DNA of 64,000 bases from an uncultured Oscillibacter sp. GTDB lineage: Bacteria > Bacillota > Clostridia > Oscillospirales > Oscillospiraceae. The translations under genes were made by a program, and so were the position numbers. Shown one piece after another: positions 1 to 64,000 of this stretch. The DNA lies in contig CAMBKF010000005.1 of NCBI GenBank assembly GCA_945868085.1, positions 5,507-69,506 on the forward strand. Direction: 5' to 3'. Positions within the stretch are counted from its first letter, which is position 1. Every line of letters begins with the position of its first letter. The notes under the pieces are model-generated. The model was not told the DNA's origin and searched no databases. It was given only the letters and a program-made list of their open reading frames with translations.

Positions 1-528
1 GCCATGGCCCAGGCTATTTGGGAGGCAAAGGCCGCCGGCGACAGCCTGGGCGGCGTCATCGAGTGCCGGATCTTAGGCGTACCCGCCGGGGTAGGCGGCC
101 CGCTTTTTGACGGGCTGGAGTCCCGGCTCAGCGCCGCCGTGTTCGCCATCCCCGCCGTGAAAGGCATCGAGTTCGGCAGCGGCTTTGCCGCCGCCCGGCT
201 CCGGGGCAGCGAAAACAACGACCCTTTTGCCTTGGACGATAATGGTAAAATCGTTACGAAAACCAATCATTGCGGCGGCATTTTAGGAGGGATCTCCACC
301 GGACTGTGCATTGATTTCCGTGTGGCCATCAAGCCCACCCCCTCCATCGCCTTGCCCCAGCAAAGCGTGGACCTGGAAACAATGCAGCCGGTGACCCTGC
401 AAATTTCCGGCCGGCACGACCCGTGCATCGTGCCCCGGGCGGTGCCCTGCGTGGAGGCGGCGGCGGCCTTCGCCGTGTATGACGCCATGCTGGCTGACAG
501 AAAGGAGACGGAACATGGATCTGACTGA
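1..528 (+). CDS. aroC: Chorismate synthase, C-terminal part (runs off the window start)
   Basis: GDSLGGVIEC, IPAVKGIEFGSGF, NHCGGILGGIS, KPTPSI and GRHDPCIVPRA motifs. Confidence 0.95.
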   Translation, partial: AMAQAIWEAKAAGDSLGGVIECRILGVPAGVGGPLFDGLESRLSAAVFAIPAVKGIEFGSGFAAARLRGSENNDPFALDDNGKIVTKTNHCGGILGGISTGLCIDFRVAIKPTPSIALPQQSVDLETMQPVTLQISGRHDPCIVPRAVPCVEAAAAFAVYDAMLADRKETEHGSD

Positions 529-790
529 TCTGCGCCGGGAAATGGACGAGACCGACCGGGCGCTGCTGGCCCTTTTTGCCCGGCGGATGGCCCTGTCCGA
601 AGCCATTGCCCGGGTGAAGCAGGAGGCGCACCTGCCGGTTCTTGATCCCCGGCGGGAGGAGGAAAAGCTGCGCCAGGCGGCCAATTCCGTGCCCCCGGAA
701 TTAGCCGAAAACGCCCGGGACCTTTACCGCCTGCTCATGGCCCAGAGCCGCGCTTACCAGGAGAAAATTCTCTCCGGCGAGGTGGAGTGA
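515..790 (+). CDS. Chorismate mutase (type II, stand-alone)
   Basis: LTDLRREMDETD..LLALFARRM..IARVK..PVLDPRRE pattern; RBS AAAGGAG before ATG 515; inside the aro cluster. Confidence 0.88.
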   Translation: MDLTDLRREMDETDRALLALFARRMALSEAIARVKQEAHLPVLDPRREEEKLRQAANSVPPELAENARDLYRLLMAQSRAYQEKILSGEVE

Positions 791-2046
791 TGCGCTGCGG
801 ATTACTGGGGCAAACCCTTGCGCACAGCCATTCTCCGCTGCTGCACAGCCTGCTGGGGGACTATGCGTACACCCTGTTTGAAAAGGCCCCCGACCAGGTG
901 GAGGACTTCTTGAAAAACGGCCCCTGGGACGGGCTGAACGTGACCATTCCCTACAAAAAAACGGCCTATGCCCTCTGCGATTCTCTCTCGCCCATGGCCC
1001 GGGAAACCGGCAATGTGAACACCCTTCTGCGGCGGCGGGACGGCAGCATTTTCGGGGACAACACCGACGCCTTCGGCTTCCGGTATCTGCTGAAAAAAAC
1101 CGGGGTCCCCGTGGCCGGGAAGCAGGCCCTGGTGCTGGGCACCGGCGGAGCCAGCGGTACCGTATGCACCGTTTTGCGGCAGATGGGCGCCGCCGTCACC
1201 GTTCTCTCCCGCACGGAGAAAACCGGTGATTTGTATGGAAAAAATAATGGGATACTATATAGCACATACCGCCACATATCCCAGTATAAAGACGCACAAA
1301 TCATAGTAAACGCCACCCCGGTGGGCATGTATCCCCGCAACGGGGAGGCCGCCGTGGATCTGGAAATGTTTTCCAATCTCTGCCTCGTGGCGGATCTCAT
1401 CTACAACCCCGCCCGGACGGCCCTGCTGCTCCAGGCGGAAAGGTTGGGCATTCCCTGCGCCGGGGGGCTGAGCATGCTGGCGGCCCAGGCCGCCGCCTCC
1501 GCCGCTCTGTTTTTGGGTAAGGCTATGGATGCTTCCAAAATTTCCCAGGTAGAAAACGCCTTGCGCCGGCAGACGGAGAATCTGGTTCTCATCGGCATGC
1601 CCGGCAGCGGGAAGACCACCCTGGCCCGGCTGCTGGGGACGGCCACAGGCCGGCCGGTCTGGGACTGCGACGAGGAGATCGTCCGGCGGACGGGGCTCTC
1701 CGTGGAGGAGATCTTCGACCGCTGGGGCGAGGAAAAATTCCGGGCCCTGGAGACGGAGGTCCTGGGGGACCTGGGCAGCCGCTGGGGCGGCATCCTGGCC
1801 ACCGGCGGCGGCTGCGTGACAAGGCCGGAGAACCGGGACCTGCTGCGGCAGAACGGGAAGGTCATCTGGCTGCAGCGGGACATTGGGAGGCTCCAGGCCC
1901 CCGGTCGGCCTCTGCTGCGCCGGAACGACCTGGCGGAGCTATACCGGCAGAGGTGCTCTCAATATGAAAGCTTCAGCGATGGGGCTATTTTGAACAACGG
2001 CGCCCCGGAGGATGTCCTCCGGCGGCTGAAGGAGTGCATAGAATGA
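787..2046 (+). CDS. aroE: Fused shikimate dehydrogenase / shikimate kinase
   Basis: N-half HSHSP, GLNVTIPYK, VNT, GDNTD, NATPVGM, DLIYNP; C-half LIGMPGSGKTT, GEEKFRALE, ATGGG. Confidence 0.92.
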   Translation: MMRCGLLGQTLAHSHSPLLHSLLGDYAYTLFEKAPDQVEDFLKNGPWDGLNVTIPYKKTAYALCDSLSPMARETGNVNTLLRRRDGSIFGDNTDAFGFRYLLKKTGVPVAGKQALVLGTGGASGTVCTVLRQMGAAVTVLSRTEKTGDLYGKNNGILYSTYRHISQYKDAQIIVNATPVGMYPRNGEAAVDLEMFSNLCLVADLIYNPARTALLLQAERLGIPCAGGLSMLAAQAAASAALFLGKAMDASKISQVENALRRQTENLVLIGMPGSGKTTLARLLGTATGRPVWDCDEEIVRRTGLSVEEIFDRWGEEKFRALETEVLGDLGSRWGGILATGGGCVTRPENRDLLRQNGKVIWLQRDIGRLQAPGRPLLRRNDLAELYRQRCSQYESFSDGAILNNGAPEDVLRRLKECIE

Positions 2047-2477
2047 AAATTTTGGTGCTGAACGGCCCGAACATGAATCTGCTGGGTCTGCGGGAGCCGG
2101 AGATATATGGCCGGGAGACCTACGAGGATCTGGTGGCCCTGGCGGAGCAGACCTGCCGGGAGGCGGGGCTGGAATGCGTTTGCGTGCAGTCCAACCACGA
2201 AGGCGTGCTCATTGACGAAATTCAAAAGGCCCGGGTCGACTGCGGCGGCATCGTCATCAATCCCGCCGGATACTCCCACACCAGCATCGCCATAGCCGAT
2301 GCCCTGCGGGCGGTGGATCTCCCCGCCGTGGAGGTGCACATCTCCGACCCGGATAAGCGGGAGCCCTACCGCCATGTCTCCTATACCGGCATGGCCTGCC
2401 GCAGGATCATCAAGGGAAAAGGGCTGGCCGGCTACCGGGAGGCCATCCTTTATCTGAAGGAACTGGCGAAGAAGTAG
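2043..2477 (+). CDS. aroQ: Type II 3-dehydroquinate dehydratase
   Basis: LNGPNMNLLGLREPEIYG, QSNHEG, INPAGYSHTS, VEVHISD motifs. Confidence 0.95.
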   Translation: MKILVLNGPNMNLLGLREPEIYGRETYEDLVALAEQTCREAGLECVCVQSNHEGVLIDEIQKARVDCGGIVINPAGYSHTSIAIADALRAVDLPAVEVHISDPDKREPYRHVSYTGMACRRIIKGKGLAGYREAILYLKELAKK

Positions 2478-2559
2478 TTTTTTCTGTGGACGAACGGCCG
2501 CCGCAGTGGTATAATGCCTGTGCCGACAAGGCAAAGGGGAAAGGAGGGCGTGGAGCCCC

Positions 2560-3999
2560 ATGAATTATAAGATGGTTTTATTCACCATGGGACGGGTGGT
2601 GCTGCTGGAGGCGGCACTGCTGGTGCTGCCCATGGCGGTTTCCCTGCTGTATGGGGAAAAGTGCGCTCTGAGCTTCGCCCTGACCATTTTAGTGGCCCTG
2701 GCCGTGGGTTTCCTGCTGACGAAGCTGTGCCGGGGTGAGCACGGCAGCAGCTCCATCAAGGACGGGTTCATGATCGTGGCCCTGACCTGGATCATGCTCT
2801 CCGCCATTGGCGCGCTGCCGTTTGTATTCTCCCGGGAGATCCCGCTCTATGTGGACGCATTTTTTGAGACGGTCAGCGGCTTTACCACCACCGGCGCCAC
2901 CATTCTGCCCGATGTGGAGGCCCTGAGCCGGGGAATGCTCTTCTGGCGGAGCTTCACCCACTGGATCGGCGGCATGGGCATCCTGGTGTTCGTGGTGATG
3001 CTGCTGAAGACCCCGGACCGGTCCATCAACATCCTCAAGGCGGAGATGCCCGGCCCCACTGTGGACAAGCTGGCCCCCAAATCCAGGGACACAGCCAGGA
3101 TCCTATATCTGCTGTATATTGCGCTGACTGTGCTGGAGATCGTGTTCCTCCTCTGCGGCGGCATGAGCCTGTTTGACAGCGTGGTACACGCCCTGAGCAC
3201 CGCCGGCACCGGCGGCTTCGGCGCGTACAACGCCAGCGCCGCCAACTTCAGCCCCTACATCCAATGGGTGCTGACGGCGTTCATGTTCCTGTTCGGCGTG
3301 AACTTCAACCTCTACTATCTGCTTCTGCTCAAACGCGGGAGCGAGTTCCTGCGCAACACGGAATTCAAGGTGTATGTGGGCATCGTCCTGGTATCCGTGG
3401 CGGCCATTACCATCGACATCCTGCCCCTGTACCAGTCCTTCTCCGTTTCACTGCGGCAGGCGGCGTTCCAGGTGACCTCCATCATGAGCACCACGGGCTT
3501 TATCACCGCAGACTTTACCGTGTGGTCCCCCCTGAGCAAGATGGTGCTGCTGATGCTGATGTTTGTGGGCGGCTGCGCCGGCAGCACCGCCGGCGGTCTG
3601 AAGGTGTCCCGGCTGGCCATTTTGTGCAAGATGATCCGGCGGGAGCTGCGCCACACCCTGCGGCCCCGGATGGTGGACGTTATCAAGGTGGACGGGCACC
3701 AGCTCAGCGAGCAGACCGCACACAGTATCGTGGTGTATTTTGCCCTGTACATGCTGTGCATTGCGGGGCTGCTGGTGGCGCTGTCCTTCTCCCCCTTCGA
3801 CCTGGAGACGAACCTGTTCGCCTCCATCTCCTGCTTTAACAACGTGGGCCCCGGCTTCGGCATGGTGGGGCCGCTGGGAAACTACTCCCCGTACTCCCCG
3901 GTCATCAAGCTGTTTTTGTGCGCCGGGATGCTGCTGGGGCGGCTGGAGATCTATCCGATGCTGCTGCTGTTTGTGCCGGCGGCGTGGCGGAAGAAGTAA
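2560..3999 (+). CDS. trkH: TrkH-family potassium uptake membrane protein
   Basis: FETVSGFTTTGAT, WIGGMGI, STTGF, GGCAGSTAGGLK, NNVGPG, GRLE pore motifs; many TM segments. Confidence 0.93.
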   Translation: MNYKMVLFTMGRVVLLEAALLVLPMAVSLLYGEKCALSFALTILVALAVGFLLTKLCRGEHGSSSIKDGFMIVALTWIMLSAIGALPFVFSREIPLYVDAFFETVSGFTTTGATILPDVEALSRGMLFWRSFTHWIGGMGILVFVVMLLKTPDRSINILKAEMPGPTVDKLAPKSRDTARILYLLYIALTVLEIVFLLCGGMSLFDSVVHALSTAGTGGFGAYNASAANFSPYIQWVLTAFMFLFGVNFNLYYLLLLKRGSEFLRNTEFKVYVGIVLVSVAAITIDILPLYQSFSVSLRQAAFQVTSIMSTTGFITADFTVWSPLSKMVLLMLMFVGGCAGSTAGGLKVSRLAILCKMIRRELRHTLRPRMVDVIKVDGHQLSEQTAHSIVVYFALYMLCIAGLLVALSFSPFDLETNLFASISCFNNVGPGFGMVGPLGNYSPYSPVIKLFLCAGMLLGRLEIYPMLLLFVPAAWRKK

Positions 4000-4040
4000 G
4001 GGACGGCGGCTTTACAGCTGTTGCGATACAAGGGTATTAC

Positions 4041-4230
4041 GGATTGCTACACCAGTGACATTGCCTTTTACAAGAGAGGCTGTGCGGGCCTATGGCGGCG
4101 GGATGTGGGCACCCCGCCCTACGGGCAATTGGATAGACGACGCAGGGGCGGGCAGCGGTGTCCGCCCCTACGCATGGGTTGGTAAATCTGTGCGGATATG
4201 AAACGGGCGGGGTAGAACCCCGCCCCTACG
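4041..4230. repeat. REP-like palindrome cluster (three GTAG-tagged units plus a truncated GGATTGC-type unit)
   Basis: Units such as GGGCGGGGTAGAACCCCGCCCCTAC and GTGGGCACCCCGCCCTAC, recurring elsewhere in the window. Confidence 0.8.
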
Positions 4231-4333
4231 CATATTGGGGAGAGGCCGCGGCAGGCGGCGACCTCGACGGTGCGGCTTCAAAGTTTATTTACATTTTTTT
4301 AGGAGTATTTTAAGGAAAGACGGGCATACTGTA

Positions 4334-4446
4334 ACCACGGTAAGGGAAACAGCATACCTTGCCGGTCTCATCTTTTTCATTTCTCTTTCTCTTTTTCTTT
4401 TTTCAACGCAGGCAGGCGGGACAATGTCCCGCCTGCCTGCGTTTTT
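4334..4446 (+). ncRNA. Candidate small RNA upstream of spoIIID
   Basis: CATACT box at 4325-4330, 5' hairpin CGGTAAGG/CCTTGCCG, long pyrimidine tract, strong GC hairpin plus T-run ending at 4446. Confidence 0.45.
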
Positions 4447-4457
4447 GGGCTGTTTTT

Positions 4458-4486
4458 TCATATCGGTACACTGTTTGGCATAGGAT
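4458..4486 (+). promoter_or_regulatory. Putative sigma-E promoter of spoIIID
   Basis: TCATAT-N15-CATAGGAT; spoIIID is sigma-E-dependent in spore formers. Confidence 0.55.
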
Positions 4487-4519
4487 GAAATGTATCATTC
4501 AGTCTTGGGAGTGTTGCCG

Positions 4520-4768
4520 ATGAAAGGAAACATGGAACAGCGGGCCTGCGACGAGGCCGTTTACATCATAGAGAGCCGGGGGACCGTACGGGACGCCGCA
4601 CGGAAGTTCGGCATCAGCAAGTCCACGGTACATAAGGACATTTCCCAGCGGCTGCCCCTGTTCAACCGCTCCCTTTACCTGCAGGTAAAGGCGGTTCTGG
4701 AGGAAAACAAGGCCCAGCGGCACATCCGGGGCGGGCTAGCCACCAGGAGAAAATACAAGGGATGCTGA
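4520..4768 (+). CDS. spoIIID: Sporulation transcriptional regulator SpoIIID
   Basis: TVRDAARKFGISKSTVHKD..RL and NKAQRHIRGGLATRRKY signatures. Confidence 0.95.
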   Translation: MKGNMEQRACDEAVYIIESRGTVRDAARKFGISKSTVHKDISQRLPLFNRSLYLQVKAVLEENKAQRHIRGGLATRRKYKGC

Positions 4769-4770
4769 CA

Positions 4771-4817
4771 AAAAAACACATCCGCCGGGCCTATCGGGCC
4801 GGCGGATGTGCTTATAT
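4771..4817. terminator. Terminator hairpin between convergent spoIIID and DUF1846 genes
   Basis: CACATCCGCCGG / CCGGCGGATGTG stem with an A-run on the left. Confidence 0.7.
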
Positions 4818-6299
4818 TTACTTATGATACAGCTTCTTGACCTCGTATTTCGGCTCGCAGCTGACGTGGATGCCCAGGCGCTTATAGAGCTTCTCATCCT
4901 CCTCGGAGAGGATGACGGAGAAGTGCGCCTCGCTGCCCCGGAGATCGTCCAGCTTCTTCAGCACCCGCTCCGCCAGCGGATTGGTGACGGCGGAAATGGA
5001 CAGGGCGATAAGCACCTCGTCCGAGTGCAGGCGGGGATTATGGTGGCCCAGGTGCCGAAGCTTCATATCGCTGATGGGAGCGATGATGGAGGCGGGCAGC
5101 AGGTCCAGGTCCTTGTCAATGCCCGCCAGGAGCTTGACGGCATTGAGGAGCATGGCCGCGGAGGGGCCCAGGAGCGAGGTGGTCTTGCCGGTGACCATGC
5201 GGCCATCGGGCAGGAGCATAGCAGCGGAGGGCGTGCCCGTCTCGGCAGCCTTATCCAGGGCGGCCTTCACCGCCGGGCAGATATCCGGGGTGACTCCCGC
5301 CTGCTGCATGACGATCTCCAGCTTGCGGACCACGCTGTCATCGCACTTGCCCTTGACACGGTCCACCAGGCCCGTATAGTAGCGGCGGAGGATCTCCATG
5401 CGGCTGGCCGCCTGGCAGGCGGCATCGTCCACAATGGCGAAGCCCGCCATATTCACGCCCATATCCGTGGGGGATCTATAGGGGGATGTGCCCTGGATCT
5501 TCTCAAACATGGCGTTGAGCACGGGGAAGATCTCCACATCCCGGTTATAGTTCACGGTGGTCTTGCCGTAGGCCTCCAGATGGAAGGGGTCGATCATATT
5601 CACATCGTTGAGGTCGGCGGTGGCGGCCTCGTAGGCCAGGTTCACCGGGTGCTTCAGGGGCAGGTTCCAGATGGGGAAGGTCTCGTACTTGGCGTATCCT
5701 GCCCGGACGCCCCGCTTATTCTCATGATAGAGCTGGCTCAGGCAGGTGGCCATTTTGCCGCTGCCGGGGCCGGGCGCCGTGACCACCACGATGGAACGGC
5801 TGGTCTCAATATAGTCGTTCTTGCCCAGGCCGTCGTCGGAGACGATATGGGCCACGTCCGAGGGGTAGCCGGCGATGGGATAGTGCTTATAGCTCTTAAC
5901 GCCCAGGGCGGTCAGGCGCTTGATGAAGGCATCGGCGGCGGGCTGGCCGGCATACTGGGTGATGACCACGGAGCCTACATAAAAGCCCAGGCCCCGGAAC
6001 ACGTCCGTCAGGCGGAGGACATCGTCGTCATAGCTGATGCCCAGGTCGCCGCGCATCTTGCTCTTTTCAATGTCCCCGGCACAGATGGCGATGACGATCT
6101 CCACATCATCCTTCATGGTGGCCAGCATGCGGATCTTGCTGTCGGGCTGGAAGCCGGGCAGCACCCGGGAGGCATGGTAGTCGTCAAAAAGCTTGCCGCC
6201 GAACTCCAGATACAGCTTATCGCCGAACTGGCTGCGGCGCTCCTTGATATGCTCGGCCTGCAGGGCCAAATATTTGTCGTTGTCGAATCCGATCTTCAT
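4818..6299 (-). CDS. DUF1846 (UPF0371) family P-loop protein
   Basis: MKIGFDNDKYL..KLYLEFGGKLFDDYHASRVLPGF and VTAPGPGSGKMATCLSQLYHE. Confidence 0.88.
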   Translation of the reverse strand: MKIGFDNDKYLALQAEHIKERRSQFGDKLYLEFGGKLFDDYHASRVLPGFQPDSKIRMLATMKDDVEIVIAICAGDIEKSKMRGDLGISYDDDVLRLTDVFRGLGFYVGSVVITQYAGQPAADAFIKRLTALGVKSYKHYPIAGYPSDVAHIVSDDGLGKNDYIETSRSIVVVTAPGPGSGKMATCLSQLYHENKRGVRAGYAKYETFPIWNLPLKHPVNLAYEAATADLNDVNMIDPFHLEAYGKTTVNYNRDVEIFPVLNAMFEKIQGTSPYRSPTDMGVNMAGFAIVDDAACQAASRMEILRRYYTGLVDRVKGKCDDSVVRKLEIVMQQAGVTPDICPAVKAALDKAAETGTPSAAMLLPDGRMVTGKTTSLLGPSAAMLLNAVKLLAGIDKDLDLLPASIIAPISDMKLRHLGHHNPRLHSDEVLIALSISAVTNPLAERVLKKLDDLRGSEAHFSVILSEEDEKLYKRLGIHVSCEPKYEVKKLYHK

Positions 6300-6562
6300 G
6301 TGCAGTACCCCTTCTTTACGCGTCTCAATTTTCAAAATAACAGTGCAATTATACATCCCCGAGGGGCCGGAGGAAAGGGGTTTTCCCCTTTTCCGGGAGC
6401 CAAATTTCAGAGGTAAAATTTGTGGAAAATTTGGCGGCGGGGCGGCTTGTTTTTCTTGAATTTTTGGGGTATACTGAAAAATACACCCCTATTTTTCCGG
6501 CGAAAAATCACCGGTTTTTCCGCCGGGGCTTTTATGAAACCACTATTTTCCGGGAGGCTTTT

Positions 6563-6760
6563 ATGCGCTTTCATATTATGCACAAAAAGATCAACCAGAC
6601 CGCGGAGGAGTACCGGGTCTTTTTTGAGACAGACAGCATCGACGAGGCCAAGGACTTCGCCATGCGCCTGGCCTTTGACGAGACGAACAATGTCTATGTG
6701 CAGGACACGAAGCGGGACGAGATCGTGCGGGATTTCGACGCGCTGGTGTACCGGGTCTGA
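6563..6760 (+). CDS. Small hypothetical protein (65 aa)
   Basis: RBS GGAGG before ATG 6563, host-like codon use, terminator hairpin at about 6780-6810. Confidence 0.75.
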   Translation: MRFHIMHKKINQTAEEYRVFFETDSIDEAKDFAMRLAFDETNNVYVQDTKRDEIVRDFDALVYRV

Positions 6761-6833
6761 AAAGAAAAGTCAAAAGCAAGGGCATCGCGGCTTTGCCGCG
6801 ATGCCCGTTGTTTACATATTTTACAGGTAGCTT

Positions 6834-7244
6834 TTACAGGTAGCTGCGCATGTCCTCGGTGGCCATGGACTCGTCCAGGCTCAGGGTGACGGTGAACTTG
6901 ACGCAGTTCTCCTCGCTGAAGCGATCCAGCCAGTGGAGGAACTTCTCCGCCTCTGCCAGGTCGCTGCTGGCAGCGATCTTGGACAGGTTGTCCACGAACA
7001 CATGGGAAATATCGTAATTGCCGGCGTAGAGGCCGCTGATGAAGCCGCGCAGGCACTCAAAAGAATTCAAGCTATACTCCTTGGCATTGACCAGACGAAC
7101 GCTGGACTTAATGTCAAAGGTCATGTCCGCACCGGGCTCGATGCAGACCACGCTGCCGTTCTCAGACTCCACGGCGCTGTGGATCAGGTCGATGAGCTGC
7201 TTTGTCTTGCCGGCACCGTTTGCACCCATAATCAGTCTAACCAT
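6834..7244 (-). CDS. Small P-loop-like conserved clostridial protein
   Basis: LIMGANGAGKTKQL Walker A-like start, GFISGLYAGNYDI; RBS AAGGAG. Confidence 0.8.
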   Translation of the reverse strand: MVRLIMGANGAGKTKQLIDLIHSAVESENGSVVCIEPGADMTFDIKSSVRLVNAKEYSLNSFECLRGFISGLYAGNYDISHVFVDNLSKIAASSDLAEAEKFLHWLDRFSEENCVKFTVTLSLDESMATEDMRSYL

Positions 7245-7340
7245 AAGAAATCACTCCTTTGTCTTTTTGCGGTTAACTTGCATTTAATATACCATACTTA
7301 TTTCCAAATGGCAATGGAGAAAGCAAAATTCATCAATTCT

Positions 7341-8684
7341 TCACGATTGATTTTCCAGCTTCCCCCGCAGGGCGGCACCCAGGTCTTCATAGCCGGGTTT
7401 GCCCAGGAGGGCAAACATGTTCTTCTTATATGCCTCCACGCCGGGCTGGTCAAAGGGATTCACATCCAGCAGGTAGCCGGACAGGCCGCAGGCGTAGCAG
7501 AAGAAATAGATCAGCTCCCCCAGGGTGAAGGCATTGCGCTCGCCGCAGCACACGCGGATATTGGGAACGCCCCCCTCCACATGGGCCAGGAGCGTGCCGT
7601 CCATGGCCTGCTGCTTCAGGTCGCTCATGGTCTTGCCCGCCAGGAAGTTCAGCCCGTCGCCGTTTTCCGCGTCATAGGGCACCGTCAGCTCCCCGGGGCG
7701 GGGGGCAAAGCGCACCACGGTCTCAAACAGATTGCGGCGGCCCTCCTGGAGATACTGACCCATGGAGTGCAGGTCCGCGGTATACTCCACACTGGCCGGG
7801 AACAGGCCCTTGCCCTCCTTGCCCTCGGACTCGCCGTACAGTTGCTTCCACCACTCCGCCATGAAGCGGAAGAAGGGATCAAAGCAGGCCAGGACTTCGA
7901 TCTCCATGCCCCGGTGCTGCAGCTCATACCGGGCGCCGGCATACTGCCAGGCGGGATTCTGCGCCATATCCGCCTGGGCGCAGACATCCATCATGGACGC
8001 CGCGCCGGCCATGAGCTGCTCCACATCAATGCCCGCTACGGCAATGGGCAGCAGGCCCACCGCCGTGAGGACGCTGTAGCGCCCGCCTATGTCATCGGGC
8101 ACCACGAAGCTCTCATAGCCCTCGGCCGCGGCAAGGGATTTCAATGCGCCCTTCTGCCGGTCGGTGGTGGCGTAGATGCGCTTTGCGGCGGCCTCGTGGC
8201 CGTACTTCTTCTCCAGGAGCTGGCGGAAAAAGCGGAAGGCCACTGCCGGCTCCGTGGTGGTGCCGGACTTGGAGATAACGTTCACGGAGAAGTCTACTCC
8301 CTCCAGCAGTTCCTCCACCTCTGCCAGCTGGTCATTATCCAGGCCGTTGCCCACGAAGTAGATATTGGGCGTTGCCTTCTTTTTCAGGTTATAATTGGGG
8401 GAACAGAGGCACTCGATAACGCCCCGGGCCCCCAAGTAAGAGCCGCCGATGCCGATGACCACCAGGGCCTGGGAATCGGCCTGTATCTTCCGCGCCGCCG
8501 CCTGGATGCGTCCAAACTCCTCCCGGTCGTACTGCTCGGGCAGGCGCACCCAGCCGGTGAACTCGCCCCCGGCGCCGGTGCCGGCGCGCAGGTGGTCATG
8601 GGCCAGGCGCAGACGGGGCGTCAGCGCCGCCTCATAGGGCAGGGGAATAAACTGCCGCATATTGTGAAGATCCACAGAGATCAT
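7341..8684 (-). CDS. pgi: Glucose-6-phosphate isomerase
   Basis: IGIGGSYLG, ISKSGTTTEP, GGRYSV, QLYGESEGK, NPFDQPGVEAYK. Confidence 0.97.
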   Translation of the reverse strand: MISVDLHNMRQFIPLPYEAALTPRLRLAHDHLRAGTGAGGEFTGWVRLPEQYDREEFGRIQAAARKIQADSQALVVIGIGGSYLGARGVIECLCSPNYNLKKKATPNIYFVGNGLDNDQLAEVEELLEGVDFSVNVISKSGTTTEPAVAFRFFRQLLEKKYGHEAAAKRIYATTDRQKGALKSLAAAEGYESFVVPDDIGGRYSVLTAVGLLPIAVAGIDVEQLMAGAASMMDVCAQADMAQNPAWQYAGARYELQHRGMEIEVLACFDPFFRFMAEWWKQLYGESEGKEGKGLFPASVEYTADLHSMGQYLQEGRRNLFETVVRFAPRPGELTVPYDAENGDGLNFLAGKTMSDLKQQAMDGTLLAHVEGGVPNIRVCCGERNAFTLGELIYFFCYACGLSGYLLDVNPFDQPGVEAYKKNMFALLGKPGYEDLGAALRGKLENQS

Positions 8685-8764
8685 AGAAAATGCCTCCTCT
8701 TTTGTTCTTTCTCCCTATGTTACATCCAACCGGTGGAAAATACAAGAGAAAACCGCCTGATTTC

Positions 8765-9898
8765 TTATCCGAAAACCGCGGTGCGGAGCAGGCGGGTAAA
8801 CAGGTCCCCCCAGGTCATGCGCTCCACGGACTCCGCCGCCGTCAGAGGGAGCTCCGCCAGGGTGGTATCCCCGCTCTGCACCGTGAGGGTGCCCACGGTC
8901 TGCCCCTTTTCCACAGGGGCCAGCAGATCCTCCTGCAGGGTCACTGTCCGGGTGAGGCTGCCCGCCTGGCCCTTGCCCACCAGGAGCTTGCTTTGGGCGA
9001 GCGAGCCCTCCACGGTGGGGGCGCGGCCCAGCTTTACGGAGGCCACCGGCTTTTCCTCCGGGGTGACATCCGCCAGGGCGTAGGTGGAGAAGCCGTAGTT
9101 CAGCATGGTCTTGGCATCCTCGAAGCGCTGCTGACTGGTCTCGCCCCCCAGCACCACGGCGATGAGCTCCATGCCCTCCCGCTCCGCCGTGGCGGAGATG
9201 CAGTAGCCTGCGGCATCGGTGGAGCCGGTCTTCAGGCCCGTGGCCCCGTCATAAAAGCGGATAAGCTTATTGGTATTGGAGAGGCCAAACTCGCCGCCCC
9301 GGATGGTATCCATCCAGATAGTGGTGAAGCGGCGGATGTCCGGGTGGTGCAGGATCAGCTCACGGCTCATGAGGGCAATGTCCCAGGCGCTGGTCACATG
9401 GCCCTCCGCCGGCAGGCCCGTGGGATTTACAAAGTGGGTATCCCCCATGCCCAGCTCCATGGCCCGGTTATTCATCTGCTGGACGAACAGCTCCGTGACC
9501 CCGGCCACCTGCTCCGCCAGGGCCACGGCGGCATCGTTGCCGCTGGAGACGCAGACGGCCTTCAAAAGCTCCTCCACGCTGATCTGCTCCCCCTCGGACA
9601 GGTACACCTGGCTGCCGCCCATGGAGGCGGCATTGGCACTGACGGTGACCATATCCTCATATTTCAGCTCTCCCCGGTCGATGGCCTCCATGACCAGCAG
9701 GAGCGTCATGACCTTGGTGACGCTGGCAGGCTCCAGATTCTCATGCTCGTTTTCGGCGTAGAGCACCTGGCCGGTCTCCTTTTCCATGAGCAGCGCGGCC
9801 TTGGCCTCCACCGGCAGCTCCACGGCATAGACCGGCAGCGGCAGACACAGCGCCAGCGCCGAAAGCACCATCAGCAGCGCGAAAATCCTCTTTTTCAT
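8765..9898 (-). CDS. D-alanyl-D-alanine carboxypeptidase (peptidase S11, DacF-like)
   Basis: Signal peptide, PASVTK (SxxK), SGN, LKTG motifs. Confidence 0.92.
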   Translation of the reverse strand: MKKRIFALLMVLSALALCLPLPVYAVELPVEAKAALLMEKETGQVLYAENEHENLEPASVTKVMTLLLVMEAIDRGELKYEDMVTVSANAASMGGSQVYLSEGEQISVEELLKAVCVSSGNDAAVALAEQVAGVTELFVQQMNNRAMELGMGDTHFVNPTGLPAEGHVTSAWDIALMSRELILHHPDIRRFTTIWMDTIRGGEFGLSNTNKLIRFYDGATGLKTGSTDAAGYCISATAEREGMELIAVVLGGETSQQRFEDAKTMLNYGFSTYALADVTPEEKPVASVKLGRAPTVEGSLAQSKLLVGKGQAGSLTRTVTLQEDLLAPVEKGQTVGTLTVQSGDTTLAELPLTAAESVERMTWGDLFTRLLRTAVFG

Positions 9899-10014
9899 GA
9901 CTCGCCCTCCCCACAAATTGCTGGGCTATCCTATGCGCCCGAAAGAAAAATCATGCCGGACGGCATTTTTCGGTTGCATTGGACGAAATTCTCTGCTATA
10001 ATAGCTATCGCGAT

Positions 10015-10088
10015 GCAGGGTTAGTACATCGGTAGTACATCGGCTTCCCAAGCCGAGGAGGCGGGTTCGATTCCCGTACCCTGCTCCA
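10015..10088 (+). tRNA. tRNA-Gly (CCC)
   Basis: Acceptor GCAGGGT/ACCCTGC, anticodon arm TCGGC-TTCCCAA-GCCGA, GGTTCGATTCC T-arm, encoded CCA; TGCTATAAT promoter upstream. Confidence 0.97.
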
Positions 10089-10123
10089 AAAAGAAAGACA
10101 CCCGTAAGGGTGTCTTTCTTTTT
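10088..10123. terminator. Bidirectional intrinsic terminator
   Basis: AAAAGAAAGACACCC-GTAA-GGGTGTCTTTCTTTT. Confidence 0.85.
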
Positions 10124-10145
10124 GGATTTGAATATGCAGAACGCC

Positions 10146-11459
10146 TTACCGGGCGGCATGGGCGGCGCGGCGCTTTTTCCATGTGGAGCGCAGCAGATGC
10201 CACGGGGGCAGCAGGTACAGAAAACAGGCCAGCAGCACCGCCCCGGACGGGGCACCTACGGCATCCAGCGGCACCGCGCAGGCGATGGACCACGGGACCA
10301 GGGGCGCCACCACCACGGCGGAATCCTCCAGCGCCAGGGCCAGGGCAGAACGGTCCGGCTCCGTGTCCCCGGCCAGCTGCTGAGTCAGCATGATGGTCAG
10401 GGTCTGATTGCAGGCGATGAGGCCCGACACCACGGACGTGAGCAGAATGGCGAAAAAGGGCGTTGTATGATCCGCCAGGCGGCTGATATGGGATTTAAGC
10501 TTCGTCAGCAGGCCGGTATTCTGAAAAATCCCCGCATAGGCGGAGGAGATGCAGACGATGACGGCCACCTTCAGCATGGAGACGATGCCGCCGCCGTCGA
10601 GCATCCGGGCCACGTCCTCCTGCCCGGCGGCAAAGCCCCAGAAAAGCAGGCGGGGCAGGTCCCGGAGGGCCGTATGCTGCACCAGCAGGCACACAGGCAG
10701 GGCCGAGAGAATGCTGGCGGCCATAGATATCCGCACCCGCACCTTGCACAGAGACAGCAGCAAAAGCACCGCGGCGGGAAGGATGGCATAGGGGGAGAGG
10801 ACAAACTCCCGGGCGAAAACGGCGGAAAGGTCCGGGACGCTGCCGCCGGCGCTGGTCAGGAGCCCCAGGACGGCGTAAATGCCGCCCGTCAGGAGGAACG
10901 GGACCAGGGATGAGCGCAGCATCCTCTTAATGTTGGCAAAGATGTCCGTTTCCGTCACGGCGGCCGTCAAAAGGGCGCTGGTGGAGACAGGGGAGCAGCG
11001 GTCCCCGAAGTAGATCCCCGAGAGGATGGCGCCGCCCATAAGCATCGGCGACACCCCCAGGCTCATGCCCATGGTGCTGCAGATGACGCCCATGGTCGCC
11101 GCCGTGCCGAAGGACGTGCCCGTGAGCACGGAGATCAGGCAATTCAGCAAAAACGCCATGAGCAGGAACACCGCCGGGCGGATGGCCCGGGCCGCAAAGC
11201 ACACGATGACCGGGATCGTGCCGGCCTGGCGCCACAGGGCCGTCAGCATGCCGATGAAAACAAACGTGAGCAGCACATCCTTGGCCGTCTTGATGCCGGA
11301 AACGGAAAAGCGGCAAACGCTGCGCAGAGAATAGCCCGCGCGAAGGCCATACAGGACAAATATCAGCAGCCCCGCCAGCATGGCATACACAATGGAGACA
11401 TCCAGCAGGAGGCATATCAGCAGCGCCGCGCAGAACAGGAGAATCGACAGGTATTCCAT
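10146..11459 (-). CDS. NhaC-family Na+/H+ antiporter / ion transporter
   Basis: GTIP, TGTSFGTAATMG, GAILSGIYFGDRCSPVS, LEDS..LVPW; about 12 TM; RBS GGAGG. Confidence 0.88.
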   Translation of the reverse strand: MEYLSILLFCAALLICLLLDVSIVYAMLAGLLIFVLYGLRAGYSLRSVCRFSVSGIKTAKDVLLTFVFIGMLTALWRQAGTIPVIVCFAARAIRPAVFLLMAFLLNCLISVLTGTSFGTAATMGVICSTMGMSLGVSPMLMGGAILSGIYFGDRCSPVSTSALLTAAVTETDIFANIKRMLRSSLVPFLLTGGIYAVLGLLTSAGGSVPDLSAVFAREFVLSPYAILPAAVLLLLSLCKVRVRISMAASILSALPVCLLVQHTALRDLPRLLFWGFAAGQEDVARMLDGGGIVSMLKVAVIVCISSAYAGIFQNTGLLTKLKSHISRLADHTTPFFAILLTSVVSGLIACNQTLTIMLTQQLAGDTEPDRSALALALEDSAVVVAPLVPWSIACAVPLDAVGAPSGAVLLACFLYLLPPWHLLRSTWKKRRAAHAAR

Positions 11460-11618
11460 AGAAATGCCCTCCCAGAGGTTGGAAATTCTTTGGCCAGCAT
11501 AGCAGATTCTGTCGATATATGCAAGTTCTTTGTGCGGCGGAGAAGGCAATAAACATAAGCAGGCGCCCCGATGGGGCGCCTGCTTTATGTCTATTCTTAT
11601 TTTTGTCTATGGACGGGG

Positions 11619-12203
11619 TCACAGAGCGGCCATTTCTGCGGCGACGCTCTCCTCACAAGAGCGCATGGCCTCCAGGGTCTTTTCCAGCAGCTCATCCAGC
11701 TCCCAGCCCAGGCGCTCGGCACCGGTGATGATCACATCCCGGGAACAGCCGGCGGCGAACTTCTTATCCTTGAACTTCTTCTTGATGCTCTTGAGCTCCA
11801 TGTCCTGCACGCTCTTGCTGGGGCGCATGAGGGCGGCGGCGCCGATAAGGCCCGTAAGCTCGTCGGCGGCGAAGAGCACCTTTTCCATCTCATGAACCGG
11901 CTCTACATCGCAGCACAGGCCATAGCCGTGGCTGCACACGGCGTGGATGAACTCCTCACTGCAGCCGGCCTCCTGCAGCAGCTCCGGAGCCTTGACGCAG
12001 TGCTGCTCCGGCCACTGCTCAAAGTCAATATCGTGGAGCAGACCCACGGTGGCCCAGAAATCCGCATCCTCCCCGTAGCCCAGCTGGTTTGCATACCAGC
12101 GCATGACACCCTCTACGGTCAGGCCGTGCTGGATGTGAAACGGCTCCTTATTATACTTCTTCAGTGCGGCAAGAGCCGCATCTCTGCTGATACACTCTTT
12201 CAT
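11619..12203 (-). CDS. HD-domain (HDIG-type) hydrolase
   Basis: H..VE..MR, GLLHDIDFE, SHG, AADELTGLI, KFKDKKFAAG. Confidence 0.88.
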   Translation of the reverse strand: MKECISRDAALAALKKYNKEPFHIQHGLTVEGVMRWYANQLGYGEDADFWATVGLLHDIDFEQWPEQHCVKAPELLQEAGCSEEFIHAVCSHGYGLCCDVEPVHEMEKVLFAADELTGLIGAAALMRPSKSVQDMELKSIKKKFKDKKFAAGCSRDVIITGAERLGWELDELLEKTLEAMRSCEESVAAEMAAL

Positions 12204-12274
12204 AAAGGGCATCCTCCTTATATGGATTTTGCCCTATTGTAGCAGTAAATTTCGCTTATTGCAAGACCTATCTT

Positions 12275-12811
12275 TTAAATCGACATTTGTTTTTCCAGAA
12301 GAGACAGGATCTGCCGGGCGTGGCGGTATTCATCCCGGGACAGCTCCAGGAAGATCTCCGTCAGGCACTCGTCGGTGGTCTCCTCCGAGGCCCGGCGGTA
12401 ATTCAGGCCCCCGCAGCTCTCCTCGTGGTACAGCAGGCGCAGGATCTCCCGCCAGGAGGATGCGCACTTCTCCCCCGGCTGCGGCACCGCCGGGCAATAG
12501 ATCTGGCCGGTAATAAGATAGTACACGCCCATGAGCCGCCGGGCGTGGCCCCCCTCCTCCGCCGCCAGTCGGCGCATAAGCTGCCGGGCCATGGGGGAGG
12601 GCGCCATGGCGGCGTAGGTCAGGTAGCCCCGCCGGTCCGACAGCTCCTCCTCGATAAAGCCCCGGATGACCTCCACATCCTGCTGCGCGTTCACCCCCAT
12701 GCAGCACACATTCACCGCGTCCTGGGCCGCATCCGTCGGATATGGCTGCAGGGTGGGATCCACCCGCTGCCAAATCGCCCTCTTTTGCTCTACGGTCTGA
12801 TGATTCTCCAT
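12275..12811 (-). CDS. Ferritin-like / rubrerythrin-like protein
   Basis: Two ExxH-type sites (EEGGH, DEYRH) with helical spacing. Confidence 0.7.
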   Translation of the reverse strand: MENHQTVEQKRAIWQRVDPTLQPYPTDAAQDAVNVCCMGVNAQQDVEVIRGFIEEELSDRRGYLTYAAMAPSPMARQLMRRLAAEEGGHARRLMGVYYLITGQIYCPAVPQPGEKCASSWREILRLLYHEESCGGLNYRRASEETTDECLTEIFLELSRDEYRHARQILSLLEKQMSI

Positions 12812-12912
12812 GCCAGCACCCCTTTCTCTGCCATCCATTGTATGCACCATAGGATGGACGCTTTACTTTTTGAGGAAAATCCGATACACTGGGGAAAAGG
12901 AGTGTGTTTGCC

Positions 12913-13674
12913 ATGACATTGCAGCAACTGAGGTACGCCGTGACCGTGGCCGAGTGCGGCACCATCAGCGCCGCCGCCGAAAAGTTGTTCATCTCCCAGG
13001 CCCAGCTGATGCAGGAGCGGTTCGGCGGCCAGGAACAGGGGGAAAAGCGCTTTGCCGTGTCCAGCCAGCACTTTAACTTCACGGTCTGGGCTTTCACCCA
13101 GCTTGTGCAGCGGCTGCCCAACCAGCGATACAACCTCCACTTCCGGGAGACCACCACCTACGAGGTGCTGGAGGATGTGAGCCAGCTGCGCAGTGAGATC
13201 GGTGTGCTGGCCCTCAACGAGGACAACGAACGCTACCTGCGCCGCCTGTTCAGCAAGCTGGAACTGGAGTTCACAGAGCTAAAGCGTGTGCGCGCATCCA
13301 TTATTATGTCTGCGGAACACCCTCTGGCCGGGCACAGGTCCGTGACAGTGGAGGATGTGATCCCCTACCCCTGCATCACCTTTGAGCAGGGAGAACACAA
13401 TGAGCTGTTCTTTTTTGAGGGACTTTCTGCCGCCGCCCAGTCCCCCCGCCGCATCTGCGTCCGGGAGCGGGCCACCGAGTACCAGCTTCTGCAGGAACTG
13501 AACGGATTCTGCCCGGATGTGGGCGTGGTCTCCCCGGCTATGCCGAATTTTATCAGCGTGCCGCTGCTGCCGGAGAAGTATCACTCTATCGGCTATATCC
13601 TGCGCAGGGATATGACCCCCTCCCCCATGACGCTGGAGTACATCGCGGCCCTGCAGGAAGCGGCGTCGGTATAG
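12913..13674 (+). pseudogene. LysR-family regulator (CmbR/CysR-like) with an in-frame deletion of most of the HTH; probably non-functional
   Basis: MTLQQLRY..GTISAAAEKLFISQ jumps directly to AQLMQERF; the QPSLT..I..LE..G..IF.R segment is absent; 253 aa versus about 300 typical. Confidence 0.75.
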
Positions 13675-13686
13675 AAAAAAACTATA
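13670..13686. promoter_or_regulatory. LysR-type operator (TATAG-N7-CTATA)
   Basis: Perfect dyad TATAGAAAAAAACTATA overlapping the lysR stop codon, upstream of a small gene. Confidence 0.55.
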
Positions 13687-13776
13687 TACAACTTAGTTTT
13701 TGCGTATTTTACAAATAACAGATCTTTCCTTATACTGAAGGCAACAAAACAAAATGCTGAAAGGAGATCTGAAATC

Positions 13777-13950
13777 ATGAAAAAAAATATCGCTGTTCGC
13801 GCGGTGGCCGCTGTGGCCCTGCTGGCCGTGATCATCCTGACGCTGGTATCCCTGCTGACCGGGAGCCACAACGTTTTCACTCAGGTCACCGGTCTGCTGT
13901 TCGGCTTTATGCTGTTTGGCGAACTGAGCCTGGTATGCTCCCTGCTCTGA
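13777..13950 (+). CDS. Small two-TM membrane protein (57 aa), not in the ORF track
   Basis: RBS AAAGGAG; MKKNIAVRAVAAVALLAVIILTLVSLLTGSHNVFTQVTGLLFGFMLFGELSLVCSLL; terminator GCCCGGTGAGCC..GGCTCACCGGGC-ATTTTT at about 13978-14011. Confidence 0.75.
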   Translation: MKKNIAVRAVAAVALLAVIILTLVSLLTGSHNVFTQVTGLLFGFMLFGELSLVCSLL

Positions 13951-14056
13951 CACCGCTTCGTTTTCTCTCTCCACCCCGCCCGGTGAGCCCTCCGGCTCAC
14001 CGGGCATTTTTGCGGCCATTTTGCCTTGGCAGCCCGTTGAACGTACACATCCATGC

Positions 14057-14407
14057 GGGCGGGGCAGAGCCCCACCCCTACGCACAGCAAGGCACCCCTG
14101 TATCGGGCGGACAGGGGCGTCCGCCCCTACAAAACGTTGGGAGATAAGATGTACGCCCACCGGGCGGCGGGGTGTGGGCACCCCGCCCTACGAAGGACAA
14201 GGGATGCCATTCGGCGGGGCGATGTGGGCATCGCCCCCTACGCAGGGCCCCGGAGAACGGATTGCCACACCAGTGACGTCGGTCACTGGTTCGCAATGAC
14301 AGCATTTTTACCAGGGGTGCATACAAGCGGGGCGGGGCGATGTGGGCACCCCGCCCTACGGGCTTTCTGCGCCTACCGGGCGGGGCGATGTGGGCATCGC
14401 TCCCTAC
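14057..14407. repeat. REP-like palindrome cluster (six GTAG-tagged units plus one GGATTGCCAC..TTCGCAATGACA unit)
   Basis: Repeated hairpins each ending CCCTAC on the + strand. Confidence 0.85.
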
Positions 14408-14632
14408 GGATGGGTCGGAACCTGGCGCGGCCGGGACGATGGGCGCGCATTGGGGGTGTAAAATTTTCCTGGACAGGGAAAAATAGAACGGGGCGGATTG
14501 CTTTTGCCCGGCGATTCTGCTATAATAAAATTTGTATGTGTCGAAATATGTCTTTTGGTGCAATTGCAACATTGAAAAGGGACATTATTTGATATAGTAC
14601 GGATGAGAAAACCTCAGAAGGAGGAAGGATTC

Positions 14633-15373
14633 ATGTTAGAGCTGAAAAACATCTGCTACCGCGTCTCCACCCCGGAGGGCGAGGCAGATATTCTCAACCA
14701 CATCGACCTGGTGATCCCCGACCACAAGCTGGTGGTATTTACGGGCCCCAACGGCGGCGGCAAGACCACCCTGGCCAAGGTCATCATGGGCCTGGTGCAG
14801 CCCACGGAGGGACAGATCCTCTACAACGGCCGGGATGTGACGGGCCTGTCCATCACAGAGCGGGCCAGGCTCGGCATCAGCTACGGGTTCCAGCAGCCCC
14901 CCCGCTTCAAGGGCATCACCGTCCACGACCTGCTGCTGTTGGCGGCGGGCAGCGAAAAGCTCTCCAAGGACCGCTGCTGCCAATATCTGACCCGGGTGGG
15001 CCTGTGCGCCAACGACTATCTGGACCGGGAGGTGGACGTGTCCCTCTCCGGCGGCGAGGTCAAGCGCATTGAGATCGCCACCATCCTGGCGCGGAACAGT
15101 CAGCTGATGATCTTTGACGAGCCGGAGGCGGGCATCGACCTGTGGAGCTTCGCCCGGCTCACGGAGACCTTTGAACAGATCCACCAGGAGGGCAGATCCA
15201 CCATGATCATCATCTCCCACCAGGAGCGCATTATCCAGCTGGCGGACGAGATCATCGTGGTGTCAAACGGCTCTATCGCCCACCGGGGCACCACGGAGGA
15301 GATCTTCCCCCTGATCCTGGCGGACACCCTGGGCACTTGCCCGGTTCTGGAGAAAAAGGAGGTCAAGCTATGA
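14633..15373 (+). CDS. sufC: SufC-like ABC ATPase
   Basis: GPNGGGKTT, ITERARLGI..FQQP, LSGGEVKRIEI, DEPEAGID. Confidence 0.85.
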   Translation: MLELKNICYRVSTPEGEADILNHIDLVIPDHKLVVFTGPNGGGKTTLAKVIMGLVQPTEGQILYNGRDVTGLSITERARLGISYGFQQPPRFKGITVHDLLLLAAGSEKLSKDRCCQYLTRVGLCANDYLDREVDVSLSGGEVKRIEIATILARNSQLMIFDEPEAGIDLWSFARLTETFEQIHQEGRSTMIIISHQERIIQLADEIIVVSNGSIAHRGTTEEIFPLILADTLGTCPVLEKKEVKL

Positions 15374-16299
15374 TTACCGACATCGACGCCAAGCTGCTGG
15401 AAAAGATCGCTGATCTCACCGGTAAGCCCGTGGGCGCCTTCAACATCCGCAAGGACAGCGGCTGCGAGGCACGGCAGTCCACCGAGCACATCGAGATCAC
15501 CCCCAAGACCGACGGCAAGCAGGGCATTGACATCCGCGTGAAGCCCGGCACCAAGGGCGAGCAGTGCCACATCCCCGTTATCATCAGCAAGACGGGTCTG
15601 TCTGAGCTGGTGTACAACGACTTCTACATCGGCGACGACTGCGATGTGGAGATCGTAGCCGGCTGCGGCATCCACAACTCCGGCTGCAATGAGAGCCGCC
15701 ACGACGGCGTACACACCTTCTACATCGGCAAAAACAGCCGGGTACACTACTCCGAAAAGCACTACGGCGAGGACGCCCCCGGCGAGACCGGCCGCAACAT
15801 CATGAATCCCCAGACCATCGTACACCTGGGGGAGAACTCCACCATGCAGATGGACACCATCCAGATCCGCGGCATCGACTCCACCAAGCGGGACACCCGC
15901 TTCTACTGCGAGAAGGGCAGCGAGGTGGTGGTCACCGAGCGGCTGCTGACCCACGGCAAGCAGGAGGCCGAGAGCGACATGCTCATTGAGCTCAACGGTG
16001 AAGACGCCAAGGGACGGGTCATCTCCCGGTCCGTGGCACAGGACGAGAGCAAGCAGGTGTTCCACCCGGTGATGGTGGGCAACAGCCAGTGCTTCGGCCA
16101 TGTCCAGTGCGACTCCATCATCATGGGCAGCGCCCACATTCAGTCCATCCCCGCTATCACCGCCAACTGCCCCGATGCCCAGCTCATCCACGAGGCCGCC
16201 ATCGGCAAAATTGCCGGCGACCAGCTGCTGAAGCTGGAGACCCTGGGGCTGACCCCGGAGGAGGCCGAGGAGACCATCCTCAAGGGTTTTTTGGCGTAA
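15370..16299 (+). CDS. SufB/SufD-family Fe-S assembly protein
   Basis: Beta-helix repeats, GHVQCDSII, IHEAAIGKIA..L..LGL..EEAE..I..GFL. Confidence 0.88.
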   Translation: MITDIDAKLLEKIADLTGKPVGAFNIRKDSGCEARQSTEHIEITPKTDGKQGIDIRVKPGTKGEQCHIPVIISKTGLSELVYNDFYIGDDCDVEIVAGCGIHNSGCNESRHDGVHTFYIGKNSRVHYSEKHYGEDAPGETGRNIMNPQTIVHLGENSTMQMDTIQIRGIDSTKRDTRFYCEKGSEVVVTERLLTHGKQEAESDMLIELNGEDAKGRVISRSVAQDESKQVFHPVMVGNSQCFGHVQCDSIIMGSAHIQSIPAITANCPDAQLIHEAAIGKIAGDQLLKLETLGLTPEEAEETILKGFLA

Positions 16300-16311
16300 A
16301 TTTCTATGAGA

Positions 16312-16358
16312 AATGCGAAAAAGAAGACCGCCCACACGGGCGGTCTTCTTTTTCGCAT
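16312..16358. terminator. Bidirectional intrinsic terminator
   Basis: ATGCGAAAAAGAAGACCGCCC-ACAC-GGGCGGTCTTCTTTTTCGCAT. Confidence 0.85.
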
Positions 16359-16362
16359 AAAA

Positions 16363-19005
16363 TCAGCTGTGCTTTCTCTTGGCGGCGCGGCGCTGGAAGA
16401 ACTTCACCAGCTCCACCACCGGGATCACCAGCACGGCCAGAGCCAGGGCGATGCCGTATTCGGCCCAGCCCACGGGGGTGAAGCCGAAGGCATCGGCGAT
16501 GGGCTTTACCTCCAGGACCAGGGTGGTAATGAGGAGGCTGCCGATCATGGCCGCCCACAGGACCTTATTATGGCTGCGGCTGGAAAAAATGCTGCGGCGC
16601 TGGAAGCGCATATTGAAGCTGTGGAAAATTTCGCACATGCTCATGGTCAAAAAGGCCATGGTCATGCCGTGGGGCGAGACGCCGGAGGGCATCTCGAAGC
16701 AGCCCGCCTCCACACAGTGGCCGATGATATAGGAGGCCAGGGTGATAACGGTGATGAGCACGCCCTGGTACACTACATCAAAGCCCAGGCCGCCGGAGAA
16801 GATGCCGTCATGGCTGTCCCGGGGCGGACGATCCATGACATCCAGCTCCGCCCGCTCCAGGCCCAGGGCCAGGGCCGGGAAGCAGTCGGTGATGAGGTTG
16901 ATAAACAGCAGATGCACCGGCCCCAGGAGGGTGAAGCCCAGGAGGGTAGCAGTGAACACCCCAAGCACCTCGCTCATGTTGGAGGCCAGGAGGAACTGGA
17001 TGGTCTTGCGGATGTTATCATAGATGCGGCGGCCCTCGCCCACGGCGCCCACGATGGTGGCGAAGTTATCGTCGGAAAGGACCATGTCCGCCACGTTCTT
17101 GGTGACGTCGGTACCGGTGATGCCCATGCCCACGCCGATGTCGGCGGTTTTGATGCTGGGAGCATCGTTGACGCCGTCGCCGGTCATGGCGGTGATGGTG
17201 CCGCGCTTTTTCCAGGCGGTGACAATGCGGACCTTGTGCTCCGGCTGGACCCGGGCATAGACGCTGTACTTAGGCACGATCTCTGCCAGCTGCTCATCCG
17301 TGAAGGCATCGAGCTCGCTGCCGGTGATGGCCTGGTCGGCGGAATCCAGAATATCCAGCTCCTTAGCGATGGCCACGGCGGTATCCTTATGGTCGCCGGT
17401 GATCATCACCGGGCGGATGCCCGCCCGGCGGCACTGATGGATGGCGTCCTTCACCTCCGGGCGCACGGGGTCGATCATGCCCGCAAGGCCAACGAAGCAC
17501 AGATCCCGCTCCAGGATCTCGGGGCTGATGTCCTCGGGCAGGGCATCGCCCCAGCTGCGCTGGGCGGCGGCCAGGACCCGCAGGGCCCGGTCGGCCATGG
17601 CCTTATTCTCCTGCAGGATGGACTGGCGCTTTTCCTCGGTCATGGGGTGTACTGTGCCATTTTCCACATAAGCGGTGCAGAGGCGCAGCACCTCGTCCGG
17701 GGCGCCCTTGGTGTACTGGAGGAAGCCGCCGTCGATCTCATGGACGGTGGACATCATTTTGCGGGAGGAGTCGAAGGGGGCCTCGGCCACTCGGGGCTGC
17801 TGCGCCTCCAAGGCGGGCTTTTTCAGACCCTCTGCGGCGGCGAAATTCACCAGGGCCGCCTCCGTAGGCTCGCCCTGGGCCCCCTCCTCTGCCCAGGCAG
17901 CGTCGCTGCACAGGGCCATGGCCGTGGCCAGAAGGCGGGTCTCACCGGTATGGTCCACCACGGTCATCTTATTCTGGGTGAGGGTGCCGGTCTTATCGGA
18001 ACAGATGACCTGGGTGCAGCCCAGGGTCTCCACCGCCGTCAGGCGGCGGATCACCGCACCGCGCCTACTCATATTGGTGACGCCGATGGACAGCACCACC
18101 GTCACCACTGTGGCCAGGCCCTCGGGTATGGCGGCCACGGCCAGGGACACGGCCACCATGAAGGTCTTGAGAATGGACTCCAGGGAGTAGTCGCCCGCAA
18201 CCAGGAGGTCAAAAATGAAGATGAACACGCAGATGGCCAGCACCAGGTAGGACAGGGTCTTACCCAGCTGGGTGAGCTTGCGCTGGAGCGGCGTCTCCTC
18301 CTGCTCCGTCCGGGCCAGGACGCCGGCGATCTTGCCCATTTCGGTGTCCATGGCCGTGGCGGTGATAACGGCGCTGCCACGGCCATAGACCACGGTGGAG
18401 CCCATGTAGCACATGTTCTTCCGGTCGCCCAGGGGGACATCGCCCTGGGCGGTGATAGCCTCGGCGGTCTTATTCACCGGGACGCTCTCGCCGGTGAGGG
18501 CGGCCTCCTCCATTTTCAGGGAGGCAGACTCCAGCAGGCGGCCGTCGGCGGGGACGGCGTCCCCGGCCTCCAGGACCACCACGTCCCCGGGCACCAGGTC
18601 GGCGCTGGGAAGCACGGTGACCTTGCCGTCCCGCAGCACCTTGCTGGTGGCGGCGGTCATGGTCTGGAGGGCCTCAATGGCGGCCTCGGCCTTACTCTCC
18701 TGCACCACGCCCAATACGGCGTTGAGCAGCACCACCACCAGGATGATGAACACCTCCGTAAGGCTCTCGTGGGAGAGGATGCTGGTGACGGCGGACACGG
18801 CGGCGGCGGCCAGCAGGATCAGCAGCATGGGGTCCTTCAGCTGCTGCACAAGGCGCTGGAAATTGGTGATCTTCCTGGCTTCCTGCAGGCGATTGGGGCC
18901 GTGCTTTGCCAGGCGGGCGGCGGCCTCCTCCCCGCTCAGGCCCCGGGGCGAGCTGCCCTGGGCGGAAAGCACTTCTTCCGTGGTTTGCAGATATTCCGGT
19001 TTCAT
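16363..19005 (-). CDS. P2A-type cation-transporting ATPase (Ca2+/Mn2+)
   Basis: LTGES, AIPEGL, DKTGTLT, KGAP, MITGD, TGDGVNDAP. Confidence 0.95.
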   Translation of the reverse strand: MKPEYLQTTEEVLSAQGSSPRGLSGEEAAARLAKHGPNRLQEARKITNFQRLVQQLKDPMLLILLAAAAVSAVTSILSHESLTEVFIILVVVLLNAVLGVVQESKAEAAIEALQTMTAATSKVLRDGKVTVLPSADLVPGDVVVLEAGDAVPADGRLLESASLKMEEAALTGESVPVNKTAEAITAQGDVPLGDRKNMCYMGSTVVYGRGSAVITATAMDTEMGKIAGVLARTEQEETPLQRKLTQLGKTLSYLVLAICVFIFIFDLLVAGDYSLESILKTFMVAVSLAVAAIPEGLATVVTVVLSIGVTNMSRRGAVIRRLTAVETLGCTQVICSDKTGTLTQNKMTVVDHTGETRLLATAMALCSDAAWAEEGAQGEPTEAALVNFAAAEGLKKPALEAQQPRVAEAPFDSSRKMMSTVHEIDGGFLQYTKGAPDEVLRLCTAYVENGTVHPMTEEKRQSILQENKAMADRALRVLAAAQRSWGDALPEDISPEILERDLCFVGLAGMIDPVRPEVKDAIHQCRRAGIRPVMITGDHKDTAVAIAKELDILDSADQAITGSELDAFTDEQLAEIVPKYSVYARVQPEHKVRIVTAWKKRGTITAMTGDGVNDAPSIKTADIGVGMGITGTDVTKNVADMVLSDDNFATIVGAVGEGRRIYDNIRKTIQFLLASNMSEVLGVFTATLLGFTLLGPVHLLFINLITDCFPALALGLERAELDVMDRPPRDSHDGIFSGGLGFDVVYQGVLITVITLASYIIGHCVEAGCFEMPSGVSPHGMTMAFLTMSMCEIFHSFNMRFQRRSIFSSRSHNKVLWAAMIGSLLITTLVLEVKPIADAFGFTPVGWAEYGIALALAVLVIPVVELVKFFQRRAAKRKHS

Positions 19006-19034
19006 AGTTTCCTCCTTTTCTGCCCCATGGGCAA

Positions 19035-19172
19035 AACAAAAAGACCCCTACACAGGCACAAAGCGGCCTATGTATGAGTCTCATTCTTTCAAGACAGCCC
19101 GGGCCCCGGGGGGCCGTACTGACGGGTCTGGCTCATCCCGCAGGGCAGGATGGAATTACTCCCTCAATGTGG
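19035..19172 (-). promoter_or_regulatory. yybP-ykoY (Mn2+-sensing) riboswitch with terminator platform
   Basis: Minus strand: GAGGGAGTAA..CGTCAGTAC..TGAGACTC followed by hairpin GACTCATACATAGGC..GCCTGTGTAGGGGTC-TTTTT in the ATPase leader. Confidence 0.8.
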
Positions 19173-19345
19173 AAATCAATTTGTTCTTCCTATCTTATAC
19201 AAATCATGCCGCATTGTCAAGCCCCCTATGCCGGGAGGGAAAAATTCTTGACGGCACTTTTATTATACGGTAAAATGATGCCAGCGAAATTTGACGGATG
19301 CTGCCGGATAGGGCGGCACGAAACAGACCGGAAAGGAGAACTTCC

Positions 19346-19909
19346 ATGTACGATTACGCTTTATATGGTTCCCGCATCAGCACCTTAGGCACCCTGGGCA
19401 TTATTGCCATTCTACTGGCCATTATCGCCACGATGCTGGCCTTCATCTTCATCGTGCCGGCCAAGCGGCGGGAGAAAATGGGCAAATTCGGTAAATTCCT
19501 CCACGACGCATGCAACTTCAAGTTCCTGATCGTGGAGAAGATCCTGCAGGCACTGTATATTTTCTTCACGGCGCTGGTGATCCTGGTGGGCTTTTTCATG
19601 CTGTTCTGCTCCGACTGGAGCGGCTGGATGGGCGGCAAGGGCATCCTGCTGATGATCCTGGGGCCCATCGCCGTGCGCCTGAGCTATGAGCTGGTGATGA
19701 TGGCGGTGCTGGCGGTGAAGAACATCATCAGCATCAACAACAAGCTCCGCAACCAGAACGAGGGCGCGGCGGGCACGGACATCTTTGATCCCGACATGAG
19801 CAGCCTGAAGGAGGCCTTCGGGGTGAAGGAGGAGCAGCCGGCCAAGGCGCAGGCAGCTCCGGCGGAGAGTGCTCCTGTCCAGGAGACGAAGGAAACGCCT
19901 GAACAGTAA
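19346..19909 (+). CDS. Membrane protein (three TM, acidic tail), hypothetical
   Basis: RBS AAAGGAG; FLHD..NFK..IVEKIL..LYI; terminator at about 19933-19965. Confidence 0.8.
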   Translation: MYDYALYGSRISTLGTLGIIAILLAIIATMLAFIFIVPAKRREKMGKFGKFLHDACNFKFLIVEKILQALYIFFTALVILVGFFMLFCSDWSGWMGGKGILLMILGPIAVRLSYELVMMAVLAVKNIISINNKLRNQNEGAAGTDIFDPDMSSLKEAFGVKEEQPAKAQAAPAESAPVQETKETPEQ

Positions 19910-20037
19910 TTGAGATTCATATAGGCGCAGAAGGCCCTCCGGCGGATGCCGGAGGGCCGCTTTTAATTGGGTGGGGAATCAAGTGTTTTCTCCCGGCCGT
20001 ATCCGCACAGGGGCAGCAGCAGGCAAAGGGCCAGCAG

Positions 20038-20120
20038 GGCGGGGCGTCGAGAACGCCGCCCCCTACGGATGTGCTGCAAGGAGTGCAGTGGGCGGGCCCA
20101 TGTGGGCATCGGCCTCTATA
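20038..20120. repeat. REP-like palindromes (two units)
   Basis: GGCGGGGCGTCGAGAACGCCGCCCCCTAC and GGGCCCATGTGGGCATCGGCCTCTAT. Confidence 0.7.
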
Positions 20121-20179
20121 GAGCGGTTTTTTGTGAAAAAACTCCTCCGACCATTGTCGGAGGAGTTTTTATGATCCAA

Positions 20180-20461
20180 TTACTCGGCGGGGTAGACAGA
20201 GACCTGCTTGCGGTCCTTGCCCAGACGCTCGAAACGGACAACACCGTCAGCCTTGGCAAAGAGGGTATCGTCGGTGCCGATGCCCACGTTCTTGCCGGGG
20301 TGAATGTGCGTGCCGCGCTGACGCACCAGGATGTTGCCGGCCAGAACAAACTGACCGTCAGCACGCTTGGGGCCCAGGCGCTTGGACTCGGAATCACGGC
20401 CGTTCTTGGTGGAGCCCATACCTTTTTTATGGGCGAAGAATTGCAGACCGATATACAGCAT
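20180..20461 (-). CDS. rpmA: 50S ribosomal protein L27 with Prp-cleaved N-terminal extension
   Basis: [25 protein letters not shown]. Confidence 0.98.
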
Positions 20462-20509
20462 AATTCAGTACCATCCTTTCTGATAAGATGATTGCGGGGG
20501 AACAGGAGG

Positions 20510-20839
20510 TCACTCCTCCATTACTTCGATGTTTTCGGGGTATTCGTCATGGAGCTGGGTGAGGTAGACCATAAGCCCCGTCAGCAGATTCTGACAAGTG
20601 CTCTCCGCCGGGGCGGACAGGCCGCCGGGCAGGCGGAAGGAGATCTTCGCGTCCTTCTCCCGGACCTTTACCGAGGCGCACAGGCCCATCACGTCATTGA
20701 CGGTGCTCTCCACCAGACGGATGGCACTGGTGACGGCGGCGCAGACGATGTCTTCGCCCTCCTCGCCCCAGCCGCTGTGGCCCTGGACATCAAAGCCCAC
20801 GATGCGGGCTTGCTCCACTAGGAATGAAACGGTGGTCAT
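20510..20839 (-). CDS. prp: Ribosomal-processing cysteine protease Prp
   Basis: GHS..G.DIVCAAV motif; lies between rplU and rpmA. Confidence 0.93.
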   Translation of the reverse strand: MTTVSFLVEQARIVGFDVQGHSGWGEEGEDIVCAAVTSAIRLVESTVNDVMGLCASVKVREKDAKISFRLPGGLSAPAESTCQNLLTGLMVYLTQLHDEYPENIEVMEE

Positions 20840-20845
20840 ACGCTC

Positions 20846-21157
20846 TTAGAAAGTGATCTTGCCGATCTCAACCTTGGTGTAAGGCTGACGATGACCCTGG
20901 CGTTTGCGATAACCCTTTTTGGGGGTGTACTTGAAGATACGGATCTTCTTGCCCTTGCCGTTCTTGACGACGGTGGCGTCCACCTTGGCGCCCTCCACCA
21001 CGGGAGTGCCGAACTTGGTGTTCTCCCCATCCACGATGGCCAGAACCTGATCGAAGACCACGCTGTCGCCGGCGTTGACATCCAGCTTCTCAATGAACAG
21101 AGTGTCACCCTCAGAAACATTGTACTGCTTGCCACCGGTCACGATGATTGCCTGCAT
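20846..21157 (-). CDS. rplU: 50S ribosomal protein L21
   Basis: [18 protein letters not shown]. Confidence 0.98.
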
Positions 21158-21179
21158 ACTTGTTGCACCTACCTTTCCT

Positions 21180-21248
21180 TTATTACGGACTCGCTGTCGG
21201 GGGCGGCCTGCCAGGGGGCAGACGCTTGTGACCCATTCAAAGCGGCTT
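21180..21248 (-). promoter_or_regulatory. Probable L21 leader (structured 5' UTR)
   Basis: GC-rich structured leader ending GCGAGTC between the promoter and rplU. Confidence 0.45.
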
Positions 21249-21252
21249 ATAT

Positions 21253-21281
21253 AGTTTAACAGACTTTAGGAAGCCTGTCAA
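21253..21281 (-). promoter_or_regulatory. Sigma-A promoter of rplU-prp-rpmA
   Basis: TTGACA-N17-TAAACT on the minus strand. Confidence 0.75.
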
Positions 21282-21291
21282 CTGATTTGGG

Positions 21292-21306
21292 GAAGTTTTT
21301 CGGCTT
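21292..21306 (+). repeat. Left target-site duplication (15 bp)
   Basis: GAAGTTTTTCGGCTT, identical to 25421-25435. Confidence 0.92.
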
Positions 21307-21372
21307 TGTTGATTTACACTCTTATTGCAAAGTTCTTTCGAACTAAAAATTAACGAAAAGAGGTATTTCAAC

Positions 21373-21612
21373 ATGAAAATCAAAGTCTGTGGTAAGGCGC
21401 ACCTGGAGGGTGTAGCGAAGAAAACCGGTCGGCCCTACAACTTCAATCAGATTCACTACCTCGGCAAGGCCCGTGGTGTCATCGGCGAAGCGGCCCTGAC
21501 CATCGCCCTGGATCCCGACATCTATCCTATCGAAATGATCGAAGTCGGCAAGGAGTACAACGTTGACTTCGACAATCGTGGCTACGTCTTCGACTTCTCC
21601 CCGGCGAAGTGA
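21373..21612 (+). CDS. Putative ssDNA-binding protein (filamentous phage pV-like), 79 aa
   Basis: GVAKKTGRPYNFNQ resembles the pV DNA-binding wing (M13 GVSRQGKPYSLNEQ); RBS GAGGT; adjacent to origin and rep. Confidence 0.65.
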   Translation: MKIKVCGKAHLEGVAKKTGRPYNFNQIHYLGKARGVIGEAALTIALDPDIYPIEMIEVGKEYNVDFDNRGYVFDFSPAK

Positions 21613-21659
21613 TGGACAAGCCAACTTTCCCATTCCCATTTCCGCGTGTCCCTCCATAG

Positions 21660-21713
21660 CCATAGGGCGGCGCAGCCGCCCTATGGGGCAGGGGGTCAGT
21701 ATTACCCCCCTGC
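21660..21713 (+). other. Rolling-circle double-strand origin: two hairpins, the second with CAGTATTAC in its loop
   Basis: CCATAGGGCGGC-GCA-GCCGCCCTATGG then GCAGGGGG-TCAGTATTAC-CCCCCTGC; nonamer at 21697-21705. Confidence 0.8.
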
Positions 21714-21770
21714 AACTTCTGTGAATCTGTGATTCTTTGACAATGATTTGTCAATCTTTGGAGGTATTTT

Positions 21771-22175
21771 ATGCCACGCTCCCGGAAATGGCTTATCACC
21801 ATCAATAACCCCATTGAGCATGATTTTGACCATGCCCGTATTAAGGCCGCTGTACTTGACTTCCCATCCCTCGTCTACTGGTGTATGTGCGATGAACAGG
21901 GCGATGAATGCGAAACGCTTCATACCCATGTGTATGTTGTTACTCGTGAGGCTACAAGCCACACGCAAATTGACGCTCGTTTCCCCTCGTTCCACCGCGA
22001 CATTGCCCGTGGCAAGTCCTCGGAAAACCGTGCCTACGTCCTCAAGGACGGCGAGAAGTTCAACAAGCAGTCGGACGGCTCCTACTCCTACAAGGACACC
22101 GGCGGCCACCTCCATGAAGGTATCAACTTTTCTTGCCAAAAAGGACATGAAAAAAGGTCGCAAGGTTTGGTCTAA
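21771..22175 (+). pseudogene. rep: CRESS-type HUH rolling-circle Rep, endonuclease domain only (truncated near 22130)
   Basis: Motif I WLITINNP, motif II LHTHVYV, motif III ENRAYVLK; RBS GGAGGT; no helicase domain follows. Confidence 0.82.
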
Positions 22176-22629
22176 CTTCGGCATTACCGGTGCTTATAAA
22201 TGTGAAAAATCCGACTTCGGCAAATACATGATGTCCGATGGCCGTCTTATCATAGATGAAGCTGGCTTGGAATACGATAATCGTAAAATGGCTATGACCA
22301 ACGATGAAATTTATTTCTTCAAATATCATCGTCATTACCAACTGGACGTCGATTTCTTTTCCCAGGGTTTGGACGTTGATATAAAAATTCGTAAGCTTGC
22401 CCGTCATATCTATCTGATTAAGCCCTCTTTGCTCCCGTTCTTTATCAAGAGAAAAGAAATTGGACGTAGAGTAGGTATCAATGATATGACTAAAGAAATA
22501 TGTGATGAATATTTCTTTGTCCCGTTTCTTACTGGTGGTACTAAATTAATATTCTGCCCTCCCCTCTGGAAACTCTTTAATACCCTGGCCCGGAAACCTC
22601 TTCCGGAAAAACACTGGGAAACATGGTGA
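22114..22629 (+). pseudogene. Zot/pI-like morphogenesis ATPase, N-terminally truncated
   Basis: STFLA (Walker A tail), VWSNF, LIIDEAG (Walker B), HRHYQLDVDFFSQ..DIKIRKL; GxxGxGK and TM segment missing. Confidence 0.75.
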
Positions 22630-22702
22630 AGCCCCCGCCGCCTGGCTGGGGCTTTTCCTCTGCCCATAAAAAGCGGAGGATATATGAATATACCCCCCGC
22701 TC
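22629..22702. terminator. Paired terminators between convergent element modules
   Basis: AAGCCCC..GGGGCTTTT and AGCGGAGGATATA..TATACCCCCCGCT hairpins. Confidence 0.55.
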
Positions 22703-22734
22703 TAATTTGCGCTGTTTTTACCCCCGGTAAAAAG

Positions 22735-22935
22735 TTATCCTACGATTTCGTACCCATTGCGTACAAGCCATGCCCGCGCCTGGTGTTCCTGGGCAAAAGT
22801 CCGGCTCTTGCGCTTTTGCCTGTCCCGCCCGGTGATGGCCTGGCCGCTGGCCGCCTGTATCTGATACCGGACTTTATCGTGCTTGATAACGCAGTTATAA
22901 TAGACTGCCTGGCCCTGGCCGTTGATTGCTTTCAT
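22735..22935 (-). CDS. Hypothetical protein (66 aa), element cargo
   Basis: RBS GAGGTG before ATG; co-oriented with the SprT gene. Confidence 0.65.
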   Translation of the reverse strand: MKAINGQGQAVYYNCVIKHDKVRYQIQAASGQAITGRDRQKRKSRTFAQEHQARAWLVRNGYEIVG

Positions 22936-22981
22936 TCGCCCACCTCTTTCGTTCTTTCTCCCCGTCCAGCCGATAGGGCAG

Positions 22982-23002
22982 CTTTTGAATCTACACTTTC
23001 AA
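22982..23002 (+). repeat. 21-bp internal direct repeat, copy 1
   Basis: CTTTTGAATCTACACTTTCAA, identical to 24318-24338. Confidence 0.85.
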
Positions 23003-23181
23003 TTTGTCTCTTTGCACCGTACACGCACGGTGATACTCTCCACATTGGGGTGTGTGAATTGATACGCCTCTATCCATTTTGCAATGTCCTTGAGCGGCAT
23101 TGCCTGGTAGTGCTGAGTTTTGTTGTCTATGCCCGGAAAATAGCACCGGATGCTCATTTGGTATTCTTTCGCCTGTTTCAT
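22999..23181 (-). CDS. Hypothetical protein (60 aa), element cargo
   Basis: ATGA overlap with the SprT stop, RBS GGAGGT; MKQAKEYQMSIRCYFPG.. Confidence 0.65.
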   Translation of the reverse strand: MKQAKEYQMSIRCYFPGIDNKTQHYQAMPLKDIAKWIEAYQFTHPNVESITVRVRCKETN

Positions 23182-23837
23182 TCGGCCACCTCCATTTTCT
23201 CCATGCAGTCCCCACAAATGAGGTTGACCGCCTTGGTGGCCCGGACACTGTTCTTGCAGCACGGACAGATATATTTCCGTGTGCTGCTGCGCTTCGGCGG
23301 CTGTACGCTCCCGCCTGGCTGTGTGCCGCTGTTCCCGGCCTTGCCGCCGCTGCTCGGTGGTGGTGTCCATCCGCCGCCCCGGTTCATTTGGATTTCCGTC
23401 CAGCCCTGCGCAATGATGTAGTCTATAAGTGCTTCGCTCGGTTCCGTCAGCGTCCATCCGTATGTTGGATGATGGGAAATCACCAGGCCCCGCCGCTCTG
23501 CTTCCTCTTTGAATTTCTTGTTGTGGTAGCTGCCGCCCCGGCTGCAATCCTGCACCCCGTGAGCGAGATTGTAGAGGTGTACGGCCTCATGCGTGATGGT
23601 GGCCACCACTTCCTCTATTGGCCTTTGCAGCGTCTCCGCTCCTATGTTCAGTTCATGCCGCTGCTCCCCCTTGCGCTTCCATATCTTGGCCACTGTAACG
23701 TGTCCATAGGCCCGTGGGGTGCTCTGTATGGTGATAATTGGTTCTTCCAGCTCCCCGCCAAACCAATCCGCATTGATTGCCCGGAAAATCTTCTCCAGGT
23801 AGCCCGCTGTCCTGCTGGTCTTGATAGTCTCTTTCAT
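23178..23837 (-). CDS. SprT-like zinc metalloprotease with C-terminal zinc ribbon
   Basis: IN..WFGGEL, HEAVH, YHNKKFK..A, YICPCC..LICGDC; RBS AAGGAG. Confidence 0.82.
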   Translation of the reverse strand: MKETIKTSRTAGYLEKIFRAINADWFGGELEEPIITIQSTPRAYGHVTVAKIWKRKGEQRHELNIGAETLQRPIEEVVATITHEAVHLYNLAHGVQDCSRGGSYHNKKFKEEAERRGLVISHHPTYGWTLTEPSEALIDYIIAQGWTEIQMNRGGGWTPPPSSGGKAGNSGTQPGGSVQPPKRSSTRKYICPCCKNSVRATKAVNLICGDCMEKMEVAE

Positions 23838-23899
23838 GTTCTGTTCTCCTTTACCCCGCTAAAGCGGATTTTGTCTTTAGATTTGAACCCTGAGCCCCT

Positions 23900-24056
23900 A
23901 TGTCGGATTTGACTTTTTACCTCCTTTGCTATAATTTTTAGGGTGATGGGCGTAAACCGAAGGGAAAATCTTCCCCCGCGATTTTGCCTTTGAGTTTTCG
24001 CCCGTCGCCCATTAAGAAAATTTTTGCAAAGGAGGTAAAAAGTCATATTCCGACAT
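23900..24056. other. Long imperfect hairpin (about 70-bp arms) in the element's non-coding region
   Basis: ATGTCGGA..TGACTTTTTACCTCCTTTGC.. pairs with ..GCAAAGGAGGTAAAAAGTCA..TCCGACAT. Confidence 0.8.
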
Positions 24057-24317
24057 TGGTCGTTAGACCAATACCTCGGGTGGAACCGTATATTAAGTTT
24101 TTGCCGTCCCCCGCAAGGCAAAAAGTTAATATGCGAAAGTCCACCCATCCCAGCGCAGCAGCGCTGTGCCTGTTCCCGTCCCGCCGCAGCGATAACCCTC
24201 GTCCCTCGTCTCCGCAGCAGCGGACAACAGGCACTTGCGCTATGCGGAAAAGTATGGTATCATGGCAAAAACAAACGCCAAGGCAGAAATGCCCCGGCGT
24301 TTGCTGCATTTTATGGC

Positions 24318-24338
24318 CTTTTGAATCTACACTTTCAA
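24318..24338 (+). repeat. 21-bp internal direct repeat, copy 2, abutting the transposase RBS
   Basis: CTTTTGAATCTACACTTTCAA followed by AGGAAAACAGCC-ATG. Confidence 0.85.
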
Positions 24339-24350
24339 AGGAAAACAGCC

Positions 24351-25379
24351 ATGAAGAAATACCGCCGTATAGACTGGAATGACCGCTTGCTCATTGAAAA
24401 GCTCTATAATCACGGTCAAAACTGCTCCAGCATAGCGCATGTTCTCGGTTTCTCTCCCTCCTCCATCTACCGTGAAATAAAGCATGGCCTGTACCCGCAC
24501 CTGGGCGCAGAAACCACCCGGCGACCATTTCATTACTCTGCGCAAATCGCCCAGGACCACGCCGATTACCACGCCACCTCAAAAGGCACACAAATAAAGC
24601 TGGGCAACAACTACGGCTTCGCCGCAGATGTTGCCCAGCAAGTCAAGCATGGCATCTCTATTGATGTAATTGTAAACCAAAAGAAGCAGGCCAAACAGTG
24701 GACAGTCAGCACTACCACTCTATATCGCTACATAGATCGCGGCTATATCCCCGGCGTTACCAATAAGCACCTCCCGGAAAAGCCCCGCCGCAAGCATCGC
24801 AAGCCCGGCATGGTAAAGGCCACTCGGGCACCGAAAGGGCTCCCCATAGACCGCCGCCCGGCCCACATAAACCGCCGCTTGTCCTTTGGCCATTGGGAAA
24901 TGGACAGTGTCATAGGCACCGCAGAAGGCAAGCGGCAATCCCTCCTTGTCCTCACCGAACGCCTTACCCGTTTTGAAATCATCTTCAGAGCCAGCAGCAA
25001 GACCGCAGCAGCCACCACTAAGGCCCTAGATAGAATCATTCCTCAATTCCCGCAATGTACATTCCAAACGATAACCGTGGACAATGGCAGCGAATTCCAG
25101 GACTGTCATGGTATGGAGCATGATAAGCAAGGCAACCAGCGTCTGACCGTCTATTACTGCCATCCTTATTCCTCCTGTGAGCGTGGCAGCAATGAGCGCA
25201 ATAACCGAATCATTCGCCGTTACTTCCCCAAAGGCAGGAGCATGGCGAAAGTCACACAAAAGGACTGCGACAAAGCCGCAGCCCTCATAAACGCCATGCC
25301 CCGAAAAATCCTCAATTACCAATCCGCTGCTGACCTATTTAATCGAGAAATCGAAAACTTGCTCAAAAATCAAAAGTGA
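24351..25379 (+). CDS. IS30-family DDE transposase
   Basis: N-terminal HTH (IA..LG..PSSIYREIK), TTLYRYI, I..RP, GHWEMDSVIG, TITVDNGSEF, YYCHPYSSCERGSNE..N..IRR..PKG. Confidence 0.95.
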   Translation: MKKYRRIDWNDRLLIEKLYNHGQNCSSIAHVLGFSPSSIYREIKHGLYPHLGAETTRRPFHYSAQIAQDHADYHATSKGTQIKLGNNYGFAADVAQQVKHGISIDVIVNQKKQAKQWTVSTTTLYRYIDRGYIPGVTNKHLPEKPRRKHRKPGMVKATRAPKGLPIDRRPAHINRRLSFGHWEMDSVIGTAEGKRQSLLVLTERLTRFEIIFRASSKTAAATTKALDRIIPQFPQCTFQTITVDNGSEFQDCHGMEHDKQGNQRLTVYYCHPYSSCERGSNERNNRIIRRYFPKGRSMAKVTQKDCDKAAALINAMPRKILNYQSAADLFNREIENLLKNQK

Positions 25380-25420
25380 TATTCTTACGAAACTTTTTGC
25401 AATGGACTTGACAATCTACA

Positions 25421-25435
25421 GAAGTTTTTCGGCTT
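25421..25435 (+). repeat. Right target-site duplication (15 bp)
   Basis: GAAGTTTTTCGGCTT; overlaps the luxS stop codon. Confidence 0.92.
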
Positions 25436-25901
25436 ATTTTGTGGGATATCTGAGCTTTTCCTCCGTCCAGGAGGCGATGAGGTCGCGATACCAGGCGCAG
25501 CAGGCCCGGCCCTCCTCCACACTGAGGTTTTTATAGTTGCCGCACTCGGCGGCGGAGCAGCCGGGCATGGGGCCGCTATACTCGGCGGCCCGGGCGAAAA
25601 CCGACTGCAGGAGGGCGATGGACTGGGAAAGAGTCAGCTTGTCCCCGTCAAAGAGGAAGTAAAAGCCCGTCTGACAGCCCATGGGGCCGAAGTAGATCAC
25701 CGCGTCCCGGCTCTCGGAATTGCGCAGGAAGGTGGCGATGAGATGCTCCACGGAGTGCATCTGACTGTTGGACAGCAGGTCTCCGGTGTTGGGCTTTTTG
25801 AACCGCAGGTCAAGGGTCACCACGTTCCCGTCCCGACGGGAGAGGTACAGGCCGGGCACCAGCACATTGTGGTCCACGGTAAAGCTGGCGATACGTTCCA
25901 T
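25434..25901 (-). CDS. luxS: S-ribosylhomocysteine lyase
   Basis: IASFTVDH, DLRF..PN, HSVEH, GPMGCQTGFY, CGNY. Confidence 0.96.
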   Translation of the reverse strand: MERIASFTVDHNVLVPGLYLSRRDGNVVTLDLRFKKPNTGDLLSNSQMHSVEHLIATFLRNSESRDAVIYFGPMGCQTGFYFLFDGDKLTLSQSIALLQSVFARAAEYSGPMPGCSAAECGNYKNLSVEEGRACCAWYRDLIASWTEEKLRYPTK

Positions 25902-26575
25902 TATTCCGCCTCCAGATTGTCGATAAATTTCATGGCCACGCCGTTTAGTTCCCGGATGGCCTCGGGGAAGTTAAAGAAGAAGTCGTGGTGCTCCAGCACA
26001 CAGTCGCTGACGGACTTCAGGGACAGGAACGGCACGTCATTCCGGTAGCACACCTGAGCCACGGCGCCGCCCTCCATCTCGCACAGCAGAGGGTGGAAGG
26101 TGTCATAGATCCAGTGGCTGCGGGGGGTATCGGTGGCGAACCAGTCGCCGGTGGCCACCAGGCCCGTGCGGTAGGACAGGCCGGTCTTATCCATGGCGGC
26201 CCGGGCCTTTTCCGGCCAGGCGGTGGGAAACTCCACTTTATTCACCGTGGATACCAGGCCCACGGGGTCCCCCAGGGCGGAGGTGTCGGAATCGTGCTGC
26301 ACAAAGCCCGTGGCCAGCACCAGGGTGCCGATGGGGACATTTTCAAAGCAGCCCGCCACGCCTACATTCAGCACCACATCCGGGGCATAGCGGCTGATGA
26401 GCAGCTGGGCGGACATGGCGGCATTCACCTTGCCCACGCCGCCGGCGCAGGCCACCACATCCTCCCGGACCTGGTAGAAGGACGCGCCGGACACCTTCTC
26501 GATCAGGTGGGCGTTTTCATTTTTCAGCAGGCTCTCGATTTCGCCGTCCATGGCGTACATCATGCCGATCTTCAT
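25901..26575 (-). CDS. mtnN: 5'-methylthioadenosine/S-adenosylhomocysteine nucleosidase
   Basis: GVGKVNAA, NVGVAG, TGD.F, EMEGGAVAQVC, SVSD; coupled to luxS. Confidence 0.9.
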   Translation of the reverse strand: MKIGMMYAMDGEIESLLKNENAHLIEKVSGASFYQVREDVVACAGGVGKVNAAMSAQLLISRYAPDVVLNVGVAGCFENVPIGTLVLATGFVQHDSDTSALGDPVGLVSTVNKVEFPTAWPEKARAAMDKTGLSYRTGLVATGDWFATDTPRSHWIYDTFHPLLCEMEGGAVAQVCYRNDVPFLSLKSVSDCVLEHHDFFFNFPEAIRELNGVAMKFIDNLEAE

Positions 26576-26702
26576 GGAGAGATCTCCTTTCGGGTTCATT
26601 TAAATTCCTGCTTATTGTACCTTTTTTGGGCTCAAATTGCAACAGGTCGTTGCCGGAAGCGGGAAAATAGGGTAAAATAGGGGCGAGAACGGAGGTGAGG
26701 CC

Positions 26703-27863
26703 ATGGACGCGGTGGGCATCATATGCGAATTTGACCCCCTGCACCGGGGCCACGAAAGGCTGCTGCGCCGGGCCGGGGAATCGGGCCGGGCGGTGGTGTG
26801 CGCCATGAGTGGGAACTTCACCCAGCGTGGCGCCGCGGCCTGCGCAGAGAAATTCACCCGGGCGGAGATGGCCGCACGGTGCGGGGCCGATCTGGTGGTG
26901 GAGCTGCCCACCCCCTGGGCCATGGCCACGGCGGAGAAATTCGCCGACGGCGGCGTGTCCCTCCTGGCCCGATGCGGTGTGAAAACCCTCTATTTCGGCA
27001 GCGAATGCGGGGACGCGGACGCCCTGTGGGCCGCGGCGGAAACGCTGCTGCGGGCGGATGTCCACCGGGCCATCCGGGCGGAAATGGACGGGGGGCTCCC
27101 CTACGCCGCCGCCCGGCAGGCGGTGCTGCAGCGGGAGGCCGGGTGCGGCGCCCTCCTGGCCCAGCCCAACAACACCCTGGCCGTGGAATATCTGAAGGCC
27201 ATCCGGCGGCAGGAGCTCTCCATGGGCGCCGCTACGCTGCGGCGGGAGGACGGCGGCCACCACGGGGCGGCCTCGGCGTCCCGGATCCGGGCGCTGCTGG
27301 CGGCAGGAGAGCAGGCGGAGTCGCTGGATCTGATGCCGTCGGCGGCGGCAGGTATTCTGCGCAGGGCGATAGAAAAAGGCCTGGCCCCGGCAGATCCGGC
27401 CCGGCTGGAGGGGGCCATGCTGGCCCGGCTGCGGCTGATGAGCGAAAATGACTTTGCCCCCTACGACGGGGGCGGCGAGGGGCTGTACCGCCGGGTGTAT
27501 CGGGCGGTGCAGGAGGGGGTCAGCCTGGAGGACATCCTGGCCCGGGCCACCACCAAGCGCTACCCCACCGCCCGGGTGCGGCGGATGCTGTGGGCGGCGT
27601 TTTTGGAGCTGGAGCCGCCTGCGGAGGGCATCCCCTATGTCCGGGTCCTGGCCGCCACGGCTTTGGGCCGCAGGCTCCTGCGGCAGATGCAGGATGACGG
27701 CGTGCCGGTGCTGACCAAGGCGGCGGATGTGGGCCGGTTGGGCCCGGCTGCGGAGGCGCTGTTCACCCGAGAGGCACGGCGGACGGATGTATATGCCCTG
27801 GCCTGCCCCGGCTCTCCCCTCCCCTGCGGCAGCGACTGGCGGCGGACGCCGGTGATGATATGA
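26703..27863 (+). CDS. tmcAL: tRNA(Met) cytidine acetate ligase (HIGH nucleotidyltransferase)
   Basis: GIICEFDPLHRGH, MSGNFTQRG, GADLVVELP, FGSECG, PNNTLAVEY, TKRY. Confidence 0.87.
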   Translation: MDAVGIICEFDPLHRGHERLLRRAGESGRAVVCAMSGNFTQRGAAACAEKFTRAEMAARCGADLVVELPTPWAMATAEKFADGGVSLLARCGVKTLYFGSECGDADALWAAAETLLRADVHRAIRAEMDGGLPYAAARQAVLQREAGCGALLAQPNNTLAVEYLKAIRRQELSMGAATLRREDGGHHGAASASRIRALLAAGEQAESLDLMPSAAAGILRRAIEKGLAPADPARLEGAMLARLRLMSENDFAPYDGGGEGLYRRVYRAVQEGVSLEDILARATTKRYPTARVRRMLWAAFLELEPPAEGIPYVRVLAATALGRRLLRQMQDDGVPVLTKAADVGRLGPAAEALFTREARRTDVYALACPGSPLPCGSDWRRTPVMI

Positions 27864-27903
27864 GGCAGAATCGAACCGAATCTATTTGAAGGAGGAAATT
27901 CCT

Positions 27904-28389
27904 ATGAAAATCACCCATGCGACCATGCGGGATCTGGCGGCGGTCACCGCGGTGGAGGCCGCGTGCTTTCCCCCGGCGGAGGCGGCCACGGAAAAGGATT
28001 TTGCCGGCAGGATCCAGCACTATGGAAACCACTTCTGGCTGCTGTTTGACGGGGACAGGCTCATCGCGTTTGTGGACGGCTTTGTGACGGATGAGGCGGA
28101 TCTCACCGACGAGATGTACGAAAACGCCGCCATGCACAACGAAAACGGCGCATGGCAGATGATCTTCGGCGTGAATACGCTGCCGGAGTACCGCAAGCAC
28201 GGGTATGCCGGGGAGCTGATCCGCCGGGCCATTGACGACGCCCGGGAGCAGGGACGCAAGGGCCTTGTGCTGACGTGCAAGGAAAAGCTCATCCACTACT
28301 ACGGAAAGTTTGGGTTTGTGGACGAGGGCGTATCGGACAAATCCACTCACGGAAACGTTGTGTGGCACCAGATGCGGCTGACCTTTTGA
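27904..28389 (+). CDS. GNAT-family N-acetyltransferase
   Basis: EAACFPPAEAA, YRKHGYAG, LTCKEKLIHYYGKFGF. Confidence 0.88.
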   Translation: MKITHATMRDLAAVTAVEAACFPPAEAATEKDFAGRIQHYGNHFWLLFDGDRLIAFVDGFVTDEADLTDEMYENAAMHNENGAWQMIFGVNTLPEYRKHGYAGELIRRAIDDAREQGRKGLVLTCKEKLIHYYGKFGFVDEGVSDKSTHGNVVWHQMRLTF

Positions 28390-28491
28390 CAAGGGCGGCT
28401 TTGGGTCCGCCGGGTATTTGATTTTGGGCAAAAACAAAATAGGGAGAGCCGTAAGGCTCTCCCTATTTTTATGTTCGCTGATCCCCGCGCC

Positions 28492-29022
28492 CTATTCAAA
28501 GAAGGACCATATGGTTTCATAGAGGGCATCGGTGTTTTTCAGGGCGGTATCCAGGGGTTCGCCGGTGATGTAAGAGGACTGGTCATGGCCTGAGGGGTAG
28601 AGGGTGATCACCGCATAGGCCCCCGCCACCAGGCCGGGCTCCGGGGGTTCGCTGGTGATGTAAGAGGGCCGGTCATCGCCTGCGGGGTAGAGGGTCATGG
28701 TCTCATGGGTCCCCGAGACGGAAACAACAATGGAACACGCCTGGTCGCTGGGCTGTATCAGATCTCTGCTTTTATACGGTCCCTTATACTGGATGTCCGA
28801 CAGGGCCGCACTGATTTTCTCCAGCTCCGCCGGGTCCGTCACTGTAATGCGCGCCCCGTTTACAGAATTATACAGGGTAACCTCCATTTTATCCGCATGG
28901 GCTATGGCCCCGGTGAGGGTCTGCACCTCTTTTTTCGCCGCGATATGGATGTGCGCCATGGCGCCCACCGCAAGGGCTATGACAATCAGTACAGCGCGCA
29001 TAATAAATAGTTTCTTTTTCAT
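28492..29022 (-). CDS. Membrane-anchored hypothetical protein with an internal duplication
   Basis: N-terminal TM; TLYPAGDDRPSYITSEP repeated as TLYPSGHDQSSYITGEP. Confidence 0.7.
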   Translation of the reverse strand: MKKKLFIMRAVLIVIALAVGAMAHIHIAAKKEVQTLTGAIAHADKMEVTLYNSVNGARITVTDPAELEKISAALSDIQYKGPYKSRDLIQPSDQACSIVVSVSGTHETMTLYPAGDDRPSYITSEPPEPGLVAGAYAVITLYPSGHDQSSYITGEPLDTALKNTDALYETIWSFFE

Positions 29023-29185
29023 TTCGTCCTCTTTCTCTCCCGTACACGCAAAAACCGGAGGGAGTGCGGCGAATCTTTGTACTTTTAGTTATAGCATATC
29101 TTCCTGAGCTTTGCAAGCTATTTAAATATTTATGCAATCCAATTTGAAAAAATACAGGGCCGCATCTGCTGTGCGGCCCTGAGGG

Positions 29186-29404
29186 TCAGGAGTTTTTCTC
29201 CAGATCGTCCTTGGTAATTTCCCTGTTTTTCCACTTTTTGGGCAGGCCGGGGCCGATGAGGGGAAAAAGATTTTCCGTGTTGGCCGTGGCCTGGATGTTA
29301 TAGGTGCCCCAGCCGTTGATGATGTCGTGGATGTCCTCCGGGGGCGCGTGGAACTCGTGGACATCCGGGGTAGCATCGTGGGGCAGCTTATGTTTTTCGC
29401 TCAT
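29186..29404 (-). CDS. Small hypothetical protein (72 aa), likely forespore-expressed
   Basis: RBS GGAGG; GTYNIQATANTENLFP core; sigma-G-like promoter upstream. Confidence 0.7.
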   Translation of the reverse strand: MSEKHKLPHDATPDVHEFHAPPEDIHDIINGWGTYNIQATANTENLFPLIGPGLPKKWKNREITKDDLEKNS

Positions 29405-29423
29405 AGTGCATCGCCTCCGGTCA

Positions 29424-29453
29424 TAGGATGCGCGGAGGGATGGGATTTTATGC
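29424..29453 (-). promoter_or_regulatory. Putative sigma-G promoter
   Basis: GCATA-N18-CATCCTA on the minus strand. Confidence 0.55.
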
Positions 29454-29472
29454 GGAAATCGACGCGGATGCA

Positions 29473-29943
29473 TCAGTCCTGCTCTGTGGGCTGCTCCGGC
29501 ATGGAGCGCAGCTCCTGGCGGATCCTACGGAATCGCTCCGGCACCTGGGCGAGGTCCATCTCCTGGGGCACGGCCACGGTGCCGGCTTTTTGGGCTGTTT
29601 CATAGTACCAGCACTTATAATCCACCATTTCCATGGTATGGCGCAGGACCTCCAGCTGCTGCTGCAGGACCTGACGCTGGCGCTGAAACATGGCCAGGCG
29701 GAGAGTGATGGTGTCGTCCCCCTGCAGGGCCATTTCAATATACCGGCGGATGTCCTTGATGGACATGCCGGCTTTTTTCATGCAGCCGATCACCTGCAGC
29801 CACTCTATATCCGACTCCTGGAACATGCGGATGCCGCCGGAGGAACGCTCCACAAAGGGCAGCAGGCCCTCCTTGTCATAGTAGCGCAGAGTGGACGCCG
29901 TGACGCCCAGCAGCTTGGCCATTTCTCCCACTGTGTAAACCAT
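29473..29943 (-). CDS. MerR-family regulator (AdhR/NmlR-like)
   Basis: YTVGEMAK..STLRYYDKEGLLP.V.R..GIRMF, CMKKAGMSIKDI. Confidence 0.92.
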   Translation of the reverse strand: MVYTVGEMAKLLGVTASTLRYYDKEGLLPFVERSSGGIRMFQESDIEWLQVIGCMKKAGMSIKDIRRYIEMALQGDDTITLRLAMFQRQRQVLQQQLEVLRHTMEMVDYKCWYYETAQKAGTVAVPQEMDLAQVPERFRRIRQELRSMPEQPTEQD

Positions 29944-29977
29944 CTGAAAATCCTCCCCAATTTTTTTCAAAACCCTC

Positions 29978-30008
29978 TTGACTTGAAGTGTGCTTTAAGT
30001 TGTAGAAT
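29978..30008 (+). promoter_or_regulatory. MerR-type promoter/operator for the aldo-keto reductase
   Basis: TTGACT-N19-TAGAAT with dyad ACTTGAAG-TGTG-CTTTAAGT across the spacer. Confidence 0.82.
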
Positions 30009-30074
30009 ATACATGAAGTTCAGGTACATCATACTTCCAAACAGAGATTTTGTCAATCACAAGGAGGAATCACG

Positions 30075-30944
30075 ATGATTTTGAAGGAAACCTACACGCT
30101 GGCAAACGGCGTTCAGATCCCCAAGCTGGGGCTCGGCACCTGGTTCATTGGGGACGATCAGGCGGCCCAGGCCGTGGGCGCGGCGGTCAAGCTGGGCTAT
30201 CGGCTCATTGACACGGCCCAGGCCTACGGAAACGAGCGGGGCGTCGGTGAGGGCGTGCGCGGCTGCGGCGTTCCCCGGGAGGAGCTGTTTGTGGCCAGCA
30301 AGGTGGCGGCGGAGCTGAAGACTTACGACGCGGCGGCCAGGTCCATCGACGAAACGCTGGAGAAAATGGGGCTTGACTATCTGGACCAGATGATTATCCA
30401 CTCGCCCCAGCCGTGGAGTGAGTTCCGGGTGGAAAAGCGCTATTTTGAGGAGAACAAAGCCGTCTGGCGGGCCCTGGAGGATGCACAGACGGCGGGCAAG
30501 GTCCGGGTCATCGGCGTATCCAACTTCTTAAAGGATGACCTGGAAAACCTGCTGGGATCCTGCCGGGTAAAGCCCATGGTCAACCAAATTCTGCTGCACA
30601 TCAGCAACACCGATCTGGGGCTGGTGGAATTTTGTCGGGACCAGGGGATCCAGGTGGAGGCCTACTCCCCCATCGCCCACGGCGAGGCGTTGAAGAACCC
30701 GGCCATCGCCGGGATGGCGAAGAAGTACGGCGTATCCGCCGCCCAACTCTGCATCCGCTACGCCATCGAGCTGGGGGCCGTTGCGCTGCCCAAAACCGCA
30801 AATCCCGAGCACATGGCAGACAATGCGGACGTGGATTTTACCATTTCCCAGGAGGACATGGAGACGCTGAAAAGCATGGCGCGGATCGCCGACTATGGCG
30901 AATTCAATGTGTTCCCTGTGTTCAGCGGGAAGCCGCTGGCCTAA
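30075..30944 (+). CDS. Aldo/keto reductase
   Basis: IPKLGLGTW, IDTAQAYGNE, IGVSNF, AYSP, LPKT. Confidence 0.95.
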   Translation: MILKETYTLANGVQIPKLGLGTWFIGDDQAAQAVGAAVKLGYRLIDTAQAYGNERGVGEGVRGCGVPREELFVASKVAAELKTYDAAARSIDETLEKMGLDYLDQMIIHSPQPWSEFRVEKRYFEENKAVWRALEDAQTAGKVRVIGVSNFLKDDLENLLGSCRVKPMVNQILLHISNTDLGLVEFCRDQGIQVEAYSPIAHGEALKNPAIAGMAKKYGVSAAQLCIRYAIELGAVALPKTANPEHMADNADVDFTISQEDMETLKSMARIADYGEFNVFPVFSGKPLA

Positions 30945-30996
30945 CACGGGTGTTTCCGGGCCGAGACGCGGAGAGCGGCCGTTTGGTAAATATAGC

Positions 30997-31044
30997 AAAA
31001 GCGAAAGCGGTGCAGCCCTGAGGCTGCACCGCTTTCGCTTTTTC
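30997..31044 (+). terminator. Intrinsic terminator
   Basis: AAAAGCGAAAGCGGTGCAGCC..GGCTGCACCGCTTTCGCTTTTT. Confidence 0.8.
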
Positions 31045-31166
31045 AGGATTATCCTTACGCCGCGTTTCCGCCTGTATCTGTCCTGCCGACCACGGCTCCC
31101 TTTCCTTCTGCAGCGAAAGAAAGGGAGGAAAGAGCGCCGTCAAAACTCAGGTTTTAAAATCCTGCC

Positions 31167-31567
31167 GGGCGGCGGGGTGTGGGCACCCCGCCCTACGGAT
31201 GACATGAAAGCGGGCAAAAAAATTACGGATCGCCACGCCAGCGGGCGCTGGTTCGCAATGACAGGGGGCGCATGGGTCCGGTATGCGGCGGGACACACAG
31301 GTCCCGCCGCATACCGAAGAATATTTTTTGTTGGACAGGATCTATGTGCCCTGCAGGGGGGCGATATGCGCGGGCCGTCGGGGACGCCGGCCCCTACGGT
31401 TTTACAAGAAATTCTGTGCAAAAATGGGATGGGCGGGGTAGAACCCCGCCCCTACGGAGGCGTAACAATGGGTTGGTGTAGGCGGGCGGACAGAGGCGTC
31501 CGCCCCTACGGCGGGGCATGAAGTACCGTGCGGACCTGGGCGGGACGATGTAGGCATCGGCCCCTAT
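31167..31567. repeat. REP-like palindrome cluster (several GTAG units plus one TGTC-type unit)
   Basis: Same unit types as at 4041 and 14057. Confidence 0.85.
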
Positions 31568-31693
31568 GGGCGCGCAACTCGGAATTTGCCGCGCCGGGCG
31601 ACTACAAGGGCCGGCCCTGCACGCCCGCTTATAGATTCTCCTCAGCGCAAAAAAAGGCTGCCCCGAAGGACAGCCTTTTTATGATTTGAGAAA

Positions 31694-32896
31694 TTACTCC
31701 TCGATGTCGATAACAACGCCGGAACCCACGGTACGGCCACCCTCACGGATAGCGAAACGCAGACCGTTCTCAATGGCGATGGGGGTGATCAGCTCGACCT
31801 TCATGTCGACGTTATCGCCGGGCATGCACATCTCGGTGCCCTCGGGCAGGGTGATGACGCCGGTCACGTCGGTGGTACGGAAGTAGAACTGGGGACGATA
31901 GTTATTGAAGAAGGGAGTGTGACGGCCACCCTCGTCCTTGGTCAGAACGTACACCTGGCCGGTGAACTTGGTGTGGGGATGAATGGAGCCGGGAGCGGAC
32001 AGAACCTGGCCACGCTCGATCTCGGTCTTAGCAACACCACGCAGCAGAGCGCCGATGTTATCGCCGGCTTCAGCGTAGTCCAGCAGCTTGTGGAACATCT
32101 CGATACCGGTGACGACGGTCTCGCGCTTCTCGTCCTGCAGGCCGACGATCTCGACCTTCTCGTTCAGCTTCAGAATACCACGCTCCACACGGCCGGTAGC
32201 AACGGTACCACGGCCGGAGATGGTGAACACGTCCTCGACGGGCATCAGGAAGGGCATATCCTCCTTGCGGTCGGGAGTGGGGATCCACTCGTCAACAGCG
32301 TCCATCAGCTCCTTGATGCACTGATACTCGGGAGCGTTGGGATCGGTGGACTCGGAAACCAGAGCGTTCAGAGCGCTGCCGCGGATGATGGGGGTGTCAT
32401 CGCCGGGGAAGCCATAGAAGTCCAGCAGCTCGCGAACTTCCATCTCGACCAGCTCCAGCAGCTCCTCATCGTCAACCTGGTCGCACTTGTTCAGGAAAAC
32501 CAGCACGGAGGGCACGTTCACCTGGCGGGCCAGCAGCAGGTGCTCACGAGTCTGAGCCATGGGGCCGTCGGAAGCGGCGATGACCAGGATGGCGCCGTCC
32601 ATCTGAGCAGCACCGGTGATCATGTTCTTGATATAGTCGGCGTGGCCCGGGCAGTCAACGTGAGCATAGTGACGCTTCTCGGTCTCATACTCGACGTGGG
32701 CGGTGTTGATGGTGATACCACGCTCGCGCTCTTCGGGAGCCTTATCGATGGAAGAATAGTCGGTGTACTCAGCGCCGCCCTGCATAGCCAGGTACTTGGT
32801 GATGGCAGCGGTCAGAGTGGTCTTACCATGGTCGATGTGACCGATGGTGCCGATGTTAACATGGGGCTTTGTTCTCTCAAATTTCTGCTTAGCCAT
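31694..32896 (-). CDS. tuf: Elongation factor Tu
   Basis: [21 protein letters not shown]. Confidence 0.99.
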
Positions 32897-33005
32897 TTGA
32901 AAAAATCCTCCTTAACAATTTGTATTGATTTGTTATTCTGCAATGTTTAACACTAACATTGCTATTTTACAGTATTTCCGGCAGAAAAGCAATCCTAAAT
33001 TAGAA

Positions 33006-35111
33006 TTAATCGTCCCGGCCGGCGTGCTTGCTCACCAGCTTTTCCTGCAGGCTCTTGGGCAGCTCCACATAGTGGCTGGGCTCCATGGTGTACTGACCAC
33101 GGCCCTGGGTGCGGGAGCGCAGGTTGGTGGCGTAACCGAACATCTCGGACAGAGGCACGAAGGCATCGATCTGCTGGGCGCCGGAGCGCATCTCGTAGCC
33201 CTGGATCTGGCCGCGGCGGGCATTCAGGTCGCCGATAACGTCGCCCATATACTCGTCGGGCACGATGACGCACACCTTCATGATGGGCTCCAGCAGCACG
33301 GGATCGGCCTCGCGCATGGCCTCCTTGAAGGCCATGGAACCGGCGATCTTAAAGGCCATTTCGGAGGAGTCCACCTCGTGATAGGAGCCATCGTACAGGG
33401 TGACCTTCACATCCACAACGGGATAGCCGGCCAGCACGCCCGACTGCATGGCGCCCTGAATACCGGCGTCCACAGCGGGAATGAACTCCTTGGGGATGGC
33501 ACCGCCGACCACGGCGTTGACGAACTCGTAGCCCTTGCCGGACTCGTTGGGCTCCAGAGTGATCTTCACATGACCGTACTGGCCGGAACCACCGCTCTGG
33601 CGCTTGTACTTGGTCTCGTGATTGACCTTCTTGCGCACCGTCTCCTTGTAGGCCACCTGGGGAGCGCCCACGTTGGCCTCCACCTTGAACTCACGGAGCA
33701 GACGGTCCACGATGATCTCCAGGTGCAGCTCGCCCATGCCGGCGATGATGGTCTGACCCGTTTCCTCGTCGGTATAGGTGCGGAAGGTGGGATCCTCCTC
33801 GGCAAGCTTGGCCAGGGCAAGACCCATCTTCTCCTGGCCGGCCTTGGTCTTGGGCTCAATGGCCACGCGGATCACGGGCTCGGGGAACTCCATGGATTCC
33901 AGGATGATGGGGTGCTTTTCATCGCACAGGGTATCGCCGGTGGTGGTATTCTTCAGGCCCACCACGGCGGCAATGTCGCCGGAATAGACCGTTTCCAAAT
34001 CCTCACGGTGGTTGGCGTGCATCTGCAGCAGACGGCCCACACGCTCGCGCTTGCCCTTGGTGGCATTGAGCACGGCGGAGCCGGTGTTCAGCGTGCCGGA
34101 ATAGACACGGAAGAAGCACAGCCGGCCCACATAGGGATCGGTCATGATCTTGAATGCCAGCGCGGAGAAGGGCTCATCATCGGAAGGATGACGGTCTTCC
34201 TCCTCGTCGGTCTTGGGATTGGTTCCCTTGATGGCGGGAATATCAGTGGGGGCGGGCATATAGTCCACGATGGCATCCAGCAGCTTCTGGACACCCTTGT
34301 TGCGGTAAGACGAACCGCAGACCACAGGCACCATTTCCACGGCCACGGTGGCCTGACGGATGGCTTTGCGGATCTTGGCCGTGGGGATCTCCTGCCCTTC
34401 CAGATACATCTCCATGATCTCATCATCGAACATGGAAACGGCATCCAGCAGCTTTTCCCGGTACTCATTGGCCAGGTCCATCATGTCCTCGGGGATCGGC
34501 TCCACGCGCATATCCTTGCCCAGCTGATCGTAATAAATATCAGCATTCATCTCCACCAGGTCGATGATACCCTTGAAGGTATCCTCCTTACCGATGGGGA
34601 GCTGAATGGGCACGGCGTTGCACTTGAGACGGTCATGCACCATGTCCATTACGTGGAAGAAATCCGCGCCGGTGATATCCATCTTATTGACGTAAATCAT
34701 CCGGGGGACATGATAGTGATCCGCCTGACGCCACACAGTCTCAGACTGGGGCTCTACGCCGCCCTTGGCGCACATGACGGTGACAGATCCGTCCAGCACA
34801 CGCAGAGAACGCTCCACCTCTACAGTAAAGTCCACATGGCCCGGAGTATCAATGATGTTGATACGGGTCTGGGGGAACTGATCCTTGGAGCCCTTCCAGT
34901 AGCAGGTGGTTGCAGCGGAGGTGATGGTGATACCACGCTCCTGCTCCTGCTCCATCCAGTCCATGGTGGCCGTACCCTCGTGGGTCTCGCCAATTTTATA
35001 ATTGACGCCCGTATAGTACAAAATGCGCTCCGTCGTGGTGGTCTTGCCTGCATCAATGTGGGCCATGATGCCGATATTTCTTGTGTTTTCCAGTGTAACC
35101 TTTCTCGGCAT
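33006..35111 (-). CDS. fusA: Elongation factor G
   Basis: [25 protein letters not shown]. Confidence 0.99.
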
Positions 35112-35144
35112 ACTGTTCTCCTTTTTTTACCGATTATGCCGCGA

Positions 35145-35615
35145 TCACCAACGGAAATGGGCGAATGCCTTGTTGGATTCGGCCATCTTGTGGGTATCTT
35201 CGCGTTTCTTGACTGCGCTGCCGGTGTTGTTGGCAGCATCCATGATCTCACCTGCCAGGCGCTCAGCCATGGTGCGCTCGCTGCGGGCGCGGGAATAAGC
35301 GGTCAGCCAGCGCAGACCCAGGGTCTGACGACGGGCGGGACGCACTTCCATGGGGACCTGATAGGTAGCACCGCCCACACGGCGGGCCTTGACTTCGAGG
35401 CTGGGCATGATGTTTTCCATGGCCTCGGTGAAAACTTCCAGGGGCTCCTTGTCGGTCTTCTCCTTGATGATGTCAAAGGCACCATAGACGACCTTCTGAG
35501 CCACGCCCTTCTTACCGTCCAGCATGATGCTGTTGACCAGCTTGGTCACCAGCACGGAGCCGTACATAGGATCGGGCAAAATTTCTCTCTTGGGAACATT
35601 ACCTCTTCTGGGCAC
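35145..35615 (-). CDS. rpsG: 30S ribosomal protein S7
   Basis: GTG start [22 protein letters not shown]. Confidence 0.98.
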
Positions 35616-35740
35616 TTTGCTTCCCTCCTTCATAAAAATATGATTTCATAGGTACTCAGCGGCGCTTTTCACCGCTGTACGGCCTGCCAAAGAGGTAATA
35701 CATATATAAACCTTTTCGGCAAAGCTCAATTCAGATGTGC

Positions 35741-36157
35741 TTACTTGCTCTTGGGACGCTTGGCGCCGTACTTGGAGCGAGCCTGCATACGGCCATTGAC
35801 ACCCTGGGTATCCAGCGTACCACGGATGATGTGGTAACGGACGCCGGGCAGGTCCTTCACACGGCCGCCGCGGATCATGACCACGGAGTGCTCCTGCAGG
35901 GAGTGACCCACGCCGGGAATATAAGCGGTGACCTCGTAGCCGTTGGTCAGGCGCACACGGGCGATCTTACGCAGAGCGGAGTTAGGCTTCTTGGGGGTGG
36001 CAGTTCTCACGGCGGTGCAGACACCACGCTTCTGAGGAGCGGAAAGGTTGGTTTCCTTGTTCTTCAGAGTGTTCAGGCCCTTCTGCATAGCGGGGGAATT
36101 GGACTTGTAGGTGGCCTGCTTTCTGCCCTGCTTGACCAGCTGATTAAAGGTAGGCAT
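35741..36157 (-). CDS. rpsL: 30S ribosomal protein S12
   Basis: [28 protein letters not shown]. Confidence 0.99.
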
Positions 36158-36248
36158 GCTTAGTTTCTCCTTTCTATAGATTGATGTTGGGAGAAAGTCT
36201 CCCTATATTTTCCACGGAATAAAGGGATTTTATTCCGGATGGAACGGA

Positions 36249-36497
36249 TCACTGGGGTTTTAGCTCCGCGGCGGCGGCGCAGCCCACGTCGATGCGGCAG
36301 GCTTGTCCCAGCCGGGACATGGTCATTCCCTGCTCCACAGGGACCCCCGCCTGCCGGCAAAGCTGCGCCAGGGGCTCCGTCAGCGCCGGGTCGGCGTCAC
36401 ACGCCAGGTAGACCCGCGCCGCCAGCCCTTTTGCCACGGCCTTCTGCGTCTGGCGCAGGCCGGTGACTCTTGGATGCAGGCTGTGTGTGTCCTCCAC
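36249..36497 (-). CDS. L7Ae-family RNA-binding protein (YbxF-like)
   Basis: GLRQTQKA..VYLACDAD..M..LG.AC.IDVG; first gene of the str operon. Confidence 0.85.
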   Translation of the reverse strand: MEDTHSLHPRVTGLRQTQKAVAKGLAARVYLACDADPALTEPLAQLCRQAGVPVEQGMTMSRLGQACRIDVGCAAAAELKPQ

Positions 36498-36556
36498 GCA
36501 GGTCCCTCCCGTTTGTGCATAACAAAATCCGCAGGATGCTACCCACGCAAGTTAGA

Positions 36557-36585
36557 ATTATAGCATAGCCTTGAAAATGCGTCAA
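36557..36585 (-). promoter_or_regulatory. Sigma-A promoter of the str operon
   Basis: TTGACG-N17-TATAAT with extended TG. Confidence 0.8.
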
Positions 36586-36695
36586 GAGCCAGGGGCGGAT
36601 TTTTTTGTATATTTCACTGAAATTTTTCCGGTTATTCCGGCGAAATAGGCAAAAGCCGGGTGGGGCGCCCTGGTTGGGGCAAGAGGCATTTCCCG

Positions 36696-36857
36696 GCGGG
36701 TGGACAGAGGCGTCGGCCCCTACGGGCGGGGTGGAAGTGCAGCGTCGGGAGAATACGGATTGCCACAGCCAGTTTGCAAACTGGCTTCGCAATGACAGGT
36801 TTTTTTATAAGGAGTACGGCGTTTAACGGGCGGCGGGGTGTGGGCACCCCGCCCTAC
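36696..36857. repeat. REP-like palindrome cluster
   Basis: Two CCCTAC-ending units flanking GGATTGCCAC..TTCGCAATGACA. Confidence 0.82.
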
Positions 36858-37016
36858 GGATGGCAAGGGGCAGTGCTCAGTAGTTTTTGAAACTTTTCCA
36901 AAGTTTCAAAAGCTTAAACGGCGGAGCGAAAAGAATTTTTCGATACGCTGAAAAGCCCCCGCCGGGAGCGGGGGCTTTTGCGTTTTAGGAAAAAGTTTTG
37001 CTTAAACCGTGAAGGA

Positions 37017-40730
<3,714 letters not shown>

Positions 40731-40750
40731 TGTAAAAGCTCCTCCCTTCC

Positions 40751-44434
<3,684 letters not shown>

Positions 44435-44648
44435 CTTCAATACTCACGCCTTTCTTGCTTTTATCTCAACTTGATTTGCTTACTGTTTTCAGGGCTTTTG
44501 GCGGGATGCGCATCGGGGTCTCGCGTGACACGCACGGACTTGTTGTTTCTTTTGCGCCCCGCCCGCTTGTATTTTCCATCGGGAGATGGTATCCTATGAA
44601 CAGATTTTAAAAGGGGATATGCCCCCACTATCCGAACATAATCGATTC

Positions 44649-44678
44649 ATTATAGCAGGTCAAGCGCCTGCTTGTCAA
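44649..44678 (-). promoter_or_regulatory. Sigma-A promoter of rpoBC with about 200-nt leader
   Basis: TTGACA-N18-TATAAT with extended TG. Confidence 0.75.
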
Positions 44679-44745
44679 TAGGTTTTTGCGGTTTTCCGGG
44701 CTGTGGCCCGGATTTTTTTGTTTTTGGGGCGCGGATAGGGGGATT

Positions 44746-44894
44746 ACGGATTGCCACGGGCGCTTTGCGCCCTCGCAATGACAGGGTCTTTGCAAGGGGT
44801 GCGGTGGGCGGCGGGGTGAGGGCACCCCGCCCTACAGTTTTTTGCCAGGGGTGCAGCGCAGGATAGGCAGGCCGATGCTCACATCGGCCCCTAC
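44746..44894. repeat. REP-like palindrome cluster
   Basis: GGATTGCCACGGGCG..CGCCCTCGCAATGACA plus two CCCTAC-ending units. Confidence 0.82.
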
Positions 44895-44994
44895 GAAATG
44901 GTAATGAGCAAGGAGCTGTCCCCCGGGATAAAAACAACCCCCTGCGCGGCTATTTCTGCCGTGCAGGGGGTTCCCTATATAATACGCGATCTAA

Positions 44995-47900
44995 TTATGG
45001 CATCTTGGGTTCGTCTGTGGGGGCGGAGGGTTCCTGGGTTTTGGGGGCCAGGGCCTCCACGGCTTCCGCCGCCTCGGCATTGGCGCCCTCGCTATAGGTC
45101 AGGTCGCTCTCGGTGACCTTGCGCAGTTCCTTACGGCTAATGATGTCGTACATACAGGGTACCACCAGCAGGGTCATGAGGGTGGCATACACCAGGCCGC
45201 CGATGCACACCAGGGCCATGGGCTGCATCAGCGCCGTGCCCGCATCCCCGCCGAAGGCCATGACCAGCAGGCCCAAAATCGTCGTGATGGACGTCATGAG
45301 GATGGGCCGCAGGCGGGTGACGCCGGCCTCGATGATGGCCTCCCGCCGATTTCTGCCCTCCAGGCGCAGCTGGTTGATATAGTCCACCAGCACGATGCCG
45401 TTGTTGACGATGACGCCCACCAGCATCACAAAGCCGATGAGGGACACCACGCTCAGCTCCACCCCGCTCACCAGCAGAATGATAAAGCCGCCGGTGAAGG
45501 CCAGGGGGATGGTGAACATGACGATGAACGGCGACTTCAGGGACTGGAACTGGGCCACCATCACCAGGTACACCAGCAGGATGCCCAGGGCCAGCATCAG
45601 CAGCAGCTGCTGCATGGCGTCCATGATGGTCTCGTTTTCGCCGCTGAACTCCGTGGTCACTCCCGCGGGCAGGGTGAGCCCCTCCACCGCCCGGATGGCC
45701 TCGGCGGACACCTTGGTCACGTTATGATCCTCGTCCACCTGGGCCGTCACGTTGATGCAGCGGCGCTGCTCCTGGCGGTTGATGGTATTGAGGCTCACGG
45801 TGCGCTCCATGGTGGCCACCTCCCCCAGGCGGAAGCTCTCACCGGAGCTGCCGGAGGACGCGCTCCCCAGGGCGGACGCGGAGCCGGTCATGGAGCTGCC
45901 CATAGAGCTGCCTGCGGAGCCGGTCATGGAACTCATGGCGCTGCTCATGGAGGAATCGGGGGTGATCTCCAGCTCCAGCAGATGGTCTAGATCTACCGTC
46001 CGCTCCTCCGGCAGGGCGATGGTGACGCCCATATCCTGACCGTCCAGGGTCATATCCGAGCCGCTGGCGGAGGTGGACAGTGCCGAAGCCACCTGCATAT
46101 ACACCTGCGCCACGGTCATGCCGTGCTCCATGGCTTTGGCCCGGTCCACCGTCAGGTGGACGGCGGGCGCTGCGTCGTTCAGGCCGTCGGACACGGTCTG
46201 CACGCCCTCCACAGCGCCGATGGCCTCCCCCACGGTTTTGGCCGCCGCCTGCAGGTCCTCCATATTCTCGCCATAGACCCGCAGGGAAATGCCGCTGCCG
46301 GTCATCATCTGGGTCATATTGTCCGCCGCGCCGGCGTAGGACACCGTACACTCCATATCCTGGCACAGCTCCACGATCTTCTTGCCGGCGGCGTCGCCGC
46401 TCTCCCCCTCGGGGACGATGACATAGGCGGTGACATCATAGGCGCCGGTGCTGCCGTCCATGCCCGACATGGACATGCCCATGCCGGAGGACATGGCCGC
46501 GCCCACGGTCTGCACGTTTTCAACGGTCATGGCCCGGCGGGTCACCTCGTCCGCCAGCTCCGCCGCCTTTTCATAGCTGCAGCCCTCAGGCATGGTGACG
46601 GTGACGCTGACGGTGTTCAGGTCGATCTTCGGCATGAACACGAAGCCCCGCTGCAGCGTCAGCAGCGCAGAGCCCACCAGCAGCACCACCGCCGCCCCCA
46701 GCACCACGGCCTTGTGCCCCAGGGACCAGGACACGGCCTTGCGGTAGCCGGGATAGACCTTATCCAGCAGGCCGGGCTTGATGGGTTTCTCCTTTTTCAG
46801 CATCCCCGCCGCCATGGCCGGCACCAGGGTCAGGGCGATGATCAGGCTGGCCAGAAGCGAGAAGGTCATGGTCAGGGCCAGGTCCGTGAACAGCTGCTTG
46901 GTGATGCCCTCCACAAACACGATGGGCAGGAACACGCACACGGTGGTCAAGGTAGAGGAAGTGATGGCCCCCAGCACCAGGCCCGCACCGGCCACCGCCG
47001 CCTGGCGGACATTGGCGCCCTTGGAGCGAAGCCGGTAAATATTCTCAATGACCACCACGGAGTTATCCACCAGCATGCCCACCGCCACGGCCAGGCCCGA
47101 CAGGGAGATCATATTGATGGTCACACCACAGAAGTACATGAGCACCACCGCGAAAATAACGCTGATGGGGATGGACACCAGGGTGATGACCGTGGGGCGC
47201 AGGTCCTTTAAAAACAGGTACAGGATCAGTATGGCGAACAGGGCGCCCCAGGCCAGGCTGGAAAAGATGGAATTGATGATGATGCGGATATAGTCCCCCT
47301 GGTCCATGAGGGGGGTGAACTCCAGGCCGTCATACTCCTGCTTCAGCTCCTGGAACCGGGTGGAAATATTCTCCGACACCTCCGCCGTAGCGTAGGTGGA
47401 CTGCTTATTGAACATGACGATGACGCCGTTTTCCCCGTTGAGCTTGGCGTAGATCTCCCCGGAGTTATCCGTGACGAACACCTCCGCCACGTCCTCCAGC
47501 CGGATGGGCTCCACGCCCTCCATGCCCAGGTCGAACAGCACCAGCTGCTGCAGCTCCTCCCGGGTGGAGATATTGTCGCCCACGGAGACCATGTACTGCA
47601 CGCCGTCCTGCTCCACATAGCCCGCCGGCATGGAGAAATTCTGTGCCGTCAGCAGCGCGCTGATGGTGCTCAGCTGCAGGACACTGTCCAAATTCGTCTG
47701 CTCCAGGGCGGAGGAGCGGCTCTGCTCCAGGGTCGCAAGGCCCGACTCCACCTGGGTCAGGGCGCTGTCGATCTGCACGCTGCCGGAGACGATCTGCTGG
47801 GCGCCGTCGGCCACGGTCATGGCGCCGGAGGTGATCTTCTCCACCAGCTCTGCCAGGGCGCCGTTATCCTCTTTAAACCGCCGGATCTCCTCCTGCAGGT

Positions 47901-48954
47901 CCTGCAGCTGCCGGGCGGTCTTATCGATCTCCTCCTGCAGCCGGTCCCAATCGGCGCCCAGGGCGGCCAGGCGCAGATCCAGCTCCGCCAGCTCCGACTC
48001 CAGGCGGATATAGCCGCTCTCAGCCTTGATGGCGGCGATCTGCTCCTCCTTCTGCTCCGTGGTCAGACCGGGGTCATTTTTAACGGCGGCAATGCGGATG
48101 TCATAGACCGCCTTTTCCGCATCCAGCTCCGCCTTGCGCTGCAGGATGGTCTGCAGCTCGTTCAGCTTCTCCTGCAGTTGATTCTTCCGGGCGTCCATCT
48201 GGCGCAGGCTGTCCCGCACAGACTCCAGGGCCTGGGTGGCCGCCTGGGTCACGGCCCCCGCCTCCGCCGTACGGATGGCGGCCTTGGCGTCCAGCAGCTG
48301 GCTGCGGGTCTGCTCCAGCTGGGCCTGGGCGGCATCCAGCTGTCCGTTTACCGCGGCGGCCAGCTTTTCGGACAGGGCGTTCAGCTTCTCCTGGCTGAGG
48401 ATCACGTTCATCTGCCGCTGCAAAATGCCGCTGACGGACACGCTGGCCACGCCCGTGATGCCCTCCATCTTACTCGTCAGGGTCTTTTCCACGAACTCCG
48501 ACAGTTCCGCCACGTCCATGCCCTCCCGGGACACGGCGGCGACCTCCACCGGCAGCATGGAGGGGTTGATCTTCAGCACATAGGGCGTGCCCACGGAATC
48601 ATCCCAGCTACCCTGGAGGGCAGCGATCTTCTGCTGGATGTCCACGCCTGTGGAATCCATATTCACCCCCTGCTCAAACTCCAGCACCACCATGGACATG
48701 CTGTTCTGGCTGGAGGAGGTGATGTGCTTGATCTCGTTCAGCGTGGCCATGGACTGCTCCAAGGGCTTGGTGACGTCCGCCTCCACCGTTTCCGGGCTGG
48801 CGCCCATATCGGTGGTCACGATGACCACATAGGGGAAATCCATGTTGGGCAGCAGGTCCGGCGTCATCTTGAGGTAGGCTACTACGCCCAGCACCAAGAT
48901 GGCCAGCACCGCCACAAACACGGTGAGAGGCTTTTTTACGCTGAATTTCGGCAT
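44995..48954 (-). CDS. RND (AcrB/SwrC-like) efflux permease with a large coiled-coil insert
   Basis: GMLVDNSVVVIENIYR, NNGIVLVD, RLRPILMT; 1319 aa. Confidence 0.92.
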   Translation of the reverse strand: MPKFSVKKPLTVFVAVLAILVLGVVAYLKMTPDLLPNMDFPYVVIVTTDMGASPETVEADVTKPLEQSMATLNEIKHITSSSQNSMSMVVLEFEQGVNMDSTGVDIQQKIAALQGSWDDSVGTPYVLKINPSMLPVEVAAVSREGMDVAELSEFVEKTLTSKMEGITGVASVSVSGILQRQMNVILSQEKLNALSEKLAAAVNGQLDAAQAQLEQTRSQLLDAKAAIRTAEAGAVTQAATQALESVRDSLRQMDARKNQLQEKLNELQTILQRKAELDAEKAVYDIRIAAVKNDPGLTTEQKEEQIAAIKAESGYIRLESELAELDLRLAALGADWDRLQEEIDKTARQLQDLQEEIRRFKEDNGALAELVEKITSGAMTVADGAQQIVSGSVQIDSALTQVESGLATLEQSRSSALEQTNLDSVLQLSTISALLTAQNFSMPAGYVEQDGVQYMVSVGDNISTREELQQLVLFDLGMEGVEPIRLEDVAEVFVTDNSGEIYAKLNGENGVIVMFNKQSTYATAEVSENISTRFQELKQEYDGLEFTPLMDQGDYIRIIINSIFSSLAWGALFAILILYLFLKDLRPTVITLVSIPISVIFAVVLMYFCGVTINMISLSGLAVAVGMLVDNSVVVIENIYRLRSKGANVRQAAVAGAGLVLGAITSSTLTTVCVFLPIVFVEGITKQLFTDLALTMTFSLLASLIIALTLVPAMAAGMLKKEKPIKPGLLDKVYPGYRKAVSWSLGHKAVVLGAAVVLLVGSALLTLQRGFVFMPKIDLNTVSVTVTMPEGCSYEKAAELADEVTRRAMTVENVQTVGAAMSSGMGMSMSGMDGSTGAYDVTAYVIVPEGESGDAAGKKIVELCQDMECTVSYAGAADNMTQMMTGSGISLRVYGENMEDLQAAAKTVGEAIGAVEGVQTVSDGLNDAAPAVHLTVDRAKAMEHGMTVAQVYMQVASALSTSASGSDMTLDGQDMGVTIALPEERTVDLDHLLELEITPDSSMSSAMSSMTGSAGSSMGSSMTGSASALGSASSGSSGESFRLGEVATMERTVSLNTINRQEQRRCINVTAQVDEDHNVTKVSAEAIRAVEGLTLPAGVTTEFSGENETIMDAMQQLLLMLALGILLVYLVMVAQFQSLKSPFIVMFTIPLAFTGGFIILLVSGVELSVVSLIGFVMLVGVIVNNGIVLVDYINQLRLEGRNRREAIIEAGVTRLRPILMTSITTILGLLVMAFGGDAGTALMQPMALVCIGGLVYATLMTLLVVPCMYDIISRKELRKVTESDLTYSEGANAEAAEAVEALAPKTQEPSAPTDEPKMP

Positions 48955-49198
48955 CCGGTCTACTCCTTTTTGAGAAACAATGACCCATATTACATCATTA
49001 CAAGCAGTTTAGCATGGCGCAAAATTTTTTTCAAGCGGCGGGGCGTACTGTTTACGAAACCGTTACAAAAACTAAACAGGCAGCAAAGTTTTTAAGCGGT
49101 TTTTGCGGACATTGAGAATCCAAAGAAACAGAGACGGGCCGCCTGCATAAGCAAACGGCCCGTCTCTTGAAGGGGGGGTATGAAAAAATTTGTAAAAC

Positions 49199-50251
49199 TT
49201 ATTTTTTGGCGGCGTCGGCGGCCCGGGCCTCCTCCTCCGCGTCGATGGTGGCCATATGGTCCAGCATCCGCACCACCTGGCAGCTGTAGCCCCACTCGTT
49301 GTCGTACCAGGCAATGAGCTTGACAAAATCGTGGTCCAGCATCAGGCCCGCGGTCTCGTCAAAAATGCTGGGGCAGGGATTACCGATGAGGTCTGTAGAC
49401 ACCAGCTGATCCTTGGTATAGCCGATGATGCCCTTCATATTGGTCTCGCTGGCGTGGCGGATCTCGTAGCAGATCTCGGCATAGGTGGTGGGGCGGGCGA
49501 GCTTGGCGGTCAGGTCCACCACGGACACGTCGGCGGTGGGTACCCGGAAGGACATGCCCGTCATCTTGCCCTTCAGAGAGGGGATGACCCGGCCCACGGC
49601 CTTGGCGGCGCCGGTGGTGGAGGGAATGATATTATTGAGGATGGAGCGGCCGGTGCGCCAGTCACTGCCGCCCCGGGAGTCCACGGCCTTCTGCTTGGCG
49701 GTGGAGGCGTGGATGGTGGACATGAGGCTCTGCTCAATGCCGAACACCTCGTGGATCACATAGGCCAGAGGCGCCAGGCAGTTGGTGGTGCAGCTGGCGG
49801 CGGACACCACCTTCATATCCGGCCGGTAGAGCTTGCTGTTGATGCCATAGACAAAGGTAGGCGTGGCCTCGTCCTTGGCCGGAGCGGTGAGCAGCACACG
49901 CTTGGCGCCGCCCTTGAAGTGGCGGGAGGCCTTCTCGGTGGTATTATTGGCGCCGGTACATTCCAAAATATACTCCGCGCCGCACTGGCTCCAGGGGATC
50001 ATGGCGGCGTCATTCTCGCTGAACACGCGGATCTTGTGGCCGTTGACCACCAGGTTGCCGTCCAGATTCTCCACGGTGCCCTCAAAGTTGCGGAACACGG
50101 AGTCATACTTCAGCAGGTACACCATGTAGTCGATGTCCGCCTTGCGCAGGTTGATGCCGCACACGTCGAACTTCTCCGGACTCTTCATCAGGATCCGCAG
50201 AAGCACGCGGCCGATACGGCCAAAACCATTGATGCCGATCTTAATTGCCAT
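49199..50251 (-). CDS. gap: Glyceraldehyde-3-phosphate dehydrogenase paralogue (divergent)
   Basis: [38 protein letters not shown]. Confidence 0.9.
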   Translation of the reverse strand: MAIKIGINGFGRIGRVLLRILMKSPEKFDVCGINLRKADIDYMVYLLKYDSVFRNFEGTVENLDGNLVVNGHKIRVFSENDAAMIPWSQCGAEYILECTGANNTTEKASRHFKGGAKRVLLTAPAKDEATPTFVYGINSKLYRPDMKVVSAASCTTNCLAPLAYVIHEVFGIEQSLMSTIHASTAKQKAVDSRGGSDWRTGRSILNNIIPSTTGAAKAVGRVIPSLKGKMTGMSFRVPTADVSVVDLTAKLARPTTYAEICYEIRHASETNMKGIIGYTKDQLVSTDLIGNPCPSIFDETAGLMLDHDFVKLIAWYDNEWGYSCQVVRMLDHMATIDAEEEARAADAAKK

Positions 50252-50577
50252 AGTCCAAAAACCTCTCTTTATCCTCAGTCTTCAGCCCCGGAAGCGGGCC
50301 GATCTTTTCTAAATCCATTATATCATGGCAACGGCGTTTGTCTTGTGCAATTTCCAAAAATCATTGACGAAAATAATCTGTTATCCCCTCCTCTTTTATT
50401 TGAACTGCACAAAAAAATCCAAAATCATACCCTAACATTCCATACATTTCAAATGAGCAAATCCAATTTTCAGCCCCGAAAAAAGGATGCCCGGTCTTGC
50501 GCATACAGACAGGAAAAACGGCACCCGGGCGGGGCAAAAATGTCCCCGCTTGGGGCGAGGCGAAGCGGCGGAGGGGT

Positions 50578-50711
50578 GCGGATCGCCGCACCAGTGACAT
50601 CGGCCACTGGTTCGCAATGACAGGTTTGCATGGAGTGCGACGGACGGCGGGACACATGGGTCCCGCCCTACAGCTGTTATTTTTGTAGGGCAGGGCCCGT
50701 GTGCCCTGCCG
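50578..50711. repeat. REP-like palindrome cluster
   Basis: GGATCGCC..TTCGCAATGACA, then CCCTAC and GTAGGG units in opposite orientation. Confidence 0.8.
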
Positions 50712-50793
50712 CCGGGGGCCGATCCTCCCAAAAGCCGATCCTCACAAAACGAAAAAAACCGCCCCGCACGGCGTGCGGAGCGGCTGAAATTTT

Positions 50794-51570
50794 TTACCGG
50801 ACGGTCCGGTTGAAGCTCATGCTGTTTTTCTGCATATGTACGTCCAGGGTCACCCGGTCGGCCCGGATATAGCTGCAGGTATACTCATAGATGCGGCCGT
50901 CCTCGGTCTTGGTGCGGCGTTGGTGATAAAACGCGCAGCTGCCCTGGGGCACATGGAGCAGGTTGGCCCGTACCTCGTCCAGCACCACCGCCTCGTAGGT
51001 ATCCTCCGCCGCGGCGGGGGTGATGCCCACATGGTACAGGAGGCTGTATATGCTATGGGTCTGCACCAGTTCCCGGGTAAGATTGGGGTAGAGGAACTGG
51101 GGATAGTAGCTGGTCTCCAGGATCAGCGGCTCTCCGTCCACATTACGCACACGGGTGAAGCAGTACACCGTGGTCCCCTCCTGGAGCTGCATTTTGCGGC
51201 TGATCTCCGGGGGCGGCACAATGATACCGAAATCCACCATGGTGGACGAGGGGACCTTGCCCATGGAGGAGATCTCCGTAGTGAAGGAGTAGCGCACGCA
51301 CTTGCCCCGGGCATTGGGGTCGGCCACGAAGGTGCCCTTGCCCCGCTTGCGGACCACCAGCCCCTCCTCCTCCAGCTCGCCGATGGCCTGGCGCACCGTA
51401 TTGCGGCTGATGCCCATGGTCCGGCACAGCTCAGCTTCCGACGGCAGCAGGTCGCCCACGCCCAGTTCGCCGGAGGAAATATTCTGCTTGATAATGCCTA
51501 CCAGCTGCGTATACAGCGGAATATCGCTGTCCATGCTCAGGCGGCTGGCAAGAATGGTATGGTTCTGCAT
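50794..51570 (-). CDS. GntR-family regulator (HutC/UTRA)
   Basis: PLYTQL, LPSEAEL, SRNTVRQAI..L..EGL..RGKGTFV, C-terminal UTRA-like domain. Confidence 0.92.
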   Translation of the reverse strand: MQNHTILASRLSMDSDIPLYTQLVGIIKQNISSGELGVGDLLPSEAELCRTMGISRNTVRQAIGELEEEGLVVRKRGKGTFVADPNARGKCVRYSFTTEISSMGKVPSSTMVDFGIIVPPPEISRKMQLQEGTTVYCFTRVRNVDGEPLILETSYYPQFLYPNLTRELVQTHSIYSLLYHVGITPAAAEDTYEAVVLDEVRANLLHVPQGSCAFYHQRRTKTEDGRIYEYTCSYIRADRVTLDVHMQKNSMSFNRTVR

Positions 51571-51627
51571 AGGGATGTCCTTTCCCGCGCTCACGGCTTT
51601 TGGTTAAACGTCATTCTATCATAGAAA

Positions 51628-51873
51628 AGGAGGGCGGTCAAGCCGCCCTCCGCAGACTGCTGATAAAGTGTGAAGACTACGACAACGGTAAGGAAGGGTG
51701 TGTGCGGGAAACCCAAGAAGGGTGTCCTGCGCCATTCAAATCCATGTTTTTTGAAGCTTATTTATGCTTCAAAAAAACGGACAGCGTATCGAAAAAAAAA
51801 TCGATACGCTGAGGAGGGCGGTCAAGCCGCCCTCCTCAGGCTGCCGGTAAGGTGTGAAAACTACGACAACGGT
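51628..51873. repeat. Two copies of a 62-bp hairpin-containing unit (51628-51689, 51812-51873)
   Basis: AGGAGGGCGGTCAAGCCGCCCTCC..GTGTGAA.ACTACGACAACGGT. Confidence 0.85.
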
Positions 51874-51886
51874 TCAGCCAGAAATT

Positions 51887-52927
<1,041 letters not shown>

Positions 52928-53173
52928 TCAAACATATGGTACATTCTGTATTATACCCCTCTCTCTTGAAAAATGCAATATCATTTTTCATAGTTTTCCC
53001 CTTTTTATGACATTTATTTTTTTCACCTATTAACCAGTATTTTTCAGCGCTCTTCTTGTCTTTTCGATTTTATTCTGATATAATCATGAACTGATCTTTT
53101 TATTTTTGCTAATGTCAACAGTGGGGATAAATTCCCGCCCGCGGCAAATTCTATCGGTGAAAGGAGATTCCGC

Positions 53174-53962
53174 ATGGAACATTCACCTCAAGAGGCGCAG
53201 CTCCTGACCCAGGTGCTGCCCAATATCGCCGCTCAATTCCGCACCACTTTAGGCAATATGCACGCCGCCCTGGCCCGGGGAGACGACCCGGACGCCTGCA
53301 TCCTGCGCCAGAGCTACTACCGCCTGCTGCGCACCGTTACCAACCTTACCGACGCCGTTATGCTGGCGGAGGATACCCCTCTGCCCCGACAGGACACGGA
53401 CCTGACGGCGTTTTTTGATGAGCTGTGCCGCCAGGCCCAGGAGCCCCTGTCTGTCTGCGGCCTGACCCTGGAGACCGATCTGCGCCCCCGGCAGCTGATG
53501 ACGGGCATCAACCGGGAATACACCGCCCGGATCTTCTGGAACCTGCTGTCCAACGCCGCCAAATTCACCCCCGCCGGCGGCCGCGTCCGCGTGACGCTCA
53601 TGCAGCAGGGAAACCGGGCGCTGCTGCAGGTGGCAGACACCGGCCGGGGCATCCATCCGGACCTGCAGGACACGGTGTATGACCGCATCCTGCATACGGA
53701 GCGTATGGACCCCCTGCCCCACGGACTGGGTCTGGGGCTGAGCCTGTGCCGCTGCTTTGCCGCGCGCCAGGGGGGCAATCTGCTGCTGCAATCCGAGGCG
53801 GATAAGGGTACCACCGTCACCGTCTCTCTGCCTGTGGAGCGCTGCGGCGCACACCGGGTGCAGGATGTGCCCTTCCACTACGCCGGCGGATTCCAGCCGG
53901 TGATGATGGAACTTTCGGACGCGCTGCCCTATGAGGGCTACAAGGAGAAATATCTGGACTGA
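53174..53962 (+). CDS. HATPase_c protein, kinase-like, without sensor domain or recognisable H-box His
   Basis: NLLSNAAKFT, DTGRGI, GLGLGLS boxes; H-box position reads IAAQFRTTL. Confidence 0.8.
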   Translation: MEHSPQEAQLLTQVLPNIAAQFRTTLGNMHAALARGDDPDACILRQSYYRLLRTVTNLTDAVMLAEDTPLPRQDTDLTAFFDELCRQAQEPLSVCGLTLETDLRPRQLMTGINREYTARIFWNLLSNAAKFTPAGGRVRVTLMQQGNRALLQVADTGRGIHPDLQDTVYDRILHTERMDPLPHGLGLGLSLCRCFAARQGGNLLLQSEADKGTTVTVSLPVERCGAHRVQDVPFHYAGGFQPVMMELSDALPYEGYKEKYLD

Positions 53963-53967
53963 TACGC

Positions 53968-55032
53968 ATGATGAACAGAAAGAAAGTTTTAGTGGCCATG
54001 TCCGGCGGGGTAGACAGCTCCGCCGCCGCTCTGCTGCTGCGCCGACAGGGCTACAGCTGCGACGGCGCCATGCTGCGCCTGTATAACGGCGAGGTGGAGG
54101 GCACCTGCTGCTCCGCCGACGATGCCGCCGACGCCCGGAGCGTGGCCTACGGCCTGGGCATGAAGTTCTACGTTTTCAACGAAACGGAGCGGTTTGCCCG
54201 AGATGTGATGGATCACTTCGTGGCTGAATACTGCGCCGGCCGCACCCCCAACCCCTGCATCGACTGCAACCGCTGCCTGAAATTCGGCGCGCTGCTGGAG
54301 CGGGCGCTGCTGCTGGGATATGACTACCTGGCCACCGGGCACTACGCCCGGGTGAAGCTTGACGAAGCCTCCGGCAAATACCGCCTTCTCCGGGGCCGGG
54401 ACCGGAGCAAGGATCAGAGCTACGTTCTCTACCAGGTGGGCCAGCACCAGCTGGCCCACCTGCTGCTGCCCGTGGGCGAATATGACAAGCCCTCCATCCG
54501 CCGGAGCGCCCGTCAGGCGGGCCTCATCAACGCCGACAAGTCCGACAGTCAGGACATCTGCTTTGTGCCGGATGGAGATTACACGCGGTTTTTGCAGGAG
54601 TACGGCGGCGTAAAGATGATCCCCGGTGATTTTGTGGACCGAGCGGGTCATGTGCTGGGCCGGCACAAGGGGCTGCCCTGCTACACCACCGGCCAGCGCA
54701 AGGGCCTGGGCGTTTCTGCCGGAAAGCACGTTTATGTCCTGCGGAAAAATGCCCAGGACAACACCATTCTTCTGGGAGACAACGAGGAGTTGTTCACCTC
54801 CGTCCTTACGGCGGACCGGGTAAACTGGATCAGCGGCGAAACGCCCGCCTCTCCCCTCCGCGTCACCGCCAAAACCCGCTATAGTCAGACGGAGGCGGCA
54901 GCCACTGTGCATCCCCTGCCGGATGGGCGCATCCGGGTAGAGTTTGATGTGCCCCAGCGGGCCATCACCGCCGGGCAGGCCGTGGTGCTCTACGATGGGG
55001 AGCAGGTTTTAGGCGGCGGCACTATTGACTAA
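53968..55032 (+). CDS. mnmA: tRNA 2-thiouridylase
   Basis: AMSGGVDSS, TPNPC..CN, ATGHYA, KDQSY, DSQDICF, GQR.GLG. Confidence 0.97.
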   Translation: MMNRKKVLVAMSGGVDSSAAALLLRRQGYSCDGAMLRLYNGEVEGTCCSADDAADARSVAYGLGMKFYVFNETERFARDVMDHFVAEYCAGRTPNPCIDCNRCLKFGALLERALLLGYDYLATGHYARVKLDEASGKYRLLRGRDRSKDQSYVLYQVGQHQLAHLLLPVGEYDKPSIRRSARQAGLINADKSDSQDICFVPDGDYTRFLQEYGGVKMIPGDFVDRAGHVLGRHKGLPCYTTGQRKGLGVSAGKHVYVLRKNAQDNTILLGDNEELFTSVLTADRVNWISGETPASPLRVTAKTRYSQTEAAATVHPLPDGRIRVEFDVPQRAITAGQAVVLYDGEQVLGGGTID

Positions 55033-55087
55033 TAAATTGTATCATCGATTGACAAAGGCAGACCGGCCCGGGCCGGTCTGCCTTATC

Positions 55088-55159
55088 CTATCGTTCACTC
55101 TCCCGCCACTCGTCCACATAGATCATGTCATCCACATCCCGCTGTTCTTTTTCCTCCAC
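55088..55159 (-). CDS. Candidate 23-aa acidic microprotein
   Basis: RBS GGAGG, GTG start, MEEKEQRDVDDMIYVDEWRESER, CATAGAAT box upstream, hairpin 55055-55084 downstream. Confidence 0.5.
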   Translation of the reverse strand: MEEKEQRDVDDMIYVDEWRESER

Positions 55160-55341
55160 GGTATATCCCCCCTCCGATTATATACCTGTTATTCTATGTG
55201 CCGGACCACAGAAAAATTCCTTGCGGCCCCATTTTTTTCATGGTAAGATACAATCACGGCTCTATCGGGTGAAAAAAGTCGAAGCGGCATGTCCGCTGCT
55301 GCCATCCGACAATAAATACCCCACGGAAAGGTTGTGCCCAT

Positions 55342-56271
55342 ATGTCTCCCTCCCGCAAGCATACCGTAGCTGTGATCACCGCCTGCGTCGCCTTTGTGAT
55401 CTTCGGTTTCAGCTTTATGTTCTCCAGCATTGCCCTGTCCATCGCGCCCACCACGGTGCTGCTGTGCTTTCGATTCACGGCGGCGGTGCTCACCCTGTCC
55501 TTGATAGTGGCGGCCAACGCTCTGGTGGGCCGCATCCGGGGCAAGGCGTGGTTTTCCTTTTCTCTCCGCGGCAAGCCCCTGGGCGGTGTGCTGCTGCTGG
55601 GCCTGGTGCAGCCGGTTTTATACCTGGTGTTTGAAAACAGCAGCATCCGCTATACCTCCTCCGCCGTCACAGGCACGGTGCTGGCAGTGGTGCCGGTAAT
55701 CTGCATTTTGGCAGATGTATTCATCAGCCACGAATCCGTCACCAAGCTGCAGATCCTGTGCGCTGTGGCCTGCGTGGGCGGCGTGGCCCTGGTGGAGACC
55801 GGCGGCGAAACCCGCATCAGCCTGCTGGGCTTTGTGTGCCTGCTGATGACCTTGGTATGCGATGTGGGATACTATGTGCTCAGCCGCCGGGCCTCCCGGC
55901 AGTTCAGCCCCCTGGAGGTCACCTTTGTCATGTTCCTCATGGGCATGGTAGTCTTTGTCCCGGCGGCACTGATCCAGGGGCACGGGCAGATGGCAGAGCT
56001 ATTCCTTCCGGCTATACAGTCAGCTCCCTTCTGGGGCAGTGTGTTTTTCTTGGGTGCAGTGTCCTCCGTGGGCGCCTACGGCCTGCTGAACTTCGCCAAC
56101 GCCACCCTCACCAATTCCGAGGCGTCCCTCATCGGGAACGTAGGCACGGTGGTATCGGTGCTGGCGGGGGTGCTGCTGCTGAAGGATCCCTTCACGCCCC
56201 TGCAGGCAGCGGGCGTTATGATCATCCTGGTCTTCGTGACCCTGGCCAACCTGCCCAAAAAGCAAAAATAA
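55342..56271 (+). CDS. DMT/EamA-family transporter
   Basis: About 10 TM in two repeats; IFGFSF, RF, GLVQPVLY..FE. Confidence 0.88.
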   Translation: MSPSRKHTVAVITACVAFVIFGFSFMFSSIALSIAPTTVLLCFRFTAAVLTLSLIVAANALVGRIRGKAWFSFSLRGKPLGGVLLLGLVQPVLYLVFENSSIRYTSSAVTGTVLAVVPVICILADVFISHESVTKLQILCAVACVGGVALVETGGETRISLLGFVCLLMTLVCDVGYYVLSRRASRQFSPLEVTFVMFLMGMVVFVPAALIQGHGQMAELFLPAIQSAPFWGSVFFLGAVSSVGAYGLLNFANATLTNSEASLIGNVGTVVSVLAGVLLLKDPFTPLQAAGVMIILVFVTLANLPKKQK

Positions 56272-56412
56272 CTTTTTTAAAAAGGAGAAGCCCCAGCGGT
56301 TTCTCTTTTTTTATAGTCGGTCCTTATAAATAATAAGGAACCACGGCCCCCTGGGCCGTATAATAAGTGAAAGGCTCCCGGGCGGGCCTTTCCACCAAAG
56401 GAGGAAAGTAAC

Positions 56413-56964
56413 ATGGACGCCGCTGCCAACAGCTACCGCCGTTTTCTGGACGGCGACGAGAGTGCCTTTGAGGAGATCATGCGGGAGCTGTTTGGCGGGC
56501 TGGTTTTCTTCATCAATGGCTTCGTACACGATCCCCACGCCGCGGAGGACATCGCCATCGACGCCTTTTCCGACCTGGTGGTACATCGGCACCGCTACAA
56601 CTTCCGGGTGAGCCTGAAGACCTATCTCTACATGGTGGGCCGCAGCCGCGCCCTGGACTACCTCCGCCGCCGAAAGCTCCTCCGCTTCACGGAGCTATCC
56701 GAGGCCCACGGCCTGGCGGACGACTCCGCCGCCCTGGAGGAGCTGGCCCTGGCCAATGACCGCCAGCGCCGGGTAAACGCCGCCCTGGCGCATCTGCCCC
56801 AGGACATGGCCGCGGCGGTGCGGCTGGTCTACTTTGAGGAGATGACCTATGCCGAGGCCGCCCGGGTCATGGGCAAAAAAAGCAAGCAGGTGGATAACCT
56901 GCTGTACCGGGCCAAACGGGAGCTGCAGAGCATTTTGGGAGAGGAGGGGATGGAGCTGCTATGA
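56413..56964 (+). CDS. ECF RNA polymerase sigma factor
   Basis: GDESAF, AEDI..D.F, KTYLY..R.RALD..R, L..FEEMTYAEAA..V...LYRAK. Confidence 0.92.
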   Translation: MDAAANSYRRFLDGDESAFEEIMRELFGGLVFFINGFVHDPHAAEDIAIDAFSDLVVHRHRYNFRVSLKTYLYMVGRSRALDYLRRRKLLRFTELSEAHGLADDSAALEELALANDRQRRVNAALAHLPQDMAAAVRLVYFEEMTYAEAARVMGKKSKQVDNLLYRAKRELQSILGEEGMELL

Positions 56965-57479
56965 GAAGCCTGCAGGAATGTCAGGCGGAGGTGTTCCGCC
57001 GCAGCGAAAAACGGATCCGGGCCCGCCGGCGGGCCATCCGCGCGGTCATGGTCTGCGTGCCGCTGGTCCTGTGCATCACGGCCTTCAGCCTGTTTGTGCT
57101 GCCCGGGCCGGCAGACACCTCTGACGGATCCGGGGCGAAAAACGATGCCGCGTCCCCTCCCCCGTCCATCTGCCGCATCGATGTCAGCGGAGTGGGCCAG
57201 GTCACATCCATTACCGATGAGGGACGCATCTGCGCCATCACCGACGCCCTTGCGGCGCTGAATAATTCCCCCGGCGCGGAGCTCTCCGACGGCAGCGACA
57301 CCGCCGGGGCGGAGGGCCGCACCATTACCCTGCTTGCCCCGGACGGCCCCCAGGCGGTATACCGTCTGACCGATGATACCCTGACCAACGTGACCACCGG
57401 CAGCGCTATGGCTCTGACCCGGGAGCAGAGCGCGGCGCTCTTTGCGCTCCTGGCCCCGGAGGCCGCAGAAAATCCATAA
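56961..57479 (+). CDS. Putative anti-sigma factor (single TM)
   Basis: ATGA-coupled to the ECF gene; short basic N-terminus, TM, extracellular domain. Confidence 0.65.
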   Translation: MRSLQECQAEVFRRSEKRIRARRRAIRAVMVCVPLVLCITAFSLFVLPGPADTSDGSGAKNDAASPPPSICRIDVSGVGQVTSITDEGRICAITDALAALNNSPGAELSDGSDTAGAEGRTITLLAPDGPQAVYRLTDDTLTNVTTGSAMALTREQSAALFALLAPEAAENP

Positions 57480-57494
57480 AAAGGAGGTCCCCCT

Positions 57495-58805
57495 ATGAAG
57501 AAGAAAATCCGGCTTTGGATCGCGGCAGGCGCGCTGCTGCTGATCATCCTCTTTGCCCCCATTCCCGGCAGCCCCTGCAAGGACGGCGGCACCCGGGCCT
57601 ACTCGGCCCTGACCTATAAGATCGTCAAGTGGCAGCGGGACACCGGTTCCGACGTTTATAAGGCCACCAAGGTCTATTGGCTGCCGAACAATTTTAAATC
57701 CATCGACGAGCTGTGGGCCGGGGAGGAGGCCTATGCGCCCCACCACTTTACGGCCACCGTTCTGGAACTGGAGGGCGGCCACGCCCTGGTGCAGCCGGTG
57801 GAGGGGGAGATGGAGGAGCGCGTTGGCAGCGCGATCTCGGTGGATACCGCCGCCCTGGAGGACATCGGCGCCCAGGTGGGCAGCGACGTGGAGATCTACT
57901 ACACCGGCAATATCCTGGAGACCTCCCCCGCGCGGCTCCAGCCCACCAAGTGGGAGATGGCCACGGATCTGCGTCACCGGGCCTACACCGATTTCTGGCT
58001 GGATCCGGAAACCGCCCAGCCCATAGACGACATGGCCGATCCCGTCATCATCTCCCGGATTTACTCCGACTGCTTCTTCGCCCGTCCCGTGGTCCCCATG
58101 CCCTATGAGATCAAGTTCAACGGCGAGCTGCCCCCGGAGTGGTGCGTGGGCGACCAGGTGACCTGCACCTGCGAAAACATCCTCTACGACCAGGATAACC
58201 AGCGGATGGAGGCCGATTTCATCAGCCTGGCCCCCAGTGACTGGCAGATGGACCCCAACGAGGACTATAAGCCGGTGATCTACCTCTACCCTGAGGAGGA
58301 GACGCAGGTGTCCGTGCAGTTGACCCTAGACGGTGACCTCACCTGCACCTATCCCGCCTACAAGAATGGCTGGACCGTCACCGCCGCCCCCGACGGCACC
58401 CTGACGGACAGGCGCGGCCAGACCTACAACTACCTGTACTGGGAGGGCGAGACCTATGCCCGGTGGGACATGACAAGGGGCTTTTGCGTAAAGGGCGAGG
58501 ACACGGCGGCCTTTTTGGAGCAGGCCCTGGCGCAGCTGGGCCTCACCCGCCGGGAGGCCAACGAGTTCATCGTCTACTGGCTGCCCCTTATGGAGCAGAA
58601 TCCCTACAACGTCATTTCCTTCCAGGCGGATGCCTATACCCAGGCGGCGCAGCTGCACATTGACCCGGCGCCGGACACCCTGATCCGGGTATTCATGGTC
58701 TGGCAGAGCTCGGACACCTTCGTAAAGCTCCCCGCCCAGGAGCTCACCGCGCCTGTGCGCACGGGCTTCACCGTGGTGGAGTGGGGCGGCACAAAAATCT
58801 CCTGA
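57495..58805 (+). CDS. Membrane-anchored hypothetical protein with C-terminal KPVIYLYP domain
   Basis: KDGGT..YSALTYK, KPVIYLYP, YLYWEG, EFIVYWLP, VVEWGG. Confidence 0.78.
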   Translation: MKKKIRLWIAAGALLLIILFAPIPGSPCKDGGTRAYSALTYKIVKWQRDTGSDVYKATKVYWLPNNFKSIDELWAGEEAYAPHHFTATVLELEGGHALVQPVEGEMEERVGSAISVDTAALEDIGAQVGSDVEIYYTGNILETSPARLQPTKWEMATDLRHRAYTDFWLDPETAQPIDDMADPVIISRIYSDCFFARPVVPMPYEIKFNGELPPEWCVGDQVTCTCENILYDQDNQRMEADFISLAPSDWQMDPNEDYKPVIYLYPEEETQVSVQLTLDGDLTCTYPAYKNGWTVTAAPDGTLTDRRGQTYNYLYWEGETYARWDMTRGFCVKGEDTAAFLEQALAQLGLTRREANEFIVYWLPLMEQNPYNVISFQADAYTQAAQLHIDPAPDTLIRVFMVWQSSDTFVKLPAQELTAPVRTGFTVVEWGGTKIS

Positions 58806-58865
58806 CACGCATAAAAGTCGGCACAGCCCAAAGGACTGCGCCGACTTTTTGAATTTGGATCTGTT

Positions 58866-60452
58866 TTATGCCCGCCTGAGGATGCGCCCGGCCTTCACGC
58901 CGGTGTATTTGCCCTTTTCCACGGCCACGGCGCCGTCCACCAGTACATAATCCATGCCCTGAGCCAGGACGCAGGGGTTTTCGTAGGTGCCGGGCTGGTG
59001 CAGCCTTTCCAGGGCGAAGACGTTGATGTCCGCGTCCATACCCGGGGCCAGGACGCCCTTGCCGGAAAGGCGCAGGACCTGGGCCGGCTTTTGGGTCATT
59101 TTATGCACCGCCTGCTCCGCCGTCAGCACACCCCGCTCCTTCACAAAATGCTCCAGAAGATGCACGAAGGTGCCGTACACCCGGGGGTGCAGCATCCCAT
59201 CCGTGGGATAGGTGGAGTCGGAGATGACGTTGGAGAGGGGGCTTTGTAGAATGGTCACGATGTCCTCCTCGGAGGCCATGAAGTCTACCATGGTGATCTC
59301 GCAGTGCTCCCGCACCAGCAGGTCGCAGCAGCAGTCCAGGGGATTCTGCCTCCACATAGCCGCAATTTCCGCGATGCTCTTGCCCTGGTAGGGGTGGTCC
59401 TCCGGGCAGTGGAGGCTTGTGAGGCGGATGCCGTCCCACCCGGCCAACCGGGCGATGTCATCGAAGCCGTCGCCCCGGCGGATGCGCTCCGCCAGCTCCC
59501 GCCGGGCCCCTTTGTCCTGCAGGCGCTGCACCACCGCCTCCATGCCGCCGGTGAGAAAGTCCGGAGGCAGAATGTGGATGAGCTGGGTGGAGCCGGCGGT
59601 GTAGGGATATACGTCGCAGCCCACGTCCAGGCCCTCCTGCCGGGCCTGCTCCAGCATGGAAAGCGCCCGGGGAATCTTTACGCCCCAGTTGTCCCGGCCC
59701 ATGGCCTTTAAGTGGCTGATATGCACGGGGATGCGCAGAGCCCGGGCCACGGCGAGCATCTCCTCCAGGGCCTCCAGCACGCCGCCGCCCTCCTGGCGCA
59801 TATGCACCGTTACGGGGATGTCCTGCCCCGCCAGGGGCTCCAGGGCCCGGATCAGCTCCTGGGTAGTGTAAAAGCACTCCGGGGCGTATCCCAGGCCCAG
59901 GGAAACGCCCAGGGCCCCGTCGGCCAGGGCCTGCTCCATGGACCGATGGATAGCCTTATAGTGCTTGTCCTCCAGATGCTCCAAAGCGTAGCCCGCCGCG
60001 CCGGCCCGCAGCACTCCCGCACCCACCAGCATGCCGGTGTGCAGCGGTGCCTCCGGCTGGCCGGCGAAATAGTCCGCCAGGGAATCCATGGGCACCTGTT
60101 TGGGCATCTCCCCGCAGATGGGCTGCAGGTAGGCGGCGATCTCCGCCCGTCTGGCCCGGCGCATGGGCGCGGCGGACAGGCCGCAGTTGCCGTTTACGAT
60201 GGTGGTCAGCCCCTGGCGCAGCTCCAGCTGGCCGAAGCCCGGCCGGTAGGCCGCCAGGTCCGCGTGGCGGTGGATGTCGATAAAGCCCGGGGTCACCAGC
60301 TTCCCGTCGGCGCTGATGACCCGCCGGGCGTGGGCCCCGGGCAGGTCGCCCACCTCCACGATCTTTCCGTTTTCCACCGCCACATCGGCGGCATAAGGGG
60401 CGCTGCCGGTACCGTCCACCACGGTACCGCCCCGGATCAGCAGGTCTAACAT
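58866..60452 (-). CDS. N-acyl-D-amino-acid deacylase family amidohydrolase
   Basis: PGFIDIHRHAD, GNCG.S, H.R.E, HISHLK, DVYPY.AGST, HPR.YGTF. Confidence 0.9.
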   Translation of the reverse strand: MLDLLIRGGTVVDGTGSAPYAADVAVENGKIVEVGDLPGAHARRVISADGKLVTPGFIDIHRHADLAAYRPGFGQLELRQGLTTIVNGNCGLSAAPMRRARRAEIAAYLQPICGEMPKQVPMDSLADYFAGQPEAPLHTGMLVGAGVLRAGAAGYALEHLEDKHYKAIHRSMEQALADGALGVSLGLGYAPECFYTTQELIRALEPLAGQDIPVTVHMRQEGGGVLEALEEMLAVARALRIPVHISHLKAMGRDNWGVKIPRALSMLEQARQEGLDVGCDVYPYTAGSTQLIHILPPDFLTGGMEAVVQRLQDKGARRELAERIRRGDGFDDIARLAGWDGIRLTSLHCPEDHPYQGKSIAEIAAMWRQNPLDCCCDLLVREHCEITMVDFMASEEDIVTILQSPLSNVISDSTYPTDGMLHPRVYGTFVHLLEHFVKERGVLTAEQAVHKMTQKPAQVLRLSGKGVLAPGMDADINVFALERLHQPGTYENPCVLAQGMDYVLVDGAVAVEKGKYTGVKAGRILRRA

Positions 60453-61672
60453 TCCTCTTGTCCTCTTTTCACAGAATCATTTTTCAGCAGAGGCAGCGTC
60501 ACGGTAAACCGCGTCACGCCCTCCGCGCTGGTGCAGCCGATGCTGCCGCCGTGGGTCTGCACAATGCTCTGGGCGATGGCCAGACCCAGGCCGAAGCCCT
60601 CCCCGCCGGTGCGGGATTCGTCCGCCCGGTAGAACCGGTCGAACAGGTGCGGCAGCTTTTCCGCGGGGATGGTCTCCCCCCGGTTTTCCACCTGCAGGAG
60701 GGCGCTCCGTCCCTCCCGGCGCAGCAGCAGGCCCACGGTTGTCCCCGCCGCGGCGTATTTCACGGCGTTGTCCAGCAGAATATCCGCCAGGCGGCGCAGC
60801 TGGGCGGCGCTGCCCCGCACTGCCAGCTCCGGCTGGATGTCGTAGGTCAGCGTCCGGCCGCTTTCAAAGGCCACCGGCTCAAAGGCCAGGGCACTCTCCA
60901 GCACCGTGTCCGACAGGTCCACGGCGGTCATGGTCTGCTTTGCCCCGCTCTCCGTCCGGGCCAGGGTCAGCATATCCTCCACCAAGGCCTTCATCCGCAG
61001 GGACTCGGCCCGGATGCCCTCCACATACTGCCGGGTCTTCTCCGGGTCCTGCTCCCCTGCCGCCAGCTCCGTGGAGGACAGGATCACCGTCAGGGGCGTT
61101 TTCAGCTCGTGGGACGCGTCGGACACGAACTGCTTCTGCTCCTGCCAGGCCCGGCGCACCGGCCGCACCGCAAAGCCCGCCAGCCAGTAGCTCAGCCCCG
61201 TCAGCACCAGCAGGGCCGCCAGCGTGACCAGTCCGCTGCGCAGCAGGAGGCTGCGCATGGTGGCCCGCTCCATGGAGCAGTCGGTGAAGGCGATGCGCAC
61301 CGACACGGCCCCTGCCCGGCGCATATACCGCAGGGAATAGTCCTTCAGCACGCCGCTGTCTTTCTTTTCCTCCAGGGCCGAGCGCACGATGTCCAGCACC
61401 AGGTCCTGATTTTCCAGATTATAATAGCTGCTGCCGGAGAGGCGTATGGTCCCGCCGGTAAATATCTCCGCCACAAAGCAGGGCTGGCCGCTGCTGCCGG
61501 GCAGCTCATTCTTGTCGGTCTTGCCCTCCAGGGCGGCGGCGAGATGACTCTCGCTGCTGCGCACCATCTGGCTGTGGGTGGACAGAGCCAGGACCACCAG
61601 GGCGCTCAGCAGCACCGCCGCCACCGTTACCAAGCTGATGCCCACGATCTTCAGCCGTAATTTCCGGATCAT
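60446..61672 (-). CDS. Sensor histidine kinase
   Basis: Two TM, SDASHELKTPL, LLDNAVKY, FDRFYRAD, GFGLGLAI. Confidence 0.95.
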   Translation of the reverse strand: MIRKLRLKIVGISLVTVAAVLLSALVVLALSTHSQMVRSSESHLAAALEGKTDKNELPGSSGQPCFVAEIFTGGTIRLSGSSYYNLENQDLVLDIVRSALEEKKDSGVLKDYSLRYMRRAGAVSVRIAFTDCSMERATMRSLLLRSGLVTLAALLVLTGLSYWLAGFAVRPVRRAWQEQKQFVSDASHELKTPLTVILSSTELAAGEQDPEKTRQYVEGIRAESLRMKALVEDMLTLARTESGAKQTMTAVDLSDTVLESALAFEPVAFESGRTLTYDIQPELAVRGSAAQLRRLADILLDNAVKYAAAGTTVGLLLRREGRSALLQVENRGETIPAEKLPHLFDRFYRADESRTGGEGFGLGLAIAQSIVQTHGGSIGCTSAEGVTRFTVTLPLLKNDSVKRGQEEC

Positions 61673-62349
61673 TCCTTCTCCTCCAGGCAATAGCCCACCA
61701 GGCGCACCGTGCGGATCCGCATGTCAGAGCGCACCAGCTCCAGCTTCCGCCGCAGGAAGGAGATATATACCTCCACGTTGTTGTCCTCTGCATTGGACTC
61801 ATAGCCCCAGGCCTTGAGCAGCAGCTGCTCCTTGGACAGGATCTGCCCGCCGTTGCGCATGAGCATCTCCAGCAGGTCATATTCCTTGCGGCTGAGCCGG
61901 GCGCTGCGCTGGCCGCAGGTCACCTGAAACGTTCCCGGGTCCAGCACCAGGTCGCCCCGGCGGATGCAGTCGTCCCCGCCGCTCTCGCCGTTGCTGCGCC
62001 GCAGCAGCAGGCGCACGCAGGCCAGCAGCTCCGGGGTCTGGAAGGGCTTGGTCAGGTAGTAATCCGCCCCCTGGTCCAGGCCCCGCACCCGGTCGCTCAG
62101 CTCGCCCCGGGCGGTAAGCATCAGCACCGGCAAATGGCTGCCGCTGCCCCGCAGCCGCTGCAGCAGGGTGAAGCCGTCCATCCCCGGCAGCATCACGTCC
62201 AGCACCAGCAGATCGTAGATCCCCGACAGGGCGTTATCCAGGCCCGAGACGCCGTCGTTGCTCACGTCCACGGTGTAGCCCTCCCGGCGCAGCAGCTCCT
62301 GCAGATTCTGCGCCAGTCTTTTTTCGTCCTCCACCACCAGGATCCGCAT
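61669..62349 (-). CDS. OmpR-family response regulator
   Basis: ILVVEDE, LDVMLP, LTAR, GAD.Y.TKPF, winged helix VEVYISFLRRKL. Confidence 0.96.
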   Translation of the reverse strand: MRILVVEDEKRLAQNLQELLRREGYTVDVSNDGVSGLDNALSGIYDLLVLDVMLPGMDGFTLLQRLRGSGSHLPVLMLTARGELSDRVRGLDQGADYYLTKPFQTPELLACVRLLLRRSNGESGGDDCIRRGDLVLDPGTFQVTCGQRSARLSRKEYDLLEMLMRNGGQILSKEQLLLKAWGYESNAEDNNVEVYISFLRRKLELVRSDMRIRTVRLVGYCLEEKE

Positions 62350-62546
62350 TTTCCCGCCTCCCGTTCGTTTTTCCTCTATTGTATACCGAATTATCCACCG
62401 GGGCAATCCCCAGTATGGCAGTATGGTAATAGTCGATGCTTTAAAGAAAGTTAAAAAAGCAAGTTTTTGGCCGCCCCGCGCCCAAAAAACCGGGAGAGCG
62501 GCCCATCCGCCCTCCCGGTTTGCGTTTTTTTATAGATTCTCTCGGG

Positions 62547-63455
62547 TCATGCGCCCAGGGTCAGCAGATCCAGCAGCGCCTGGGCCGTGGCCGCGGACAC
62601 CTTGAAAATGGCGGGCACGTCGTTATACATGGCGAAATAGCCGTCCTCATACGCCAGGCCGATGTAGACCGTGAAGCTGTCGGCGCTGCCGGTGGCAGTC
62701 AGATAGCTGACGGTAACGGTGACTGCCGGGTCCGTCAGCCCGCAGATGGGCAGCGCGCCGGAGCTGGGGTTATAGTCCACGCAGGACTCCAGCTTCATGC
62801 CATCGGCCAGCAGGGCCGTCAGGGTCGCCATGCGGTCGGACACGTCCGCGCCGTTGCAGAGCCAGCTGTCGCCCTCACCCCGGGCTACGGTGACGTCCAA
62901 TCCGCCGCCCCGGGCCTGGATGCCTGTGATCTTGTCCGCCGTCAGGGCCGGCAGAACGGGCATCTCCACCAGCTCGTAGATATTCCGGTCCATGAGCTGC
63001 ACCAGTGCATCCGGCACCACATAGATCTTGGTGGTGTCTCCATCCCGGCACATATAGTAGCCGCCGCCCTCCGCCGCCGTGCCGATCTGCAGGGACAGGC
63101 CGGAGCCGTCGTCGTTCTTGACCTCCAGGGTGCGGTCCGGCGCGTCCAGGTCATAGGCGGTGATGTCGCCGGGGTTTTCCAGGGGTGTCAGGGTGTTCAG
63201 GGCGCTCACCTGGTCCAGCAGCTGCTGCATCAGCGCCTGGTCCAGGGGCAGGGTGGTGTCGTCCTTCCACTGCCAGTCTCCCTCCGTGTTTTTGGTGAAG
63301 CGCAGGGTGTAGCTGCTGTTTTTGTAGATCATCTCCTGGGTGGAGGCCGTGACCAGCCCCTGGCTGTCCAGGGTGTCGGACGGCTCCTGCTTTTTGCCGC
63401 AGGCCGTGCACGTCAGCAGCAGCACAGCCGCCAGGATCACAATATATTTCTTCAT
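62547..63455 (-). CDS. Lipoprotein with two DUF4340-like repeats
   Basis: Lipobox CTAC; YDLDAP..L.IG..YY and CGLTDP..V.IG..YF repeats. Confidence 0.7.
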   Translation of the reverse strand: MKKYIVILAAVLLLTCTACGKKQEPSDTLDSQGLVTASTQEMIYKNSSYTLRFTKNTEGDWQWKDDTTLPLDQALMQQLLDQVSALNTLTPLENPGDITAYDLDAPDRTLEVKNDDGSGLSLQIGTAAEGGGYYMCRDGDTTKIYVVPDALVQLMDRNIYELVEMPVLPALTADKITGIQARGGGLDVTVARGEGDSWLCNGADVSDRMATLTALLADGMKLESCVDYNPSSGALPICGLTDPAVTVTVSYLTATGSADSFTVYIGLAYEDGYFAMYNDVPAIFKVSAATAQALLDLLTLGA

Positions 63456-63578
63456 GGAATTAGCTCCTCGTTTATCAAATTGACCCGATTATAACAGATT
63501 TCTGCCGAAAAAGAAACCCCCTCCGGGAAAATGCAAAAAAGGAGCGGCCAAAGCCGCTCCTTTCAGAATGCCGATTTC

Positions 63579-64000
63579 TTACAGATGGGACACAAACGAG
63601 CTGTTCACCGCCACCGTGCGGCTGATCTCCGAGGACTTGATGCTGGCGAAGATGGTACTCATAATGGTCAGAGCCTTCTTACCGCTGACCTCCGGCTCCC
63701 GGTCATGCTCCAGGGCGTCCACAAACTCGTCGATAACGCCGGAGCGGGTGGTGGGCTCAAAGCTGTAGGAAGTGGAGGTGTTGCTCATATCCCGCACCAC
63801 AATGGGGGCGCCGGGATCGCTGTAAATGAGCATGATGCCCTTGGTGCCGTAGAGGCAGGTGGAGTTGCACTCCTTGCCGTAAACCGTCCAGCTGGCGGCC
63901 ATGGTGCCCACGGCGCCGCCGTTCATGCGCAGGATGCACAGGGCGTTATCGTCCACGCCGATGAAGTGGCCGTGGTCGTCGTGCTTGTTCAGGGTCATGA
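63579..64000 (-). CDS. Gfo/Idh/MocA oxidoreductase, C-terminal part (runs off the window end)
   Basis: VDDNA..L...G..G...ASW, YGTKG, F.DA.....P.VSG. Confidence 0.75.
   Translation of the reverse strand, partial: MTLNKHDDHGHFIGVDDNALCILRMNGGAVGTMAASWTVYGKECNSTCLYGTKGIMLIYSDPGAPIVVRDMSNTSTSYSFEPTTRSGVIDEFVDALEHDREPEVSGKKALTIMSTIFASIKSSEISRTVAVNSSFVSHL

Follow-up and report, generated by a model that had tools for sequence, protein, structure and literature searches.

Within the window, a stretch of 64,000 nucleotides from a contig of an uncultured Oscillibacter sp., an exact 15-bp direct repeat, found in only two copies in the whole 1.96-Mb assembly, encloses an element of 4,114 bp (21307-25420) with a GC content of 50.6%, against 59.7% for the genome. 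The terminal inverted repeats are imperfect (16 of 24 positions match) and within the 20-30 bp expected of the IS30 family; their tips read TG in this element and CC, GG or TT in relatives. The 15-bp duplication and the imperfect ends described in the initial annotation were borne out by a check of the sequence. The adjoining host gene rplU was identified by TIGR00061, and its promoter-like site, kept in genus relatives, matches the consensus at 10 of 12 positions, with a gap of 10 bp between its -35 box and the duplicated target. Features are listed in Table 1.

Table 1. Features of the element and of its insertion site (positions in the window).
Feature	Position	Strand	Remarks
Host rplU promoter-like site, insertion target	21253..21281	-	-35 TTGACA (21281-21276), 17-nt spacer, -10 TAAACT (21258-21253)
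Left 15-bp target-site duplication copy	21292..21306	+	sequence; empty alleles in relatives
IRL, left terminal inverted repeat	21307..21330	+	-10-like hexamer TACACT at 21315-21320, 8 nt from tip
pV-like ssDNA-binding protein, 79 aa, putative	21373..21612	+	weak RstB-family match and position
Two hairpins, second at 21688-21713	21660..21713	+	CAGTATTAC (21697-21705) in loop of second
CRESS-type HUH Rep, 5' part, ~121 codons	21771..22133	+	ORF continues out of frame to 22175
Internal deletion joint	22131..22133	+	2-3 nt microhomology
pI/Zot-like assembly ATPase gene, 3' remnant	22131..22629	+	first ~25 residues including Walker A missing
Conserved 66-aa ORF	22735..22935	-	
Palindromic motif TTGAA-N8-TTCAA, copy 1	22985..23002	+	element-specific
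Conserved 65-aa ORF	22999..23196	-	
SprT-like metalloprotease gene, 219 aa, accessory	23178..23837	-	Pfam SprT-like E=4e-5 (below cut-off); PHROG 6361 E=5e-25
Palindromic motif TTGAA-N8-TTCAA, copy 2	24321..24338	+	immediately upstream of transposase ribosome-binding site
IS30-family DDE transposase, 342 aa, intact	24351..25379	+	points to right end
IRR, right terminal inverted repeat	25397..25420	+	outward-reading -35 hexamer TTGACA at 25408-25413, 7 nt from tip
Right 15-bp target-site duplication copy	25421..25435	+	overlaps luxS stop codon region

The transposase, one per element, scored 228 bits on the NCBIfam IS30 model NF033563 (cut-off 80) and has a DDE fold with the catalytic motifs WEMD, TVDNG and RGSNE; we infer that it acts as the integrase. 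The pV-like ORF matched Pfam CTX_RstB below the cut-off (E=0.002) and PHROG 929 (E=8e-8), and pV is the first gene in 22/22 two-ended relatives, where pV itself was used to locate the left end. The stem-loop carrying CAGTATTAC gave z=-5.8 (0/200 shuffles); the motif lies in a stem structure in all 22 relatives, and the hairpin is likely the rolling-circle nick site. The Rep matched Viral_Rep (E=2e-8), and the pI remnant, 92% identical to full-length 190-aa relatives, matched Zot above the cut-off (E=1e-4). The pV-like protein, nick-site hairpin, HUH Rep and pI fragment predicted earlier were recovered by profile matches and the stem-loop score, and the Zot/pI similarity proposed for the 22114-22629 protein holds here and in a full-length relative (E=5e-6, above the cut-off, Walker A present). 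The SprT-like gene, which is shortened or missing in some relatives, the two small minus-strand ORFs and the truncation and fusion of Rep were absent from the initial annotation.

The Rep gene is broken off at about residue 121 of ~341 and joined out of frame to the pI gene. Compared with the closest full-length elements, about 4.8-5.5 kb are missing (the SF3 helicase half of Rep, the coat genes and the pI Walker A). Judged by its sequence, the window element is an internal-deletion derivative of an inovirus-like prophage, a defective member of its family. It had been described as a transposable rolling-circle filamentous prophage or its satellite; the filamentous-prophage origin is supported by the full-length relatives, but the copy is not an autonomous replicon, because its Rep is without the helicase half. 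Since the copy retains pV, the origin, the transposase and its two ends but not the Rep helicase, the coat genes or the pI Walker A, excision is probably within its reach, whereas replication or packaging would depend on a helper; no helper copy was found in the host assembly (84.5% complete).

The family consists of inovirus-like prophages of 7–10 kb that are widespread in gut Clostridia; its named relatives come mostly from these bacteria, for example Oscillospiraceae. In full-length relatives the same inverted repeats bound pV, a Rep that includes the SF3 helicase, coat-like genes, pI and the shared transposase, one IS30 transposase and two terminal repeats enclosing the entire prophage. 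Both ends were present at 22/60 metagenome loci (transposase identity 44-90%), with perfect 15-bp duplications at 19, 14-bp duplications at two and none at one (L124); no two of the 20 duplications counted were alike, and IRL always lay at the far, pV end. Five genome-borne elements (transposase identity 34-57%) showed the same ends and duplication pattern. At 2.4-10.6 kb with a ~15-bp duplication, these elements are unlike IS30 itself, a compact IS of ~1.1 kb with a 2-3-bp duplication. A solitary IS with this transposase and its own nearby left repeat was found in 0/49 cases, and the search for longer elements with the same ends returned full-length relatives, each with its own 15-bp duplication, which bears out the proposal that the whole segment is the transposing unit.

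Empty target sites were also found, as had been suggested: the entire L106 element is absent from contigs of runs X1 and X5, where one 15-mer remains, and an empty rplU-luxS allele is present in run X6, so that the site is not occupied in all relatives. L109 is a separate insertion at the exact nucleotide of the window element; its transposase is 97-98% identical to those of elements at other sites and 82% identical to that of the window, and it is therefore an independent second insertion.

The pI of relatives matches 68 phage records, most of them named inoviruses, and is without a hydrophobic segment (maximum 19-residue hydropathy 1.16). Coat candidates were sought as proteins of 30-90 aa with one transmembrane segment (Roux et al., 2019); L106 encodes such candidates of 57-62 aa (hydropathy 2.3-2.6), which are deleted in the window copy. 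The relatives' Rep profile matches solved CRESS-type Reps (7lar, E=6e-17), and full-length relatives have both the HUH motifs and the SF3 helicase. The Rep type is exchangeable, ORF2/G2P-type or Rep_trans initiators replacing the CRESS-type Rep in the same architecture. Some pI relatives without an IS30 gene adjoin a tyrosine recombinase or another DDE enzyme.

When IRR and IRL are joined through a 2-nt spacer, the -35 hexamer of the former and the -10 hexamer of the latter come to lie 17 bp apart, forming a predicted promoter. The distance after the -35 and the distance before the -10 summed to 15 in 23/23 elements and in 9/11 measurable held-out elements, with compensating splits of 7+8, 6+9, 5+10 and 8+7. 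In run X7 a 7,295-bp contig joins IRR to IRL with 2 nt; it is the only junction contig for this subgroup, is without 723 bp including the transposase start, and is a unitig in which a free circle and a tandem dimer look alike. In IS30 the circle junction spacer is 2 bp. A 2-nt spacer was present in 8/8 distinct contigs of a related tailed-phage group, and the same junction, registered by eye, occurs in the circular Inovirus records PQ006184 and PQ006121, in Lagaffe and in nd12. Scanning of IMG/VR for the junction pattern gave no match traced to this subgroup.

The flanks were scored for σA-type promoters, which are consensus matches and hence predicted. A -35 box starting 24–28 nt outside the left tip (score at least 9/12) was present in 22/28 left flanks and 0/28 right flanks (2000 shuffles: mean 0.29, maximum 3), the offset window having been picked on this set. 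Held-out elements gave 9/12 left and 0/12 right flanks (shuffle mean 0.14); the elements are related, so that these counts are not independent events. Background rates were 0.36% genome-wide, 2.1% in AT-rich DNA and 1.2% upstream of, and facing, genes. Among 24 flanks with a match of at least 9 anywhere at offsets 10-45, 21 had it at 24-27. The promoter-like site lies at a fixed distance and in a fixed orientation, reading away from the element, and the elements, each with its own duplication, sit about 10 bases upstream of the host -35 boxes. Conservation extends to the -10 box, and the -35 often departs from the consensus (TTGCA, TTGAA, TTTACA). Genes downstream include infC, typA, ylxM, recJ, asnS, rpsF, deoC, smc (twice), yajC, rpsB and rplU, with six tRNAs in 38 flanks. 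Nine left flanks fell below threshold (6/28 and 3/12 held-out): L112 abuts the right end of another element, L098, L128 and L212 have the promoter 10-12 nt further out, about one helical turn, and L117, L124, L157, L205 and L245 score 7-8. This pattern suggests that the phage likely relies on its IS30 transposase for insertion beside promoters, with genes left unbroken. No paper on the target rule of this IS30 clade was found. The initial annotation had missed promoter-directed insertion and the junction promoter, the most striking features.

From sequence comparison, the segment is highly probably what an internal deletion has left of an inovirus-like prophage with IS30-type ends, placed ~10 bp upstream of a σA-type -35 with a 15-bp duplication, its own IS30 transposase being the likely integrase. 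In the proposed cycle, the transposase would follow the copy-out route of IS30 and connect IRR with IRL, and pV and Rep would be transcribed from the promoter formed by the joined ends. Rolling-circle copying of the circle would begin with a nick made by Rep in the CAGTATTAC hairpin, and ssDNA filaments would be extruded with the help of pV, the coat proteins and pI. On reaching a new cell, the double-stranded circle would insert by way of its junction, making a 15-bp stagger a short way upstream of a housekeeping promoter; bound σA RNA polymerase would most likely guide the insertion, leaving core promoter and gene intact. The broader proposal, to which we give even chances, is that promoter-bound σA RNA polymerase recruits an IS30 clade domesticated by phages, and that this clade inserts whole filamentous and tailed phage genomes one helix face upstream of housekeeping and tRNA promoters, the joined ends serving as the cycle-starting promoter.

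The transposase might instead read promoter DNA itself (a -35-like TTGACA or TTGCA and an AT-rich bend) and need no polymerase contact, a reading we consider possible but doubtful. TTGACA does lie within IRR itself, and IS30 prefers targets resembling its own ends. The direction of the target -35 relative to the cut is, however, opposite to that of the hexamer in the repeat, and the box lies 10 bp past a 15-bp sequence without consensus; the conserved -10, the degenerate -35 boxes and the three outliers about one helical turn further out also speak against DNA reading. An inverted-repeat site was expected as target in a passage of Cornuault et al. 2018 (PMC5883640), which was counted for DNA reading.

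That the short form belongs to a stable, helper-dependent satellite lineage, and is not a one-off deletion in this chromosome, appears improbable. Its ends, origin, pV and transposase are all intact, and two more short forms, L111 (5.85 kb) and L115 (2.36 kb), each have a duplication of their own, but breakpoints differ among the three, this deletion joint does not figure among those listed for four runs, and the structurally complete L109 was able to occupy the very same site.

Very unlikely is untargeted insertion followed by survival of those copies that spared genes and promoters. Every site does come from surviving genomes, and intergenic DNA is promoter-rich, with a match of at least 9/12 somewhere in 42% of 818 upstream regions; yet selection would fix neither the distance within 2-3 nt nor the orientation (0/40 right flanks), the matched background is 1.2%, and one nucleotide was struck twice independently. 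That an ordinary IS30 inserted itself into a decayed inovirus or pCRESS plasmid, with an att core or chance accounting for the 15-bp repeat, is hardly credible: although passages of Roux et al. 2019 (PMC6813254) hold selfish and domesticated inovirus transposases to be indistinguishable by sequence, and some pI relatives have no IS30 gene, this reading is contradicted by ends that enclose whole prophages with IRL at the far end, by duplications without the common sequence of an att core, by the lack of a solitary IS and by the true passenger IS30 of phage phiPV83, which is 1,070 bp with annotated 4-nt repeats.

Promoter-directed insertion by this IS30 clade would give phages a way to integrate without a fixed attachment site. 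The data settle, for one abundant family, the question of domesticated or passenger transposases left open in passages of Roux et al. 2019 (PMC6813254), and add to the IScream main text base-level mechanics (ends, 15-bp duplication, junction, target). If true, transcription-guided integration without attB would explain the broad host ranges of IScream-type phages and many unexplained direct repeats around gut inovirus prophages; 738 and 994 prophages with such repeats are listed by Roux et al. 2019. With Rep clusters of 453, 710 and 1,023 member sequences the family is common, and it may therefore be a major share of the gut filamentous virome. An enzyme that by itself sets 8-10 kb in front of promoters and leaves genes uncut is a candidate tool for gut Clostridia, and it would be a safe-harbour integrator made of one protein if the proposal is true.

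Phages that integrate by IS30 (Vespertiliovirus, Lagaffe, IScream) have been described before, as have Mutator transposons that target promoters; the predicted insertion at a fixed distance and orientation from host σA-type promoters is new. Passages of Roux et al. 2019 (PMC6813254) list an inovirus transposase family IS21/IS3/IS30 (iPF_00107, 157 sequences) and a Viral_Rep and helicase family (iPF_00203, 56 sequences) in inoviruses; the ends, duplication and target rule do not appear in those passages. The initial annotation knew of no characterised example of IS30 ends with a separate CRESS-type Rep, but the pairing is already in GenBank: PQ006184 and PQ006121 (bajarodino viruses 13 and 74, for which no paper was found in the literature), circular Inovirus records of more distant relatives, encode Zot, a Rep with 43-46% identity and a transposase of IS30 type with 35-36% identity.

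Vespertiliovirus (Plectroviridae, Spiroplasma) likewise comprises filamentous ssDNA phages with IS3/IS30 transposases, but is described as being without Rep and replicating by transposition, whereas the family here has a separate Rep, a nick-site hairpin and, for its named relatives, mostly gut Clostridia hosts. The IScream phages (Wirbel et al. 2025, PMC12823448) and Lagaffe resemble it as gut Clostridia phages in which an IS30 transposase at the prophage end replaces the integrase. IScream phages, however, exceed 10 kb and carry IS30 genes at both ends, and the main text makes no mention of inoviruses, filamentous phages, promoters, target sites, or direct or inverted repeats. The Faecalibacterium phage Lagaffe, flanked by direct repeats according to a passage of Cornuault et al. 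2018 (PMC5883640), has a similar end junction and a transposase 38% identical to that of the element, but is a tailed dsDNA phage, whereas the elements here are filamentous-phage-like by their genes. The transposase is 34-42% identical to those of tailed gut phages, and these and pI-bearing elements are interspersed in a tree that was rooted at its midpoint and had no ISfinder outgroup.

The elements work like IS30 but are not a simple IS30. In the copy-out/paste-in elements IS30, IS2 and IS911 the junction forms the promoter Pjunc, and the IS2 circle junction likewise builds a 17-bp promoter (passages in PMC3299598). There the promoter faces the transposase, whereas here it faces the phage genes (pV, Rep), and the duplication is 15 bp, against 2-3 bp there (4 nt annotated in phiPV83), and far exceeds the spacer in length. 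Promoter-directed insertion is described for the Mutator-like elements TnGBS, ISLre2 and ISKra4 in passages of Guerillot et al. 2014 (PMC3942029); these use unrelated p-MULT transposases, occur on ISs and conjugative elements, not on phages, and insert 15-17 bp from the -35 with IR-right facing the promoter, as against ~25 bp from the element tip here. If an IS30 clade that has no relation to these transposases and serves phages of two realms follows the same strategy, this would amount to convergence. The Reps of pCRESS plasmids and CRESS-DNA viruses (Kazlauskas et al. 2019, PMC6668415) share the HUH nuclease, the SF3 helicase and a nonanucleotide stem-loop origin; unlike those of pCRESS plasmids, the Rep here is embedded in an inovirus-like genome.

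The element lies between rplU and luxS, and its 4,114 bp separate the two copies of an exact 15-bp direct repeat that occurs nowhere else in the host assembly, the 1.96-Mb, 84.5%-complete G000. Its GC content is 50.6%, against 59.7% for the genome, and the terminal inverted repeats are imperfect (16/24 positions match).

Features of the element in the window and of the palindrome in a full-length relative
Feature	Position	Strand	Basis or remark
15-bp direct repeat	21292-21306; 25421-25435		exact, window sequence
pV-like ORF, 79 aa			weak RstB-family matches
Two hairpins			loop of the second, CAGTATTAC; z=-5.8
Viral_Rep ORF, Zot/pI ORF, one intact IS30 transposase			profile matches
Three ORFs including SprT-like protease		-	
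SprT-like metalloprotease	23178-23837	-	
32-nt inverted repeat	23907-23938; 24017-24048		91%, 78 nt apart; between SprT-like gene start and transposase
19-bp hairpin	24087-24135		between SprT-like gene start and transposase
Palindrome TTGAA-N8-TTCAA	22985-23002; 24321-24338		
Same palindrome, relative L106	2994; 3701; 4019; 4930; 7422; 8616		

The 32-nt inverted repeat and the 19-bp hairpin possibly form a divergent control region or a packaging or minus-strand origin. The only two matches to the palindrome in the whole host assembly are those within the element; its middle is conserved, it occurs in one to seven copies per element in 22/22 relatives, sometimes directly upstream of a ribosome-binding site (pI, transposase), and it is likely an operator or an ssDNA/RNA hairpin signal. 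A 21-bp internal repeat considered as the left end of a solo IS was ruled out: it is itself a palindrome, occurs one to seven times in an element, and its flank is not duplicated. The SprT-like gene recurs across many members of the group in two forms that have diverged, one about 54% and the other about 90% identical to that of the window; an anti-repressor role or removal of DNA-linked protein could be speculated for the product.

Rep relatives are 339-346 aa long, carry an SF3 helicase domain and are about 90% identical over the shared part; their profile matches solved CRESS-type Reps. The match of the window Rep ends at about residue 121 and is followed by pI DNA, at a 2-3-nt microhomology, and full-length elements are longer by about 4.8-5.5 kb at this joint. 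The segment missing relative to them comprises the helicase half of Rep, a large pIII-like gene, the start of pI with Walker A, and several hydrophobic ORFs of 57-62 aa, one or two of which are coat-like genes. Tandem duplication of the coat-like gene into two 57-59-aa paralogues is common (loci L034 and L106, 6981-7372), and some members have a single copy. Read against its full-length relatives, the window copy is a broken deletion derivative; no second copy was found in the 84.5%-complete assembly.

A metagenome scan with the transposase gave 80 loci, and the 60 at 44-90% identity (L106-L165) were analysed for ends. Both ends were present in 22/60, with a perfect 15-bp duplication at the inverted-repeat tips in 19 of the 22, a 14-bp one in L112 and L128 and none in L124; no two were alike among the 20 duplications counted. 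Element lengths were 7.7-10.3 kb, except in two further short forms, of 5.85 and 2.36 kb. Three Rep types occur between the same ends: Viral_Rep with helicase, ORF2/G2P and Rep_trans. The same arrangement of ends and duplication was found in 5/14 genome stretches around pI matches, with transposases 34-57% identical and the transposase gene reversed in three of the five. No solo IS30 was found: among 49 loci with a right end and 600 nt or more of sequence ahead of the transposase, none had the duplicated flank close by. Empty sites were also recovered: contigs of sequencing runs X1 and X5 skip the whole L106 element and keep one 15-mer, and in run X6 the rplU-luxS allele of a close relative is empty. 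In 21/24 genus relatives matches were obtained for the flanking genes and none for the element, and in several rplU directly adjoins luxS or mtnN with nothing between. The element as first described is real, and the whole segment is the transposing unit, as the initial annotation had proposed; the core idea of that annotation, a filamentous-phage-like prophage bounded by IS30 ends with the transposase as its likely integrase, holds, and the empty luxS-rplU alleles that it had suggested looking for in sister genomes exist. In five genus relatives (G001, G002, G004, G021 and G024) luxS is inverted and several kb from rplU.

Relatives of pI without an IS30 gene (L201 12134-13249, L203 11097-12101, L104 12397-13359) adjoin a tyrosine recombinase or another rve-type DDE enzyme, so the integration module is exchangeable in this inovirus group; a direct-repeat search around five such relatives gave no consistent ends. 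A scan of IMG/VR with the Rep N-terminus gave no confirmed match. When the end finder was applied to the 40-odd-kb IS30 phage loci (L037-L073, L166-L185), a duplication was found in L177 only, because the left ends fall outside the 10 kb of flank searched; a left-end search of one tailed-phage-group record gave no match.

Outward from the left end, the duplication is followed after about 10 nt by a -35-like hexamer and, 16-18 nt beyond this, by a -10-like hexamer. Flanks were scored against TTGACA/TATAAT, a pass being at least 9/12 with the -35 hexamer starting 24-28 nt outside the tip. In the first set of 28 (22 metagenome loci, the window and five genome loci), 22/28 left flanks and 0/28 right flanks passed, these being consensus matches in related elements and not independent events; shuffled flanks gave a mean of 0.29 passes and at most 3 in 2,000 shuffles. 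Background pass rates were 0.36% at random genome positions, 2.1% at AT-rich positions and 1.2% upstream of and facing a gene. Since the offset window had been chosen on the first set, held-out elements were tested. A GTDB scan with the pI alignment gave 78 loci, with repeats in 19 as called by an end finder blind to promoters; removal of five first-set duplicates and of two loci with repeats and no transposase (L238, L239) left 12. Nine of the 12 left flanks and none of the right passed, and 11/12 left flanks reached 8/12 (shuffles: mean 0.14, maximum 4). Complete elements with both ends are present in named isolates (L219, L260 and L245). Among the misses, a good promoter lies 10-12 nt farther from the tip in L098, L128 and L212; L112 adjoins the right end of another element, which would fit a site that was hit twice; the rest score 7-8. 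At L112 (928-2287) two different IS30-bounded elements stand in tandem, the second abutting the right end of the first, consistent with repeated use of one site.

Housekeeping genes lie downstream (infC, typA, ylxM, recJ, asnS, rpsF, deoC, smc twice, yajC, rpsB and rplU); 2/19 profile-scanned flank ORFs were without a match, and six tRNAs were found among 38 flanks. The gene smc is targeted in two genera (L196, L220), and in another genus rplU, too, has an element upstream, one of the reversed-transposase subgroup (L098/L218). Locus L109 is inserted at the exact nucleotide used in the window, with flanks 91% identical; its transposase gene matches those of elements inserted elsewhere at 97-98% identity and that of the window at 82%, so that L109 is most simply read as an independent insertion at one nucleotide. 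With the -35 box at about -36 to -31, the duplicated target would fall at about -61 to -47 and the core promoter would be left untouched.

A related group has one annotated member, L168, with tail, reverse-transcriptase and amidase genes. Within this group the left-end motif had 11 matches in IMG/VR, four of them junctions and seven host flanks, and 5/7 flanks passed the promoter test. At the level of the family, oriented insertion at promoters with a 15-bp duplication, and a candidate promoter formed on excision, would be common to these elements and to tailed IS30 phages. The L168 reverse transcriptase (4613-5710) lies beside tail genes in an element with a related IS30 end and is possibly part of a diversity-generating retroelement.

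In 23/23 elements TTGACA stands 7 nt inside the right tip and TACAAT or TACACT 8 nt inside the left one; with a 2-nt spacer this would give 17-bp spacing, a prediction made before any junction was seen. In the held-out set the distances sum to 15 in 9/11 measurable elements (splits 7+8, 6+9, 5+10 and 8+7) and to 14 in two, probably from ambiguous register. In run X7 one contig of 7,295 bp joins the right tip to the left end through 2 nt, consistent on the window; 723 bp that take in the start of the transposase are missing from it, it could represent either a free circle or a dimer, and as an end-joined 7.3-kb genome it is possibly a non-integrating episomal variant. The 2-nt spacer recurs in all eight distinct contigs of the tailed-phage-like group (0-6 allowed), and the Inovirus genomes recorded as circular, PQ006184 and PQ006121, and those of Lagaffe and nd12 read 6+2+9 or 5+2+10 (register set by eye). 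Within an integrated element the -35 match at the same position is poor (at most 3/6 in 24/27). One IMG/VR junction-pattern match, in a giant-virus bin, was taken as chance, and eight unannotated matches from a second such scan for the subgroup were left out. The RNA runs X8 and X9 contained only 5-6% of words and were not informative on expression.

Around the unit of movement, the duplication, the site geometry and the junction, which are established at sequence level, a cycle can be proposed. The transposase would make a circle by the two-step pathway of IS30 (PMC3299598), the joined-end promoter would drive pV and Rep expression, rolling-circle copying would start at the CAGTATTAC-type hairpin, and filament extrusion would be followed by re-insertion; the putative nick-site motif is conserved in 22/22 relatives. 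For targeting, contact of the transposase with promoter-bound σA polymerase is favoured and seems reasonably probable, because both boxes are conserved, the target sequence is not, and the three outliers lie about one helical turn away; direct reading of the DNA by the transposase is the rather unlikely alternative. The AlphaFold model of the transposase (pLDDT 76.8, pTM 0.54), searched with Foldseek, has a DDE fold and offered no hint of how targets are chosen, and alignment with two passenger IS30s revealed no clean clade-specific domain.

No paper on IS30-bounded inoviruses with a duplication, or on any IS30 promoter targeting, was found in the literature covered, mainly open-access papers. 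The initial annotation knew of no characterised example combining IS30 ends with a CRESS-type Rep; the pairing is one of several and is already present in GenBank. The valuable part is the promoter-directed, oriented insertion with 15-bp duplication, together with the promoter that excision would build. Vespertilioviruses use IS3/IS30 transposases and are without Reps (PMC6668415, PMC13595969). Roux 2019 (PMC6813254) lists both protein families in inoviruses, treats domesticated and selfish transposases as indistinguishable, and counts 738 + 994 prophages flanked by plain direct repeats. Lagaffe has an IS30 integrase and direct repeats (PMC5883640), and the IScream gut phages have co-opted IS30 at both ends (PMC12823448), in a paper whose main text does not mention promoters, end repeats or inoviruses. 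An element of 15 kb packaged in VLPs, which has a partial IS30 and 15-bp repeats and whose mechanism the preprint leaves unresolved (bioRxiv 2026.07.08.737213), may be related to this family. Promoter targeting itself has been described for the Mutator-like TnGBS, ISLre2 and ISKra4 (PMC3942029).

Follow-up and report, generated by a model that had tools for sequence, protein, structure and literature searches.

A split promoter at the ends of an inovirus-like, IS30-type element, predicted to be assembled on circularisation

Introduction

Phages that are mobilised by IS30-type transposases raise the question of how the replication genes of such an element are kept quiet in the chromosome and what would turn them on. 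These phages are abundant in the gut, with 1,780 candidates reported, and the available part of that report gives no account that we could find of how they stay quiet (PMC12823448). According to the available part of a second source, the failure to find an integrase or a CI-like repressor led to one cultured phage with an IS30 being classed as lytic (PMC13432834).

The question arises at a 4.1-kb element, with tips at positions 21307 and 25420, in the 64,000-nucleotide stretch of DNA analysed here (the window). A first-pass annotation had proposed that excision joins the two ends of this element into a promoter for its replication genes. Based on the results below, we consider it probable that the element is a deleted inovirus-like phage whose transposase joins the ends with a 2-nt spacer, creating a consensus promoter for the ssDNA-binding protein (SSB) and Rep, and that integration splits this promoter.

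Results

A perfect 15-bp direct repeat flanks both ends of the element (2 matches in the window versus 0 in 100 shuffles), and the tips are thus fixed independently. Relatives carry 15-bp duplications of their own, with a different sequence in each element. An att core was considered for this repeat and rejected, since every element has a different one; the same element at two sites in genome G304, with repeats that differ between the sites, also counts against it. The terminal inverted repeats, which are imperfect and about 25 bp long, are a trait of IS30-like elements, while the 2-bp target duplication of that group is absent, the duplication being 15 bp here and in the relatives. The inverted repeats of the left end and the right end (IRL and IRR) match at 7/8 outer and 8/8 inner positions and at only 2/9 positions in the hexamer stretch (positions 9-17).

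In IS30 circles, IRR and IRL are joined with a 2-nt spacer. The first-pass annotation had placed TTGACA 7 bp from the right tip and TACACT 8 bp from the left tip, and both coordinates proved exact, as did its sum of 17 bp between the hexamers of the joined ends (7+2+8, TTGACA-17-TACACT) and its reading of GAAGTT at the -35 position in the integrated state. The end geometry is exact and is not due to chance. The joined promoter scored 14.0 and the integrated arrangement 0.4, compared with 14.4 for the adjacent host promoter, using a promoter weight matrix that is our own approximation. A promoter scan of the element found no better promoter ahead of SSB or Rep.

Table 1. Features of the element and its flanks (window coordinates).
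Feature	Position	Strand	Basis or remark
Host sigma70/sigmaA-type promoter, directed away from element	21253..21281	-	-35 begins 25 bp from left tip
Left copy of 15-bp target-site duplication	21292..21306	.	direct-repeat search
Left inverted repeat (IRL)	21307..21331	+	17/25 positions complementary to IRR
-10 half of split promoter, TACACT, without TGn extension	21315..21320	+	8 bp in from 21307
Predicted ssDNA-binding protein, CTX RstB-like; first gene behind junction	21373..21612	+	PF07459 E 0.0019, below cutoff
Two hairpins, second with AGTATTAC loop; predicted rolling-circle origin	21660..21713	+	fold z -8.1
Truncated HUH Rep, helicase half lost	21771..22175	+	PF02407 (Viral_Rep) E 2e-8
Zot/pI-type morphogenesis ATPase, C-terminal fragment	22144..22629	+	PF05707
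Two small ORFs, 66 and 60 aa	22735..23181	-	no known family
TTGAA-N8-TTCAA palindrome, copy 1	22985..23002	.	repeat search
SprT-like metalloprotease gene	23178..23837	-	PF10263 E 4e-5, just below cutoff
32-bp inverted repeat pair and promoter-like site; possible regulatory RNA	23907..24048	.	repeat and promoter search
Predicted internal transposase promoter, 17-bp spacing, TGn present	24235..24263	+	consensus match only
TTGAA-N8-TTCAA palindrome, copy 2, 31 bp before transposase start	24321..24338	.	repeat search
Intact IS30-type DDE transposase, outward-reading, far right end	24351..25379	+	HTH_38, rve
Right inverted repeat (IRR)	25396..25420	-	17/25 positions complementary to IRL
-35 half of split promoter, TTGACA, facing outwards	25408..25413	+	7 bp to tip 25420
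Right copy of 15-bp target-site duplication	25421..25435	.	direct-repeat search; overlaps stop codon of convergent host luxS

The annotation had also put an SSB, an origin and Rep, and not the transposase, behind the left end. This order holds with the SSB as a candidate, and the Rep found there is truncated. The SSB of a 92%-identical relative matches phrog_929 (E 3e-8), and the origin loop was found in 7/8 elements examined. The first 121 aa of the window Rep match those of relatives; the full 341-aa form is present in the full-length relative L113, which also encodes a full-length Zot. The Zot fragment shares 94-96% identity with four relatives. In these it follows the Rep N-terminus at a distance of 5.2-6.0 kb, whereas in the window Rep abuts the Zot fragment, a deletion of about 5-6 kb. 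The window copy has lost the Rep helicase, all coat genes and the N-terminal half of Zot. In L113, small hydrophobic ORFs picked out by eye, without a Pfam or PHROG match, are candidate coat proteins. The inovirus traits present are a pI/Zot ATPase (its C-terminal part only in the window), a rolling-circle Rep (truncated in the window) and an ssDNA-binding protein. By its sequence, the element is a remnant, left by deletion, of inovirus-like phages of 8.7-10.4 kb that are integrated by an IS30-type transposase. The window copy is likely unable to replicate or make virions by itself and would at most circularise.

The geometry of the ends was kept in integrated relatives. With a 2-nt spacer assumed, the best -10 within the left end's first 36 bp fell at a spacing of 17 bp in 17/20 elements, and a -10 of more than 4 bits was present in 18/20 at this spacing and in at most 2/20 at any other; the 20 are integrated relatives with both ends, chosen by their -35 and, as kin, not independent. 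The tip offsets vary by clade (5+10, 6+9, 7+8) with a constant sum of 15, and the -10 hexamers occur in nine different versions that all keep A2 and T6. Exceptions are L122 (15 bp), L385 (18 bp, weak), the genome of Faecalibacterium phage Lagaffe (transposase 38% identical), whose junction-like promoter has a spacing of 16 bp, and Dulem virus 34, which has a weak -10.

Conservation of this kind could also be expected if the hexamers had been inherited as a binding sequence for the transposase, or as a relic of Pjunc from IS30, and were irrelevant to phage replication. Across the clade, TTGAC hardly varies in the right end, such a box being present in 141/193 loci, as expected of a binding site, and conservation is not independent evidence because the inverted repeats are inherited. 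However, the -10 sits exactly where the repeats stop matching, it varies only at positions that a promoter tolerates, and from clade to clade its offset makes up for that of the -35. The lack of a better promoter ahead of SSB or Rep likewise argues against a relic, and we regard this explanation as improbable. The junction-promoter geometry itself is strongly supported by these sequence comparisons together with the joined ends described below.

Joined ends were found in sister clades. A junction was called in 25/27 hand-picked loci, always with a 2-nt spacer and with 13 different dinucleotides; the resulting promoter spacing was 17 bp in 23 and 18 bp in 2. In an offset-free scan, 147 loci yielded 11 matches with no more than 5 mismatches; the spacing was 17 or 18 in each of them and in no case 30. 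These junction-bearing relatives are mostly tailed phages, and their transposases are only 34-42% identical. In the transposase tree, built without published IScream or ISfinder references, the element's own clade comprises 14 rows. Two circular GenBank inoviruses (PQ006184 and PQ006121) carry, by eye, TTGCAA-17-TAAATT between inverted repeats behind the transposase; in both, Rep adjoins the transposase and does not lie behind the junction, which counts against the split-promoter reading.

Within the own clade no junction was found. No joint of the right to the left end was found in eight Logan contig sets, a format in which rare forms are dropped; in the same sets, the host flank on either side was linked to the element at similar depth. 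A scan of viral sequences for the clade junction pattern returned 104 stretches, none near a family gene and taken as chance matches, a tighter viral pattern returned 0 matches, and five genomes gave 0. The metagenome pattern scan, with at least 120 stretches and no clade junction among those listed, is uninformative, and viral contigs scanned with SSB and with Rep as single proteins gave no matches. A plain inverted-repeat junction search was dropped, as terminator hairpins swamped its output. In three RNA runs, only 7-8% of the words were present. The junction spacing that the first-pass annotation had relied on is seen in sister clades (2 nt, 17-18 bp) and not in the element's own clade. 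Nothing that it had named at the sequence level as counting against it was found.

A further explanation would be that the own clade circularises otherwise, for instance by recombination between the 15-bp duplications with a spacing of 30 bp, so that no promoter is formed and SSB and Rep are expressed by host read-through or from an unseen promoter. The weak host site at 21226 (9.1 bits), which is directed into the element, counts against silence of the integrated phage and is in keeping with such read-through, as are the missing own-clade junction and a duplication of 15 bp, not 2 bp, with circularisation by another route. Yet two groups of sister elements combine 15-bp duplications with 2-nt junctions, no 30-bp junction occurs in the 147 loci, and the 7+8 geometry is kept by each of the 7 clade members for which both ends were scored. 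Together this makes another route to the circle very unlikely, and joining with a 2-nt spacer remains our preferred reading.

The left end of the element lies behind a host promoter that we take to be ahead of the ribosomal protein L21 gene. This position, the 15-bp length of the duplication and the truncation of Rep against the Zot fragment had escaped the first-pass annotation. Left ends lie 25-27 bp behind an outward-directed host -35 in 9/9 clade members, compared with 0/11 right ends. From these positions it is likely that the IS30-type transposase targets promoters at a fixed distance.

The transposase of L113 matches phrog_4646 (E 2e-100), and no integrase match was obtained in L113. 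What controls this enzyme bears on whether the split promoter acts without a repressor. It is possible, although on the whole doubtful, that the junction promoter is real but a second layer, and that a DNA-binding regulator of the element or host, or an antisense RNA, represses the transposase, which would amount to repressor-controlled lysogeny one step earlier. The palindrome TTGAA-N8-TTCAA favours such a regulator: it has only 2 copies in the 1.96-Mb genome, both within the element, and precedes the transposase start by 31-32 bp, in the window as well as in L001, L002, L112-L115 and L436. The reading without a repressor is unproven because this conserved palindrome sits at the transposase start. 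A host SOS-type box is unsupported as an identity for the palindrome, no copy in G000 lying outside the element. Two small ORFs, for which the ESM Atlas gave no family, would offer a candidate regulator; in the tailed relatives, and in these only, an HTH protein resembling the transposase N-terminus is encoded by the gene that comes first behind the junction; and host luxS transcription converges on the transposase. A search of Rfam gave nothing above the gathering score for the possible regulatory RNA. On the other hand, none of the 17 ORFs of L113 besides the transposase matched an HTH family, and the palindrome also occurs inside genes, up to 7 times in one element, a distribution as compatible with a structural or recombination function as with an operator. 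Furthermore, the junction promoter has no copy of it.

Discussion

According to the split-promoter reading, the transposase would circularise the element by joining both IS30-type ends over a 2-nt spacer, and the own clade presumably uses the same spacer as its sister clades. The joined ends would form TTGACA-17-TACACT, which is predicted to turn on SSB and Rep and, in intact phages, may be the main promoter of an SSB-Rep-coat operon. Re-integration would split the promoter again and leave the integrated phage largely silent, and the decision point would shift to the predicted internal promoter from which the transposase is expressed. This enzyme appears to select positions that lie 25-27 bp behind a host -35 box directed away from the left end. 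Such a choice would spare host genes and would bar strong host transcription from the replication genes.

We tentatively extend this to a class of gut phages, filamentous and tailed, in which the IS30 junction promoter would be the lysogeny switch: the sole early promoter would exist in the circle, docking behind an away-facing host site would keep the prophage off without a repressor, and induction would equal transposition. We hold this generalisation to be plausible, with a confidence that falls somewhat short of even. The interest of the finding rests with the family, as the window copy is a remnant only. A split early promoter would be a concrete answer on prophage quiescence; it predicts that spontaneous induction is low and governed by the transposase, and it is cheap to test in existing strains (Lagaffe and the Blautia hansenii phage). 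It would also add a likely case of promoter targeting, at a fixed distance, by an enzyme of IS30 type. Our literature search, which covered main texts and few subscription journals, found no paper on a junction promoter for phage early genes or on promoter targeting by IS30.

Overall, the arrangement is a variant of the known IS junction promoter, likely redirected to phage genes. Excision-dependent promoters are also formed in the circles of Tn4451 (tnpX) and the IS110 family, and Tn916 is expressed by read-through across attP; in each case expression needs the circular form. The recombinases of these elements differ, and what is turned on there are recombination or transfer genes and not a phage replication module.

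The remaining comparisons hold for the available parts of the sources cited. The IS30 Pjunc and the mandatory 17-bp Pjunc of IS2 are established (PMC9333248, PMC3219604). As in the Pjunc of IS30, IS2 and IS911, an outward -35 at the right end and a -10 at the left end would be joined at 17 bp, and the enzyme is a DDE copy-out/paste-in transposase (PMC9333248, PMC3219604). In contrast, Pjunc drives the transposase in those elements, whereas here SSB and Rep come first and the transposase, with a predicted promoter of its own, lies at the far end. The 15-bp duplication also differs from the 2-bp target duplication of IS30-type elements (PMC9333248).

The element resembles the IScream phages (PMC12823448) and Lagaffe (PMC5883640) in that these are gut Clostridia prophages in which an outward IS30 transposase replaces the integrase; both have circular forms, and Lagaffe is flanked by direct repeats. 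The word "promoter" is absent from the main texts of both sources. Unlike this clade, which is filamentous-type with SSB first, the IScream phages and Lagaffe are tailed dsDNA phages that carry a second IS30-like gene, a truncated one, at the opposite end. A Zot/pI ATPase together with an IS30-family transposase is shared with Vespertiliovirus (PMC6668415), PQ006184 and PQ006121. The Rep proteins of the latter two are related (44-46%), whereas Vespertiliovirus is described as having no Rep (PMC6668415). Finally, the promoter targeting that is likely in this clade is also a trait of TnGBS, ISLre2 and ISKra4, whose Mutator-family transposases act at a promoter distance of 15-17 bp with spacers of 6-10 bp (PMC3942029), compared with an IS30-type transposase, a distance of 25-27 bp and, in sister clades, a 2-nt spacer here.

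Results

The element is present as a single copy in its genome, and its tips are fixed by a 15-bp direct repeat without mismatches, to which shuffled sequence gave no counterpart. Close relatives, found in the same genus and the same family, measure 8.7-10.4 kb and have an identical gene order. Their Rep is complete, helicase-like half included, as is their Zot, and they also have a block of ORFs, some small and hydrophobic and others large. In the window what is left of Rep directly adjoins what is left of Zot; in four relatives the corresponding stretches are 5.2-6.0 kb apart, so that, judged from sequence, the window copy is a deletion remnant. The remnant is widespread, with at least half of its words in 16 of 23 runs from 9 studies among the runs listed, 9 of the 16 being possible sources of the window itself, and in the 8 runs examined it is joined to both host flanks at similar depth. 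Named records of the clade belong to Oscillospiraceae, Intestinimonas, Flavonifractor, Oscillibacter and other Clostridiales, and in the tree 14 rows form this clade with strong support (100/100).

Features of the element and its flanks (window coordinates)
Feature	Position	Remarks
Host site pointing inward	21226	9.1 bits by consensus matching; best inward-pointing site
Left flank with host promoter	21253-21306	window instance of host-promoter siting
Element	21307-25420
RstB-like protein		leftmost gene
Hairpin origin		second from left, after RstB-like gene
Small palindrome with TTGACA arm	21737-21755	just 5' of Rep start
Rep N-terminus		right of hairpin origin
Zot C-terminus		right of Rep N-terminus
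Two small ORFs		reverse strand; between Zot C-terminus and SprT-like gene
SprT-like gene		between small reverse ORFs and transposase
32-bp inverted repeat pair	23907-24048	arms 78 bp apart; between SprT gene and transposase; promoter-like site in one arm
Predicted own promoter of transposase	24235-24263	consensus matching
TTGAA-N8-TTCAA palindromes	22985-23002, 24321-24338	in this genome, inside element only
IS30-type transposase		intact, rightmost, outward-reading
Right duplication	25421-25435	overlaps luxS stop codon

The small palindrome before Rep is kept at the equal place in the relatives L112-L115 and L085 and may be a binding site for Rep or the transposase. The inverted repeat pair resembles an antisense module or a regulatory RNA and matched no Rfam family. 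The full-length relative L114 carries a second AGTATTAC stem-loop, an extra copy of the origin-like stem-loop. Related SSB-Rep elements (L086, L088, L089, L094 and L096) had no matching IS30 transposase in the stretch fetched and mostly lack the left-end motif; in L088 a TTTACAAT box lies ahead of SSB at a distance similar to that of the motif.

The 15-bp repeat is a target duplication, since it differs in each relative among the 17 elements compared, and genome G304 carries one element at two sites, each with its own perfect repeat, the two repeats differing. IS30 itself is described as generating 2-bp duplications (PMC9333248, in the text available), in contrast to the 15 bp here, and a 2-nt spacer between joined ends could therefore not be assumed and needed testing. 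In nine elements (L114, L122, L370, L385, L394, L400, L417, L425 and L498) the flanking repeat is 2-8 bp longer than 15 because adjoining host bases equal the tip bases; the duplication may vary in length from 13 to 17 bp, or element tips may have been copied from target DNA.

The first-pass annotation had proposed that circularisation with such a spacer builds TTGACA-N17-TACACT ahead of SSB and Rep, in a switch silent when integrated and free of a repressor. Its hexamers are placed exactly: the right tip is 7 bp past TTGACA and TACACT begins 8 bp past the left tip, giving 17 bp when a 2-nt spacer is assumed, and the integrated left end does read GAAGTT at the -35 position. The terminal repeats match at 7 of the 8 outermost positions and at all 8 inner ones, but at 2 of the 9 in the middle, where the hexamers sit.

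The hexamer geometry is kept in relatives. Scoring covered 20 integrated elements whose two ends could be matched: 17, and 3 more whose ends were paired by hand from different contigs (two of these 3 have their left end in common). The weight matrix used is an approximation of the promoter consensus. With a 2-nt spacer assumed, the best -10 within 36 bp of the left tip lies at 17-bp spacing in 17 of the 20, where right ends were located by the -35 itself (such a box occurs in 141 of 193 loci). Scores above 4 bits occur at spacing 17 in 18 of 20 elements; between 9 and 35, no other spacing reaches that level in more than 2. The exceptions are L122 (best at 15), L385 (best at 10, with a weak box at 18 by eye) and L499 (best at 19, and good at 17 as well). 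Nine different hexamers occupy the -10 position, with A2 and T6 in all. The offsets from the tips are clade-dependent (5+10, 6+9, 7+8) with a constant sum of 15, a sum unaffected by the 1-4 bp ambiguity of the repeat boundary in several elements if the repeat is 15 bp.

By consensus matching, the left -10 scores 14.0 bits joined versus 0.4 integrated, the neighbouring host promoter scores 14.4, and no integrated score exceeds 7.9 across the 20 elements. A TGn extension at the -10 is absent from 7 of 7 clade members. The host site at the best inward-pointing position could leak into the element. When 17 ORFs of the full-length relative L113 were tested, the transposase alone matched an HTH family, and neither small ORF of the window matched any protein family. 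The TTGAA-N8-TTCAA palindrome occurs in 1-7 copies per clade member and is a candidate operator, recombination or packaging site; it lies 31-32 bp ahead of the transposase start in eight members, so that the switch is only putatively repressor-free. The copies, noted in L001, L002, L085, L112-L115, L376, L394, L406 and L415 as well as the window, lie partly within genes and partly at gene borders, and some precede or follow the transposase.

Joined ends were called in 25 of 27 hand-picked loci of transposase relatives at 36-42% identity. A 2-nt spacer is present in all 25, and 13 dinucleotides are represented. Under a caller that demanded a -10 at 15-19 bp, the spacing was 17 bp in 23 and 18 bp in 2. 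A second scan of 147 loci made no spacing demand and used left ends defined from integrated copies only, at any offset. It gave 15 distinct matches. Eleven had no more than 5 mismatches, and every one of these lay at 17 or 18. The other four had 6 mismatches each: one lay at 17, and those at 14, 22 and 47 we read as chance. Recombination between the duplications would be expected to give a spacing of 30, which occurred in none of the 147 loci. Both the 15-bp duplication, in integrated copies, and the 2-nt junction are present in two groups (L520/L487 and L521/L489 with L464/L466; L498 with L483). Six GenBank genomes were inspected by eye, and in four of them (nd12, nd4 and two circular inoviruses, PQ006184 and PQ006121) a good -10 lies at 17 bp; that of the Faecalibacterium phage Lagaffe lies at 16 bp, and the box in Dulem virus 34 is no more than weak. 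The predicted spacer held in sister clades; for the window's own clade no junction was found in contigs of 8 runs, viral scans, five genomes and the metagenome matches listed.

Immediately behind the junction, tailed relatives have a gene for a small HTH protein resembling the transposase N-terminus, HMM-tested for L004 only (L004:4456-4731; 66-91 aa, with matching genes in L018, L024, L025, L027, L441, L443, L446, L464, L470, L471 and L533). This gene probably corresponds to the one known as "truncated IS30" in IScream phages; instead of being debris, it may regulate the ends by feedback. In PQ006184 and PQ006121 the second gene is, by eye, SSB-like, and Rep lies beside the transposase.

The clade inserts behind host promoters. 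In 9 of 9 left flanks (8 distinct host promoters; flanks scanned include L113-L117, L361, L494, L511, L525 and L527) the best outward-pointing promoter begins 25-27 bp from the tip, compared with a mean of 0.5 and a maximum of 3 flanks in 200 shuffles for a 24-27 bp bin picked after the data were seen. No such promoter was found in 11 right flanks. Among 14 more distant elements, 7 fall in this bin, 5 lie at 35-37 bp and 2 are without a clear promoter; 35-37 bp is about one helical turn beyond 25-27 bp. Both G304 sites lie at 26 bp by eye, and a further element in sequencing run X11 is consistent with 25 bp from three visible letters only. In some tailed groups (L452, L455, L456, L447, L467 and L475) the host -35 is, by eye, about 26-27 bp from the right, transposase-side tip, the opposite orientation. 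At the window's insertion site, luxS transcription runs head-on into the transposase gene, as the right duplication reaches the luxS stop codon. Several genomes of the genus (G001, G002, G004, G021, G022 and G024) have other inserted or inverted DNA, 2-6 kb in size, in the interval from the L21 promoter to luxS, and the site may be a rearrangement hotspot.

Discussion

Together the results establish the anatomy of the element, the geometry of its ends, the joined ends of sister clades and the bias in target choice. We conclude that the split promoter is a real feature and a variant of the known IS junction promoter. On sequence evidence it is well supported for the family, it is inferred for the window's own clade, and its action as a switch is putative. 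In the mechanism we propose, low-level expression of the transposase from its own promoter would lead to joining of the element's ends, and the joined ends would create a promoter for SSB and Rep. In intact members, rolling-circle replication and virion genes would follow, and re-insertion behind a host promoter would split the phage promoter anew. Tn4451, IS110 and Tn916 are comparison systems with circular-form-dependent expression.

Junction promoters are established in IS30 and IS2 (PMC9333248, PMC3219604), and IS30-mobilised phages have been published (PMC12823448, PMC5883640, PMC13432834, PMC11792537). In the main text, "promoter", "inovir", "inverted repeat" and "target site duplication" each occur 0 times in PMC12823448, as does "promoter" in PMC5883640. 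Inoviruses bearing transposases were noted in the accessible portions of PMC6668415 and PMC6813254, and a preprint (10.64898/2026.07.08.737213), in its available part, left unexplained an element enriched in virions that combines a partial IS30 with 15-bp repeats and an inovirus-family gene. Our literature search, covering main texts, found no description of a junction promoter redirected to phage genes or of promoter targeting by IS30. Promoter targeting at 15-17 bp is described for TnGBS/ISLre2 (PMC3942029, in the text available); the targeting is alike, whereas the enzyme family is another and the distance in our clade is 25-27 bp.

Follow-up and report, generated by a model that had tools for sequence, protein, structure and literature searches.

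The window, a stretch of 64,000 nucleotides from an uncultured Oscillibacter sp., carries between rplU and luxS a 4.1-kb remnant (21307-25420) of an inovirus-like prophage of about 9.6 kb. The remnant is flanked by a 15-bp target-site duplication, GAAGTTTTTCGGCTT, with the left copy at 21292-21306 and the right copy at 25421-25435, at the 3' end of luxS, and is bounded by an imperfect 26-bp terminal inverted repeat at its left end (21307-21332) and by the corresponding repeat at its right end (25395-25420). From left to right, the plus strand holds a gene for an RstB-like protein of 79 aa, likely a single-stranded DNA-binding protein (21373-21612; PHROG 929, E 8e-8; Pfam CTX_RstB, E 0.002, which is below the cut-off), two adjacent hairpins with short tandem repeats, a truncated rep gene (21771-22175) and the 3' fragment of a gene for a morphogenesis ATPase of the pI/Zot family (22133-22629; Pfam Zot, E 1e-4; PHROG head morphogenesis), which is whole in relatives and lacks its start and the Walker A region here. 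These are followed by a leftward accessory operon on the minus strand (22735-23837), encoding a SprT-like protein (23178-23837) and two small ORFs, by a long, near-perfect hairpin with 32-bp outer arms (23896-24058) and by an open frame for an IS30-family transposase on the plus strand (24351-25379; NCBIfam NF033563, 228 bits against a cut-off of 80).

Similarity to related elements begins exactly at 21307 and breaks at 22132/22133, the junction of a deletion of about 5.5-5.8 kb relative to intact relatives. The additional part of the intact relative L002 comprises the helicase half of Rep, a 734-aa ORF, several hydrophobic ORFs of 48-64 aa (one small ORF was modelled as all-helical) and the start of the ATPase gene. 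The deletion was bridged by contigs in four of four sequencing runs from four studies, and the joint, as defined against the intact element L003, was present in all four, some of which may be the window's own source. Most of the deleted part was without cover in these runs, which was not counted as evidence. The deletion is real, not an assembly artefact. Lost with it were the Rep helicase and the structural genes, the coat genes included; what remains is the origin, the two element ends, the transposase and the nuclease part of Rep. Among same-genus genomes the rplU-luxS interval (21260-25440 in the window) varies in length between roughly 100 bp and roughly 5 kb; the element was absent from it in the 24 same-genus genomes searched, and the empty-site joint was found in run X12.

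The break of rep after codon 121 and its out-of-frame fusion to the fragment of the packaging-ATPase gene are absent from the initial annotation. The product (Pfam Viral_Rep, E 2e-8) consists of the endonuclease domain (aa 1-121) and a short out-of-frame tail, contains motif I, motif II (HTH) and motif III (YVLK, with Y89 and K92), is 92% identical over 121 aa to the full-length Rep P0002 and has, by the domain limits of a structural model, lost the oligomerisation and SF3 helicase domains. Since it stops at the end of the nuclease domain, it may have kept the ability to nick DNA and should not unwind it. Y89 and K92 are invariant in 87 homologues, and the full-length homologues (about 340-350 aa) contain the HUH motifs, Walker A, Walker B with glutamates and the motif C asparagine. 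The motifs agree, by eye, with the pCRESS2 alignment rows of Kazlauskas et al. 2019 (PMC6668415; RKW-TINNP, HTH, YRVTDY, EEFR, LNYLDGYP), and it is by eye against these rows that the Rep is assigned to the pCRESS2 type. The best sequence match in the PDB was PCV2 Rep (E 6e-19); the closest solved sequences were the Reps of PCV2 and Vientovirus (redondovirus), with weaker matches to nanovirus-type domains. A single-protein scan of viral contigs returned no relative; an alignment-based search did find relatives.

Upstream of rep, a perfect, GC-rich 12-bp hairpin (21660-21686; arms 21660-21671 and 21675-21686, loop GCA) stands 5' of a second stem-loop on the plus strand (21688-21713). In the 8-bp stem of the latter, GCAGGGGG (21688-21695) pairs with CCCCCTGC (21706-21713) through seven G-C pairs and one A-T pair, and its loop, TCAGTATTAC (21696-21705), contains the nonamer CAGTATTAC (21697-21705), in which TATT^AC puts the predicted nick between 21703 and 21704. 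On the same strand, rep starts with an ATG at 21771, 57 bp 3' of the stem. Such a nonanucleotide at the apex of a stem-loop is the site at which circo-, nano- and geminivirus Reps nick between TATT and AC. The 8-bp GC stem with the nonamer in its loop, the perfect 12-bp hairpin beside it and the 57-bp spacing had all been reported in the initial annotation and were recovered here. The minimum-energy DNA fold is the double hairpin (-25 kcal/mol, z -5.4), a score that none of 200 shuffles equalled. Without its stem, the motif occurs in the window at chance level (three matches against 1.7 expected); among the 141 NANTATTAC matches in the genome, that of the window's origin is the only one in a stem of at least 8 bp. 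No Rfam family reached its gathering score, and the 12-bp hairpin was not scored as a terminator. At the 3' foot of the origin stem, tandem repeats of 7-8 bp form a predicted Rep-binding site on the plus strand (21720-21742), namely TGTGAAT (21720-21726), TGTGATT (21728-21734) and a degenerate TTTGACA (21736-21742). A 7-bp inverted repeat, TTGACAA/TTGTCAA, at 21737-21754, between these repeats and the ribosome-binding site of rep, is a possible operator.

Conservation of the hairpin upstream of related rep genes

Homologous loci (153 fetched, in addition to the window's own) yielded a usable upstream region in 148 cases and were de-duplicated by Rep identity to 105 at the 90% level and 70 at the 70% level. 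NANTATTAC was present at most 400 bp upstream of rep in 97 of the 105 and in 64 of the 70 loci, and was missing in six of the latter; TAGTATTAC was the commonest nonamer (45 of 64), followed by CAGTATTAC (14). The motif stood in a stem of at least 6 bp in 58 of the 70 homologues, compared with five of 3,666 control windows and three of 70 on the opposite strand. A locus's own stem arms paired over 9.8 bp on average and over at least 8 bp in 57 of 63 cases, as against 1.9% of 3,906 combinations of swapped arms; with 52 different 3' arms, the stems vary in sequence and yet match their own partners, i.e., they co-vary. In a later scan of metagenome loci, which are partly close to the earlier ones and of which 13 of 80 were skipped for a short or missing 5' end, the motif was found at 63 of 67. 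Each of five circular GenBank genomes labelled Inoviridae, the records that bear here on the circular ssDNA expected of inoviruses, contains one TAGTATTAC, unannotated, in a hairpin upstream of rep and on the rep strand. Some 90% of the related elements share this arrangement of origin before rep. Conservation upstream of homologous reps had been proposed as a check of the view that the hairpin is the cognate double-strand origin, and this view is strongly supported by the motif, its co-varying stem and the adjoining iteron-like repeats.

Regarding the 70 loci, a pI/Zot-like ATPase gene was found at 38 and an FtsK-like one at 10, with neither at 22 within the available DNA; the viral collection is likely biased towards pI elements. 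Since pI and FtsK elements alike possess the origin, it is a property of the Rep family. The conserved hairpin is not a chance motif, and its placement suggests that it is likely the start site of rolling-circle copying. A neighbouring hairpin of at least 7 bp was present at 18 of 63 origins, where about one was expected, so that the 12-bp hairpin has counterparts without being universal in the family; that it is a packaging signal specific to pI elements was ruled out by its frequency at pI (8/32) and FtsK (5/10) loci. A segment of 57 bp with 91% identity to the origin region, possibly an orphan origin, was observed in a complete same-genus genome (G023:C1:886574-886630), in which no match to the Rep profile was obtained.

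Element ends, mobility and fate of the deleted copy

The catalytic residues D185, D244 and E282 of the transposase are invariant, and they are intact in the window. Target duplications of 14-18 bp, each at a different site, were found at 11 of 14 complete relatives; the other three lack an exact duplication. In L220 (112-165), the right end, the dinucleotide AA and the left end follow each other between the transposase and RstB-like genes, as expected of an IS30-type circle or tandem dimer; this junction is a direct sign of a circular or tandem state in the phage clade. Ends and junction together suggest that these phages are mobilised as entire genomes by their IS30 transposase. The DDE transposase, the imperfect terminal inverted repeats of about 26 bp and the end-to-end junction with a 2-bp spacer are shared with IS30-family insertion sequences; here, unlike in those, the repeats bracket an entire phage of 8-10 kb and the duplications are 14-18 bp long. 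Target duplications of IS30 are typically 2-3 bp, and IS30 subgroups with long duplications exist. No further copies of the terminal repeats were found in the window's own assembly. By eye, end-like repeats abut in two circular GenBank genomes that carry a transposase, L188 (about 4170-4215) and L189 (about 3700-3750), with a spacer of about 10 nt which differs between the two. Regarding the hairpin upstream of the transposase gene (about 160 nt; RNA fold -93 kcal/mol), it could control transposase expression or be a packaging signal of single-stranded DNA; long inverted repeats unrelated in sequence occur a short way before the transposase gene in L004, L010, L011, L012, L026, L027, L030, L043, L047, L050 and L189, and none was found in seven of nine FtsK-type loci. 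In the treatment of inovirus transposases by Roux et al. (PMC6813254), domesticated and passenger copies are described as indistinguishable by sequence; here, unlike in that case, the two are distinguished by the ends, the duplications and the circle junction.

In an intact element, the transposase would join the two ends into a circle, Rep would bind the tandem repeats through residues beside motif I and just after motif II, the stem would extrude, Y89 would cut at TATT^AC (21703/21704 in the window) and the SF3 helicase would unwind the duplex. The displaced strand would be re-cut and closed at the regenerated nonamer and coated by the RstB-like protein, pI-bearing elements would extrude a filamentous virion, and the transposase would reinsert the circle at a new site. 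The steps of binding, extrusion, nicking and unwinding are modelled on CRESS-virus biochemistry as presented in PMC8780604 and PMC10653810.

Without a helper, the window's copy of the element is predicted to be replication-dead; most likely it is a passive passenger of the chromosome, and it is probably a dead or inactive remnant. The proposal that its intact origin could be served in trans by a helper Rep was strongly supported as far as the origin is concerned; replication of this copy in trans is possible and is unsupported, with no helper found and a flat depth. Helper replication would moreover need prior excision, since one integrated origin has no termination site and should give no unit-length circle unless excised first. 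It is unlikely that the remnant is an active satellite, excised by its transposase and replicated, perhaps also packaged, by a co-infecting relative of the same Rep specificity. In favour of this, neither the ends nor the DDE triad nor any part of the origin is damaged; L166, from a same-genus genome, and L198 have full-length Reps whose specificity residues and repeats are identical to those of the window; the Rep profile was matched in 17 of 97 same-genus genomes; and contigs with related longer rep genes co-occur in three of the four runs, although elements found together in a gut sample need not share a cell. Other short elements have also kept the origin, namely L010 (4.1 kb) and L203 (3.0 kb). 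Against this, protein search, tblastn and HMM search detected no second Rep in the window's own assembly (84.5% complete), contig depth over the element equals that of the flanks in four runs, no amplification or end-to-end circle joint was listed among the contigs of these runs (contigs drop rare forms), and the remnant was seen at one site only. The elements L010 (7512-11653) and L203 (1687-4640) each keep their ends, the origin and a full Rep, and have target duplications of their own.

Tandem repeats and Rep residues 3 and 63

A direct repeat of at least 6 nt, mostly with a 7-bp period, was found just 3' of the stem at 42 of 63 origins; by the same criterion it was found upstream of the stem at three of 63, and in 5% of shuffles. 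The bases of the repeat were scanned against about 140 Rep columns, and the association peaked at Rep position 63 with base 6 and at Rep position 3 with base 4. Among 52 loci (the 95 remaining at 85% identity, less seven without the motif and 36 without a callable repeat), R or K at position 3 was accompanied by G at base 4 in 14 of 17 (other residues, 0/35), and R at position 63 by C at base 6 in 30 of 34 (other residues, 0/18), figures to be read in the light of the fact that the two columns were chosen after a scan of overlapping data; the cross-pairings of the two residues and the two bases showed no association. On a tree built without columns 3 and 63, position 3 shared 12 of the 12 changes of base 4 (seven for the best other column of 1,143 tests), and position 63 was barely ahead, with seven changes compared with six for the next column. 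Five independent pairs for each position, a number insufficient to reach significance, gave 4.7 and 4.4 concordant and no opposite ones (p 0.06 and 0.125). The pattern was also followed by nine later loci whose repeat could be called, none of which had R/K3, and at metagenome loci R3 went with G in 11 of 14 cases (others, 0/15) and R63 with C in three of four (others, 2/25, one of the two being an offset caused by an insertion). Exceptions are R3 with A at base 4 in 3/14 new combinations and R3 with C in 3/15 of the 52-locus set. The association persists among Reps more than 85% identical; in L201, which is 94% identical to P0002, both residues and both bases are switched. The window's Rep has R3 and S63. 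A short hypervariable segment after motif II, Rep residues 58-66 (L193-L272), was seen to be swapped wholesale together with the repeat among Reps more than 85% identical, which suggests an exchange of specificity modules.

The specificity residues of begomovirus Reps are placed by a review among the first 20 residues and some 60 positions beyond (PMC10880892), and an N-terminal determinant is described for circo- and nanoviruses (PMC3187698); the match in position to these eukaryotic determinants supports, and does not prove, that the repeats are iterons bound by Rep. Quite unlikely is the alternative that the hairpin is the real origin while the repeats are a repressor operator or an element of the rep promoter, correlated with Rep through shared descent or recombination blocks. 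In its favour, the repeats stand immediately before rep in tight linkage with the 5' end of the gene, significance is not reached in the independent-pairs test and exceptions exist; against it, the association peaks, among about 140 columns, at two single ones 60 residues apart, where reviews put the eukaryotic specificity residues (PMC10880892), is missing from the cross-pairings and holds among Reps more than 85% identical. The preferred reading, to which a probability of about 0.88 is given, is that the hairpin, its nonanucleotide and the repeats, conserved upstream of pCRESS2-type rep genes, are likely a plus-strand rolling-circle origin, located here within an inovirus-like prophage that has suffered a deletion and the ends of which are likely the work of its IS30-family transposase.

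Regarding the truncated Rep, it could be imagined to have been kept for host protection, the nuclease-only protein binding or nicking the origin of an incoming cognate phage and so blocking its replication. N-terminal fragments of geminivirus Reps can be dominant-negative, the cut in the window coincides with the close of the endonuclease domain, and 17 contigs carry the very same 134-aa product; however, the host flanks are equally identical across runs, so that clonal descent suffices for the identical Rep, and a single deletion event is represented, which makes this a very improbable explanation. That the motif arose by chance within a GC-rich hairpin resembling a terminator, or that the assembly is chimeric, is already refuted in spite of the chance-level frequency of the bare motif in the window, given the family-wide conservation, the stem co-variation, the hairpin's failure to score as a terminator and the confirmation of the deletion junction in runs from several studies.

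Comparison with known replicons

The locus resembles the origins of circoviruses and nanoviruses (Cressdnaviricota) in having a NAGTATTAC loop in a variable stem with short tandem repeats beside it, and, in its full-length relatives, a Rep with HUH nuclease and SF3 helicase. As in begomoviruses as reviewed (PMC10880892, PMC3187698), the repeat sequence goes with one residue next to motif I and with another 60 aa further on. Unlike circoviruses and nanoviruses, the host is a bacterium, rep follows the stem after 57 bp and is encoded on its strand, a jelly-roll capsid was not found, integration would be by a DDE transposase and the intact size is 8-10 kb; membership of Circoviridae or Nanoviridae is at odds with the location in a bacterial chromosome between rplU and luxS and with the lack of any capsid match in the intact relative L002 (Pfam, PHROGs). 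The Rep motifs, Walker B glutamates, motif C Asn and Clostridia hosts are those of the pCRESS2 elements of Kazlauskas et al. 2019 (PMC6668415). That paper presents pCRESS2 as plasmids integrated by tyrosine recombinases, with an FtsK-like ATPase and without viral structural genes, and gives no origin, the terms 'TATTAC' and 'stem-loop' being absent from its main text. Unlike pCRESS2 as so described, 38 of the 70 loci here encode a pI/Zot-like and 10 an FtsK-like ATPase, and the window's clade is bounded by IS30-type ends; instead of the features of an integrated plasmid, an IS30 transposase, terminal inverted repeats and a pI-like ATPase were found.

Inoviruses with a CRESS-type Rep have already been described, namely ctbe30 and ctbc27 (Tisza et al. 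2020, PMC7000223) and iPF_00203 (Roux et al. 2019, PMC6813254), and as far as these accounts go the present elements share with them the CRESS-type Rep, a Zot-like ATPase, an RstB-like gene, small coat-like genes and prophage relatives in bacterial chromosomes. Six GenBank records, including 'bajarodino' viruses, showed 42-46% Rep identity, two of them with a transposase. No origin or iteron is annotated in five GenBank records of CRESS-Rep inoviruses, and none is given in the published descriptions covered. Vespertiliovirus (Spiroplasma inoviruses) also has an IS30/IS3 transposase, but lacks a Rep (PMC6668415). Gut Enterocloster inoviruses are secreted, and the two Reps listed for them in the part of the report consulted (PMC10061712) are of other types; an identity of the secreted Enterocloster citroniae inovirus with the pCRESS2 element CloCit-E1 was ruled out, its listed Rep being of another type.

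Literature searches, with subscription journals largely outside their coverage, turned up no description of the nonamer origin with its repeats, of the residue code, or of long-duplication IS30 or transposase-made ends, which is not proof of absence. What appears to be new are the tandem repeats at the 3' foot of the stem, whose sequence seems to track Rep residues 3 and 63 as eukaryotic CRESS iterons track their specificity determinants. More tentatively, and rather doubtful as a whole, the complete origin logic of eukaryotic CRESS replicons (hairpin, iterons and a two-site residue-base code) may already be at work in gut bacteria, in a large replicon family that includes many filamentous phages; these would integrate as long-duplication IS30 transposons with fast Rep-iteron diversification, and deleted copies, that in the window among them, would be helper-dependent satellites. 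The proposed bacterial pCRESS ancestry of eukaryotic CRESS viruses has so far rested on Rep protein trees; the present finding adds the cis-acting half, in that the bacterial family shares nick-site sequence, stem and iteron logic with these viruses, and the link thereby becomes testable with one small protein and an oligonucleotide. The dozens of natural Rep-repeat pairs, some switching at more than 85% identity, also form a data set on how HUH Reps read double-stranded origins, a recognition called structurally unexplained in a review (PMC8780604).

The designation as inovirus rests on the pI ATPase, the gene layout and the GenBank labels, because the coat proteins match no family: those of intact relatives gave no match to a Pfam or PHROG coat family. 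In L002, two tandem, near-duplicate genes for hydrophobic proteins of 57-59 aa (13348-13743) were observed just before the pI gene; these are candidate duplicated major coat proteins, for which a single-sequence model gives only two helices.
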